From NCBI GenBank assembly GCA_010093605.1, contig MU004195.1, positions 1,317,566 to 1,381,565 on the forward strand: a stretch of DNA of 64,000 bases. Reading direction: 5' to 3'. This DNA comes from Lophium mytilinum. Its lineage: Eukaryota. Below, in pieces: positions 1-64,000 of this stretch. The first letter of the stretch is position 1. Every line of letters starts with the position of its first letter. The position numbers and the translations under genes are program-made. The notes under the pieces are model-generated. The model worked only from the letters and a program-made list of their open reading frames with translations. It was not told where the DNA came from and ran no database searches.

Positions 1-1155
1 CAATTGGCGAAAATATGGAACAACACCGCAACAGCTCTAAGACAGATTGCATTGGAAGGTCGTAGTAAGGACGACAAGGATTCTCATTTGGGAGATGACG
101 ACTATCTAGAGGCACATCCTGAGCGTCGCCCCGTTGTTGTCATTGATAACTTCCTGCACAAGAGCCAAGAGAGCGGCATTGTCTACGACAAGATTGCTGA
201 ATGGTGAGAGCTCTTCTCGTTCCTGCATGATATACAGTACTGACATCATATCAGGGCCGCAACTCTCACTACCAACAACATCGCCCACGTAATCTTCCTC
301 ACAAACGACGTCTCCTTCTCCAAATCTCTCAGCAAAGCTTTGCCCGACCGCGTCTTCCGCCAAATCTCCCTTTCCGACTCCAGTCCCGAAGTCGCCAAAA
401 GATTCGTCATCAACCACATCGACTCTGACGCCGACGACGAGCCCGAACCCGACGACGGCTCCAAGAAGCTCACCCCTTCCCAGCGCCGCACCGACCTCGC
501 CGAGCTAGACTCCTGCATCGAGTCCCTCGGCGGCCGCCTTACCGACCTCGAGTTCCTCGCCCGCCGCATCAAGACCGGCGAAACCCCCTACAAAGCCGTG
601 CGCGAGATCATCGAGCAATCCGCCTCGGAGATCCTAAAGATGTACATCTTCGGCACGGAGGAATCGACAGATTCGCCACGCCGATGGAGCGTCGAGCAAG
701 CCTGGTTCCTAATCAAGCAGCTCGCCACCACCGAGGAGCTGCGATACAACGAGATCCTCCTCTCTGACACGTACAAGAGCGGCGGCGAGGCCGTGCTGCA
801 GGCGCTCGAGCAGGCGGAGCTCATCAGCATCGTCGGCGGGCCTAATGGCCGTCCCGCGGCCATCAAGCCGGGTAAACCGGTGTACTTCCCTGCCTTCAAG
901 CGGTTGACCGAGGACGACGTGTTGCGCAGCAAGCTGGACCTGGCGGTTGCGACGGAGCTGATCAAGATTGAGAATGCGAACATCGATAAATATGAGAACG
1001 AGTTGTTGTTGATGTCGAAGCTGAAGAGCCAGCCGTGGCAATTGACGCCGCGGGTGCAGTGGTTGTTGGGGAAGGTGGAGGCGAGTCAGGCGAAGGTGGA
1101 GAAGTATGAGAAGGAGTGTGGGGTGTTGAAGAAGGTGCTGGGAGAGGAGTACTAG
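1..1155 (+). CDS. YME2: Mitochondrial escape protein 2 (RNA12-domain), 3' part; gene starts before the window
   Basis: Motifs YLEAHPERRPVVVIDNFLHK, LGGRLTDLEFLARRIK, NGRP..IKPGKPVY. Intron 204-254 (GTGAGA...CTGAC...CAG) joins the two ORF segments; stop TAG at 1155. Confidence 0.9.
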
Positions 1156-1933
1156 ACCGAGGACGAGAGCGGTGTATGATTAGATAGCGATGTTCTCTGT
1201 TGGCTTCAAATCGATTGAGCGTGGGCTGAACGGCGGCTTTTCTACATTTGAGGATTGACTTGAGTTGTATATATGTATCATCACTCTTCTGCTCCTCCAA
1301 CATGTGCGAAAATAGTCTCAGGTATATATTCTTGATTGCTTGCACTGGGCTTGGGTGTCCAATGATCCGTATTACGATGTTGGGTGTGCGTGCAGAAACC
1401 GCGCGCGACGCGCCGCCCGCCTCCTGCAATCCATAGACAACAAGCCAAACCACCATCTCGCCGAGCTTCACAGGCGTGATGGGGTGGACGCGAGAGCCAA
1501 AGCTCTCCAAAGATGTCCTTGCAGGATGGAAGAGCGAAAGGTGAACAACGCGAGTGGCCTCAGGGGAGGATGCTGAATAGGGTGAACGAAAACATACATG
1601 TCCAATTGTCTCCAAATTGCATCAAGAACCTTAAATGACACAGTACAAGTGATCGCAATGAGGTGAAATGATTTAAGAACTCAGAACGTGGGTACTGAGC
1701 GGGGTGGAAGAAAGTAAACAATCGCGAGACTCGCGAAAAGCCTCAAAACACCTCGAAAAACCCACTCCCAGGCGTTTCACCGCGGTGAAAAGCCTCTCAA
1801 GCCCTCCAACCCACCCAGCTCCCCTCCCCCTCACAATCCCGCAGCTCCCCGCGCGCGGGAAACCAAATGTAGCGCCCGCCTTCCTCACTGATACCATACA
1901 TACCCCATAATTCCGCTCACATTTCACTAATAA

Positions 1934-2162
1934 GCAGGTTTACCTAGTTGGTTCCGCTCTCCCTCCGAGCCCGATGCACCGCCCCTCACCAACCGAGCCG
2001 GCCGACGTCGCCAACTCGCCCCGGGTTCGATTCCCAAAGCGAGAATTAGCATGTACGGTACTTGCAATAAGCTAACCTACGGGCGTGAGCATGTGAACCG
2101 GCTACGGAGAAAACCTGGAGAACGGGTTTTCTACACCTCCCATCGGGGGAGGTGGTGTTTTT
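1934..2162 (+). ncRNA. Putative Pol III-transcribed structured ncRNA of unknown family
   Basis: A-box-like TACCTAGTTGG at 1941-1951, B box GGTTCGATTCC at 2024-2034, several stems, two 3' hairpins, then T5 (2158-2162) and longer T runs. No tRNA cloverleaf. Confidence 0.55.
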
Positions 2163-2186
2163 GCTCTTTTGATCTTTTTTTTTTTT
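2158..2186 (+). terminator. Pol III-type oligo-T terminator
   Basis: TTTTT, TTTT and a T12 run immediately after the last hairpin of the ncRNA candidate. Confidence 0.5.
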
Positions 2187-2784
2187 GGTGTTTTTGTGTT
2201 GTTTTTGCGTTGTGAGCGCCGGTTTGGCGGGAATCGCCCGACAGCACGTAAATGGAGTAGACTGGACTAATGAGTATGCGTATACTACACGCTCATGCGA
2301 GTGGTGTTCTGCTCCAGGGATATTCTGTTTACTTTTTTAGTGTTGGTAGACTGGGTTCGACGAAAATCTTGAGAGGCATAAGAGGATGCCATTTCTCCGA
2401 GATCGCAAAAGGAAGAACTTACGTAGACACCACTCTGGAGAACCATGAACCTTGTTTGCTCTAGCTTTCTCCGATTTCTATAACAAGTGCGCATGGAGAC
2501 GAGTCGCAAAAGTAAGGCGAAGCAAGATTGAAACAGAAGAAGTGGTACGAGAAGGTGTGCTTCGGTGGTCTCTTTAGAGAATGACATACTTCCAGTCGCT
2601 ACCTACCATCTAACGCTGGTGATACGCCGCGGGTGCTATCATCGTAGAAGGGTTGATAACATCTCTACCTAATCCAAGAGTTTTCTGCTTCTTGACTCGG
2701 CGCTGGAGATGACTGGCCTGCTCGACGGCCTACCTAGATGCTCTCTCTGGAGACTGTTCTATCTTACCCATCTCCCCCATACCT

Positions 2785-3895
2785 TCAACCTCCCCTCGGC
2801 GGAGGCGGCCTCATCAGCCGATTCCTAAACGCATTCCCCAGCCCAGGCCCCCTCGCCGCAGCAGGAGAACTCCCCACAAACGAGCTCCCTCCCATCATGG
2901 AGCTCCCATCTTCACTAAACATACTCGTCCTCGCAGCAGCGCCACTTCTCGCCCCCAGCCTCCTCCCACTCTGCGGCCTATTGATACCACTCCTCCTCCC
3001 CTCGAAGCTCATCTCCTCCATCTCGGAGCTCTCATCCTCCAGCTCGGTATCCGTATGCTGATAGCTCCCCGCCTCCGGCACATCATCATCCAAATCCCGC
3101 TCATCCTGCAGCACGCCCGCCATATCCGCCTCCTCCATCTCCAGCATCTGCTCGACATCCGCCTGCACCATGCTGCCCTCAATAAAAGAGTCCTCATTAA
3201 ACGTCATCTCGGCCTCCGTCTGCTCAAGCCCATCCTCGCTCCCCATCTCGCTCGTGCTCTGCACCTCATCGCTGTCTTCGGCCTCCGCTTCGGGCACCTC
3301 GTCGTCCAGATCCCGCTCTTCCTCATCTCCGTCTCCCTCCTCTTCGCCGGCCTCCCGTTGCGCGGCAAGCTCCTCTGCTTCCTGGAGAGCAGCCATGTCG
3401 GCGAGCGCCTGCTCCCGCCGCGCGAGGATCTCTTGCTCCTCCCGCTCGGCTGCCTCGTCCATGGTTGCTTGGTATGTCTTCGGTACGCCTGGGGGACGGA
3501 TCCAGCCCGCGCCGAAACGCCTCACATTCTGCTTGCGCTGGAGGATCGAGTTCTCATCCGCAGCTAAAGACGCGAGGGTACTGCGCGTAGAGCCGGCATG
3601 GGTGTGGTGGGAGTGCGGGCGGCGTTGTTGCTGGTGGTGCGGTGGGGGCGCGTTGTTTGGGTCTGTGGAAGAGGAGACGGGGCTGTCGAGGGAGCTAAGG
3701 CGGGAGGTTGGGTGGGAGGGCCAGAGGGTGGAGTCCTGCGGATTGAAGGTTAGAGGTCTGAAGTTTGAGGTTTCTGTTTGTAGAGTGTGTATGTAAGATT
3801 TCTGGGAGGGGCAATTCTAAGGCTGAAACCCGCAAGGGAGGCTGTGTTGGGGCGGGACTTACGTCGCGGGGTGTTATGAGGGGGAGGGAGAGCAT
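2785..3895 (-). CDS. Apc15p-domain protein (APC/C subunit Mnd2/Apc15-like)
   Basis: Exon 1 MLSLPLITPRD (3895-3863), intron GTAAGT...TCTAAC...CAG, exon 2 3735-2785 in frame. Contains RRFGAGWIRPPGVPKT and acidic ERDLDDDVPEA repeats typical of fungal Apc15. Confidence 0.75.
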
Positions 3896-4607
3896 TGTGG
3901 ATTGTAGTTTGTTTGTGTGTATGAGAGGGTGGTGGTGGGAGGGAAGTTGCTGGGTTGAGCTTCACGACATTGAAGATGTTGTCAGGGAATAGAGTTGTGG
4001 AGTAGGTAGAAGTAGGAACAAACACGAAACAAACACCTGGGCATGCTTGCAAGCATCGCCAAGCTAGCTATGTAAGAGGTCTCGCCGTTGGTGCTGCAGT
4101 AGGCTAGCCGGCCGCCAGTATAGACAGGATCATCATGCTAATTGCGGCCAATCAGCATGGGCGTGAACGCAGCGTGCTCGATTGGTGAGGCTCCCATGCT
4201 CCCTTACCTCGCACCTCGCACCCATGGCTCCAACACTCCAGCACCGGCTATATCATCAGTGCCCGCTGCTCTGGAACCGTCCCAAGCTTGACTTTCCATT
4301 GTTCCTCTCGCTTCTCCTCTCGAAAAAGTAGCCTCGTGTCAGTTCGTTCCGAGGAAACACTCGACTTTACGGATACTCCTCCGACTTGGCTTCCATAAAG
4401 CTCCTCCAATCCCACCGCTGTCACCTCTTTTCGACTCCCGCTATCGTTCCAGCTACAGCTTCTACTCCACCATCGCTCTCGAACCCAAAAAAACACAAAA
4501 AGCCGCGGCCGTACCCGCAATAGCGCTCACTACCCCAGCGTCCTCCAAACTTATTTCAACCACCACTACTTCGCACCCACCACCAAACCCCCTCAATCAA
4601 CTTCAAA

Positions 4608-4886
4608 ATGAAACTCCCAACCACAGCCCTCCTTCTCACAACCACCACACTCACCTCCGCCCTCGCCCTCCCCCAACTCCAACTCAACCTCCACCGCTCC
4701 ACCACCGCAACCTCGGCCTCACCAACCCGCCCCATCCCCCAGCTCCCCATGCACACAACCGCCCTCATGGCCGGCGCAGCCTGGACGCCCGCCGCAAACC
4801 CCTCGCCCACTTCAGGCACCCCTCAGGCGCCCACCTCGGCGCCAACGAGCTCGACAAAGCCAGGAAAAGAGTGGCGGGATTTATGA
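4608..4886 (+). CDS. Small secreted Ser/Thr/Pro-rich protein
   Basis: Strong start context TTCAAAATG, signal-peptide-like MKLPTTALLLTTTTLTSALA, CT-rich leader upstream. No recognised family. Confidence 0.5.
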   Translation: MKLPTTALLLTTTTLTSALALPQLQLNLHRSTTATSASPTRPIPQLPMHTTALMAGAAWTPAANPSPTSGTPQAPTSAPTSSTKPGKEWRDL

Positions 4887-5708
4887 CCGCAGCCATTCGC
4901 AGTTCTCTCAACGCATGTACGTTTTGAACTATCCTTCGAGTAAAAAAAGACTAGGGGCATTCCCAAAGCCCCATCATGGCCTTCCCAAATCCCCATACCA
5001 GTTTTCCCAAAAACGCGGTCGCGCGACAGCCCGCACCGCAGAATGACGGAGGCGGCTTGTCCAGCTAGTTCTAGTCGATTGCGATTTTGCCCTGCAGCGC
5101 GCTAACGCGGTCTAGACAGGCTGGTTGACAGCGCACTAATCAACCTTTTTCCACGGGTTGACGTCAAAAGGGGTTCAGAAGCTGAAGCAGTCTGGATTTT
5201 CGCGTTCTTGGTTGCCTGGTGGTCGGTCGGTCTGACATGCATTGCATTACAATAGGAGGAGGTATACCCATGTTTGATCGGTTCGGCGCTACTGGAGTTT
5301 GCTCTTCTGGGGAATGGAGTGTCAGCTTTTCATGACGCAAGGATCAGGGCGGGGCGTCGGGATTCGGGTTTACATAGCGAGGCGTTTTTGGAGTTTTGAG
5401 AATTGCAGGGGCTGGATGTTTTGCATTAGGGGGATTGGATGGGTGTGTACATGAAGGAGTCGACAGGGCTGCGGAAAAGAGCACAAGAATCACGGAGAGT
5501 TCTGGTATTCATGTGGAACGTGTATTCTAGACATGTACCCAGTCTATACGGATTCTCCTCTTAAACGGATAGCAAAGCTACCGCTCTGCGCATTTTGATC
5601 AAGCACATCGTCCACTTCTCAGGGAATATCTACTCAACGCAAAACACTAGCAAAGGCACCGCCATATGCCCACTAATGACACAACTCATCGAGCCATACA
5701 GACGACCT

Positions 5709-8700
5709 CTACTCCAAATACCCGTTCGCCTTCAACCACTCCCGAATAACCGCCTCATCCCGCTTCCGATACGTAGCCTGTCCAAGAATCGTATCATTAA
5801 CAACCGCCAGGCCGCGATCAAAGCCCCTAACGTCCTTATCCTTGAAGAACGCCCTAATCTCATCCGCCACCTCAAAGCTCGCGAACTTAGCCAAGCCCGC
5901 CCGCAAGAAGCGCTCCAGCACCACCATGTTGCCGCTGAGGAGCGGGAACACAGTCTGGTCCCAGTTGTCGCGGACGTACTTCCAGAGCTCGTAGCGCACG
6001 TTTGCGTTGTTGGCCATGGCGATGCCGCCCGAGTGCTTGTCCTGTACCGCCACTGACGACGAGAAGAGGAAGGTGAGGAACTCTTGGGCGAGCTCGGGGG
6101 TCTGCACGCGGCCGAGGGACTGGAGGCAGATTTCTTTGCCGTCGATGGAGGTTGTGGTGGTGTATTCCTTGACGAGTGCTTCGTAGGCTGGTCGGCCGCC
6201 CTCGGTGACAGCGGTGCGGTAGACGGCGCCACGGAGCGAGGGAGGGATTGCTTTGGCGTCTTTGCCTGAGGAGACGAGCTCGAAACGGCGAAGACTCTCT
6301 TTGATGATGCTAGTGGAGAGTCAGTGTTGGGTATACTGTAACGAGACTGTGATGAACTTACCCTTCATGTCCAGCGGCAGCGGCAGCTCCAGTAAGGAGG
6401 ACTCGCAGCTGACCCTGCAAGTAGGTCTCCCCTTTCTTGGCTTCCCATCCAACCTTCTCGGCAGCCGGAGTGAGTAGCTTAAGAGCGAACTTCTTCAAGC
6501 CCCTGTGGACATCCTCGATATCTGAAAACACGCTCTGGATGTTCACCAGATTGCCAGTGATCTGAGACCAGACTAGGTAGTCGGTTTCGTCCCCGAAGCG
6601 CTCAATGAGTGCGAGGAAACCAGTCGTCTTCGCATAGCCAGACACCCCCAGAGCATATGCATCTCCAATAAGGCCAACCTGTGCATTGATTAGCATACCT
6701 TCCAAGAGTTCACATGGAGAGAACATACCTTATCCTCAACACTCAGTTTAGCCTTCAGCTCGCCAAGCTTAGCCAGCCGCGCTGGTGGATAATTAGTCCG
6801 ATAGAAGCCGTTCTGGTTGGCATTGAGCTTGTAATAGTTCTCATCGACATCCCTAATCGTCTCCGTCTTGGCCGTGAGAGCTTTGACGCTGTGTTGCTTT
6901 ATCTCCTGGCCTGGGGCGCCCGTTGTCAGTCCCAGAGGAAGCCACCAGGTGGTCTCATCTTCTTCTGGTTTCACGTCTCCAGTAAGCAAGAATCTCTCTT
7001 GCTTGACGGAGATCTGGCCAGGTTCTTCTGCAACGGTCACGACTGGGAACCCAATCTTGCGAATCCACAGATCCATGAAATGGTTCACATCTTGTCCAGA
7101 AGCCTTGCTCAAGGCGGACCACAAATCGTTCGTTGTCGCATTTCCGTACTTGTGTGCGTTTAGGTAATCCGTAACTCCAGCGAGGAAAACTTCATCCGTG
7201 AGATGCGCGCTCAGCATTCGAATGACTGAGCTACCCTTCAGATAACTAATAGCGTCGAAGATCTGGTCGACTTCAAGAGCGTCCTTGACGGGAACTTCGA
7301 TTGGATGAGAAGTGCGGAGCGAATCTAATTGGAAGGCTGATTGAACAGATTCGGACTAGGTTAGAGTGTGACTGTTAGCAAGATATGATATGTGCGAGGT
7401 ACCTCGAGATCGTGCACGTACGACGAACTGTCCCCATACGTTCCACTCTAGAATCGCCGTTAGATTTGTACGGCCATAGGAGATATCGTGGGGTCAACTT
7501 ACCGGGATACAAATGGTCGATGGCATACCATCCGACCCACGTTGCAAATCCTTCGTTCAACCAGAGCTAGTTCGAGGTTAGCTACGTGACACACTGCAAT
7601 GCGTACGCGTCTACTGACTTCATTCCACCAATCCATAGTCACGAGATTTCCAAACCATTGATGAGCAAGCTCGTGGGCCACGACGTACGCAACTCGATTC
7701 TTGTAGCCCTGAGCTGATTCGGCTTCATCGAAGAGCACCGCCGTAGTTCTGCTCGAGGTCAGTCGCTGTTTATGTATGACTACGACCTCAACGCTTACCG
7801 GTAGGTGATTAAACCCCAGTTCTCCATAGCACCGTGAGACTAGAAACCACCGGTCAGCCGCCGATGCTCATCCAGAAGTCAATGGGGGTACATATTGCTG
7901 TCTGAAAATGGCTTAGAGGCTAAATGACATGCAGGGTAGAAGAACAAGCTGTGCTCATCATAGAAACAAAGTGAAGAATAACTTACGAATTCATGGACTG
8001 CGATAAGATCAACTTTAGGAAGCGGATAGTCGATTTTGAAGATCTAGTCGAGTTAGTCGAGGAACAAGTAGAGAGAAAGTGGCAGGACAAACCTCCGAAT
8101 AGAGATCCACAATCTTCTTCGCGTTCTCCAGAGCAAACTCGCCTTGATGTCTCAGTCCCCTCGTGGTGTAGACACGAACAGGAATCCGCGCTCCATTGTA
8201 CTTGCGATCTGTACGGTCCTCGACGTACTCGAAGTCTCCCACAGCCCAGGCTAGAAGGTAGGTGCTCATGATCGGGGTACGGTCGAATGAAACGACGTGC
8301 CAGCCTTTCTTAGTCTCCTTCTTTTCCTTCTTCTCTGGCATGTTGCTCAAGGCAACCTGGTCCTTTGGAATCTCGAGGTCTACATCAAAGGTGGCCTTCA
8401 AGTTCGGCTCGTCGAAGCAAGGGAATGCTCTACGGGCGTCGCAGGACTCGAATTGGGTGCTGAACATGTAGTGGAAGTCATCCACCTGGGGTACAGACTT
8501 GGCTGGCGATCCTGTGGGCTTGTACCTCGAGCGGTAGAAACCAGCCATGAGCTACCGGTCGAAGTCAGCATGGTTTCTATGTTTATCCCAAGCTTCCAAT
8601 ATCACATACGTTGTTCATGGTCCCCTGAAACTTGACCACAAGAGTTGCCTTGGAGGTGACCGGCGACTCCTCGTCAAACACCAACGTAGCCCGCTGCTTG

Positions 8701-9008
8701 TCAGCATCATAGGTAATGTCTGAGGCCTTGAAAGTCTGCTCCGTCTTTGTATGCTCCGTCTTGAGCTCCGCGCTGTGTATCTTGAGCTGGAGGGAGTTGA
8801 GGACAATCTCCTTGGTGCTCTTCTTGATGTCGAGATCGATTGCTACGGTGCCTTGGTAACTCCAGTCTCCGCCAAGCTCGAGGTCATAGAGGGAAATGGA
8901 GTAGTGGGACGGCTTGACCCTGCATCCAATCTTCTGTCAGCTTCATGCTCATGGCTACTATAGGGCTTCCACTCACGTGTCGGGGAGGATATCTCTGTCG
9001 GACGCCAT
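5709..9008 (-). CDS. APE2: M1 family (puromycin-sensitive / Ape2-Aap1-like) aminopeptidase, multi-exon
   Basis: MASDRDILP start; [57 protein letters not shown] zinc motifs; ERAP1-like C-terminus; many canonical short introns. Confidence 0.9.
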
Positions 9009-9606
9009 GATGACAGAGCTGGGTTTTGCTACAGCAGTGTAGAACCTCGCCTTGATGCTAATTGAACTACAGCTTCCTAAAGGTGAGAAACGGAGCTGGT
9101 GTAACGCGGTTTGATTGAATGCCTGGCTGCCTAGACGTCTGAAGCTGTTGATGGCGGGACTCCTCGGTGCTTTATCCCAGATGCGGATTCGAGAACAATG
9201 CCTCGAGACGAACAATAGAAAGGCCAGGACTGGGGAGCTTGAGGCAGGAACGAGGTCCGAACCAGTTATATAAAGCGTGGCGTGTTGTTCCTGTGCCGTC
9301 AACGCTTTGCTTCGGCGCGGCCATACATGACAAACAAGGACCCCCACCTCACCCCGCAGTCGATCTGCGGTGATGCAACCTGAGACGGGAGGTGCGTGCG
9401 AATTCAATCCACTACCAAGCGTAAATAAATCTTGGAGATGCCTTAAAAAGTATTGAGCCGGAGAGGACTCGTATCCACAGGGGGTCACTAATTACACACC
9501 CTTTCACTCCACGCATACTCCCTCTCCGGTCAATTTACTACCATCTGATTGGCTTGGAGGAGCTAGATCTTGCTCCGGGCATTCACTGCCATATGCATCC
9601 GCACGC

Positions 9607-9750
9607 CGTAGCCCTACCTGTAGCCCTTCGGATTTCCCGACCTGTAAATCTGCCCATAGCCCTACCTATAGAGTTGCCTGTAGCCCTACCTATAGCCCTA
9701 CATGTAGCCTTATTTGTAGCCCTAGTTATAGTCCTACCTGTAGGCCTACG
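9607..9750. repeat. Degenerate 12-bp tandem repeat (GTAGCCCTACCT-like), about 10-12 units
   Basis: Repeated (G/A)TAGCCCTAC(C/A)T units visible between the aminopeptidase promoter and the BC10 gene. Confidence 0.7.
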
Positions 9751-10320
9751 TAAGGCTTTATGAAATAGTAAGGTTACACAGCCTCTCTGTACATAATATA
9801 GTGCATCCGAAAGGGAAGCTGAGATAAAAATTCTATTTTCGCGTTATTTTACGTCGAGAGCTAAGGTTGCCAGTGGTATCGAAGAAAGTGGATATGTAGC
9901 GCCAGTGAATACACGCTTTCGTCTGCCCATTACCCCCATCTGCAGCCTGGAAGTAGGCAGGACCCTGCAGAGCCGTTTCCCTATGTTGAAGACCCAAACG
10001 TTAGAACCGTGACGCCGTCCGATGCTCATCGAAATGCACGCGCCGCGCAATCATCCAGCAGTATGCCCCTAAGAGTTCAAGGAAATCCCAATCTCAAGAA
10101 TCCTAGCCGGCGATCGCATGAAGGGTGTGCTGTGTCTGGAGGATTGTCGTAAACAGAGTGCCGTGGCGACCATCAGAGCAGCTTTCCCATTCCGTCCCGA
10201 CTCTTGAGGCTCAATGAGGTCGTCATATAGAACCACTCAGAGATTCCGAGCATTCATCTCACAACCTAACCTCGTCCTTGATTCTACGAGATAACATGAT
10301 CTCGCGTCGTTCTGTAGTAC

Positions 10321-10822
10321 TCAGATCCGCACAAGGACATCCAGACACGGTATCCGCCACTCCTTCTTCCCCACCAAGCCCTTCGCCCACTCGAATCCCG
10401 CCCCTCCACTGACCTGCGGCACTGGGGGCGCCTTCCGGCGCAGCGTGTCCACCGCCGCCTTGATCACCGTCGTAGCCGTGCTATTAACCGCCGAGGCGAG
10501 AATCGAAGCCGTCTCCACGAGCGGGTCTCTGAGCGGCGTTGTGGTATTTCTAGAGGTCGAGGAGGCATCTTCGGCCGGCAGCTGCGGCTCGAACCATGCG
10601 GTGTGGAAGTCGAAGAGGGAGACTACGAGGATGGCGAGGAGGAGGGAGCAGTAGACGCAAGGGCGGTTGAGGAAGTATGTCGCCGAGATGAAGAGGACGA
10701 GGTAGACGGGTGAAGCGCTGGTTCTGTGCCTCCGAGAATCAGTAGCTGCAGTGAATGGTGAGGAGGAAAGCGGAGACATACAAGAAGAAAAGTATGGGTA
10801 TCCAGCTTCGTAAACAGAACAT
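10321..10822 (-). CDS. BC10/BLCAP (bladder cancer-associated protein) family membrane protein
   Basis: Exon 1 MFCLRSWIPILFF (10822-10782), intron 10781-10724 GTATGT...CTGAT...CAG, exon 2 TSASPVYLVLFISATYFLNRPCVYCSLLL. MxCL..W start and RPCxxC match BC10 family. Confidence 0.8.
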
Positions 10823-11297
10823 CGTAGCCTGGTGGTCCCCCGTGGGGAGATGGCGCCTGGAGGGCGTTGCACCAGCCGGGGACAAAGAGTGTGAAAGAGA
10901 GACGATGGAAAGGTTGGTGAGGATGAAGGATTATAGAAGAATGAGGAAGGAGTAGTGAGATGGCGGGTGGTACGCGGTGATGGTGTCAAAGGCACGAGTT
11001 GGATTTATCTTGGTTTGGAGATCGAAGCGGAGGACTCGGAAGTGGCAGGGGTGGCGTTTGAGACAGGTGAACGCCGTCGACACGGACAGCTTTCCGCAAT
11101 TCCATGCAGGATGCAAAAGTAAAGAACTGAATTATATTTGAGCTAGGATGAATTTCTTTGCGAAGATCGTGCGCTGCCTTTCGCCTTTCGCCATTCACCT
11201 TTCCCAGCGCGACGGATCATCTATCATAGGTATTAATCATTCAATCAGTAAGGCAGAACCTCCATCACGAAGAAGGTGGCCAATCCTCGTTCAGAAG

Positions 11298-14200
11298 CTA
11301 CCATCCCTCGCCGTGCATACCCCAATCCTGTTGCTCCATCTGCCCTTCATCTAAACCCTCCTCGCCCCAGTCCATCTTCTCTAGCTCCCGCCTGAAAAAG
11401 TCTTGGTCTTCCTCCAAAACACCACTCCTGGCGCCCATGCCTTCGGGGTATCTTTTCAAATTATGCCAATGTGTTAGAGCCCTCAGCGCCTGCTCCAGAG
11501 GCACACTCTCATCCACCTCAGCATCCACATCGCTGCCAGCAAGCCAGTCGTCCCGAAGTTCTGGCCTGCAGTGAAGGTACACGGCTGTGATGACGCGCAT
11601 GTTGGACTGGCGCCATTTGCGACCGCAGTAGGGAACCTGGTTCTTGAAGAGCTTGAGTGTGTAAAGTCTAAGCTCTGCTTGTGGAACTTTGAGACTTTTG
11701 CGTAGAAACTGCGAGGATTTGTACGACACTAGCATCAAGTTGCGATGCGCCTTATTTTTGCACACCTTCTGCATGATGCGCAAATAGTTGATGCCACTGA
11801 AGAAAGCTCTCCAAGAGAAGTTGGTAATGGGCTCGCTTGGGAGCTCACTAGTAGGAAATCCTAGTTCATCGACTTCCGGTGGAACCTGCGGACGAGACTC
11901 TGCGGGCGTCTCCGGTTCACTGTCTTGCCTTGCCGTCTCGTCACGGCGAAGCCTGATCGGCGGAGGCGCTGCATCATCGGAATCTGAATCGGGTTCTTTG
12001 CTTTCAGAGGTTTGTGGATCTTGAACACCAGCGCGGGAGTGTTCACGGCAGAAGTAGAAGAAACTAATATGAATTAGTAACTTTCAGGAAGATCGAACTT
12101 TGGGCAACGCACCTTAAGTCGTCTCGGTCACACTTGAAGTTAACTACCCGCTCGATCTCTTGAAGTTGCAAAAGCTTTAGTATCAGAGGGATATAGCTCG
12201 AGTCTACAAGGAGCTGGGTTATGTATTCGAATTTGAGAATGTCTGTATGGGTCGCGTGAGCTCTCGAATCATAAATAAGTTCTGGAGAAGACTTACGTGA
12301 GACTTTGAACCATTTGAGAATAAGAATGAGAGTCCCAGACACAGCCTTGTCAAGAATCTCATGTGTGCGTATTGTGTCGAGCTCTTCGTTGGATGAGCTG
12401 CCCTCGTGCTGCCCATTGACGCCGTTGCTGTCTGGCTTCGCTGATGAGGCCCCATTCTGGTTGTCTTGAAACTGAAAACCGCTTTGCAGTCCATTTTGTC
12501 CATTTGCTTGAGTGACCAGAGCAGTAACGTGTGAAAGGATGACCTTGATCAAAACAATGATCAAAGACTGTAAATGAGGTAATGCTTCAACCTAAACGGG
12601 AATTAGTGGTCAATCGGTCGAATCGAAACGAGAAACTTACGTAGAACCGTTCAACCGAATCCATCCGGTCTTCTATACTTCCAGGAGGAGGAGGTTCCTT
12701 GGTCTTACTGTTCGCCTCTTCCGATCCCACCGTAGGCGCAGATGATATATCTAGGGCATCGACATCAGTGTTTTCATCTGGCCCAGCCCAGCCTCGTTCA
12801 TACTTCATGAACTGGACTCTTTCTTCCCACAGTTGCTTCATAGCTCGCGTAGCTCTCATCCTCTTAGCAAAAAGTTCAGCAGCCTCTAGGATCGAAGCTG
12901 GAATGTCGGATCCTTCCCACTTCCTCCCTACAAGCAGATCTTGCAAGTCTGTGGAGCCTTTCCCGCCCAGATTATTGCTACTTTCATCTAGAGGCGGGTA
13001 AAGAAACGGGAAGAGCTGGTTGGTCTGGTAGTTTTGCTTCTTCCCGCCCTTACCAGCACCGGCCGGAGAAGGTGGCGGGGAGGGTGCTGGAGTTGCAATA
13101 TGTACAGGTTGATGGAATATGGACGTCCCATTGCCGTCAAAATTAGCCAAGCCAGACCCAAAAACGTGGGAGCCTGCAACTTTGCTAGGGTGATTTTTGA
13201 TCGGCGGGAGAATGGAGTTATTCTCAGGCTCTAATGGAAAAAGTGGCGGAGGTGGGTTGTAAGCCGGGTATTTGGAGCTGATCTCCTGGCGAAACAAATG
13301 ATAGTCTAGAGGCGATGCAGTAATCAAAGGCTGACCACGCACATCAGCCTCGTTGAGATCCGTTTCTCGAAATGAAGCTTTTGCTTTGTTGACTTCGGAA
13401 AGCCCCCCAAAAGCAACCAGAACAGATTTCCAGGTAAGCAAACAAACCTTGGTCAAGGGCAAGACAATGGTCTCATCCCAGCGAAGCCTCGAAATCAAGT
13501 CTACAAGCGTCATGAGGAGGCCAGGTTTGAGATTAGCTGTACACCATAGGTTAGCTTTCAGAAGTAAACCAAAGGATAGCAAAAGGATCTCACCGATTTC
13601 TTCACGCATGGCCAATTCGCCATCCTCTTTCTCTTTGATGCGAGCAACTTCCAAGAAAATGTACATGGCGGTCATCGCGCACCACAATTCTCGGCGCTCG
13701 GCCTCTTTACCCTCACGAAATGATTCATCCTCTGGCGAAGTCAATCCACTACAATTAAAGTCAGTTTTTGCAGTGGATATACGCATGAATAGTACCACAT
13801 ACCATTCCCGTAGAAAGGCTTTCCGCAAAGCATCAAAAATTACTTGAAGGCCGCCACAATCTAACACTGTCTGAATATTCTTATAGATCCACTCGATCTG
13901 AAGACCTGATTGAGGAAATTTGTTATTGGGGGACTTGCGCTTGGAAGCTGTGTCCGCTTCTTCGTCGACATCGTCTCGGCCCTCTGCTAAAGTATGACCA
14001 GCTGTTTCGTACCAGCATCCTAAGAGCAGATACACTATTGTCTCGAGATTTTGTAATCTTGCGTTCGAATCCGATTGCTTGATGCCAGCCAGGATTTTCT
14101 GAACAAACTCCTCTTTTTGCTCGATGCTAGTCGTAGCCCAATCAAGGTTTCCTTCTTCGTAAGCTGACCCCCTTATAAAGACGAGGCCATTGTACGATCC

Positions 14201-14698
14201 CCACTCTTGTGCAAACGAAGACTGAGACTTCAGTATCATAGCCTGCTCCTCTACACCGTACGAAAACCATTCTTCCAGCTCTTCTTCGAATGTGGAGGCA
14301 TCTTCGTATGTGAACGCATATGGAGTAGGCTCGACCCTTGGCATGTTGTCAACCAGCCTTCTGAGTTGGACGAGGGACAACGAGTCGGTAGTGTTGAGGG
14401 CATCTGGAGGTGGAGCTGGCGGAGCTGGCGGAGGGAGATGTAATGGCGCTGGGGACGGCACTGAATTTTCGCGACGTAGGTTTGGCCGAGGGGGTATAGG
14501 CCTATGAGCTCCATTTTGTGATGGTGCTGGTCGAGCGCTGTCGTCCAGAAAGAGCTCAGCTGTGTCTAAAGCGGAAGATGGGCCGCCCTCTTGGTTATCT
14601 GAATCTAGGCCTGGAGCTGGTGAGTCCGGCGTTAGAAATTCTGCGGCATCCACGACTGGTGGCACCTCTGATACCTCCGAAGGTATGTTCGACTCCAT
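11298..14698 (-). CDS. FAR11: STRIPAK subunit Far11/HAM-2/PRO22 (N1221/STRIP family), multi-exon
   Basis: ITASPLDYHLFRQEISSKYPAYNPP, KKQNYQTNQLFPFLYPPLD, LKFEYITQLLVDS, VPYCGRKWRQSNMRVITAVYLHCRPELRDDWL. Start taken at CAAAATGG (14698). Confidence 0.92.
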
Positions 14699-15905
14699 TT
14701 TGTTGACATCTACCAACCCGGCGTTTTAGAAGTGGTAATCTGGCGTATGTCGGAGGGTTCAGTGAGCCCACCATTGTCGACGTGCAAATCAGTAAACGGC
14801 CATGTCAATCGGTGGTTGAAGTTAGGCCTTGACTGCTCGGATGCTTGCAGGTACTGGGGTTCGAGGTCGGTATGGATGTGGGGTGTCTGCTGGTCTAGAA
14901 CAGTACCGGTGCGAGTGTGACGAGGTTGTCAAATATTGCGCTTAAGGGGTCAGTAGAAACGGGCGAGTCTAATCAGGCGCATTCGAGAGTATACAGCTTA
15001 AAGAAGGGGTGCAAGGTCTCCGCGGTCTCAACAGACAGGAAAGGCGTATCATTCTTCCGCTGCGAAGCCGCGCTAGTCCTGTAACTTCTAGCCAGCAGTA
15101 GAAACGCGATGCACCTGGCCATCACGAAAACCATGTCACCATAAAACGCCTTGCCCATTTCCAGCGCGCACAAGTTTTCGCGTCGCACTATGTATAACAC
15201 CTACAGCTTGGGACTAGCTACACTTAACACATAACTCTTCGCCCTTCGCCTAACACTGGATATGCCTAGACCATTACCACGATCACCACCTTCTCGAATG
15301 CATTGCTGCGACTGTCTAGGCATCCGCGCCGGCCATCGAAGTATCACAGTGTCGTTAAGCTGCTCCTCAAATCTCACATAGTCACCATTCCAAGTAGATG
15401 TAACATAAAAGACGATTCATTATTCCCAAGCACCCCGGCTCTCAACATATGTGCAAAAAGAGAGATGTCGCATGAGGAAGAAAGACAATGTAGCCCGCCC
15501 GCATACAGCCTCTAAGACGATGCCGCCGTGTCAACCCCCTGGACCACCCGTTGCGGGTAACAGAAAACCTCCTCCCGCAGTGACATCAAGACCTTTTCAA
15601 TTGACTACTAGTACTCTGTTTCAATTGAGTAGGTAGTCAACAACACTGCCCAAGCAGCCCATGAAGTAGGATAACAGAGGAAAGGGGCTCTTCAATGAAT
15701 GACCGAACATGAAATGTTCTCGTAAATGATCCTCGCATCGTGAAGCAAGTCGTGCAGGCACCCCGGAGAACCGGTAGCCAGCATTCGCATGTATGAAAGA
15801 ACAGGAGAGAAAGTCACAAGGGTGCAGCCGACGGGCGAAAAGTCTGTCGGTAGAATAGTGGTGACGGAACAGCATGACACATTCGTAATCAAGAGCTGAA
15901 GAGCG

Positions 15906-16886
15906 CTACTCGCCGTTCTGGTCGGCGTTCTCGCGCTCCTTGATCTCTGGAGGGACGATGCCAGCATTGCGGCATGCACGCTTGTAGATTTCGACCTCGT
16001 CCCAGGCACGTTGCATTTCACCCTTGAACTTTTCGCAGCTGCCGCTTAGCTCGGTGATGGCTTGCTCGGTCAAGAGCTTCTCAAGGGTCCACTTTTCGAT
16101 GTTTTGAGACTCGTTCTCCTTCAGCTGGGTGATGAATTGGACGGCACGTTGAAGAATTGAGCCCTTGTTCTTCTCGCAACCAGGGACGATCTTTGCAAGC
16201 TCATTAATGCCCTCATTGATAGTCTCGCGACGACGACGCTCCACTGTTCACGTGATCAGCACTGGCGCATGATTGCATAGGATATATTGTAGTCGGGGGA
16301 ACATACCTTCCTTGTGGTTGTCTCTCCGCACCTTGTGCCATTCGTCGGAGCCGACCGTGGGCTTGTGGCCGCCTGTGTTTGGCGGCGAATCATTAGCACC
16401 GGAGTTGCCTGGATCTTCATATTTAGAGGGTGTCTGCAAAACATCTATATTGGTGTCAGGCATACCATGCTGTTGCTGCTGATGGACCCCATGATCGCCC
16501 AGGAAAGACGAACCCTCTCCAGCAGATCCTGTTGCTTGGAAGGATAGCTCGGTGGCTTGCGGGACTGTCATGGAATAGTGAGCAAGTGCAGCGGCAGCGG
16601 TATCTCCAGCGTTCGACGAGTTCGCGCCGCCATTTTGCTGGAGGCTGAAGTCAAGAGCGGAGTTCTGCATGTTGTCGTCGGCGGCGGCGTTGTGGGCCGC
16701 GAGGAAAGCAGCTGTATTCTGGTCGGTCAGATCCGCTGCACCAGCCGACGAGATGGTAGCCCTAGAAGAGTCTCCCGGGGCAGGCCTTGAAGCGTGATCT
16801 CCGCGTGATTCGCGCTTGCGCTTGTTGTTGTGGACTGAGTCGGCGGCCTTGGCGTCGTGGGTGGGATAGCCAGCTGTGTCGGCCAT
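15906..16886 (-). CDS. CBF1: bHLH transcription factor, Cbf1/AnBH1 type
   Basis: KPTVGSDEWHKVRRDNHKE|VERRRRETINEGINELAKIVPGCEKNKGSILQRAV...NIEKWTLEKLLTEQAI; one intron inside the basic region. Confidence 0.92.
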
Positions 16887-19634
16887 GTCTGTAACGTTGA
16901 GGTCGAAGGAAGGATCCCGTCACTTCGCGTGGAGGGCGTCGGTCTTATTCGATGGCTGCTGCGCACCAAGAGCAAAGCCCAATGGTAGTTATAAGGTGCT
17001 GTGCCGGCAGGTGGCACGGGATTCGTATGTAGGAAACCGTGACGCAGCGGGTGGGCAGACTAATAAGCCTGGGCCAGTGAGGCGGCGGGTGCTGGAGAAC
17101 GAGATGGTCGTGGCAGTACCAGGGCCTGATTCGAAGACGCAAACCTGGGACGGCGGATGAATGAAGCTCGGGGTCGACGCTCTGCCCAACAGTTCACGCA
17201 GAGTGCCGGAAGCAGTGCGCCTCGGGAAAGCAATCAGGCGGTGGCCGGGCGTGGGAGAGGTTCTCGGATTGCGCGCCGCAGGTGCAGAGGATCAAACTGG
17301 AACGTCAGCACGTGTACAAAGGGCGATTGTCAAGTGTAACGGCAATGCAGACAAGCGCCCGATTGGCGTAGTCGATTGCTGCGTTGCTGTGGGACCAAGC
17401 TGTCATTGCTGGAAGAGGAGTCGCATCGTGCCCTCTGCCGCTGGGACGCGCGCAGTGCACGACAGCGCCGCTCGCGCTCCGTAACGTTCCTCGCTGGTGC
17501 GCGACGACACGGCCGGGCCCAGCAGGCGGAGACGACGACGAGAGCGCGCGACGGGCTTCGACGCGGATGCGCCGAGGACGCCAGCTTCATGGCGGACGGG
17601 CAGCAGGGGCGCTGTCGCAGAGGCCGCCTAGGAGCGTGGTGACGGGCAGCGGTGGAGCAGACGGGGTGATGTGGTGATAATGCGCGATGGAGTTGAGGTT
17701 GACTTACCAGTGCGCTCTTGCCGCAGTGATTCCCGTGACTGCCGAGTGTTGTATGGATTCGCGGGCGCTCAGCTCGTGAGGAACGGCAACAAAAGGATTC
17801 GGAAGAACAAGAGAATGGAGGGCTGTAGCGGATGCTTGCGCAGGCGCAGTGCAGGCAATATAATTGAGCAGGCCGCGACGTGATATCTGACGGCGGGTTT
17901 CTGGAGGGTGGTTGCTTCGATGTCAGGTGAGGAGAACGAGGTAGAAGTCACGCGGAAAGCTGGCTTAAAGGCAGCGGGAAAAGCACGGGCCGATCGCAGC
18001 CAACACCAACCAGCAAGGAGCAAGGAGCTGCTGCCGACAGCCAATCACACATCATAGTGCCTGCGTTCACGTGCTCGACGCTAATTAGCCCGCCCACGCT
18101 CGCCATCCTCTGCCCCCCTCTGCCCTCCCATGAATTGACTGCTGTTCGTCGCATACTACACCGCGGCGGCGCTGGAGTGACGGCTGAATATTGGTGCTCC
18201 GGGGGTCTGGCGGCCCCTGTGCTTCACGCTCCTCGGGGGCCCATTCCGATGCCACACCTTGTTAATGCGCGAGGGACCGGCGACGCCGTCACACTTTTCT
18301 TGTCTTGCCCCGCCCGTTCCTTTGTCGTCTTGTTTGAAAGGGTCCGTCTCGTGACCTGCCCGCTGAGACAGGGGGCCTTGTGACAACCGCAACCTCAGTC
18401 CCTCCGCTACCGATGCCCATGGAACCTCTTTGGCGCTGTGTCTATCCCTGCTGGAGCGACGGCCGGTTGATAGAGACAGTCTCTCCACAGATGGCTCTAG
18501 GGCCTGTGTTGTCCCCCTTGGAGGCGCCAGTGACGTTACGCAAACGCTGAACTGCACATCCAGTTAGGGAGACGTGCACAAGGGACGAAGTAACAAGTCA
18601 GAAGGTATATTGATGTCTGGAGCAGACCGCCGCCGTTCCAGCTTTGTGAGAGCGCTTCACTCTGCTAACGCTCCGGAGTGCTTCCCGCCATTTTCTCGCC
18701 CTCATGCAACCGTTTCATAGGAAATGGTTGAAAGCGTTGCTTGAACACCATCCCTTTCCTTATCTGAGTTGCTGCACTCTATCCAACCAGGCATGTGCTA
18801 AGCTGGCAATCACAGGACCAGGCGTGGGGACGTGACGATCGCATAGGCGAGATCTAGATACTGTTTCAGCAACGACCAAACATGGAAGGCCTTTTGAATA
18901 TCATCAAGATCCACGATGTCGCATTCTCGGGCTGGTTGGCTGGCCGCTCGCTAGTCATTCTCATAACAATCTCGTCAGTGCTGCAGATTGCGTTCATCGC
19001 GGAGAATGCAGCGAACTGTTTTCCTAAATTTCCTTACTCCACTATGACAGTCGTGCTATCTATAGACATATCCGCGACTACTTTACTTCTAGATCCTATA
19101 AAGCGTGTCATAGGGCCATGTCTAAACCATTTGAATTACTTTACGAAAAGAAGTCTCTGCTTCACTCTCTTTACAGTTGACTGTCGTGTACTATTTCCTA
19201 GCGAAGTGGTCAAACAGTTTCTACTACTACCAACCACGACACCAATCGCGAAACGTCACTCTCTGCGCCATTGCGCTGCGTGGTTTTCAAATCTATCGTA
19301 GCATTTCTCGTTGTCAAGCAGAGCGCAGACTGAAGCCGCAAGTACAGAGAGTCACAATCGCGCCGTAATGACAGTCATTCTTCCCACCTGCTCATCATCG
19401 TTTGGAGTACTATGATAGGTATTTGGGGTTCTACGCGGAATGTATGTCATTTCATCAAAAGAAAAGTCAGGCAAGGATCTGAGCACTTGCGACCATTTAG
19501 CCATCTGCGTGTGCTGTCCCTTGGAGGTAGCAATTGGCAACCAACACTGGATCGAAGTATCGTAGACCAGACTTAAACGGAAAACCTACATATGCTAATA
19601 TCTTGGTGCTATAGTCTTCCTCCCAATCGCCGAC

Positions 19635-21130
19635 ATGAGAACCGTTTCAGCGATCCTGATCCTGGCGCTGATCGAAACCTTGTTTGCTCTAACCATTGCG
19701 GCATTTCCCGCTCCCTGGAATAGACGTGAAGAAACCCGGGAAGGCTCGAAGAGCTATGAAAGCGTTGCGAAAAACGCGCAGATCTCGTTCAATCGGTCTG
19801 AAACCAAAAATAACCACCCTCGAGTTGCACAACTGGGTCCACGGCACGTTCCGCCCTCAGCCGGGCACCGGCATCCCTCATGCAGCGCCCGAGACTCCGA
19901 ACAAATCGCCGAAGGCCCGCAGTTTCTACGAGGCGTAAACGTTGGTGGTTGGCTGATCTTAGAAAAGTGGATGGCTCCTGAGCTGTTTGATGGTACCGAT
20001 GCCATTGATCAGTTCGCATTCGACCAAACAGACGGTGCAAACAGCAAGCTCAAGAAGCATTGGGAGAGCTACTTTACCGAAGAAGATGTCTCTAAGCTGG
20101 CTAGTTATGGCATTAATGCGTGAGCTATATTGAGCTTGCCATGTGGTCTGCTGCTAACAATGGTCCCAGTATCCGCATACCCGTTGGGTTCTGGGCGTAT
20201 GACAACAAGGACACCCCGTATCTCAAAGGAGCTGATGAGTATCTGGATCGCGCGGTGCAATGGGCTAGGAACAATGATATGAAGGTTTGGGTAGATCTTC
20301 ATGGCGCTCCAGGTTCGCAAAACGGGTTCGATCATTCGGGTCATGAGGGTGCTGTCCATTGGCAAACGCCAGAGAATCTTGACCGTACTATCTCAGTTCT
20401 GAAAGAGATTTCCAGAAAATACGGGAGCAACAAGTATGCGGATACAGTGACTGGGATCGAGCTTGTCAACGAGCCAGTTCCATGGGAACCTAACGAATTC
20501 CGGATCACAGAGGAGTGGGCGCGGCGAGCTTACGCAGAGGTACGAGGCGTCATGGAGAACAAGAATGTCCACATCATCATGCAGGATGGATTCGAGGGCT
20601 CCTACAGATGGATCAATGTGGTGAAGGATGTTATTGAGGACCTTAACGAAGACCCTTCACAGCACCACTCTGATTTCGCCATCGACTCGCATTTATACCA
20701 ACTGTTCAAACCGGAAGATATGGCTATGGACCAACCGCAACATATCGCTAACGCGTGTAATTGGCGCTACAACTTTGAAGCCGCCCGTAACTCCCACGTC
20801 CCGGTCTACCTTGGCGAATGGTCTGGCGCGACGAAAGTGTGTGTTAACACTGATGACACAACCACCGCCGGAGAGACCTGCGACACTGACGGGTGTCAGT
20901 GCATAGCCACAACCCCCGTCGAAGAATGGAACGACTTGGTGATTCACCAGGTTCGTCGATACGTCGAAGCTCAGCTCGATGTCTGGGAGGCTCATACGAG
21001 AGGCTGGTTCTACTGGAACTTCAAAGGGACGGGCGCTTGGGGCTTCATGAACGGGATTGAGAAAGGGTTTATCCCTAATCCTGTCACCAGTAGGAAGTAT
21101 TCTGGACAATGTGATCCGCCCTTGTACTAA
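19635..21130 (+). CDS. Secreted GH5 glucan 1,3-beta-glucosidase (Exg1-like)
   Basis: Signal peptide, RGVNVGGWLILEKWM, RIPVGFWA, DLHGAPGSQNGFDHSG, catalytic NEP and GEWS motifs; intron 20120-20169. Confidence 0.9.
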
Positions 21131-21796
21131 GAGCAGTTAATGACTCTCATTGGAGTCTCAATTATTACGCAGAATTTTCATCGGCGGATGAGAGCTACTT
21201 GCTGTAAACTTTGGCTTTCTTTCATGATCATGACGACACGTCTTTACATCTGCAGATCATACCCTCGTAGGCTCTTCTATCAGAATTAGACACGTGGAAA
21301 CGATTGATCTTGCTTCAGCTCTTTCCGTGCCTTTGTATGATAAACGTCCGTACATGAACGTAACTTGACCATAAACTCCTCTCCTGAATGCCTCTTGCTC
21401 GTGACTTTTCACTTCTCATTTAGGATCTAGAAGTTCCTTCGAGCAGCTCCACTGTGTACATGTCCAGCGGCATTCCAAACCTTCCGTTTGACCTACATTT
21501 CAAATAGATGTAGACAGCGCAAGGCTTATCACATCACTATTAGCATTTGAAGGTTTTGGTCGACTATTTTTGATGTGAGGAGAAACACGTAGAATCGCAG
21601 CCTGGCAGGTGATCTGGCGCCTTCCAAGGTTCCGTGCACGCTAATGGCTTGGCGCAACACGGGGATTCAAGATCGGGAGCTTCTCCAAACAAATTTCAGC
21701 CATATCGACTCTCACTCTTGCAATCCTCGAACCCTATCTACTGAATACTCAAGCTCTACTTCTAAGCTCCTCAAACAACGCGCCCCCAATCCAATA

Positions 21797-23425
21797 ATGT
21801 CTGACATCGGTTCCAACCCGCCAACTCAAGCAGGTGCTGAGTCAAAGAGTGCTCGCAAGAAGAAGGCCAAGGCTGCGGCAGCTACACCCGCGAGCGCGCC
21901 TGGAAAGACGACGTCGGAACTGGGCTCTTCTTCACCAGCCGCGGAGAAGCCCAATGGATCCGACGCGAACGCGGAGAGCCAATATGTCAAGGACCTCCAA
22001 CGGTAAGCATTCTTCATCAACGGGGCATGAGCTCAGGAAGGACTCGGTCGCTGATTGAATTGGCTGCGTAGATCTATCCGAAGCACCCAAAAGAAACTGG
22101 TATGTCTCTCCAGCTCTTCCCTCGACGTCACACGTTCCCCCAAGCTAACAGCCTGATCTGCAGAACCTGATGCAAAAGGTCGACTCCATAGTCGCAGAGA
22201 ACCCCGGCGTATCCCTCGACGATCTCGTTGCTTCCCGCAAAATCAACAACGACCAAAAGGCCCAGGCGCTGAAGAAACCCGGCCTCCAAGCTCAGCTCGT
22301 TCAGTACGAAGAGCAGCTCACCCAGTTCAAGAAGTTCGACGCTGAATACAAGCAAAAGGTGGCAACAGAGAAGGAGGTTCTACAATCGGCGCATAAGGAG
22401 GAATTGGAGAAACTACGCGAGACTCTGAAGGCGGAAGCAGCGGCCGAGGCGCAGAAGGGGTTCAAGGACCGGTTCTTGACGCTCTCGCGATTCTTGCGCG
22501 CGGCGGCTGCTCGGCGCCAGCTCGAGGACGACGACACTGATGTCACCAAGGCATTCGAGGGCGCGTTGCTTCTGGTGTACGGTGGTGATGCATCAGCAGT
22601 CTCGGCAGCCGAGAAGCTGATTGAAGGCACTGAGGACCATGTTCCCTCCACCGAGGGTGTGGAATTGAGCGTCACCTGTAAGTACCTTTCTCAGACTTTG
22701 AAGGAGTGTTGGCGAACCTAGAGAAGCGGAGAACAGCCTAGGAGGCCGAAATACAAGATTCCATGCTAATCGCCTATCTAGATGCCGAGATCAAACAGGC
22801 CGCCCTCGAGGAGGCTCCTTTTGCAGCCGAAGAGGCGTGGGTCGAGGACGTTGCACAGTCGCAGGCCGCAGCCCCGGAACCGGAGACCGCCCACCCTATA
22901 TCCACAGACCCTACCATTGCACATGCGGGATTGACGGAGTTGGACACTTCGGGCACGATCACAAACGGCAGCACTGAGGTGCTCGATACCCCTAGCGCAC
23001 CAGCTGCATCCAGCATCGATGCTGGTGCTGCTAACGCGGCTGCGGACGAGCAGTGGGACAAGCAAGCCTCCGCTGCTTCGGACGACCCCCTTACCGAGTC
23101 GTTCGAGATGATCCCTCGCGACCCTGCCGAGACTGAGTCTCCAGCAGTAGCGGCACCGAACAACAGTACGCAGAGCTGGGCTGATGACACCCCGGACGCT
23201 GCCCCAGCAGCTCCCGGCAACGACGGCTTCCACGAGGTCCAACACCGTGGCAGGGGCCGAGGAGGATTCCAAGGTGAGGGCCGTGGTGGTGGCGGATATC
23301 GCGGCCGCGGTGGACGAGGTGGAGACGGCCGGGGCCGAGGACGTGGCCGTGGAGAGGGAGGTTTCCGCGGCGGACGTGGTCGTGGCGGATTCAGGGGCGG
23401 AGAGCGTGGTGGCGCGCCACAGTAA
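21797..23425 (+). CDS. YAG7-like dimerisation-domain protein with C-terminal RGG box (Caprin-like RNA-binding protein)
   Basis: ESKSARKKKAK N-terminus, SLDDLVASRKINNDQKAQALKKP, FLRAAAARRQ, QSWADD, DGFHEVQ followed by RGG repeats; three introns. Confidence 0.75.
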
Positions 23426-25272
23426 GTCGGTCACTTGAAAGCTTGTCTCTCCTACGCCATCGTCGGCAAGGGGAGATCGGCTCTAGTCGACTGGTAGGTT
23501 CATCGACTCGAATTGTGGCGCATGTGGAAGGGTCGTCAGTTGGGTTTCCGATAGGTTTTGTGGTTTCTTCTTCTGCTTCCCACCATGTCCAAGCATTTTG
23601 AGCGGTTGCGCATAAAAAACGAAGGGCTATGCATTCGCATATGGTCTATCGTTGAAATCATATCTGCATAGCAATGGAGCCATGGGTTCTCAAAAAATCG
23701 GTCAGGTGCCTAGGCTTCTTTGTATTCTCTGTGGCTATTAGGGTGTCTGGTGGCTCTGAACGGTGGTTCTAAAATCGTGAACTCCTGTGTCATTTGTTCT
23801 CCTCTCTTGCTACTCCTGCGAGTGCTGTGTGGTACTGTTCTGTCTGCACCTTCTTGACACTGCTTGAAGGGCTTCACCCCACTTCAAAAATCTGAACAAG
23901 GTGTAGGTTGATCTCGCCAAACCTGTTACCTCCTTCAGCCACCCCATGCAGTCGCAGCTGAAAATCCTTACACTCATGAATCAATCCAGCGTGTGCCCCA
24001 ACCTACCCACACGATCAAGCAGAAACCATATCATTTGTCCTCATCCCATCTCTCGCCCTCAGAGTAGGTGTGTCAGTCCGACACTAGCCGCTCGACTCCC
24101 AGCAGCTCCTGCACATCCGTCGCACCGGTGTGCCCCGGGGGTGACCGGACCAAGCCAAGAGCGTGACACTGTCCGCTTACTCGGCGTGGGATGCGGCTCT
24201 GGGTGGTAGGGCTGAAGGGGAGATAGCCGAGCGTGTGGAGGCAAGCGTGGCTTTATTTTCCCCCGGGCCATGCACAGCATGCTTCCTTCTCCCGATGCAG
24301 GTACGGGGTGATCGGTGGCGACTCCGCCCTGACGCGTACCTGGTGTTCTCCGAACGGCTTTCAAGTGGTGAGAGGGGTTTTTATGGCTATTAGGGATGGT
24401 TTATTGGGGTATTGGGGTTGGAAGGGGGGCGATGAAGGGGGTTTTGGGGTTGTGGACGAGGCGGAAGAGGACAGAGATCCCTCCAATCGGGGGTTTGGAC
24501 ATGCATGGAGCCGCAACGCTTCGAGGATAAGGTTGAGGGTTGTGATAGGGAGATCGTAATAGATCCACGTGACGCTCATGATGAATGCAGAGTCTGTTAT
24601 AATTTCAGAAATCGAGAGCGATGGGTCACACGTTCTATATGTGTGCACCTGCGTGCCTCTTTCTGGGGCACCATTATGACTATCGTATCAGACTGCCTTC
24701 GGTTCGTGCATAGTTTTGAGGATGTTGCAAGGAAAGTTTTTTCAGGACGGCATCCGAACAGAACGGTGAATTGCGGCATTGGAGACGGCGAAAATCGCAA
24801 ATAGGAGTTTGTATTGTCCATAGAAGCTGCTTTTGTTTGGCTACCTTTTTGAGGCCTCTTCCACCTGCATTTGAATCCACAGGGGTCTCTCCGCAATACC
24901 AGTTGGACAGTGACAGGCTTGGAGCCGGGTTTTTGGGCGTTCCTTCGACAGTGGGCTGAGAATGGAGTGACACTTACCTATCCTTGCTCCTATCGATAGG
25001 AAAGGGCTAGCGCGGCTTGGCGCAACTCGCACCTCAACTTCCAAGGACTCTTATGCGTGAACCGCGGACAGCATTCCTGAACACCCTCACTACTGACCCT
25101 CAAACCGCACCCGAAGCACCGCCAGAACCGCCTATCATTGATGCGACACAAGTAGGAAGGTTGTCGTTGTTGATTTGGCCCCGCGCGATCGTGCCCAGGA
25201 CACCTCGGCCCCCCAATCAACTTCGCAGCTTCTGCACCAACACCCACAGCGCGCGAGGAGCTCTAAAACGCC

Positions 25273-28200
25273 ATGGAAGCTCCGGCGGTGGAGGTCATCG
25301 CCTCGACCGAAGTGCCTTCCGCGCACGATGAACACCATGACGACCTCCCAACCTCCAAACCGGCTCTAACGCCACCGACGAGCGAGGACATGGACAAGAG
25401 GGGGCGGTCGTCGTCTGAGCTCTCTGAGCTTTCAGACGAGGAGGATGAGGAGGATATCGAGCCCGATCATTACTTTGAGGGTGGGAAGATACCTGTGTTC
25501 AAGCCGGTACGTCGCATTCACGTTTCGAGGGCACGCGGTATCTTGCTTGGCGGCCTCCATGGCTGCTGGACTCGAGTCGCATAACTGGGTAAATGCTAAT
25601 TATCGATCATTACAGACTATGGATCAATTTCGAAGCTTCAAGAAGTTCATTGATCGGATTGATAAACATGGGATGAAGTCGGGCATCGTCAAGGTTATTC
25701 CGCCCAAAGAATGGTCAGTGCAAGCTACCCTAATCTATACTGAACAACCACTGACTTAAGACCAAACCACAGGCGCGGCTCCCTTCCCGACCTAAAAGAA
25801 GCTGTCAAATCTATCAGAGTCAAGAATCCGATCACACAGGAATTTGCTGGCCAGCATGGAATATATACCCAGCAAAACATGGAGAAGCAGCGCTCATACA
25901 GTCTGCCTGAGTGGAAGTCGTTGACACTGGAACACCATCATCAGCCGCCGGCCAAGCGCGGAGAGCGACGACGTGGACAAGAGACGGTTGCGGCTCGTCG
26001 AGTTAGCAAGGCCAATCCAGCATCTAGTCCCTCGCCTTCTACTACGCCGTCCGATACACCCAGGCGTGGACCAGGGCGACCTCGAAAGAAGCCACTCAAG
26101 CAACAGGAAGAAGATGGTTCTGACAAAGAGGTCGAAATGAGCGTTCCACCAACCCCGACTTCGCCCTCAAGGGAGGAAGAACCTCAGAAGCCGAAGAAGG
26201 TAGTTAAGATCAAGGAAGAGACTACTCCGTCCAAGCCCAAAGGACGCCAGCCTCGGACGGTCTCATCTCGGAGGAGAAACAATCAAAACGAGATGACTAC
26301 TGTGGTTGATGAAGAGGCCTTCAAGAATTTCAACCACCGTCTAGAGACTGTGGACCAATTTACGCCGGAGCGATGCCATGAGCTTGAAGATAACTACTGG
26401 AGGACAATCAATTATGGCCAACCCATGTATGGAGCTGACATGCCTGGGTCGCTGTTCGATGATCGGACTAAGAGCTGGAATGTAGCGAAATTAGAGAACT
26501 TGCTCGACGTTCTTGGCACCAAGGTTCCCGGAGTCAACACTGCATATCTTTACTTGGGAATGTGGAAGGCTACTTTCGCGTGGCATCTTGAAGATATGGA
26601 TCTCTACAGCATCAACTACATCCATTTTGGAGCTCCGAAGCAATGGTACAGCATCTCACAGGAGGATGCAAGACGATTTGAGGCTGCCATGAAGAGTAAG
26701 CATTTGTGCTCTGTTTCCGTTGTTCTATGCTAACCTGATAATAGGTATTTGGCCAAACGATGCAAAGAACTGCTCTCAGTTCCTTCGACACAAGACATAT
26801 CTCATCTCACCCGCTCAGTTGGAAAAGCAGTTCAATATTAAAGTGAACCGGCTGGTCCATTATGAAGGTGAATTCGTCATCACCTACCCCTACGGGTACC
26901 ATTCCGGATACAACCTTGGCTACAACTGTGCGGAGTCTGTAAACTTTGCAAACGAAGCTTGGTTGAACTATGGAAAAATTGCCAAGAAGTGCGAATGCGA
27001 ACTCGACAGTGTATGGGTGGAAGTGGCCGAGATCGAACGCAAACTCAGAGGTGAACCAACTCCGGAGTACTATGAAGAAACCGATGACGATGATGAAGAT
27101 ATGGACGATGGCCTGAGCAATCTCCCGAGCCCGCCCGCAAGTGTCGCTGGAAAGGCCAAGGCGCCGGCACGCAAGAGGAAGCGGCCTACAGCAGCCGACA
27201 AGAAAGGGGAGCCCCCCAAAAAGAAACGCCTCAAGCTCCTCCTCAAACCACGAGAAACACCTTGTATTCTGTGTCCAAATGACCCTGCATTCGATGAGAT
27301 TCTCCCTACCGACAATGGCCTGAAAGCTCACAGGCTCTGCGCTGAGTATACGCCGGAGACGTTCCTCAGCGAGGGACCAAATCCGGTGGTCTGCGGTGTG
27401 TCGAAAATCAACAAAGCTCGTCTGGAGCTACGATGCAACTATTGTCGCTCTAAGCGTGGCGCGGTCTTCCAATGTTCCGCGAAGAAGTGCGCGAGAGCCT
27501 TTCATGCTACTTGTGCTCCTGCAGCTGGTATTCAGGTCGATATCGGTCCAATGCCCACTTTCGATGAAGAGGGTACTGAATACTACTATGACGGATACGA
27601 CTTTCGATGCAGGTTCCACCGGCCGAAGAAGAGGAGTGCAAAACTTGTCGATGGCGATACCCTGGAGAACGACAAACTCATCCAGGAATACGCGAGAGGC
27701 CTCAAGCCGAAAGATGTCGTACAGGTGCAGTACTGTTTCACTGATCAGAGTCAGATCTTTGCCGGCGTTGTCGTGGAGAACCGACCTGCTGAGTGGACTG
27801 TCGTTATAGACGTGCTACCTGAAGCTCAAGGGGACCGCGTAGAGATTGAGTGGAAGTACCTCCTCCATCTGGATCCAGCGGATTCGCAGCGACCGAAACC
27901 TTCTGCCAATGCGATACCCATTCCTGTTCATCTCAAGGAGAGCGACGCCTCCCTCAACATCTCTAATCGGACCGACGGTATCCCAGAGATGGGCGATCCA
28001 TTCCAAGATGCCAATGCGGAGCAGAAATGGGCAGAACTCGTTACTCAGGACGTTCGCCATCCGAGCCAAGCTAAAGTCAATCTTGACAAGGAGAATCAAC
28101 TATGGTATTATCTTGGCGCTACTTCGACAGAGGCTAGGGCACAATACACTGAGGATTTGGCGAAACCGCGACAAAATACGAAGGCAAACTTCTTGGACAC

Positions 28201-29553
28201 GGTCAAACCGGCACCGGCCCTTCCGCCTCCCGCAGCCCCACGACGTTCTTATCCTGCTTCGTATCCCGTCAAGCCCGCGCCCCAGACACAGCCCCAGAAC
28301 TCCCAGAATCGGAGCCCCGTCAGGCCTTACCAATACAAGCCGAGGGCAGACCAGTATGGAAATCCCGTTCCGACGACTAATTACAACTACCCCTCGGATC
28401 AGTACAGGTACCCGCCAAATGGTCCAACACCTTACGATAGCAGGGCTACGGTTCCTCAGTATGGATACCCGTACAACAATGGCTATCCTCAGCCTTCTCC
28501 AACCCCTCAGTATCACTCACATTTCTCGCCTGGGACTACCTTCGTTTCAGGTGCACGCCCAGTGCAAGAAGTGCGAGGCAACCAATTCCCACGGTCTAGC
28601 CATTCTCCTCATAACTCCTATTACCAAACCGCGGCTCCACCGATACCACAGTATTCTCATTACCAGAATTACTATCCGCAACCACCTACTCAAACCGCTG
28701 GGCTACAGCAACCACCGCCGCGCAGTGTGGCTCCTGTGGCTAATATGATGGGCTCCAGTGCAGCAGCGTCATCGAAACCCCAACCTACGTATGCGACCAA
28801 TCCCTGCTCTCCGTCTTCTCGTCCTTCATTGCCCGCACCCTATCAGAGTAGCTACGCCAACTATGATATGAGGTATCCCTTCTTCCTTAATTGCTTCTTA
28901 CATGAAAAATACTGACATCTCACCCAAATAGTTCCAACAGCGGACACTCTTCTGATTGGAAGCCGATCCAGTCAGCCCACTCCAAGCTTCCGCCCCTGCC
29001 CGTCGGGCCTCCCTCGCAGCCTTCGCAGCCCACTCTTTATCGGCCTCCTAGCTTGAATATGGGTTCCAAACCACTCAATTTCGGTAGTGACGGGTCGCCA
29101 GCGACGCAAGCTGCAGCCCCTGCACCTCCAACTCATCGGCCTGCGTTGCAATTTCAGACTCCACAACAGTTTCAACAAGACATAGCACAGCAAGCTCCAG
29201 TATTGCCGAAACTCGACTATTTCAAGGGGCTGGGTAAAGATCAGGCGTCGCCATCTGGTGCGCCAGACGTTGCCCCTACTGGAACTTCAATTGCGCCCAA
29301 GCCTCAACCACAGCAACGACCACCTACTTGGGCAGGGCAAAATGCAAACGGTGGCCCCATGCAGGAGCCGCCTAGGCCAATTCCGAGCCCCATTAGCGAC
29401 ACGTCGAGGAGCCCTCCACATCCGTCTCAGCTACCTCAGCCACTCCCACAGAAACAGCCTGAGTACATTCCCCCGCAGAGGCCGCAACTGCCCATGCCGG
29501 TGCCACAACTCCCAATGTCGACTCCGGCTGGTGAGACATGGAGGTACTCTTAG
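25273..29553 (+). CDS. RPH1: JmjN/JmjC histone demethylase, KDM4 family (Rph1/KdmA), with PHD-like zinc finger
   Basis: JmjN IPVFKP|TMDQFRSF..SGIVKVIPPKEW; JmjC PGVNTAYLYLGMWKATFAWHLEDMDLYSINY and YPYGYHSGYN with intact Fe ligands; AT-hook-like GPGRPRKK; C-terminal Cys/His cluster; several introns. Confidence 0.92.
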
Positions 29554-30297
29554 AGGCTCCTGGTGAATGTCAACGAAGCAACATGAACGGTAATGGTAAT
29601 GGTTATGATGACGGATGGGCGGCACATGTATGAGTAGCAACATCATTCTTACTCGCCACCGGCGTTGGGATCTTCGGTGTTTTACTCGATCGTTTTGGAC
29701 GGCGTGATACGTCGCCAGACCGACTCTAGCTTATGGCCAGATATATTTCCCTTTACTTGCTCTGTTTTCTCGCTTTGCTGACTGTCGTTTCTATTTACGG
29801 GTTTGGTGTCTTCAAATGGGAATACCAGTGGCCAGTGGTGGTCCCATTGGGGTGGGTGGCGTCTTACTTGAGGGATTGGGGTCGAGAAGATGGGTACATA
29901 TCCCGAGGTTCTTTCATGGAACTCTCCTCCAAAGGTTTTATGCGCTGCGGTGTACAACAATTGCAGTCTGCGATCTTGTGCTAGAAGGGCGGCTTTTGCC
30001 AGCTTCTTAATGGATGGTACATAGGGAACTCGGAGTTCCCATCGTGGAGATAGCAATGCAAACGTTTGCTTTGTGGATGGAATTGGTCTTTGCTTGAGAT
30101 ATGCCTTTTGAATTCTGTGATGGGGCTTGAGGCTGAACAGCAAGTCGAGTTCGTGCTAATGCAGATGAGTGGCTGCCCCTTTGTAGCGGTAATGAGCCAG
30201 GTTGGACTGTTTCCATAGGGATGATGTTGGCAGGCAGTGTTAAATGAGACGTAGAAGTAGGGGTTAGTCGTTGCATTTCGTACTCCTTTTGGCAGGG

Positions 30298-30520
30298 TAT
30301 TGACAAAGCGTCTATATTGGCCCACAGGAAGAGGACCATTTTGGCACCGTTGAGATGTATGAAGTGGAGCCAGTCCGTGCGATTTGGTCTCGATTTCAGC
30401 GTATTATTGACAGAGCGTCTATATCAGCTCACAAAAAGAGGATTGTTTGGCATCATTGAGATGTATGAAGTGGAGCCAATCCGTGCGATTTGGACTCGGT
30501 TTCAGTATATTATTGACAAG
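30298..30520. repeat. Tandem direct repeat, ~106-bp unit, ~2.1 copies
   Basis: TGAGATGTATGAAGTGGAGCCA.TCCGTGCGATTTGG at 30351 and 30457; TATTGAC at 30298, 30405 and 30511. Confidence 0.85.
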
Positions 30521-31376
30521 GCTCGTAAACTAGACTGCGAAATTAGAGTAATGTCGTGGTATTTATACCAAACGGAGCGAGTCCGACACTTAACTTTTAA
30601 GACAATCCAAGCAAGCAAACATCCCAAATATAAGATCGTTGTCTTCCCCACAATCTGACACTTAACGTCATTGCAACTCGTACTAGGGGTACCATTTGAT
30701 GTTGCATTCTTGAGCGAAGATGATGCCCCATGGCTTCATCACTTCTGATTCGCTCATCACACCCCTCCACGACCCACGCACGATCCTCATTGTAAACAAA
30801 CATCGGACGGCATTTACTCAGACAAGACCCCTCATACACGAACATATCTTTACCTTGAACGCGCCGCGCGCCTCATCGCGGCTCCAACAATGCGCCTACC
30901 TCTATCGCCATCACAATGTACGAGCATATCTTCAGCTGCGCATCCGTTGTCTCCGTCTGGAAGAACCTACGAGCTGGACCAGGACAGGATGGGCTAGTCG
31001 TGACTTTTCAGTACCCACGAGGAACAGGCGTAACACCTGCCACAAATACAAGCGGGATTATTGGGAAACTTGGAGGGGTGGGAAAGTCTGGAGGTGCAGA
31101 GGGGACTATCAAGGCGAGCCAGATCGGGCTGATTGTGCCGTGGCGAAGTTTAAGAGAGCAGGAGAAGCAGGCGAAAGAGAGGGAGAGGGAGATCGCCGAG
31201 TGTGTCGTCAGGCTTGTTGGGGAGGTGGGATTTGAAGGTTTGTGGACACATTGGAGACTTCATGCGCCTCACTGACACGACCCTGAATCGCAGAGCTTCC
31301 CCCTTCTCTCCAAAACTCCGCGTCCTCGAACCCATATATCCAGATTCGCCACATCGCACCCGGTATATCGCGCCAG

Positions 31377-32051
31377 ATGAGCAGAGTAGAATGCGCGATG
31401 ATGGATAACGCGCCGTATGCGCGTGGCAAGAATCTACATACGGGTGGTGAGATTGTACGCAAATTTCTGCCTTCGATCACTGCGCTTTTCCGACAGGATC
31501 CAGCTCCCAGGCGCATGACTTTTGAGTTGCTCGTTGAGTTGAAGGATATCGTCCTCTTCGGGACCGCGTGCGCGGACAGGGAACTCGTGGAAGATGATTT
31601 GAACGGATACACAAGTTTTGAAGAGGTGGATGAGGCTTTGGCAAGATCACTTGGAGAGAGTGCAAAGGAGAGATGGCTGGATGATGAAGAGGAAATACTA
31701 TATCATTTGGAGAGCTTCGAGACGACGGCCGAGGCTATGAAGAGGCCAGGGGTGGATGACTTCTGTGCGAAGGCTATTATTACGCTGAAACGAATGGTCG
31801 ATCGACGAACGCTGTTTGAGTTTGCGCAGGAGAAGAAGAAGAGGGATGGGAGGTGCGGGGAGTACTCGAGATGTATGAAGTGGGCAGGTACAGCGTGGAA
31901 GCAGGGCGGCGGGTGCAGGAGAGGGTGTAAGAATGAAGATGAGGATCCGGAGGGGTTGCCCAGTTGGCATTCGAGCAGTAGGCATTTTGTGAAAAGCGGA
32001 ATGATCTCTATGAGCAATGGGGGCCCGGGCACGAAGAGACTAGGTTCTTAG
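31377..32051 (+). CDS. Hypothetical protein (possibly 3' part of a degenerate gene starting near 30.9 kb)
   Basis: 224-aa ORF with protein-like charged helical composition; no recognised family. Confidence 0.35.
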   Translation: MSRVECAMMDNAPYARGKNLHTGGEIVRKFLPSITALFRQDPAPRRMTFELLVELKDIVLFGTACADRELVEDDLNGYTSFEEVDEALARSLGESAKERWLDDEEEILYHLESFETTAEAMKRPGVDDFCAKAIITLKRMVDRRTLFEFAQEKKKRDGRCGEYSRCMKWAGTAWKQGGGCRRGCKNEDEDPEGLPSWHSSSRHFVKSGMISMSNGGPGTKRLGS

Positions 32052-33638
32052 GGGTGAGAAAAGGCTGGAAATGTTTGCTGGAGTTTTGGGATTGGTATAC
32101 CCTTTTGTATTCGACTGTCTTTTCTTTTGTCACACTCTTCAAGTCGCGCCACGAGCTTACTTGTCCTCTAGCAAGGAGTACACAATGCCTTCTTGTAGCT
32201 ATCTGTATACTTTCTACCATGCTACGATTTCTGGTACCACATGGTGATATCCAAGGTCACGGCCATACGAAGGTCAGCATTTTGAAGAGACAGCAAATCG
32301 CGTCGTTATCCCAATAGTTAGGAAAGGACACGCACAACTCAGAACTCTAGTTTTACCCCCTCGCCTTCTACCAACACCTAGTTACAGCTCTACACGAACT
32401 GACGGGAAGTTGATGATTATCCAGGACAAGGCTCTGTAGAAGGCAGTGACTTCCGAAGCCGTTCTACTCATGATTACTTCCGCCTTTCCTTCATCTCAGC
32501 TCCGTCTTCATCAGGTCACCGTCGTATTCTCCGTCGCCGTCATTTCCTACATCGCCACCTTCGTTTCTGCCTATTTCCGTTCCTGCATCACGTTCCCCAT
32601 CTCTATCTCCGTATGCGTCAAGTTCTACATCTTCTTTGTGTTCTTTACGCCACTAAGTTCTGTCCATGACTGCTAAACATCAAAGGTCGTGGGCTATATA
32701 CGGTCACTTGTCATTTCTGCGACTGTGGTGTGGCAGCCTAATCTGATTTCTGTCCCTTCGCCTTTCGGAGAGATGCCTTGGGCCTATTGAGTATACGACG
32801 AAGCATCGCCAAATTTGCAATTCTCAGACCGAATGCATCTAGAAAGTTTCGCCATTATCCGAACGCTCCTAAAGTGGCCAGTGCTTCCAAGGACCATAGC
32901 ATTTTCTACCTTCTCGCCACATTTGCAAATTGCACGAGTCTTTCAACGATCCCGATAGCCATAACAAACTCTAAACCCATGAGGATATAAATCACTCGTC
33001 TACGCCATCGTCCTATGTGAGGCATGCCTAGCTGCGCCAGCCTCGTGGGGAGTAGTAAAATCCAGAATATGACGAAAATGAATGCTACAAACGCCAGTAG
33101 ATTGAGCTCTTAGGGGTGCTGAACTTTTCGAAAATGGCGTATTGCCTTGTAGATCAACCTCAGTTTCCTACGGAGATCATCGAGTCTGATTTCGACGTCT
33201 GCGGCATTCTGGATGGGTTGTTGTTCTGGGCGGAGCTTGACGAACAGATTTGCTCTAGGTTTTGAGCGGGAAGCAGGGATGGATACAGGAAGTAGTCAGT
33301 GAGTGGTCAGTGAGTGTTTTATATCAAGCCGATTCCGCCTTGATATGTTTGTTATGCTAACAATAAGCAATACTAGGATGATCTAATGAATTCTGGAAGA
33401 ATGTCCACTCTCCGATGCCCGTCGAACCAGTTCAATAGCTTGCTAGATGACTACCCCAGCAGCCGAACGCCTCGAAAACCTATGTCTAATCGATAGTGAA
33501 CTCCGTGCCCCTGGCCGCTCGCCTTCACGAGGTAAGTCTAGTAGTAATACTCAAAATTTAGCGTGAATTCATCCGAGTGGGCAACACATACTTACTTTTT
33601 GGGGTAACCGACCGGTTGTCTTGCAAAGCAGTGACCGA

Positions 33639-33977
33639 CTACGAACTCCACGAGCCCACGCCCCAGCTGCGTGATCCACCGCCCGAGGATTCTTCGCCAT
33701 ATCGGTCTTCTGCGCCGCGCCATTTCTTTGAATTCGGTCTACCAGTAGGGGCTGTACGGTCTTCGCTCTCGCTAGAGCCGGCCTGGGAGTAGCGCGGGGC
33801 GCGGGTGTTGCCTGGAATACGCCGACTGATCGCTGTATACGGGTTGACTACGTATCCGTCATTTGCACTCATCCAGAGCCAAATGACGATCAATGTCACC
33901 CCGACAAGAATGAACGGGAAACAAAAGACGGCTAGTTCTTCTCCAGCCGAGCCTGAGCCGAGCCAGGATGGTGCCAT
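33639..33977 (-). CDS. Orphan single-TM small protein
   Basis: CAACAGCATGG start context, TATAAATA at 34090-34083, one hydrophobic helix LAVFCFPFILVGVTLIVIWLWM. Confidence 0.5.
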   Translation of the reverse strand: MAPSWLGSGSAGEELAVFCFPFILVGVTLIVIWLWMSANDGYVVNPYTAISRRIPGNTRAPRYSQAGSSESEDRTAPTGRPNSKKWRGAEDRYGEESSGGGSRSWGVGSWSS

Positions 33978-34297
33978 GCTGTTGAGTTATTGAATTGAGT
34001 GCATGCGCTGCCCTTTTCGGTGGGCTGGGCTTGCGGTTGTTGCTCTAGGGAAGTTATAGAACAAGGAGATTATGTTTGGGGGTATTTATAGGCGACTGTT
34101 GTGAAGATGGTGAATCTGTTGCCGAACTAAACTTACCAAGAGCTTCCATATCTACCCAACTCTTACCCCGATACAAAGCCACAACATTCATTCATTCATT
34201 TCAGACTGCTCAGTTCCACCATATTCCATATACTCCTATCCCCGCGCCCTGTTCGAGTTCCAGTCAGTATACGTTCGGCATGGTCGACTAGCTTGAC

Positions 34298-34852
34298 ATG
34301 TTCGAGGACGTGAAGGAGCTACAGGTGGCCATCGCAGGTCTCCTGGTTACTGCATGTCTACTCAGCCATCCAGGACTTTGCAAAGCCATCATTGGTTTCC
34401 TCGCTGCAGTCATCGACAAGACGATTCTCGCAGTCCAGTCTGTCATTCTCATTCTCTTTACCATAATAGCGTTTCTGGCTACTATCGGCATCCTCCAAGT
34501 CACTCTTATAGTCGTCGCCTCTATTGGCTTCGTCGTCTTTGTTGCGCTTGCCGCCCTCGCCGCTCTCTCGCTGATACTCATTTTCCTCTGCATCATCGCC
34601 AACTTTGGGTCCGGCCATTTCCCACATCAGGCCACACACAGGCTTCCGGAAAAGTCCTTACCTAACGACTACTACAACAGCTTGGTCATCTCCGAGTCTC
34701 CACGGGTCGAGTTTATGTCCTTAGACTCCCGCAAGTACAAGCAGAGCAAGCTCCAGAAGTTCCACGAAAAACACATGCATCTGCCTTTAGGAACCTACGC
34801 ACCTGTCGAAGTCAAGAAAACGAGAGACCAGTCTGATAAGATCTCCAAATGA
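34298..34852 (+). CDS. Orphan multi-TM membrane protein
   Basis: 184-aa ORF with an ~80-residue highly hydrophobic stretch and basic tail; pyrimidine-rich leader. Confidence 0.5.
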   Translation: MFEDVKELQVAIAGLLVTACLLSHPGLCKAIIGFLAAVIDKTILAVQSVILILFTIIAFLATIGILQVTLIVVASIGFVVFVALAALAALSLILIFLCIIANFGSGHFPHQATHRLPEKSLPNDYYNSLVISESPRVEFMSLDSRKYKQSKLQKFHEKHMHLPLGTYAPVEVKKTRDQSDKISK

Positions 34853-35654
34853 AGGGTCGATGATTGAGCCTCTCCTCTCCTAGTTGTTGCGAGGCTAACC
34901 TTGATGCTTTAGATTAACGGCGCCCCGAAATGTTTTCGAAGTTATGATCTCTCGCGGGTTCGACCAGACGATGTTCAAAAGGAGATGTCACACACGATAC
35001 CAAGGAGAGAAGCCGTGCAACGGTTCAATTTCAAAGGCGCATATTTCACGTGGTTGGTGATTGTTTTATCAATGAAGAGTAGCCTTGGGAATAGAACAGG
35101 GGAGGTCTACTTGATTCATCATGCGGTGGGAACGAGAGCCATACGAGACGCGAAGCTACTTCCACACTGGGCATTGGGGGCTCAATGCAAGAGCTATCCG
35201 GGTGGGCATTCGTTGAACTTTTGATTTTCTTACCACGAGATAAGTAGCTCTTTGTGATGAAGATAAGCTTTCTAGACCACTTTTCAGCATAGGCCATGCG
35301 AAAAGCCGTGAAATGGTGAGACTGGGTATTGTTGTGTCCGTCCTTACAAGGGCGCGGATAGCATACTGTTGATCATCACCGACAGCCTAAAGCTCTTTCT
35401 GGCATGAACCTGGTGAGAATGAGTACCTAGGAAGGTACCGGACGGTTCAGACTCACTCCTTCATCGCCCTCTCATACTGTCTTAACACTTCGATTCCACT
35501 ACAAACACTCTTCTTCTATTCACCGCCACCAGTTTAACCCATATTCTTTCGTTTGCCGTCGCTACCTTAGTGCGTACCCTCGTAAAGCACCTCAGCCTCG
35601 AGTCGTGCCGTCAATTCAACGAGTCATTGGTATCCTCAGTCCAAGGATCTCACG

Positions 35655-36320
35655 ATGTCGGAACTCTCCATCTCGAGGAACGGTTCCTATCCAACAGACT
35701 GGGGTTTAGCGATTCTTTACTTTCCGGCCAGCATTGGGATGATCCGAGCATACATCTATAACCAACTGGCTAGGACCTTTTACATCGTGTCTTTCATCTG
35801 GATCCTCAGGGCGAACAATTTCCATTGGACTACATTCCTTTGGGTTTTTCAGGCATCACTGTTTATGGCCGTGTTTATCAGTGAGATGCTTTGGCTCCTC
35901 CTCGCCGTCGCCCTTCTCTTGTACGTTTGGAGGACGTGCGGGATTCTTATCAAGATCTTCAGTGACCCCAGGTCTTGGTTCAATTGGTTTCTCACAACTC
36001 TTGCGCTCTTTTGGTACCCCCAGCTCTGGTACTATTGGGATGTCACAACTCTTGGGCCCTGGTCCAATTGGCTGCTCACAACTCTTGGGCCCTGGTGCAA
36101 TTGGTTGCTCACAACTCTTGAACCCTTGAGACACCCCTCGTCCTGGTACAACTGGTCTCTCACAGCTTTGGAATCCTTGAAACCTCTGGGCAGGTTTTCG
36201 ATGGATGTAATAATGTTTTTATTGCATCTATATATGTTCGGCATGGTGGTTTCAGCGTTTTGGGCGCTCGGAGAGAATTATGAAAAGAGTCTAGCACACA
36301 CAGGATGGGATTTTAGCTGA
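35655..36320 (+). CDS. Orphan Trp-rich membrane protein with internal 11-aa repeats
   Basis: 221-aa ORF, several TM-like segments, repeats WxNWxLTTLxP; CT-rich leader. Confidence 0.55.
   Translation: MSELSISRNGSYPTDWGLAILYFPASIGMIRAYIYNQLARTFYIVSFIWILRANNFHWTTFLWVFQASLFMAVFISEMLWLLLAVALLLYVWRTCGILIKIFSDPRSWFNWFLTTLALFWYPQLWYYWDVTTLGPWSNWLLTTLGPWCNWLLTTLEPLRHPSSWYNWSLTALESLKPLGRFSMDVIMFLLHLYMFGMVVSAFWALGENYEKSLAHTGWDFS
35976..36177 (+). repeat. 33-bp coding tandem repeat (TGGTNCAATTGGNNNCTCACAACTCTTGGGCCC), 5 related units
   Basis: CACAACTCTTG recurs four times plus one diverged copy, all in frame. Confidence 0.85.
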
Positions 36321-37256
36321 TAGTTGATCGAGATTGGTATGGATCTCCCCTTCATAACGTGCAATTTGTTAACCAAATATACAGGTGGGCCAATCGTCTC
36401 CCTTCCGAAGATTGAAACTTCTCAGCGTCGCAACCACTTCAAGCTTCCTCCATTCCTGGCATTTAGGTTTCTTGGTGCTTTCATACCCTAGGAGCACTAT
36501 TCGCAGTCTTATTTGCTTTTCCGGCTCACGTTCGGCTGAATTTCTACATCCACACTTAGTGTCTCCATCGTTCTATCGAAGCTGTGTTGAAGTCCAGTCC
36601 TCGGGTTCACGAGCCTCTCTTTATTGGTACACGTCCAGAAATGGTTCGACAGCACGACACCCACGATCACGAAGACGAACTAGAGTTTGCGGTCGTTCCC
36701 AGAGTCTGCGTTTCGTTTATTAAGACAGTTCATAATCGTTGTTTCCCTTAAGTTTATTTTTCCCTAGGAGGTGACTGAGAAGGAGTCCCGCGGGTTTTAG
36801 CATAGCCACACGTTGAAAATACCCAGCACTCTGTGTATTGCTTTCTGTTTGCTTCTCAAGCGTTAAACCTTGTCTTTATGAATGCTTCATTTTGTCTTCT
36901 TTTGCGTACTACTTGGGTTGTTTGTCGATTGGTCTCCTTACTATAGGTGTGAAGCTGTCTTTGGAGCTAATTAGTTCATCATCAGGAAGACATTCTTGCC
37001 CATATGATCAGCAGAGGAATCAAGCGTTCATGGGAGGACCCACGTGGTTTGGTAGTAGCCATTCACTCATTCGCCGCGACTAGTCTTCGCGATCAAGCGC
37101 TTTCCTTTCAGAGACAAACACTTGGACAACCTCTGAACATTCTAAAGCTCTTCCAAAAGCACCCTCACCACCCCAAATTCGGTGTACCTCATCCACACAC
37201 GCACGATTGCTAGATATCCGGTGAACAGAATATCAAGCTTGAAGGGCCGCCTCGAG

Positions 37257-37964
37257 ATGTTGCTCGTGTTCTTTCTCTGCCTTGTCCTAATCGGAATCCG
37301 CGTCTTCCATGGATTTCCCCTCGCTTTCTCCATTTCCTTTACTTCATTCGCATTCTGCGAACTCCTACGAAGTAGCATCTTCGCCGTCCGCAAGTTCATA
37401 CAACGCATCTTTGCGAAACCCGCTACCACCGCACAGGCTCCTACGCCTACAACCGTTACGAACGATGACGCGCTGGCCGCAACAAAAGGAAATCAAGGGA
37501 CATTTCCTCTCCAAAGCTTCAAAGACATAGGCGATACCTTCGCCCTCTTCTGCCTAGCCCTCTCAATCGTTCAGTCCTTCATCTGGCTATACAAGTTGGA
37601 CCGCGACTACCTGCAGCCTTTCTACACCAGCCCTGACAAGCACTATCCCGTCCTCGACGTCGTCGAGCGTGCGTACGATCTCCCAGTGTTCCACTTCTTC
37701 GACCACCTCGGCGCCATCATCTTCTTCGCTATTATAGCTTTCCTCGCCTATCGCCACGTAGAGGGGAATCCCTGGCAGCCGTACCTACAGGCTCAAGAAC
37801 GGCCACGCGAGTTGGATGAACGGGGCTTGGTGGATCCTCTACGGCAACAATATGAGGATTTTAAGCTTAGTCGCTCGCTTGCTGCGCAGAAGCGCCGTAA
37901 TGTCTATCGGTACCCCAAGACTGATTTTCGAGACGAGCCGTGGTATGAGTACCATGGTGTTTGA
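37257..37964 (+). CDS. Orphan membrane protein (3-4 hydrophobic segments)
   Basis: First ATG at 37257 within the 37182-37964 ORF; hydrophobic segments MLLVFFLCLVLIGI, FALFCLALSIVQSFIWLY, LGAIIFFAIIAFLAY. Confidence 0.5.
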   Translation: MLLVFFLCLVLIGIRVFHGFPLAFSISFTSFAFCELLRSSIFAVRKFIQRIFAKPATTAQAPTPTTVTNDDALAATKGNQGTFPLQSFKDIGDTFALFCLALSIVQSFIWLYKLDRDYLQPFYTSPDKHYPVLDVVERAYDLPVFHFFDHLGAIIFFAIIAFLAYRHVEGNPWQPYLQAQERPRELDERGLVDPLRQQYEDFKLSRSLAAQKRRNVYRYPKTDFRDEPWYEYHGV

Positions 37965-38338
37965 TGACGAGGCTGCGAGCATGGGCGAGAGTAAGGAGTA
38001 TTGTTCGGTTCGCTTCCGATCTGGCCATCGCTGAGATGGGGTAGGTTGGGGTGACAGTGCTGGGGTTTCTCGAGCAACGGCCGGAAACCAAACTCGGTAA
38101 ACTGAAAAATGCGATGTCTAGGAAATGATTGACAACAAGGAAGCAGACACAGTACCCCTATACTAGGAAAACATCTACGCAGCTCTGCTATCTCCTAGCA
38201 AACACCTTAAGCGATCACCGCAATATACTTGACCTGCTATGCCCTAACAGCACCTGCTATCACCTCGAAATCCCTTCCCCAAGAATACACGACCATTTCC
38301 ACAAACACACCTCCACCATCTCCGCAATCTCCATCACT

Positions 38339-38824
38339 TCAAGCCCTCCCACCCCGTCCCACCCCCTCTTCCCTCCCTCGCCCTCCTACCACCACAACCC
38401 TCCCACTCCTCCACATCCACGGCGACCGTGGATTCTCATGCGCGCACATCCGCATCTGATGTCTCGCCATCGGCCCCAACGACACGCCCAGCGCCCACAC
38501 AAGCGCATGCCACCACAGATACCGCAACAACTCGGCAAGGAGCACACCTCCCAGCGGCGCGAGGACCAGCGAACCTGTATTAAGAAAGCTCATCGGTTCC
38601 GCAAAGAGTACAGTACCTGGTCCTAGCCCCAAGGCGAAGGCGAGCTTCAGGTCGAAGAGGGTGGCAAAGCGAGACGCGCCGAGGAGAGTGATGAAGAGGT
38701 CGACGCTGAAGCCTAGGGAGAGCAAGAGGAGGGTGGTGGATGCGAGCATACGGAGTGGGTAGGGGTGGTGACAGACTTCTTCATGGATCCAGAGTATCAT
38801 GTGTGTGGGGTGTGGGTGGTCCAT
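38339..38824 (-). CDS. Orphan membrane protein
   Basis: CTACCATGG start, hydrophobic core, Gly/Arg-rich tail. Confidence 0.45.
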   Translation of the reverse strand: MDHPHPTHMILWIHEEVCHHPYPLRMLASTTLLLLSLGFSVDLFITLLGASRFATLFDLKLAFALGLGPGTVLFAEPMSFLNTGSLVLAPLGGVLLAELLRYLWWHALVWALGVSLGPMARHQMRMCAHENPRSPWMWRSGRVVVVGGRGREEGVGRGGRA

Positions 38825-39714
38825 GGTAGCCCAGGGGGGCGAGTAGCGACCAGGGAGGGTATGATGTTGACCGACCGGTAGTTCGTGGAGCGCTGTGAGA
38901 GAGCTGATGATTCCGTTGCTGTTCAGTGTACTTCTTCGTATGAGCGGGTAATACGCAACTCTTGGGATCTTGGGCTTATATGTACTCTCTATCCCTACTC
39001 TATGAGAAAGAACTGTTTGTCTGTGTCCATTTTTCATGGGACATCGCCTGTCTCAGACACGCACATAAAGCTCTACCGACACAGTACGCATAAGCCAGCT
39101 TCGACAGAAGCAAAGCGAGACAGCAATCAAGCGCATCTTTGCACCAAGGTAATGAAACATCACATGAAGTATGACTCTTGAATTACCCAAACCACCTAAT
39201 TACCAAACGCCACGCCAAAATGCCCAAGATCCATTCCACGAGCATCAAGCTGCTCGAATCGTAATGCATCATGCATAAAGTAGGTGTCACAGAAACGCGC
39301 ACGCTTCTGGGACCAAGAACTAGACAAGAAGGAGAAAAGCTAGAATCGAAAGTGTGAACAAGAAAAGATGAGAAAAAGACGAAATACAAGCTTGGAATAG
39401 AAGTATTCAGAGTCAAGCATGAGAGAAGACGAGGAGGCGTGCTGGTGACGTCCCTGCCCGCAATTTGGAGCCCATACGATATCCACGCATCTTGCGAACT
39501 GAAGGTGAGCAAGGCTGATATGTGCGTCGAGCTTGAGCAGCGGCAAAATGAGTGCGACGCGGGATGTCGCCATCCGTCGATATGTGCTAGCCCCCACTTA
39601 CTACCAAGATGGTAGGCAGGTAGTCGCTACCCCGATGTCCATATGTAATTTTGCTATCCAAGAGATAGCCGCGCTTCATCCAGAAGTGTTGATCAGTTGG
39701 CTTCTTTGAGGAGC

Positions 39715-41875
39715 TTAGAAGATCTCCTCGCCATAGCCATCCCATCCATCATCTTCCCTCGAACCGCTGCATCCCTTCGCTTCCTTTGGGAAATTAGGAA
39801 GCGGCGGCACGCTATCACCATCTGGGGCAACCGTAACGACCTCATCCGGGCTCTCGCTTCCCCTACGGCTTGCTGGAGACAGAGAGCGGTGGCTCTCCTT
39901 GCGCCGAAGCTTCTTCGCGGAAGTTGAGCGCGATTGGCGATCTCGAGGACGCGCAGACGGGGTGGCTGTGGCGGTAGGACGAGATGGCTCGTCTTTGAGA
40001 GGGAGTTTAGTGATGGTAACAGTCTCTTCAGTTTCGATAGTATGGTCTTCCATGACCTTGGCAGTGACAACGCTGGTGGACTCGTTGAACGTAGTGTTCT
40101 TCTTAGTGAGACGTCCAGTGCCGCCCTGTTTCTTGGAGGTAGAATTCGTCTTTTCTTTGCCCTTGGGGCTCGTCTTCTGTGCAACCTTGCCGCTGCCTCG
40201 GCGCTTCTTAGCAGCCTGCGCGGCCTCCCACTCTTCGTCGTCATTATCCTCACTCTCCGGTTTGTAGCGAACATCATCGCGCTCCCCGCTCTTGCGCTTC
40301 TTGGTCACCTTTCGCTTCGGTGCAGCTCCAAGTCCGTTGGGTTTGACCGGAGTCTCGAAGTCGTCGGTCCAGATGTCGCCTTTGACAATGGAGCTCTGGG
40401 AAACCTCGACGGTTTCAGTCAGCTCCTCCACTCGCTCATTCTGTGAGACAGGCAGAGCAGCTTGTTCTCCTTTGGAGGCCTCGCTCTCATGCAGTTGCTC
40501 CGGAAACAAGAGTCGCTCAGATGGTAAAGAAGGTAGCGCTCCAGGGGTGAAGGGCGTGAAGACCTTCTTCAGTGGGGAGATACTACGAGACCGAGGGTTG
40601 GGTGTCTGACTGTCCGCCAAACGTGCGGGGAAGGCGGGAACAGGAGGCGCCAGAGTCTGGTTAAGGTCGCGACGAGCTTGCTCAAGCTTTGCTTCAAGAT
40701 CGCTGACGCGTTTGCTTAGCTTTTGCTGCTTCTGCATATCCTTCTTCGACTGCTGTTTGCGGATTGTCCGATCTTGGTCGAATGCTGCTTTTGCGGGAGA
40801 TTGAGAATAGCTGGGAGTGCGTGGACTGTTCATCTGAGCCTCAGACTTGACCCGCTTGAGGTTAGCAAGAGACGGTGTCTTGAAATGAAACGGTGCTTTG
40901 GTGGTCACGGAAACGCTAGAGGCGGATGCTTCCGACCGGGGAACGTATAGGGAATTGCCGTTTTCCAGAGAAGAGCGAGCATCGTCCATCTCGATACCCG
41001 AATCACGCGGCTTGACTTCCGCATCTGGTTTCCCTGCGGCGACGGATCCACGGACAAAGGTTTTGGTAGGTCCCAACAGGCCCGCTGCCTTGAGTTCCGC
41101 ATAGGCTTGCTCAGCCTGCGCCTTTCGGTCGTCCAGATCAGTGCCATTCTTCGACGCTTGTTCTTGAGCAACTTCCTCTTCGGCCTCTTTGTAGGAGTTT
41201 TGGAGTTTGTGCCATATGTTCGCCGGGTTGAAGGACGCAGCGATAGACCGACCGAATCTGAAAAATCCAGATCGCCTGCTCTCGGCAGTGGTTATACTCG
41301 CGACCGAAGCCTCGGGAGTATGCTGAGGCATCTTGGTAGGAGACTGTGAGACTCGGGTTGGAGGCCGTGCGGTGGCTGGCCGGTTTGTGTCCTCTTCATA
41401 GTCGGCCATCAACTGATCCACAGACAAACCCTGCGAGCTTCCCTGGAACAGTCTGGTGAAGACACTGGGAGGTTTGTCGCTGGTCTTGTCGTTCATGCTG
41501 CCCTCGAGAAACTTAGACGGACGCATGGATGACGATGAGACATGGCGTAATTGGGTGAGTGGGGGCGGAGGTTGGAGAGCAATTAGACGGGGCTCTGCGG
41601 GCAGCGGCCAGTTCTTCGAGCGGCGTCGCTTGGACGGAGGTGTTTCAATTCCATTCTGAGGTTCCCCATTGAGATCCTCCTCATAGCCTCTCTTTCGGGT
41701 AGTATCGGCATCTGGCATATCCTCGTCGTGGTCGAGGCAGCTTGCACTGCGTGAGGCAAGGGGCGTCATGTCGGGGTCGGCACTCTAGGGGAACAAGGTC
41801 AGTAGTGGCCTGGCTGCATAAATATTGGAGCAAGCTGCATACCTGAGTGCGGGCTTTTCCTTTAGACTTCACCAT
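39715..41875 (-). CDS. Conserved fungal low-complexity, probably nuclear protein of unknown function
   Basis: Exon 1 MVKSKGKARTQ, intron GTATGC...CTGAC...TAG, long exon 2 with RPSKFLEGSMND, coiled-coil KLSKRVSDLEAKLEQAR and basic NLS-like clusters. Confidence 0.75.
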
Positions 41876-43476
41876 CTTTGAGAAGAAGCCTCGAGGGCGG
41901 CAGACGTCGGCGTCGGCGAGCTGTGTGGGAATGTTTTGTCTGTCGGAAAATGAATCCAGAGGTTGATGCGGGCGCTAAATATGCACACAAAGAAAATCGT
42001 GGAGTCGTGAATTCATACGGGGGCACGCATGCCAGCACGACGAAGAGGCAACCAAGTGGTGGTGATAGAGGGCGGTGGTAGTGAGAGACAAGCTGGAGCG
42101 GGCGTTGTCAAAACAACGTCGCGCTGTCACATGGATCAAGGGTCTCGCATTCACCACCAATCAGAGCCAGATTCACGCTCAGGTCGCTGATCGCAAGACT
42201 GTTAATAGCGCGTGTACTTCGCGCTTTTGCACACTAGATATGATGGGAGGACTTCTAGTGGAAACATGAAGCTATAATGATATTGACTTGAAAGCCGCCT
42301 GCCTCATAATTCCAATCATGTGACCTATTCTCCAGAACTTCAACATCTTAGGCAAAGAATCACAGCGCAGCAGGATAAAGCGACGAGAAGGCCATGAAAG
42401 CTTGTATCAATGACCCTTCCGAGCACTTTGCATTTCACTCCAGAGTTTTTATAGACGGCCCCTGAACAGTATTGCATTCAGCTTGCGACATACCCTGGTG
42501 TTGGGTTTCTGGGGTCGAAAGGGGCAGCTACCAACGCAGCCACGCTCCGAGCCAGGAGTGGAGGCGACGTGACCGATCCGTGAGGCTGGGTCTGGATATT
42601 TCTGGCTCCTGTTTTGTGCGTCCGAGTCTAATATAGTGCTGCGAGGGTCAGGATACTGCCACTCTTGCACATGGGTGTTTGAAGCTGCCGAAAAACCCGT
42701 ACATAGTACATCACCAGTTTCATCTAGGGGAACAGCACAGTCTTCGAAAAGGTAAGAAAAGTCCTCCCATTGTTTTATCGTATCTAGCCGGGTACAGTAA
42801 ACAGCCATCCACACTACGCTACGAGCGAAAAGTGAGTCTAAGCCCGCCCTGCGTTCATTCTACCTCCCGTCCATTCCTCCTGCACACGCATTCTTGCCTA
42901 TACCAATACCCAGCTCCCTCGCTTTCCTAAGACTGACACAAACACGAGGCCCCGCGAACGCAGTCCACCAAAACTAGAAACCGAGAGGCGTGAAGACAAA
43001 GAATAGAATCGAAAACGTTGTGGTGCCGTGTGGCTGTGTGTCCAACTTGCCTGCTCCTTCTTCCCACCACAAGACATACCCTGCAATATCCCATTCAAAT
43101 CTCCCGCATAGACCTACAGAACATGACCAAAACTAAATAGCAAAAAGGAAAGTTATCTGGTGGTCGGTAGATGGGTTTCTCGTAGACACAAGGAAATGGT
43201 GTAAGCATCAAGCTTGCGACCGCCCGAAGGACGGGGAAAACAATAGTGATATTAACGCCCTTCTCTTCCAAAAGAAAACGAATACAAAGAAGAACAGTGC
43301 AGTTGCAATCGGCGTAAAAACCGTTCACATATCTCGCTGTCGTTGTCGGAATCGAGTGCTCTCAGTCCCAGTGCGCGTTGTTCCAAGATTTATAAGACCA
43401 AACACCGAAACCGACATTACTAAATCAAGCGCATACATCGAAACCCTTCTTAAGTTGAGAAAGGTTTCGCCGCGAG

Positions 43477-45379
43477 TCACGCGAGATCTGGCACACGGCA
43501 TTGGCGGTGTGTACCGTCAGCACGACGGTACATCATAGCGTTCTCGTCGAACTCTTCGACGTCTGGGCTATCGTCATTGTTGTCGTATGCATAAGGTGGC
43601 GCAGTAACATTTGGCCGCTCCCCGTGCTGCAGCCGTGCGTCCAAGTGCTTGGTATCGAAAGTGCTTGAGAATGATCGTTTCGTTCCTGCTGCTGATTGGG
43701 GCTGGCTGCCAAACTTGGGTGGGTAACCATGATCCGAGCTGGCTGACATTGAACCGGGTGCTGACAGAGGACCGCCTGATAGAGGACCACCAGAAAGAGG
43801 ACCACCTGATAGAGGACCGCCAGACATGGGGCCACCGCTTAGCGTATAGGAAGGAGACACAGGCTCAGGCCTTTCTGCTGGAGGCTGTAAGGTCTGCAGT
43901 GTTTTGATGTGAGGAAGCGAGTGACCGTTGGACATATGCATCGCACCAGGAGTCGTAGGAGGACCTCCGTGGTGCGAAGGCTGCATTGGTTGATTACTAG
44001 CAGTGGAAGGAAGCTGTGGCCGGTTGTAAGCGCTGTCTAGAGTGCCGAAAGGAACCATTGAGTTGGGAGCGGAGTATTGCTGAGTGGTGGTCGGAGTCAA
44101 GGAAGGACGCCGATATTCGGTTGGTGTTCCCGTGTAATCAGTGCTCTCCTGGCGCATGGGTGGTGGCTGCTCGTAGTGAGGCTGAGAATAGGACTGGCTC
44201 GGGTAAGCGTACGGTTGCGGCATATGCATTGCAGGTTGGCTCGGGTAGCTGTGCTGCGGCTGGTGAGATTGATGCTGATACGGGGTCTGTGGCGGTTGCA
44301 TCATTGAGCTTTGCTGCGGCGGTGCATACTGATTCTGATACTGCTGGCTAGGAGCTCCTCCATACTGCATTGGCGGCGGGTAGCCATTGTTCTGGGGTTG
44401 AGGAGTGGCCATGTGCGGGAAACTGTTCTGCTGATATCCTTGAGCCATATCCTGGAGAGAAGGACGACGCGCAGGAGGGCCGAACGAGGCGTTGCTAGCA
44501 TTGGAGACGGATCTGGGACGGTCACTGGCATCAATCAAGGGCTGAGGCGTAGCCATGTTTTGCTGTCCGTAGGCATCTGGCGTCGCAGTTCGTCGGGTGG
44601 CATCGTAACCGGCCTCCTCGTCGTACTCGTCCCAATCCTTGGACGACTTGTTCTCGCGCCTCCTCATGCGAACGTCACGACGTATGCGAACGCGGCAACC
44701 CTGCTCGGCGACCATGCGGCTGGGAGCAGTGCTTTCGGTCAGACCTGGGAACTTCTTGGCCGAGAAGACGGTGAATGGCGATGACTTGACTTCCAATCGG
44801 TGTGAAACGTGGGCATCGACCTGAGGGGGAGGAATAGTGCCACGGTCTTCAGCGTCCATGTCTTTGGGGTCCTTCAATTCTTCGTACAGGGCGAAGCTCA
44901 GACGGTACTTTCCTTCATGGCGAACCGACAGGTCGGGGAAGATGAAATAGCCAGCGGGAGTGGGCCGATCCAGGTACGCCATGCCGGCCACGGGCGTGCC
45001 GGTGAGAACGGCAAACTGCGTGGAGGTAGCTGGCACACGGCCTTGGGCCACCTGTCTGGCGTTCTCCAGAGTCGCAAAGAGGAAGAAGTTGGCGCTGTAA
45101 GAGATGGTCACCTCGGTCATGTTGCCGGGCTCGCCTTCATAGACGCGCAATTCCACGATTGGCGGCGGGTCGACTGGACGACGATCCGCAGAGGCTGCAT
45201 GAGTTAGTCGCGGTGTCTCACAAGGCGCGAATCGACGTACATTTGGCACCCGAGCCACAGGCTCTGGCTCGCTCGGGCTGCTGGATCACCGCCATGCGAT
45301 AGGTGATCTTCTTGCCCTCCTTGGTTATCCTCGTCGACGTGCTGTTCGTCTCATTCTGAACGGGTATAATGGTCGCCAT
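43477..45379 (-). CDS. veA: Velvet-domain developmental/secondary-metabolism regulator VeA
   Basis: [38 protein letters not shown] | [65 protein letters not shown]-terminal MMYRRADG; intron 45240-45195. Confidence 0.95.
43760..43838 (-). repeat. 15-bp coding repeat (SGGPL/M x5) in the VeA C-terminal region
   Basis: AGAGGACC(G/A)CC(T/A)GA repeated on the + strand. Confidence 0.85.
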
Positions 45380-48300
45380 GGTGGATTAATGGGACGGAAG
45401 CTGGATAGAGATATCGGTGTGATGTGCTGGAATGGCTGGAGAAGTCTCGTTAGCGACGCTTGTCAACGCTACGGTAGTTGGTGACAGTGGTGGGTTTCGG
45501 TCCCAAAGGTGTCGTCCCAAGCGTGTTGACGACGGCGGGTCCGAGGAGGCTAGCCAGCCCGAGTTGAGAGGGCAGACCAATACAATTGTTCGGTTTGGCG
45601 CTCCACTCAACGTCGCCGTGGTTGAGAGCAAGTCTCGAACAACATCACCAGCGCCCGGTGGTGACGGTTTCCAGCGAGGTGGCCAGACATGCGTTGCCGT
45701 GGGCGCGGGAGACGTCTCGCTGGGCCTCAGCCCGACGGGAAGGCGCGACAAGAAGATCAAACACTCACCGAATGGATGGCAATGAAAGAGAGACAGCAAT
45801 GCTGGCCCGGGAACGACGAGTGCAGATGACGCGGCAGAAGGCGCGGCAGAGGAGTTTGGCAGATGGGGAGAAAGCGAGGGACGGAGTCGAGGGCAGGGCA
45901 CGGCGAGGGTCGCACCTGGAGTCAATCGAGCCTCGAGGGGTGCAGTGGAGATGGCGGACGAGCGACAGCGACGACGACAACGAGGTGGAATGGCTCGCGG
46001 GGCCTTCTGCGGTATTGCGCAGCAGCTCTCGCGCGGATGGGCGTGTCGGGGAGGAGGGTGAGGATGCTGGAGAGGGCAGCGAGACAATGGGGGCGGCAGC
46101 GAGAGGCGGGTGAGCGACGGCCCCGGGTTGGATACCGGCTAGGCCCAGAAAGGCTAGGTTGTTCCCACAAGCGCATCTGATCAGACAATGGAAGCTAAAA
46201 AATCCACAGCCAACCCCAGCCCATAGACCCACGCACCACCACCGCCAGGACCGCTCGCGACGCTGCTCTGCCACGGCCGGCCCTGAAGCCACGCCGCTGA
46301 GCTACCGGTGCTCTTCTGCGGTGTCCTGGCCATTGGATGCGGCGAGGGCGGCGCTGCCTCTCGCTGCCCGTCTGCCCGTCTGCCGGAGCGCTCAAACTCA
46401 TGGATAGCCTGCGACACTATTGCCTGCACTCTGCGCACTCTGCGCACTTGGAAACCCCAGCCGCGCATTTGCTTCTCCCGCCTCCGGCACCTCTCAGCAC
46501 AGACTGCCTATCCCGAACGAGCCATCGTCCCGGGCCGCTTGCTCGAGTCGCTGCTTTGGCGTCCGCGGAGCACACTGATCTCCAGCCTCGAGTCAGGCCA
46601 CTTTTCATTGCTCTCTCTGCTCATCGGATCGTGGAGGCGCCTGTTGAGACACAGCACAGAATCCAGCGCGATGCAGTTCGCGATGCAGCAGCGTCAGCCA
46701 CCGGGGACTCTCGCCGTGTGGTTGCATCAGCGCCAGCCCCTATGCAGTCCTCCTAGACGTGATCGACATGCTGTTTGGGGACAGTTGCCAGACTCGTCCA
46801 ACAGCTGCGCGCAGTCCGCTGATTGTGCATCGTCGCCAGCAGTAGCGGACTTCGAGAGGGCTTCTGTCGTCCTTCGGGCCATCTTAGACACACCACCGCC
46901 ATCTCGCAATAATGCGCCGCTTGTGCGGGTGCTGTATCGCCCTCAGCTCAGCCTGGCGCGGTGCATGCTGCAGCTGTTTGTCCGGGTTTCGCGCTGGAGA
47001 GCCAATTGTGGTACGGCCAGTGATTACGGTGCTTCGAACTCCCCATCGGGCGTCGTTTTATTCTCGGTGTCTCGCAGCTCGGCGTCGCAGCGGCTGGCGC
47101 AGTCATCAGCGCAGACTCTTGCGATCTGGCGCCGCGGAGCATGTGCCAGAACCGAATCAGCATCTTGCAGGGTGCAGCGACTATCACAGGATTCAGGACA
47201 CGGGAACTCAAGCTCAGGACAGGCCATCGTCGGCTGCAAACCGGCTAGTTCCCGAGACGTTTCCTGGGGCCAGAAGAGACGGCCCGATGCCCCCAAGAGT
47301 CGGAGAGGAATAGCGGGCTCGGCGTGAGCGCTCGACGCCCGCTACATGCACTCGGGGAGGGGAACTTCCGTGGTTGCGAACCGTGGAACCAAGCCGGCCA
47401 ATCTGCAATCACGCGGAATCATGCAAGGCGGGCTCGTCGCAGTAGAACCAATGATGCGCGCAACCCTCCTGCGGCGCCCCCGTCAGTGGATGGGGCGTGG
47501 AAACCAATAGCCACGCAGCGAGGGCATTCCAGGGAGCCAGGATGGCGTGCACTGACACGGGCCGACTCTCTCGGTATCCCGCGGTAGGGGAATCCCTACT
47601 GGGCGCCGTTGTCGACGGGATCGGCGTGTGGGCGTTCATCGTTCGTCGCATCGCTGGCCGCGTCCCCGTGGATCTGCACCACCACATATCGCCACACGGG
47701 TCGCTATCGTTCGATCCAGATTGATAGATTGGCTATTCTGGGTTGTCTGAGCAACGCAAACTTACAGCAGCGCGGCATTTCGTCCCAAAAGAGGCGTAAC
47801 AGCGGCGCATCTAGGCGGCAAAACAACACCCGCCGTGGATATAGTCCCGGGCCTGCCGCTGCTGTCGTGTCTCCTTAGCATGAAGGATAAACCTGAACAA
47901 CTGAGACTCTCCTAGTTGTGGGATAGGCCGTGGAGTTTGACGATGGGAAAAGATTTTTGTTGCGGAAGTTTGCGGTTGCTGTGGTGAGGTTGGATTTGGG
48001 TTATGTGCGCGTGGTTTGCCTGAGGCAGTAGAAAGGGTCGTTGCTTCCTTGTTTGGGTGCCTGGTGGCAGCTCTCCCGACACCGCCATGCCATCAAAGGC
48101 CTCCCACGTGTAGGCCACCCCAGGCAGATCCCCTAACCATCAGGAACTGTGCCAGGACAACGATAACCCTCGCCTTCGAACCATGGGACACCACCGCCAT
48201 GGCTACAATAAAGCTCCGGGCTAGGAGCTTCCTAGTATCCCCTACCTCTCGCCGCATTCGAACGCGAAACATCTCCTGCATTTTCCCGACTTCGAGAAGC

Positions 48301-50411
48301 ATTTGCCCGCCAGGCATGCAACGACCCCGTTGCCAGGGATTGTTAGCAACCCAATACGCCCCCAGGAGCTACCGTGTGCTGTCGGCCAGCTGTCACGAGT
48401 GGTCGGATGGGTGGGCGATGCCGTCAAGAGAGTCACGAATTTCTGAGTTTCTGGCCAGGATCTGCCAACAGCTTCTAGGAGCCGTCAACCTGTAATCCTG
48501 AGCCATGGCAACGATCGGTAACCAGCCCGGCATCCATTATGGCACACGGAAGAGGCTCTTCCACCACTTTGGGGATGTAGTATGTACGCGGCAGGACAAA
48601 ACTTGACCGAAGTGTGTCCTCCTGACGCCCGTTAACAAGACTATCATCTTGAGGTACGACACATTACCAACAGAACTTCAAGAAGATGGGCACATCTCAA
48701 AGACATTCTGTAGTCAGAATATCATGTGGCTATTTCTCCGCAACGATCCTGCCTACGAACGTTCCATCCGCATAGAGACCCGAAACGCGTCCGCTTCCTC
48801 GTGGACGCCACAACTCACTCGGATTTCCTGTCTCGATACCTGCCAGCACTCGTAAAGACCAAGAAATCATCCACACTGCAGTCTATCTGAGACAAGAGGC
48901 TTCAAAACGAGCATTCCGCACGTGCCAGACCTATTCCCAGCCATCTACCACACCATCTAGACGCCTTAGAACAAGGTCATCCCGTCCTTTCCAGACAGAG
49001 CTCGCCGATCGCGGTGCAGCCCCACGTGCTGTCATCGCGCGAATGGCTTAACTCTCCTCCGGCGGACGTGGGTGTGCGGCATTCAACGTGACACCAACAA
49101 CACCGCCCCTGGCTTCGCGTTGCTGCCTCGCGCCTGGGAATCTCTGTGTACCCATAACAGCCACTTGTTATAGTCCGCTGCATATGCTCGGCCAAGCTGT
49201 AAGGTTCTTCCTGTGCGTGGCGGAGACGGGGAGCCGGTGCTGTGAGTGAGACGGGAAGGGTATTGTGGTGTGGTGGGCCGTAGCGGCCGGTTGCAGATGA
49301 ACTAATAGTCTGTGGGTTTCGGTAAGTCACAATCCTATTACTATGCTTGACGTCAGGGTCGTAAGTAAGGACAATAATCCCACCTTTCATAAATGTCGCT
49401 GCACCCCTAGACTCCTTCACAGAGAGCTACATAGACCCGCATTCTTGCAGCTCCCGTCATGCTGTCCTTGCACGAAAGGCACGAGAAGGTAATTTTAGTT
49501 GGAACGGCATGCAGGTACCATGCGTAGGAAGCCGCCTGACGAATGTTCCTGCTTTAGACTCGTAAGATGAAGCTTGAGGCCGGACATAGTTTGATTCCGA
49601 CCAGTCATCAAGTCTAGCCCTAGAACACGCACGCTGTCGTAGGGCGCTCAGACACCATCTAAAGGGAGCGGAGAGCATGCAACATCTGTTTGGTGTAACG
49701 AAAGCTACTAGTCTATACAGCTCTTAGACGCAGCCAGGAGTACTCTCATAGATACGAGAGGACCAGAAAGACGTAGCCCTTGCTACTTTTAGAACGAGAA
49801 AGCTGGTTTGACAGCTTCAGGACCATTCATATGTTCAATACAGTCTACCGGACTAGGGTGAAGGCCATTGCTCAGACGTGTGGTGAACAGAAAAGGTAAT
49901 AGGTCGGGCTGGTTGCTAGAGCTAGTAGAAGCAAGTAGTATTACAGATATCTAGAAAATATTGTAATTGATCAGAGAAACTCTTTGTCCATGAAGGAGGT
50001 GTCTTCCGGCACTTTCAAGCTTTGACACCACTTCTGATTGTCTATTCTGAGCCGACGTCCAGCAGGAAATCAGGCCCCGCTGATCGCGAAGTGGCAGTTT
50101 AATACCGTCTGAGGTGACCTAGTCAGCTACCAAACTGGTCAAAGTTGTAGCTTTTGATAACTTCCTAGGGAACACAAGCGATGCTGAGTGCATATATGAA
50201 GTGAATGAAGCTAAAAGAACACAACAGGATTAGTGACCACCATTTTATGTTCAAGGCTTCTCACAATGACCCAGACATATGCACACCATAAGCCTGATTT
50301 CCTGACTTGAATTGTTCCCCTCCAATACGGATTCATGTCTCCTGATGTCATGTGCTAGCGTGTTCTCATCCTTCCCCGCGACTTACATCCCCGAGCTCCC
50401 TCACCCACAAC

Positions 50412-52018
50412 ATGGACTATTGGACAGGGGATATCGTACTACAGGATGACTCAAGACTTAAGGGTATTTGTCTCCCTATTACGAAGTGATCACAGCTAAT
50501 AGCACACAGAAATCACATTCTCCACACCACATCTTACCGCCATAACCCCGATCCCCTCCTCGTCCCTCCGCTTTCTCTCCGTCGTCGAAACATCTCGAAT
50601 TCCCCTCTACTTGGCCGCCGGGCCTAGCTTCAACGTGTGGACTACATCTAGCGACACAGAAGAATGGTTCAGCTCCATACTAGCAAGAGAAGACGCGTTC
50701 GACGCGACCGCGTCTGGAGATGAGGCGTGCGCTTGGTGGACGAGTGCGAGAGCACAGTCGCCGATTGGTATACTAGTCGCAGTCGAAAATGGCTGGCAAT
50801 TAGACGGGCATGCAAAAGTCACAGAGATTCTGTTCTATGGAACGCTCGCCGGCAATGCCGATGCTGGGTTGCCATCGCCGCCTACGTCGTCGCAGGAGCA
50901 GCACTCTGCGCTGTCTGGCTCCCCAGAGCTGAGAGTGCATGCTCTTCCACTTTCGTCAGATTTGTTGGTTCATCCGAAATCAAATGGGTCGCGACTTTCC
51001 CCTCCGATTGACGCGGAGATGAGCGAGGGAGATGGCCAGTTTCTCTCGCCGCTCCTGCCTCCATCTGCGTCATCTCCAGGCCCAGAAAAGAGAAAGAAAG
51101 TAAATGATATGTTTGACGAGGCTACAGAACGTCGAAGAAAAGCTAGGAGGAAAGGCGGCGAGGCTGTTGCCGCAGCAGCTTCGAAGATCGAGCTCCCTAG
51201 ACCTGCCTCTGCTCATAGGAAATCCCTATCCATCGACAGCAAAGCCGGAAACACCGTGGAATCGTTACGTGGACATAATACGGCTCAAGTATCACAGGCC
51301 GCTGGACGGCCATTGTCCCGCTCTCCAAGCTTCTCCTCTGACATCCGGCCCCTCAGTAGGAAGGGTCTGCTCGATGGACCCGGTAAACGTTCTACGCTTT
51401 CGAGGGTCACAAGCATATCCGCGGCCCCCGAAGAGCAAACAATAGAATCTCGGAACAAAGAAGCCCTTTCAAGAGTTGTAATGGCCGGGATGCGAATGCA
51501 TGGACTTCAGCAACGGAAGAAACAGTACAAATCCCGCCGCAGCTCTGTTGCCCCCTCAGCGGACGGCAATGATGGCCATGCAGATGAGGTTGCTACAGAG
51601 GAGGCCGCGAAAGATGAGGAGTACAAACTAATATATCACCAAACCTTTAAAGGAGCGGCGCTCGCACTAGTGAGTTCTTCGTACTCTTCGAGGTACCGAC
51701 TGCAGCTAACATCCCACTCAGCGAAAACACATGGCGACTGAGCCATTGCATTCCCAACCAGATAGTCTTCGGGATGTGGTCGATAGGCTGCTTGCAATCT
51801 TCTGTACCGATCCGCTCGCAGAGCCTGTGCCTACAGCTGCACCCATTGATCCACTAAGTACTCCTGGAAGCCGAAAAGCGCTGCTAGGTGCGGACAGCGC
51901 TAAAAGCCACAAAAGCCTATTCGATAGCATCAAGCACTCTCATATCGCGAGCAACGGTGGAGAGAGCGGCGTTGTTAATCCCCCTACCGTGAGGAAGGGG
52001 AATAGAGAGGTAGTTTAG
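50412..52018 (+). CDS. Sld7 C-terminal-domain protein
   Basis: MDYWTGDI start, introns ~50464-50509 and 51670-51721; RNKEALSRVVMAGMRMHGL...EYKLIYHQTFKGAALALR...LRDVVDRLLAIFC resembles Sld7_C. Confidence 0.7.
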
Positions 52019-52287
52019 GCAGGTCATACAGCTTTATGACATAAGTTTGGGCGTTCCTTGCATCTGCTTGAGGTGTTTCGATAAACTTTTGAAACTATGA
52101 ATATGATGTAAGCTCGACGTAGTGGAGATATGGTCACCTCTTGACTGACTTACGACAAGCCAGCCAGAGTACTCCTTACAGTGGTGACGAGCGAGCAATA
52201 AAGGAGTTCGAGTGGTGAGATCTCGGGTGCCATGACCTATTGTTAGTATCGTGGTTCAGAAGTACTTCACATTCCAAATATCACCGG

Positions 52288-53280
52288 CTACCTTTTGATT
52301 GACGGAAGAGATCCTAGCGGGGGTACTCCTAACAGTGGCTTTGAACGATCAATAAAGCAGTCCGAACAGTGAGATGCCGGGAGAAACCATGAAGTAGAGA
52401 GGCAAGGCCCGACTGGAATTTTGAAGTTTCTGCTGGCGTACTGTCGATTGACATATCTTTTATAAGCCCATTTGGAAACTCGGAAGCAGATAGTCTTGCT
52501 ACACGCCATCCAGTTACGACAAGCCGGCCCAGCAGGTATGCCTTGGATGTCGCGCGTATTAAGGATAGTGAACCCATATTCAGTAATAGGATTTGGGTGT
52601 CTAATCCATCGTTCGACCTCGAAGCCAACAAAGACAACATCTTCATGGAAGACACGGTCAGCACGGTCCAGTTGATCGCCATATAGACCAGTGTCGGTTC
52701 CGATGCAGAGGAGGAGTTGTAAGGCAGTCGAGGCATCGACGGCAGCATTGTGATCTTCATCGCCGAGAGGAATTTTACAGTGAGTGGCACCAGTTCTGAG
52801 CCCTACAAAGGTTAGCAAAGTTTCAGACAACAAAACAATTCACATACCTAAGGAGTTGTTTGGCCATTGCCAGCCCGAAGGCTCTTCCTTGTTGTACACT
52901 TCGATGAGAACGTTTGTGTCTACGCAGTAGTGGATGTTGCGGTTAAGGTCCTTCGATTTGGAAGCACTACCGAAGGGGTTGAATAGTTCATTCTTAGCCT
53001 CAAGTTCCATCTTCGAATCGTGCCCGACAAGAACAACAATCCTCCGGCCATCCTGCGTCAGGATAGCCTGCGACGTAATGACGTCGCTGGAAGCTTGTTG
53101 CGGCTCCGCCTAGGCTGTAATGAGAGCCCGAGAGCGCGTTCCTAGCCATCGCTTGACGTCTCGGCCTCTGCGCAAGTAGGGGATGCGTTTTTCTTTGATG
53201 CTCCAATGAACTGCGGAAACGCTGGGAATATCAGCAGAGTTCAGTACACTTGGATCAGGGCGCTTCCATGCTTGCCACTT
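52288..53280 (-). pseudogene. Degenerate QIP/Gfd2-like DEDDh exonuclease with a partial tandem second domain
   Basis: RRIVVLVGHD, VDT, HNAAVDA (Exo II/III) followed by DVVFVGFEVERW..ITEYGFTILNTRDIQGIPAG (Exo I-like). Intron 52847-52803; in-frame TAG at 53112-53110. Confidence 0.6.
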
Positions 53281-53640
53281 GGGCACGGCTGGCGGGGACG
53301 CTCAAACGTATGACCTACCGGTAGTGTCTCGATTCAGAAGTGCCTCACATTTCAAAACCCACTCAACTTTTCAAGTGCATATTTCATAAAACCTAATCAT
53401 CATTTTCCACCTATCCTGAAGTGTCTTCAATACCCTCATTCTTTCGTCTGCATATCAAAATCTGCACTCCTTCTACCACTCACCGAACTTTTTCGTAGTG
53501 CCTTACCACAAATCCAGGCACGCCCCTTTGCCACAGCTTGGAATACAGGCTCTTGAACATCTAAACACGATGCCCGAACTCGAAGAATGACACTCACACA
53601 ACCTTTCAACTAGCCAACCATCTGCTAGCTGCACTGCTCC

Positions 53641-55557
53641 TCACATTGGTGCCGTATGAGCAACCTCCTCCGCCAACTCCCTTAGGCTCTCTTCCAGCCT
53701 CGCCGTCCTCCTCTCCAACGTCCGCTGGATCCTCATCATCTCTTCACTTTCATGCATCCCCTCGTTCTCCAAAGCGACCTGCAGCACATCTTCCCAGACC
53801 AGCGCCCACGCCTCTGCTTTCGCCGCCTGTCGCCGTGCTTCTAGGCTGTCGTATCGCGCTTTCGGCACGCCATAGAGGGAGCTTGGCTTCGGGTGAAGGA
53901 CGCGGTCGCAGAGCGTCTCGGCGGCGCCGCTGGCGGTGCTGATGCGGGCTTCGAGGGATGCGGGGTCCGGTGTCGGGTCTGGAGTGGGGTTGGCGAATGG
54001 AAGAGAGGCTGGGGTTGGGGAAGATGTCTGGGTATCGCTGGTGTGGATTCGGGGAATTGTATGGGTGTCTAAGGTCGTAGCTCTGTTTTCAGAATTGGCT
54101 AGTGGCAGGGTTGGGCTGACGGCTGGCTTGCAGGTATCCTCGAGCAATCCTTGAGTGGGAGTAGTGCTATGTGCTGGAGCGGGAGTAGGGTTGTGTGCTG
54201 GAGCAGGAGTAGTGCTGTGTGCTGGAACAGGAGTGGGGCCTTGGTTGATGGCTGTCCAGATGTCAGAAGCTCGTGGGCCGACTTGTTGAGTAGGTGGTGT
54301 CTGTACTAGACCCGCTCCTTCGCTAGAACTGGGGATATCATCCTGGCTCTCATCCTCGTCCCCGCCCTCCTCCCCAGAGTCTTCTTCGATCTCAAGCTCA
54401 TCCAGCTCCATCTCTTGAGGCTGAGATTTCGGCACGGGCCGCTCGCATACGATGTTTTTCTCATCGCATTTCTCACACGGCCAGATACCCGTCGTCACTC
54501 CACTGCATCTCTTATGACCTCGGGAGCAGTGTGCACACCTAGCATTTGGCTGTCCACCCTTTACTGCCTTCGGTAGGCATACGGTTTTCTCAGCTTTAGA
54601 GCCTGTCTCGGTTTCGATCTCATCGCGTTTCATCTCCTCAGGCTCCGACGTCGTTGGTCTGCATTTGATTCCCTTCTTGAGGCATACTTCACACGGCCAA
54701 ATGCTCGTCGTGCCTCCGCTACACTTCCTATGGTCTTTGTAGCAGCCTACGCAGCTCGTGTTCTTCAGTCCCAGTTTGTTCCCCACCCTGGCACTCACTT
54801 TTTTGGGGGCTTCGGCTTTCTTGGAGCCATCTTTCTGAACGGAAGTGATACAGGAGCCTTCGAAGCTCAGTTTCGCGGGCTTTGTAGGGGTCTTGTCGGC
54901 AGATTGAGTGACTGAAGACTCCTCATCTGGACCAAGAACTCGCTCGAGCCACTGTCTCGTCTGTGGTGTGGTCCTGCTCGCGGCCTGGTCTTCGTTCTTG
55001 TCCAGCAGCGCAGCCTGTTCGTCCTCATCGGGCGTCTGCCTGGCCTTGCTCCCGGTAGCTGCCTTTTTTCCCACTTTCACTGCCTGTTTAGGAGCCGCTT
55101 TCGTTTTCGACTTGCTCTTCGCAGCAGTACCGCGAGGCGTGCGCTGTCGCGGTGCCTGTTGTGCGGCCATGCCGCTCGGCTCCCACGACCTGCCCGCCAG
55201 CGACTTCAAGTACGCGACTTTCGATTCCATGGTGCCGAGGTACGCTGGGAGTGCCAACGCACTGTTAGGCTGCTGTTCTTCCTTGCCCTTTGTGGCCGCA
55301 TCGGATCCGCACTGGGTTTCATCCGCCGAAGGGGGAGCTGCTGGAAGCTGCTTGGTACTCGGCAAGGGCGCGGTGCCAGGCGGTGACGTCGGCTGAGCCT
55401 GTCCTCGTACGGCCTTCGATGTGGTTCTCTGCTTTTTGGATCCGGTGGCGGGCTCTGAGGTGGCTCCCTTCCGCTTGCTGGTGGTAGTATCCACCTGCAT
55501 CTTGTTGTTGTCAATCGGAGGGTGGCTGATGTAGAGTCGTTCCTGCCAGGCTATCAT
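53641..55557 (-). CDS. Protein with two Zn(II)2Cys6 clusters, otherwise low-complexity
   Basis: CVGCYKDHRKCSGGTTSIWPCEVCLKKGIKC and CAHCSRGHKRCSGVTTGIWPCEKCDEKNIVC; PAH(S/N)(T/P)TP repeats; intronless 638-aa ORF. Confidence 0.75.
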   Translation of the reverse strand: MIAWQERLYISHPPIDNNKMQVDTTTSKRKGATSEPATGSKKQRTTSKAVRGQAQPTSPPGTAPLPSTKQLPAAPPSADETQCGSDAATKGKEEQQPNSALALPAYLGTMESKVAYLKSLAGRSWEPSGMAAQQAPRQRTPRGTAAKSKSKTKAAPKQAVKVGKKAATGSKARQTPDEDEQAALLDKNEDQAASRTTPQTRQWLERVLGPDEESSVTQSADKTPTKPAKLSFEGSCITSVQKDGSKKAEAPKKVSARVGNKLGLKNTSCVGCYKDHRKCSGGTTSIWPCEVCLKKGIKCRPTTSEPEEMKRDEIETETGSKAEKTVCLPKAVKGGQPNARCAHCSRGHKRCSGVTTGIWPCEKCDEKNIVCERPVPKSQPQEMELDELEIEEDSGEEGGDEDESQDDIPSSSEGAGLVQTPPTQQVGPRASDIWTAINQGPTPVPAHSTTPAPAHNPTPAPAHSTTPTQGLLEDTCKPAVSPTLPLANSENRATTLDTHTIPRIHTSDTQTSSPTPASLPFANPTPDPTPDPASLEARISTASGAAETLCDRVLHPKPSSLYGVPKARYDSLEARRQAAKAEAWALVWEDVLQVALENEGMHESEEMMRIQRTLERRTARLEESLRELAEEVAHTAPM

Positions 55558-56342
55558 GTCTGAGAGTGCACGGAAGGTGTAGTAGGTTGAGGTGTTGAGT
55601 GGGTAACGATGAGGCGACGCGGGCTGGAGGAGGTGCGTTGTGGGCGCGTGTTGGTGTGGTCGACGGCCATAGAAGGCTTTTTATCAGGACGCCTATTCTG
55701 GCCGCTAGATGGGGTATTCACTCGGCCCACATGTTATAAAACGCAAGGTCTGTGCTTGTTGTATTTTTGTATTCAATGATGTTGAAGATCATAATGAAGA
55801 TTATGGAGAGATGATGCCTACAAGAGAAGATGGTGTACAAGACATAGGTGCCGTGCAGAACCTACAGACCAGTCAGAGGTTCCTACCATACCTGAGCACC
55901 GCGACTTACGGCGACAAGCCAGAAGTCTATATACGCCCGTCTATCACTGCCAGGGGTACCCCATAGGGCTTCAAACCTTTAGGCGCGATGTCAAGTTCCA
56001 GGCAAGGCAAACCGAACTGCCCTTTAACTCACTGCCTACTAAGTAGCTAAGATACTCCTCTCAGTGCTGTCAAGTGAGCAAGATTGTAGCCAAACATGAA
56101 CCGATTCGTGTGCTCAGCCTTACAGCGTAGTATTGTGAGCAGGTACGCGAGCAATGAATCGATTCAGTTCTGCAGAAGTAGTATTCAAAGAGCGTACATA
56201 GCCAGGGAGACTAGAAGTTCCAAATATCAAAACCTCGGTTGTGTTGAACAAGCGCCCCTTAGCAGAAGAAAAGAAAGCCCCAATCCATCTCCCCCTTCTC
56301 AGTCAATCCATAACCCCGTCTATCATAATCGCCCTATCCCCA

Positions 56343-56676
56343 CTACTTCTTTTCCTGACCAGCAGTCTGGTTCGCAGCCTTATCTGCCGCAGACTGCACT
56401 CGCGCCGCGAATGCAGGGTCGTTCCCACTCTTAGCCTATTCCTATTAGCCTCGCAACATCTTCAGCGGACTTCTGCCAGGGTTGGCCTAGCTTGTAGTGT
56501 TCCAGGAGACTCACCTCAGCGGACTGAATGCGGGCGGCATCTTCTTTGGTCGTCTGGGCCGGGATGTTCCTGGGGTTTTTCTGGTCAGGTGCCTCAGCGG
56601 AGTGAATGCGGGCGGCTTCTTCTGTCGTAACCAGGGCCGGCATATCTCCGGGGGTGTTCTGGTCTGGTGGAGACAT
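56343..56676 (-). CDS. Small SMP/LEA-like hydrophilic stress protein
   Basis: Exon 1 56676-56515 (TTEEAARIHSAE, TTKEDAARIQSAE), intron GTGAGT...GCTAAT...TAG, exon 2 56435-56343 AKSGNDPAFAARVQSAADK. 84 aa after splicing. Confidence 0.7.
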
Positions 56677-57078
56677 CTCGAGTTCTGGGATGTCTGGAGG
56701 GTGATTTGAATTGGAAAGGTTGTGAGAGATGAGTAGTTCTTGGTTGGAAACGGAAGTGGAAATGGTCTATGATGAGAAGCAAGGGTAGATGAAGGAGATG
56801 GTAGCATTTATACTTGGCGACTTCTGTAGTTTTCTGGCGAAGTGGTTTGCTGATTCCACATAAACCGCAAATGGGCGACATAAGACTGTCGCATGTGAGT
56901 TGATCACGGTCTCTGCAGCATGTTTGCGGGCAGCAATCTGAAAGCTTGCCGTCTCCATACAAGCCGATCTCTCTAGCTTTCTCGTAGCTGGAAGATTGAA
57001 GGAACGAGTATCAAACTTTTGAAGTGTATGATGAATGAATTTAACTTATTCAGCTCTAAGTAATGTACCGAAGCTTTT

Positions 57079-59887
57079 CTACAATTCGTCCTTGTCTCTT
57101 GTCTGGCTCCCGAGATCAGGCATAGCCATAATCTTGACCACCAGACTTGTCCAGCCAGTGAAGTGCTGTGTCCTCTGTCCCTTTCCAGTCTCAGGATTGT
57201 ACTGCTCCCATGCGAATCCTGTCTCCTTCCAGGACTCATACACGGTATCTACAAGGTTCTCGCGGAGCTCCGTGTATATTTTCCTCGCGCGCTTCTGATG
57301 TGGTCCCTTGGCTTGCGCAAGCACCTGTAAGCGAAGAGTCAGCATTCAGTCTGATCAATCCAGCCGCTCAAGGAAACATACCAGTAACTGATTAACAGCC
57401 AAATAATTCATGTTCATCCAGATAGGACCTCTCCAATAGTTCTCTTCGGTTCCGTAAAGCTCATCGCTTTTGCTCAAACTTCTTAATCCGTAGTCAGACC
57501 AAAGCTCGTCTGGGTCGTGAATCAGATCAAGAATTTCCCCCAATCTTGGGCTGTCAGGTGGTAATAGACCCGTCAGGAACGGGAAGATGGAGATGTAGCC
57601 TTTATGGCATACGTGTACGCTCTCTTCATAGTCGTCAATTGTTGCATCGCAATATGTTTTTTCCTTGTCATCCCAGTGAAGGTCATCGATATTGCGGATG
57701 ATAGCTTCTTCGTAGCCGGAGATTTCAGCGACGTCATCGGCATAGCCCAATATGATAGCTATACGTTTCAAGCTTCGAGTCATCATTCCCACCCAGCTAA
57801 TCAAGTCAACGTGCAGCTCGCCAGGGTGTGGAGGCTGGGCACGAGGGTAGTCGTCCAGACCGGAGGTCAGAATGTGTTGTGGTGTGCGGCCGCGCCAGCG
57901 GTAGCCTTCTTTGGTGGAGAATGCTTCTCGGTCGTAGGATTTGATGTCGCCTGCTTGGGTCTTTCGGAACCACCTATACTGACGCATTAGGAGAGGGTAG
58001 AGGTCCCGAAGATATTGAAGCGAGGCCTCGCGACTGGAGAGAATCGAAGTATAAGACCCGCTTGGAATGATCTTCTGGTCTGATGGTTTCGCAGATGCTA
58101 GTGCTTCCAGCTTGTCAATGAGACCAGTGAGGACCATGAAGAGGGTTGGCGGGTTTGCATAATGAGGGTATTGGACCTGGAACTCTTGCGGGACTTTGCT
58201 TCGGGCTTCGGCACCTAGAATTTGCTCGCGACCAATCCATCCATCCTCATCCATTAGGTTAAACCAACTCTTGATGATATCGAGACTAATCCGTTAGCAT
58301 TTTCAGAAAGAGAAAATGGGGAAGGAGACCTACGTCAAGTCAGCATCCCAATCGAGCACAGGGAGTAAATGGAAGCCTTCGTCCCATAGAAATCCCCGAG
58401 GAAAGAATGGCCTGGATGGAATGCTGGTGAACAACTCCGATGGGCCTTCGAACTCGGCTACGTTTCTTCCGCGTGCTTCAGCAGCTTCTTCCCAGAAGCC
58501 TTCGTTATCTTCCTCATACTCGGAGGCATAAGAGCGATCTACCCGAGAATCTCCATAGAAGTATCCAATGCCCCCTATTAAGTTCGAAAACAGGGATTTG
58601 GAGAATTCGTCGTATCTTTCTTTAATAAAAGGAGCATTGGGCGTGAAGATTTCCGAGAACCGGCTCGAAAAGCTTTTTGTGACCGTCTTGATTCGCGTGG
58701 TTAGATCTTCCGCTAAAAAAATGTTAGCTTGGTGAGCGGAGCAAATCATTTGGTGGTCCTACAAGTAACTGGCTCAGGTGCCGACGCTGATGAGTACAGA
58801 ATGTCAAACTACATAATTCAGCTAACGTCCAATTTGTAAGTAGAGGGATGGTCTACCTCAAAGGCGCCTTCGAAGACCTTTTGCACCATGTGTAAATTGC
58901 CCTTTGCTACTTCATTTGAGATTGTGTAGACTTGAGCAGGCGGCGGAGGATTATCTTCGCCATATTTGGCAAGCAAAGCCTCTATTTGCGTCTTCAAATG
59001 GGCAAAGAGGATAGCTTCACTCCTCCTACGTCGTTAGCCAAGTTGTACACAAAATCACACAATGCAGTGTGAACCCACGTTTCGTCTGCCAGAGAGCGTC
59101 CTCTGGCAATTGGAAGCTATGCACAAACGTCCGATCCAAAGGCTGTTCATCGTAGCTCGGATGGCCTGGAGGCGGATGCTCTCCACTCCCCTCCGTAATT
59201 GTTATGTCGAAGTCTCCAAGCTCCATCGTCTGACCCTTGAGCTTCACGTCGCCATCAAATCCCGTATCCTCACCATCGTCGACCACCTCCAAGCTGCCGA
59301 GCCCTTCTAGAGACGCATACCACACTACAGTTGTTTTCAAATTGGGAGATGCATCAGCACGAGGGGTTCCCTTGATTCGCACAGCCCAATTTCCCCCGTG
59401 TGTTCCTCCAGGGACTTTCACAAACTCGGTAGTCAGGTCGAGGCGGTTTGAAGGATCGTGGATGGTCTGGCGACCGCCGGTCCGTACGTCATACTCGTCC
59501 CAGCCGTAGCCATCGAGCTCGTGCTGTTCGCAGGTGTGTCTGAAGTCTAAAAGAAAGCAAAGATGACAAGGTCAGCCGACGAAGCCCAATTGAGGTGAAG
59601 AATCAAGCTATGGTCCTAGAATCTAGCACCAACGTACTGTGCTGCACGCTTTGATAGTCCTCCACTCGTGCCCAAAGCAATCCTGTCATAAGGCTTTTTG
59701 GAATACGCGGGCGGACTCCGAAGTATAGGTTCGGTCTGTAGGGGCCCCATAACAGCGAATCATTGGATGCTTTCTCGATTTCGAGGACCGTCGACGCGGA
59801 GGCTGCAGCGTAAATAGCGGGGCATTGGGCCAGTAAAAGAGCACCGACAAGGACGGCGTAAAGGGGCCATCGTAATAAAGGCTCCAT
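57079..59887 (-). CDS. CWH41: Mannosyl-oligosaccharide glucosidase I (GH63), multi-exon
   Basis: SLLWGPYRPNLYFGVRPR, PSRPFFPRGFLWDEGFHLL, GWIGREQILG, SGLDDYPR, YWRGPIWMNMNY, WEQYNPETGKGQRTQHFTGWTSLV; ER-retention KDEL end. Confidence 0.95.
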
Positions 59888-60089
59888 GATATGTTTTGGG
59901 AGTGGAGGAAGCTCCGAGGCTGGCGTGGGAGCTTCCTGGTGAGATTGTGATATTTGGTGGTGGGGTTGCGGCGAGAGAACACGTTTCGGAGGTGCGCGTA
60001 CATCACAGTAAATACAGGTTTCAAACACAATATCGTCACAGTAAGACAGCAATGATGGTAAATTTAATCCCATAGGTTTTATCAAGTAC

Positions 60090-60813
60090 TATTTGTGCTA
60101 TTCAAAACAGCATGCAATCTCTTGGCGTTTTTCTTCCGCACCCTCACTTGCGCGCAGAGTATTTTAACCCCAACCTTAGGTCTAGAACCTTAAAATTTTT
60201 ATAGTAGGTACTTTATATAGTGCTTAGCTTAAATATAAATTTATAGCTTTAAATATAAGAGAAAAGAGGAGTAACCTATACTTATACACGTGCTAAGATT
60301 TAAAGTTCCTTACTAAGTAGTACCCTTGTTACACGCTTACTAGGCACGCCGGGCATTAAAAAAGTGGCACACTCACCAAGATCTATCTTTTGCGGCCGTG
60401 TGTATACATGTCTGCCACTGCTTGGAGTGCTTCCACCGGTTTCCAGATAGCCCCAAGCTAAAAGGTTCTATCTCTTTTACATTTGAAAAGATGTATTGAA
60501 GCACTCCAAACAGCGACAGACAAGTGTACAAAAGGCAAATGCGGGTTGAGTGTGCCACCTTTTTCGTGCCCCGCGTGCTAGGGTAGCACGCGTGCACTAC
60601 GTAAATATTTTGCCTTTTCTAGAATTTTTACCACTATCTTCTATTTTTAAGGGCTAAAACTTAAGAGTTATACTCCTAGAGCTAGGTGCTATATTATAGA
60701 AGGACTAGAATATTATAGCTTAAACTTTGTTGTAAGGAATATGCAAGAACACGCAAGTGAGGGTGCGGAAGAAAACGCCAAGAAATTGCATGCTGTTTTG
60801 AATAGCACAAATC
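60090..60813. mobile_element. Non-autonomous Mutator-like (MULE/MITE) element, 724 bp
   Basis: ~63-bp terminal inverted repeats (60090-60152 / 60752-60813), flanking 9-bp direct repeat ATCAAGTAC (60081-60089) / ATTAAGTAC (60814-60822), TA-rich RIP-like interior, no transposase ORF. Confidence 0.8.
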
Positions 60814-61510
60814 ATTAAGTACAGAAGTGCATTTCTCCCTGCATCATGTGCATTTGAGCCCTTGTTCCACAATATCACTCCCACTCCATTACCCATAGTG
60901 ACACTATCAGTATTAGCAAAACCGAGAGCGGCCAGTGAAATAGCAGTCTCACCACCCATCATTCGAGATAATATGAAGTTGCATGTTGAGCTTACCACTT
61001 CCGAAGACTGCACCGGATGAGCCATGTACCCATCGGTGTCGCAGCGTACGGAAGCAGCCTTCAATAACCTCGAAGAACAAGCAAATTGTGTGCAAAGTAG
61101 AAGCAGTGTTGAAGTCGCAAGTCGCCAGTCGCCGGCCTCCAGTCTTCGATCGTCAGTCCAGGACACAGCCATTCACCAACTGCGAGGTGCCAGCCAACCT
61201 TCAGCCATTTTGCAACCAACCTCCAGATAATTACCAGTCCACACTAGCCACCATAACAACAAGCGCTAGGGGAAGTGAGGGGATAGTGTGCAAATTAAAA
61301 ACAAAACACGTAGAGCGCGATGCACGCCCACGTACCTTATGAAAAAGTGGTTGGCATTCGGAATCCGGGGAGTTTGTAGAACTTCGTAGTACTGCATGCA
61401 AGCATACGGAGTGCTCTCATGAAACCGATCGATGGCTGATGTGATCTCAGCTGCGACTGGGGTAGTCCGTCAGTAATTGTGCCTTGAATGGAAGCGGCGG
61501 TTGAGTCTCT

Positions 61511-62326
61511 TTACCCAGGGCTGAGCGGCCTGTTGAAACCACCAGTACGGTTCATGTACTGCCGGGCCTTGATGACGGTCTCCCTCCTGACGCCGTACAG
61601 CTTGTCGTTCCCAGGCACCTTCGAGTTCTTGGTCGTCTTGAAACCAGCAAAGCCCATGACCTTCTTCATGTATTCGGCCTGTGCCTCAACGTCGTCAGCA
61701 CCTGGGGAGTCGATGTCCATCTTTTCGACCTTGATGGGAACCTGGGACTGAAGGGCGGCGGCAGCCTTGCCGGATGGTTTGCGAGGCGGAGATGATGCAC
61801 GACCACGGGGTCCTCGCGGTGGAGATCGGTTGCGGGCACCATTCTTCGTGTCTCTGCCCGGCGGCGTGCGGGATCTGCCACGTCGAGCACCTCGTCTGCC
61901 TCCTCGAACTGGGCTGCGGCTGCGCTCCCTCCGCTTGTTGTCGCGTCCGCCTCTGTCGTCACGTCGGTCGCCATCGCGCACTTCCTTCGCATCAACCTTA
62001 TTGCCGCGGTCGTTGGTGTCCGGGCGAGAACGCTTAGCCGGAGGCTCTGCCATGTGTCCTGCTCCCACTGCTTTGGCTGGAGCGGAGGGTGGCGGAGTGA
62101 GGTCTGCGGCTTTGCGCTTGCCGAGATTCGAAGCCAGGGCGTTGGTATCTTGGGGTTTCTCGTAGGGCGGGGTGGGCAGTCCAGCTGGCTCAGAGGGAAG
62201 CTGCTTCGAATCCGTAGACTCCGGAGGGCTGGTTTCTGCTGCAGTAGTAGTTGAAGAGCTGCTCTTAGTTTTGACAGGAATGATGAAGCTGTCTGTCGTC
62301 AGCTTGATGAGCGCTTTGCGAGCCAT
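61511..62326 (-). CDS. SNRNP27: U4/U6.U5 tri-snRNP 27-kDa protein (DUF1777); start may instead be MAEPPAKR at 62053
   Basis: RS/RD-rich region and C-terminal MKKVMGFAGFKTTKNSKVPGN...ARQYMNRTGGFNRPLSP. Confidence 0.88.
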   Translation of the reverse strand: MARKALIKLTTDSFIIPVKTKSSSSTTTAAETSPPESTDSKQLPSEPAGLPTPPYEKPQDTNALASNLGKRKAADLTPPPSAPAKAVGAGHMAEPPAKRSRPDTNDRGNKVDAKEVRDGDRRDDRGGRDNKRRERSRSPVRGGRRGARRGRSRTPPGRDTKNGARNRSPPRGPRGRASSPPRKPSGKAAAALQSQVPIKVEKMDIDSPGADDVEAQAEYMKKVMGFAGFKTTKNSKVPGNDKLYGVRRETVIKARQYMNRTGGFNRPLSPG

Positions 62327-62667
62327 GCTTGCAAGCGAGCACGTGAGTGCGTGGGGGTGAGTAGATATGCTGTTAGTGTCTGCAATTTCCACAAGAGCAC
62401 GCTCACAATAGTGAATTGGAGTCGTGATCAGTGTGGTGAGTGTAGTTGGCAGGTTTCGAAGTGAGAGCAGCGGTCGAGAAGTGTTTATTTAAGCTCGTCG
62501 TGACATTTGGAAGGTGCAGTAAAGTCTTGGCATGTCTTGGCAAATTCATCGTGACTATGTTTGCCCTTGTGTACACGCACACGCCGGTGTCAGAAGGGCC
62601 TAGCGAGCCTACGTATCGTTCAGAGTGAATATGATCCTGCACTAGACTTGGTTTCCTCCCCTTCACC

Positions 62668-63660
62668 TCAGATCTCATCTTCCTCTTCATCAAAATCGTC
62701 CTCTTCTCCCATGTCGTACAGGATCCGTCCACCCTCACCACCCTCACCTTTCTGAGCATCAAAGTATGGAAGCACGACTCCTTCTCGATCCCTCCTCTGC
62801 TTTTCAGTGAGCCCTAGATTGAACGTCGAGTCCATGCCAACTTCGTCGATACCGTTCCAGCCCTCATTCGCCGGACTTTGTCGATAGAGCGGGTGATCAT
62901 CGAGCAGAATGGCTATCTCCTTTCCCTTGGAGACCTGTGAAGTGGCATTAGAGTGCACTAATGATGGCAAGAAGTACCACTCATGGACACCCCGCCCCGA
63001 TTTGCGCCTATACTCCATTTCCAGTACCACTCCTCTGGGATCGTTGCTCCCCATTCCCTGTACGATCCCTTCAACCTCCTCTGCCAGTCCGAACACAGGT
63101 TCCGCAAGGCTACGACCTCTTGCGGACTTTTGCGCGAGAACATGGTGGAGTGAATGTGTCGAGAAGATCGCAGTTGAGAGGTACTTCAACAGGGTGAGTG
63201 GATGAGGACTATGTGATGACTCAAGAGGACGTGACAAAGGGATATCTTGATGATATACGGCTAGCAATGGCGTGTTTGGAGAGATCAGGGATGATAGAAA
63301 TGATGAGAGATTCAAAGATGAGTCTCCAGCGATCCAATTCAACGTGTCGAAGACTAAGAGGTTTTTGCCTTCCGACGCCGCGGTAGCTATCTCCTTCTGG
63401 AGAGTTGGAAATGGCTTCCTGGTGGCCTGGATGAAGATGTCCACGCCCTCGGGTGCTTTTAGAGTCTCATAGGACACGAACAGAACTTTGGTCTTTGAGA
63501 GTTTGGCTCTCCGGACATACTCTTTGACAAACGGCTTTGCAGACTGCTCTAGGGAATCGATGACCAAAGTAAAAGGTGACGAGGCATCCCGCTGATTGAG
63601 AAGCTTTGAGATCAGTAGAAGATTGTGCGAGCGTCTTTGCTCCAACTGGGCTGGAGCCAT
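62668..63660 (-). CDS. ELP5: Elongator subunit Elp5/Iki1
   Basis: SPFTLVIDSLEQSA, EMEYRRKSGR, STFNLGLTEKQRRDREGVVLPYFDAQ..GGRILYD..DDFDEEED. Confidence 0.88.
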   Translation of the reverse strand: MAPAQLEQRRSHNLLLISKLLNQRDASSPFTLVIDSLEQSAKPFVKEYVRRAKLSKTKVLFVSYETLKAPEGVDIFIQATRKPFPTLQKEIATAASEGKNLLVFDTLNWIAGDSSLNLSSFLSSLISPNTPLLAVYHQDIPLSRPLESSHSPHPLTLLKYLSTAIFSTHSLHHVLAQKSARGRSLAEPVFGLAEEVEGIVQGMGSNDPRGVVLEMEYRRKSGRGVHEWYFLPSLVHSNATSQVSKGKEIAILLDDHPLYRQSPANEGWNGIDEVGMDSTFNLGLTEKQRRDREGVVLPYFDAQKGEGGEGGRILYDMGEEDDFDEEEDEI

Positions 63661-64000
63661 CTTGGCCTGCGCGCAGATAGTCTCCTTTCAAGGCTAGGAC
63701 CACAGTCAAGAGGTCACGATTGCGGATCCAGGTGTCGTTGATGAACGGGTGTTGCTTTGTCGTCTGAAATCTGCACAAGGATAGTGCGGCTCTAAACCTA
63801 CCTAGCCGGTGATAGGCAGTTGGTAAATCCAGGGTCCAAAGACCAGCCTCATTCATTCCTTACCACCATGGCCCAGCTCGCAGAACTCTCCCCAGCTCGG
63901 ATGATGATGCTTCACCTCCAGCTCCCCCGAACATGACGCCTCCTCAATCGGCCACTGTCTCCTCGAAACCCCAGCGCCCGCGCTCTCCCAAATTCCCACC

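Follow-up and report, generated by a model that had tools for sequence, protein, structure and literature searches.

What is the stretch that lies between two convergent genes of this ascomycete fungus genome, one on the side of a YME2-like and the other on the side of an Apc15-like protein, and does it encode an RNA, spread as a mobile element, or act, if at all, as DNA? The original prediction had placed there an RNA polymerase III (Pol III) gene with internal promoter boxes and an oligo-T stop, and had left two readings side by side, namely an undescribed non-coding Pol III RNA and a tRNA-derived SINE; these remain the two leading ones. Our analysis of the 64-kb window (that is, the whole stretch of DNA that was presented) suggests as the most likely answer that the unit is real, repeated and kept in relatives, and that it encodes a hitherto undescribed small structured RNA. 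An open frame on the plus strand (1934-2215), for which no word-sharing protein was found among proteins of 51-163 amino acids, was judged to be spurious. The features on which the argument rests are collected in Table 1.

Table 1. Features of the unit and its neighbours, with folding z-scores for regions that were compared with shuffled sequence.
Feature	Position	Strand	Folding z-score	Shuffles as good	Remark
C-terminal part of RNA12/YME2 protein	ORF ending at 1155	+			Pfam PF10443, E = 1.7e-89
Family TATA position	1894-1899	+			GTATAT in paralogues; CCATAC, without TATA, in the window's copy
Predicted start region and short 5' leader	1925-1933	+			Predicted from TATA at ~-30 and A box ~15 nt downstream
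tRNA-like 5' end	1934-1957	+			Acceptor-strand-like heptamer, then D-arm/A-box-like word 1940-1951
A-box-like word TACCTAGTTGG	1941-1951	+			Sequence check
C-rich variable spacer between A and B boxes	1958-2014	+			Most substitutions and indels between copies
Long-range pair AGCCGG/CCGGCT	1996-2001/2098-2103	+			Sequence check
T-arm-like hairpin with B box 2024-2034	2015-2043	+			5-bp outer helix, 2015-2019 with 2039-2043
T-arm-like hairpin GGG-TTCGATT-CCC	2023-2035	+			Closed by CTCGC/GCGAG 2015-2019/2039-2043
Conserved core of the trailer	2044-2107	+			Stretch 2061-2089 common to several copies
Stem TTAGC/GCTAA	2046-2050/2071-2075	+			Sequence check
Two 3' hairpins	2108-2132 and 2134-2154	+			Sequence check
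Hairpin A	2108-2132	+			9-10 bp, loop within 2117-2123
Hairpin B	2134-2154	+			8 bp, loop 2142-2146
Termination region	2158-2186	+			T5 2158-2162, T4 2167-2170, T12 2175-2186
Apc15p domain protein	ORF 2785-3816	-			Domain match E = 2e-9
Folded region: two 3' hairpins	2104-2158		-5.0	0/200	
Folded region: 3' domain	2044-2163		-3.3	0/200	
Folded region: T-arm-like hairpin	2012-2046		-2.4	5/200	
Folded region: 5' half	1925-2045		-0.24	81/200	
Folded region: whole	1934-2165		-1.9	6/200	

A check of the sequence found every motif that had been reported for this locus in its place, which leads to the question of how readily such motifs arise by chance. The B box GGTTCGATTCC matches the consensus GGTTCGANTCC perfectly and occurs a single time in the window; at least one B box is also present in 18 of 100 shuffles of the window, and by itself this element is weak evidence. 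The A-box-like word, when read as 1940-1951, has two mismatches to a 12-nt A-box consensus, for 23% of random positions an equally good word lies 40-110 nt further upstream, and by itself the word is no better than chance and worthless as evidence. Of the type-2 Pol III layout that had been proposed, the B box and the T runs hold up; the putative A box has two mismatches and a long spacing to the B box (83 bp). An A-like word accompanied by a downstream T5 or longer run is encountered at 2.2% of random positions; when this is combined with the chance frequency of the B box, the full layout is expected ~0.004 times per window. The T12 run is the only run of ten or more T on the plus strand of the window. 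The strongest case against chance is, as far as contig alignments can tell, that the unit is repeated and conserved. Within the window itself, it occurs once.

Public contigs aligned to the region stem from four runs, i.e., X1 (27 contigs), a DNA run of the same organism, X3 (15 contigs), a run which holds RNA, and X4 and X5 (3 and 5 contigs, respectively), which represent relatives sampled in air metagenomes. The results given here are taken from the rows listed for these contigs, beyond which there are a further 27 pieces, 12 indels and 8 loose ends, and the evidence on copy number is contig alignment alone, with summed contig depth not being a copy number. The unit, comprising positions ~1894-2186, is on this basis multi-copy in the same organism, which is new with respect to the original prediction, as are its extension upstream to ~1894 and the tRNA-derived look of its head. 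Summed X1 depth amounts to 162-166 in the flanks and rises across the four bins that span 1870-2217 (475, 1556, 927 and 576). We consider as surer evidence of repetition that diverged versions of the unit are found on separate X1 contigs, each with the depth of a single copy (160-187), which continue into unrelated DNA. When the window's own context is included, X1 reveals at least four different 3' and at least four different 5' contexts, and the variant contigs alone add at least three further 3' contexts and at least three further 5' contexts. The X1 loose ends listed are located before 1915, 1924 (two reads) and 1994, and behind 2155, 2180 and 2181. Moreover, two X1 pieces (1987-2089 and 2061-2170) exhibit no difference from the window at depths of 304 and 311, that is, about twice the single-copy value of 162-166, so that a second copy does not differ from that of the window between 1987 and 2170.

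The family is seen in relatives as well. In X4, the unit is located within a contig of 4948 nt and aligns over 1924-2181 with 17 substitutions and 14 gapped letters, and in X5 it is found with the same limits in short contigs. Of the 30 letters compared in each flank of the X4 copy, 26 and 27, respectively, agree with the flanks of one X1 paralogue (53/60; counted by hand); this locus is therefore common to two lineages, and the family is older than their split. Among the X4 substitutions listed, 11 of 12 fall into 1945-2046 and one into 2047-2181 (Fisher p = 0.0005), an asymmetry that would be reduced to p = 0.08 if the 5 of 17 substitutions that are unlisted were all in the 3' half; no listed X4 change lies within 2047-2145. 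For X5, there is no such asymmetry in number (6 substitutions in 127 positions of the 5' half versus 6 in 119 of the 3' half), and its four listed 3' changes either lie in loops or are compensatory. In none of the runs is there a variant between 2060 and 2090 among those listed, and contigs branch at 2061 and 2089. Indels are seen in the spacer, among them the loss of 7 nt at 1969 and the gain of 3 nt after 1974 as well as after 2007. No homologue was found beyond close relatives: a metagenome scan with a degenerate pattern of the core yielded three loci, none of which aligns to the unit, and the exact 22-mer of the core had no match in collections of genome contigs and viral contigs.

Comparison of the copies is likewise informative with regard to promoter and terminator. 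With loose ends read in fixed register with the adjoining homology, the word GTATAT is found at the family TATA position in paralogues a and b (X1), in paralogue c (X3) and in the X4 copy, the loose ends in question being those before 1915 and 1924 (X1), 1920 (X3) and 1924 (X4). Close homology between copies sets in ~30 bp downstream of this word (1915-1926), and the A-box word follows it at a distance of 45 bp. In-register identity of the flanks to the window is 12/20, 15/30 and 12/30 (binomial tails 0.003, 0.009 and 0.11). The repeated unit therefore extends into promoter DNA that lies upstream of wherever a Pol III transcript could plausibly begin. Being devoid of the TATA, the copy in the window may be a weak or decaying member of the family, and yet its trailer is identical to that of a second copy. 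Within 1894-1914, the window has C where the T-rich paralogues differ (5 of 8 mismatches to one and 5 of 15 to another), which could reflect either decay of the promoter of the window's copy or C-to-T change in the others.

The segment 1934-1957, which we take to resemble the 5' end of a tRNA, exhibits the changes T1945C and T1953C in relatives and paralogues. Paralogues and relatives retain the B box; one paralogue is altered solely at its free position (T2031A), and in this same paralogue the five letters immediately following the B box (2035-2039) are all changed. All copies seen finish in T runs, one of them keeping a T5...T6 layout, and the end of the repeated unit falls inside the last T run, with copies diverging fully after 2180/2181. 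This layout suggests that the unit may be transcribed by Pol III.

When folding energies were compared with those of 200 shuffles per region, the original description of the locus as 'highly structured' turned out to be apt for its 3' part, in particular for the two 3' hairpins, whereas the 5' half does not support it (Table 1). The folding energy is -29.6 kcal/mol for the plus strand versus -22.3 kcal/mol for the minus strand. Base pairs were followed through a few related copies by hand reading. In hairpin B, C2139T and G2149A occur together in three X1, two X3 and one X5 contigs and convert a C-G into a U-A pair, and the only other listed change, G2146A in X4, is located in the loop. In hairpin A, T2116C turns a U-G into a C-G pair, the changes listed at 2118, 2119 and 2121 are in the loop, and one copy contains an extra bulged T. 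No listed substitution breaks a pair in either of these two hairpins. In the T-arm-like hairpin, the fifth outer pair (C2019-G2039) becomes U-G in X4 owing to C2019T. In the T2031A paralogue, this pair becomes A-U and the outer helix is, by hand reading, lengthened to 7 bp, there being a 3-nt insertion after 2017 and changes at 2019 and 2035-2039; the resulting 7-bp outer helix on a 4-bp stem can be likened to the acceptor/T-arm half of a tRNA. The wobble pairs work on the plus strand only and, together with the difference in folding energy, seem to point to a plus-strand RNA. Taken as a whole, the structure-preserving changes appear to be suggestive of, albeit not proof for, a function as RNA.

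Two of the pairings proposed earlier fared less well. The first pair of the TTAGC/GCTAA stem is broken by T2046C, with 2075 unchanged, in two versions (X4 and one paralogue), and the long-range AGCCGG/CCGGCT pair exhibits no informative covariation. A 12-bp helix pairing 1943-1954 with 2095-2107, which is part of the energy minimum, was rejected: the changes T1945C and T1953C (X4, X5 and paralogues) would disrupt two base pairs of this helix, and no change in 2095-2107 accompanies them.

How might such a unit work? We consider the chances to be about even that it belongs to a small, dispersed family of Pol III genes in which a decayed tRNA-derived leader is followed by a conserved trailer of ~115 nt. 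In a gene of this kind, a TATA box, lost in the window's own copy, would be located ~30 bp before a start at ~1925, and TFIIIC would bind the A and B boxes and position TFIIIB and Pol III. The leader would be the decayed tRNA, with an A box and with the perfect B box lying within the T-arm-like hairpin, while the trailer of ~115-120 nt (about 2044-2162) would comprise the conserved core, the two stable 3' hairpins and the T5 stop with its back-up T runs; the predicted product is a structured RNA of ~240 nt. The acceptor/T-arm-like minihelix (2015-2043) might then be cut by RNase P or tRNase Z in order to release the trailer as the working RNA, a step which we propose because of the likeness to tRNA-led dicistronic Pol III genes. 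The motifs, the repetition, the conserved promoter and terminator elements and the structure-preserving changes are observed, and polymerase, start, processing and any cellular role are what we infer for this family. It is tempting to speculate further, and we do so tentatively and with some doubt, that the copies constitute a lineage-specific family of functional Pol III RNAs in filamentous ascomycetes, with a fossil tRNA serving as promoter and processing handle, a two-hairpin oligo-U trailer residing in a ribonucleoprotein, and copies being kept by selection and perhaps by gene conversion. If true, this would add a new small-RNA family to a Pol III transcriptome that is, for filamentous fungi, thinly charted beyond tRNA, 5S, U6, SRP and RNase P RNA. 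It would also provide a second example, after RUF70 of Yarrowia, of an orphan Pol III RNA on tRNA promoter elements, and a natural setting in which to examine how a tRNA gene comes to serve as promoter, SINE head or processing signal.

The closest known systems bear on this proposal. For Yarrowia lipolytica, PMC2566860 describes 13 tRNA-Trp/RUF70 units and 48 tRNA-5S rRNA units. Like the present unit, the RUF70 units described there are from an ascomycete, are multi-copy and dispersed, and have a leader with tRNA boxes that drives a short trailer, in their case released by tRNA processing (PMC2566860). Their leader is, however, a working tRNA and their trailer has ~70 nt, whereas we find no cloverleaf, an A-to-B spacing of 83 bp, and a trailer of ~115 nt that is unrelated as far as the comparison went; neither ARAGORN nor Rfam recognizes the leader as the working tRNA gene that membership in a RUF70-type family would demand. 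The same source reports for yeast RPR1 a tRNA-like promoter leader of 84 nt (PMC2566860). RPR1, SNR52 and ZOD1 of S. cerevisiae have transcribed leaders with regular A and B boxes outside any tRNA and with the working RNA downstream, which is the arrangement considered here. In contrast to our unit, which occurs in several copies and belongs to no known class, these yeast genes are each present once and code for RNAs that are known (RNase P RNA, a C/D snoRNA).

Two further systems share traits with the unit. According to PMC10137851, the rodent 4.5SI and 4.5SH RNAs are small tRNA- or 7SL-derived Pol III families with A and B boxes and a TATA-like element at -31/-24; they are, however, RNAs of ~100 nt from another kingdom. 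In Neurospora crassa, the tRNA-led milRNA precursor tRNA-Ala/milR-4 requires RNase Z, and for a different milR locus transcribed by Pol III, a TATA-like element is important (PMC3547838). The milR-4 precursor is likewise a Pol III transcript of a filamentous fungus in which a tRNase Z cut behind the tRNA frees the downstream RNA; in contrast, it gives rise to a Dicer-dependent small RNA from a long stem (PMC3547838), whereas the hairpins here have 8-10 bp. The unit would work in the manner of the RUF70 and 5S units and of the RPR1/SNR52 leaders, but with a leader that is not a tRNA and a trailer without any known match, it belongs to none of the RUF70, RPR1/SNR52 and milR-4 families.

Run X3 allows one to consider transcription of the locus. 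That this run holds RNA follows from one contig that skips 2325-2422, which has GT..AG ends on the minus strand. The 98-nt intron removed in this contig has, more fully, the ends GTAAGT...ACAG, and the contig extends from the Apc15-like coding region to 2141. Hence, the minus-strand transcript has a long, intron-bearing 3' part downstream of the stop near 2785 and enters the unit antisense, as far as 2141. After splicing, one minus-strand frame is open from ~2600 to 2046; it resembles no real protein. On the other side, the YME2-like mRNA contig (depth 480) stops at ~1237, about 80 nt past the stop codon at 1155, and depth then drops to 0.15, which places the unit outside the 3' UTR of YME2. 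Depth in X3 is uneven altogether, with the value of 480 over YME2 to ~1237 being followed by 0.15 at 1261-1347 and by 4.3 over 1345-1810. The stretch 1700-1880 upstream of the unit is C-rich and of low complexity, with low X3 cover (4.3), and contains weak minus-strand terminator-like hairpins at 1722-1745.

The unit itself is covered at ~52 from 1880 on, i.e., from upstream of the predicted start, and the X3 contig carrying it is joined at 2141 to the minus-strand mRNA contig (depth 175). The marker of the twin copy (1986 A) has depth 0 of 212 in X3, and paralogues appear in this run with flanks of at least 255 nt, one of them being joined to 952 nt of transcribed downstream flank. It would seem that the X3 cover of the unit is explained equally well by overlapping Pol II transcripts as by a Pol III RNA.

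We regard it as unlikely, but as deserving careful consideration, that the unit is a low-copy tRNA-derived SINE, in which case the Pol III transcript of a master copy would have been reverse-transcribed elsewhere and the 3' hairpins would serve as tail for a partner LINE. The tRNA-like head with A and B boxes, the size of ~260 bp, the sharp 3' limits at 2180/2181, and the dispersed copies with different flanks that are seen in X1 are all what one would expect of such an element. Its tail is a T run and neither A-rich nor a simple repeat, which speaks against a SINE, and some plant SINEs do end in T runs. No target-site duplication flanks the copy in the window: the best direct repeat has 7 nt and is found at 1855/2227, off the limits of the unit, and words of at least 7 nt are reached in 83 of 500 shuffles; for other copies, the flanks are known for 30 letters only. 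Furthermore, homology does not stop at the predicted start but continues upstream through the TATA in fixed register, which counts against a SINE because a retro-copied Pol III transcript would not carry an upstream TATA, and both the compensatory changes and the retention of the B box hint at selection.

Known fungal elements allow the comparison to be made more precise. In PMC5063351, low-copy tRNA-related SINEs of Aspergillus fumigatus are described as having 140-493 bp and degenerate A and B boxes, with no cloverleaf. AfuSINE2, MgSINE and Foxy resemble our unit in that a head related to tRNA, in which the A and B boxes are degenerate, is joined to a body unrelated to tRNA, and in having a length of 140-493 bp and low to moderate copy numbers, AfuSINE2 being without cloverleaf (PMC5063351). 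The fungal SINEs described there differ in that they are defined by duplications of the target site (4-14 bp) and by tails that are A/T-rich or made of ACT repeats (PMC5063351), whereas the copy in the window is devoid of a duplication and ends in a T run, and the copies share upstream DNA with a TATA. Should the unit turn out to be a SINE nonetheless, it would be an ordinary addition to fungal repeat libraries, yet one to be masked by annotators.

Less probable still is that the unit is a repeated DNA element which acts in cis or not at all, that is, a decayed remnant of a tRNA gene that was spread by segmental duplication, gives rise to no working RNA of its own, and is perhaps kept because it binds TFIIIC, forms a barrier or serves as terminator for the convergent genes around it. 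Such a role would fit the location of the unit between two convergent genes, the spliced minus-strand transcript that reaches it at 2141, the paralogue that is joined in X3 to transcribed downstream flank, and the fact that the B box is the best-kept promoter element. The compensatory and wobble changes in three hairpins are, however, expected for an RNA rather than for a DNA site to which proteins bind, and the wobbles fit one strand; in addition, a transcription unit requires elements of just the kind seen in the T runs and in the TATA at its fixed register.

It is very improbable that the unit is a divergent member of a known Pol III RNA family (SRP, RNase P/MRP, U6, 5S or an snR52-type snoRNA) that was missed by the models. 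Its size and its layout of TATA, A box, B box and T run are reminiscent of fungal SRP RNA genes, and a putative 10-nt identity to a stretch of human 7SL RNA, together with another to a fungal 5S rRNA, is to be taken as a lead only. In agreement with the original prediction, the unit is not a tRNA, with ARAGORN predicting no gene in the window and no tRNA model matching at E<=10, and it carries no signature of a known RNA, Rfam 15 being without match, including the models for SRP, RNase P/MRP, U6, 5S and snoRNAs. More specifically, Rfam 15 yielded no match at gathering score across the 64 kb, and at E<=10 with lax filters, applied to 701 or 276 bases, it gave only two rows at chance level, both on the minus strand (HOTTIP_1, E 1.3; MIR8757, E 5.1). 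No Rfam model supports a C/D box, an H/ACA box or an Sm site, or the likeness to 7SL and 5S, and these candidates were set aside; inspection by eye likewise revealed no C/D or H/ACA box layout. Essential RNAs with a single function, moreover, rarely occur as several diverged copies. In the main texts searched, the 22-letter core word appears in no paper, and no matching family was found for filamentous fungi.

That chance motifs in intergenic DNA account for the locus is hardly credible: B boxes and A-like words do arise readily in shuffled or random sequence, but the complete layout does not, and the unit is repeated and conserved together with its motifs. Elsewhere in the window, short tandem or near-tandem direct repeats are found at 35971-36177, 43763-43837, 30340-30518 and 56514-56669. 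Among them are units of 39 nt spaced by 33/51 nt, units of 15 nt, and two pairs, one of 73 nt with 90% identity and one of 78 nt with 79% identity; they probably lie within coding regions.
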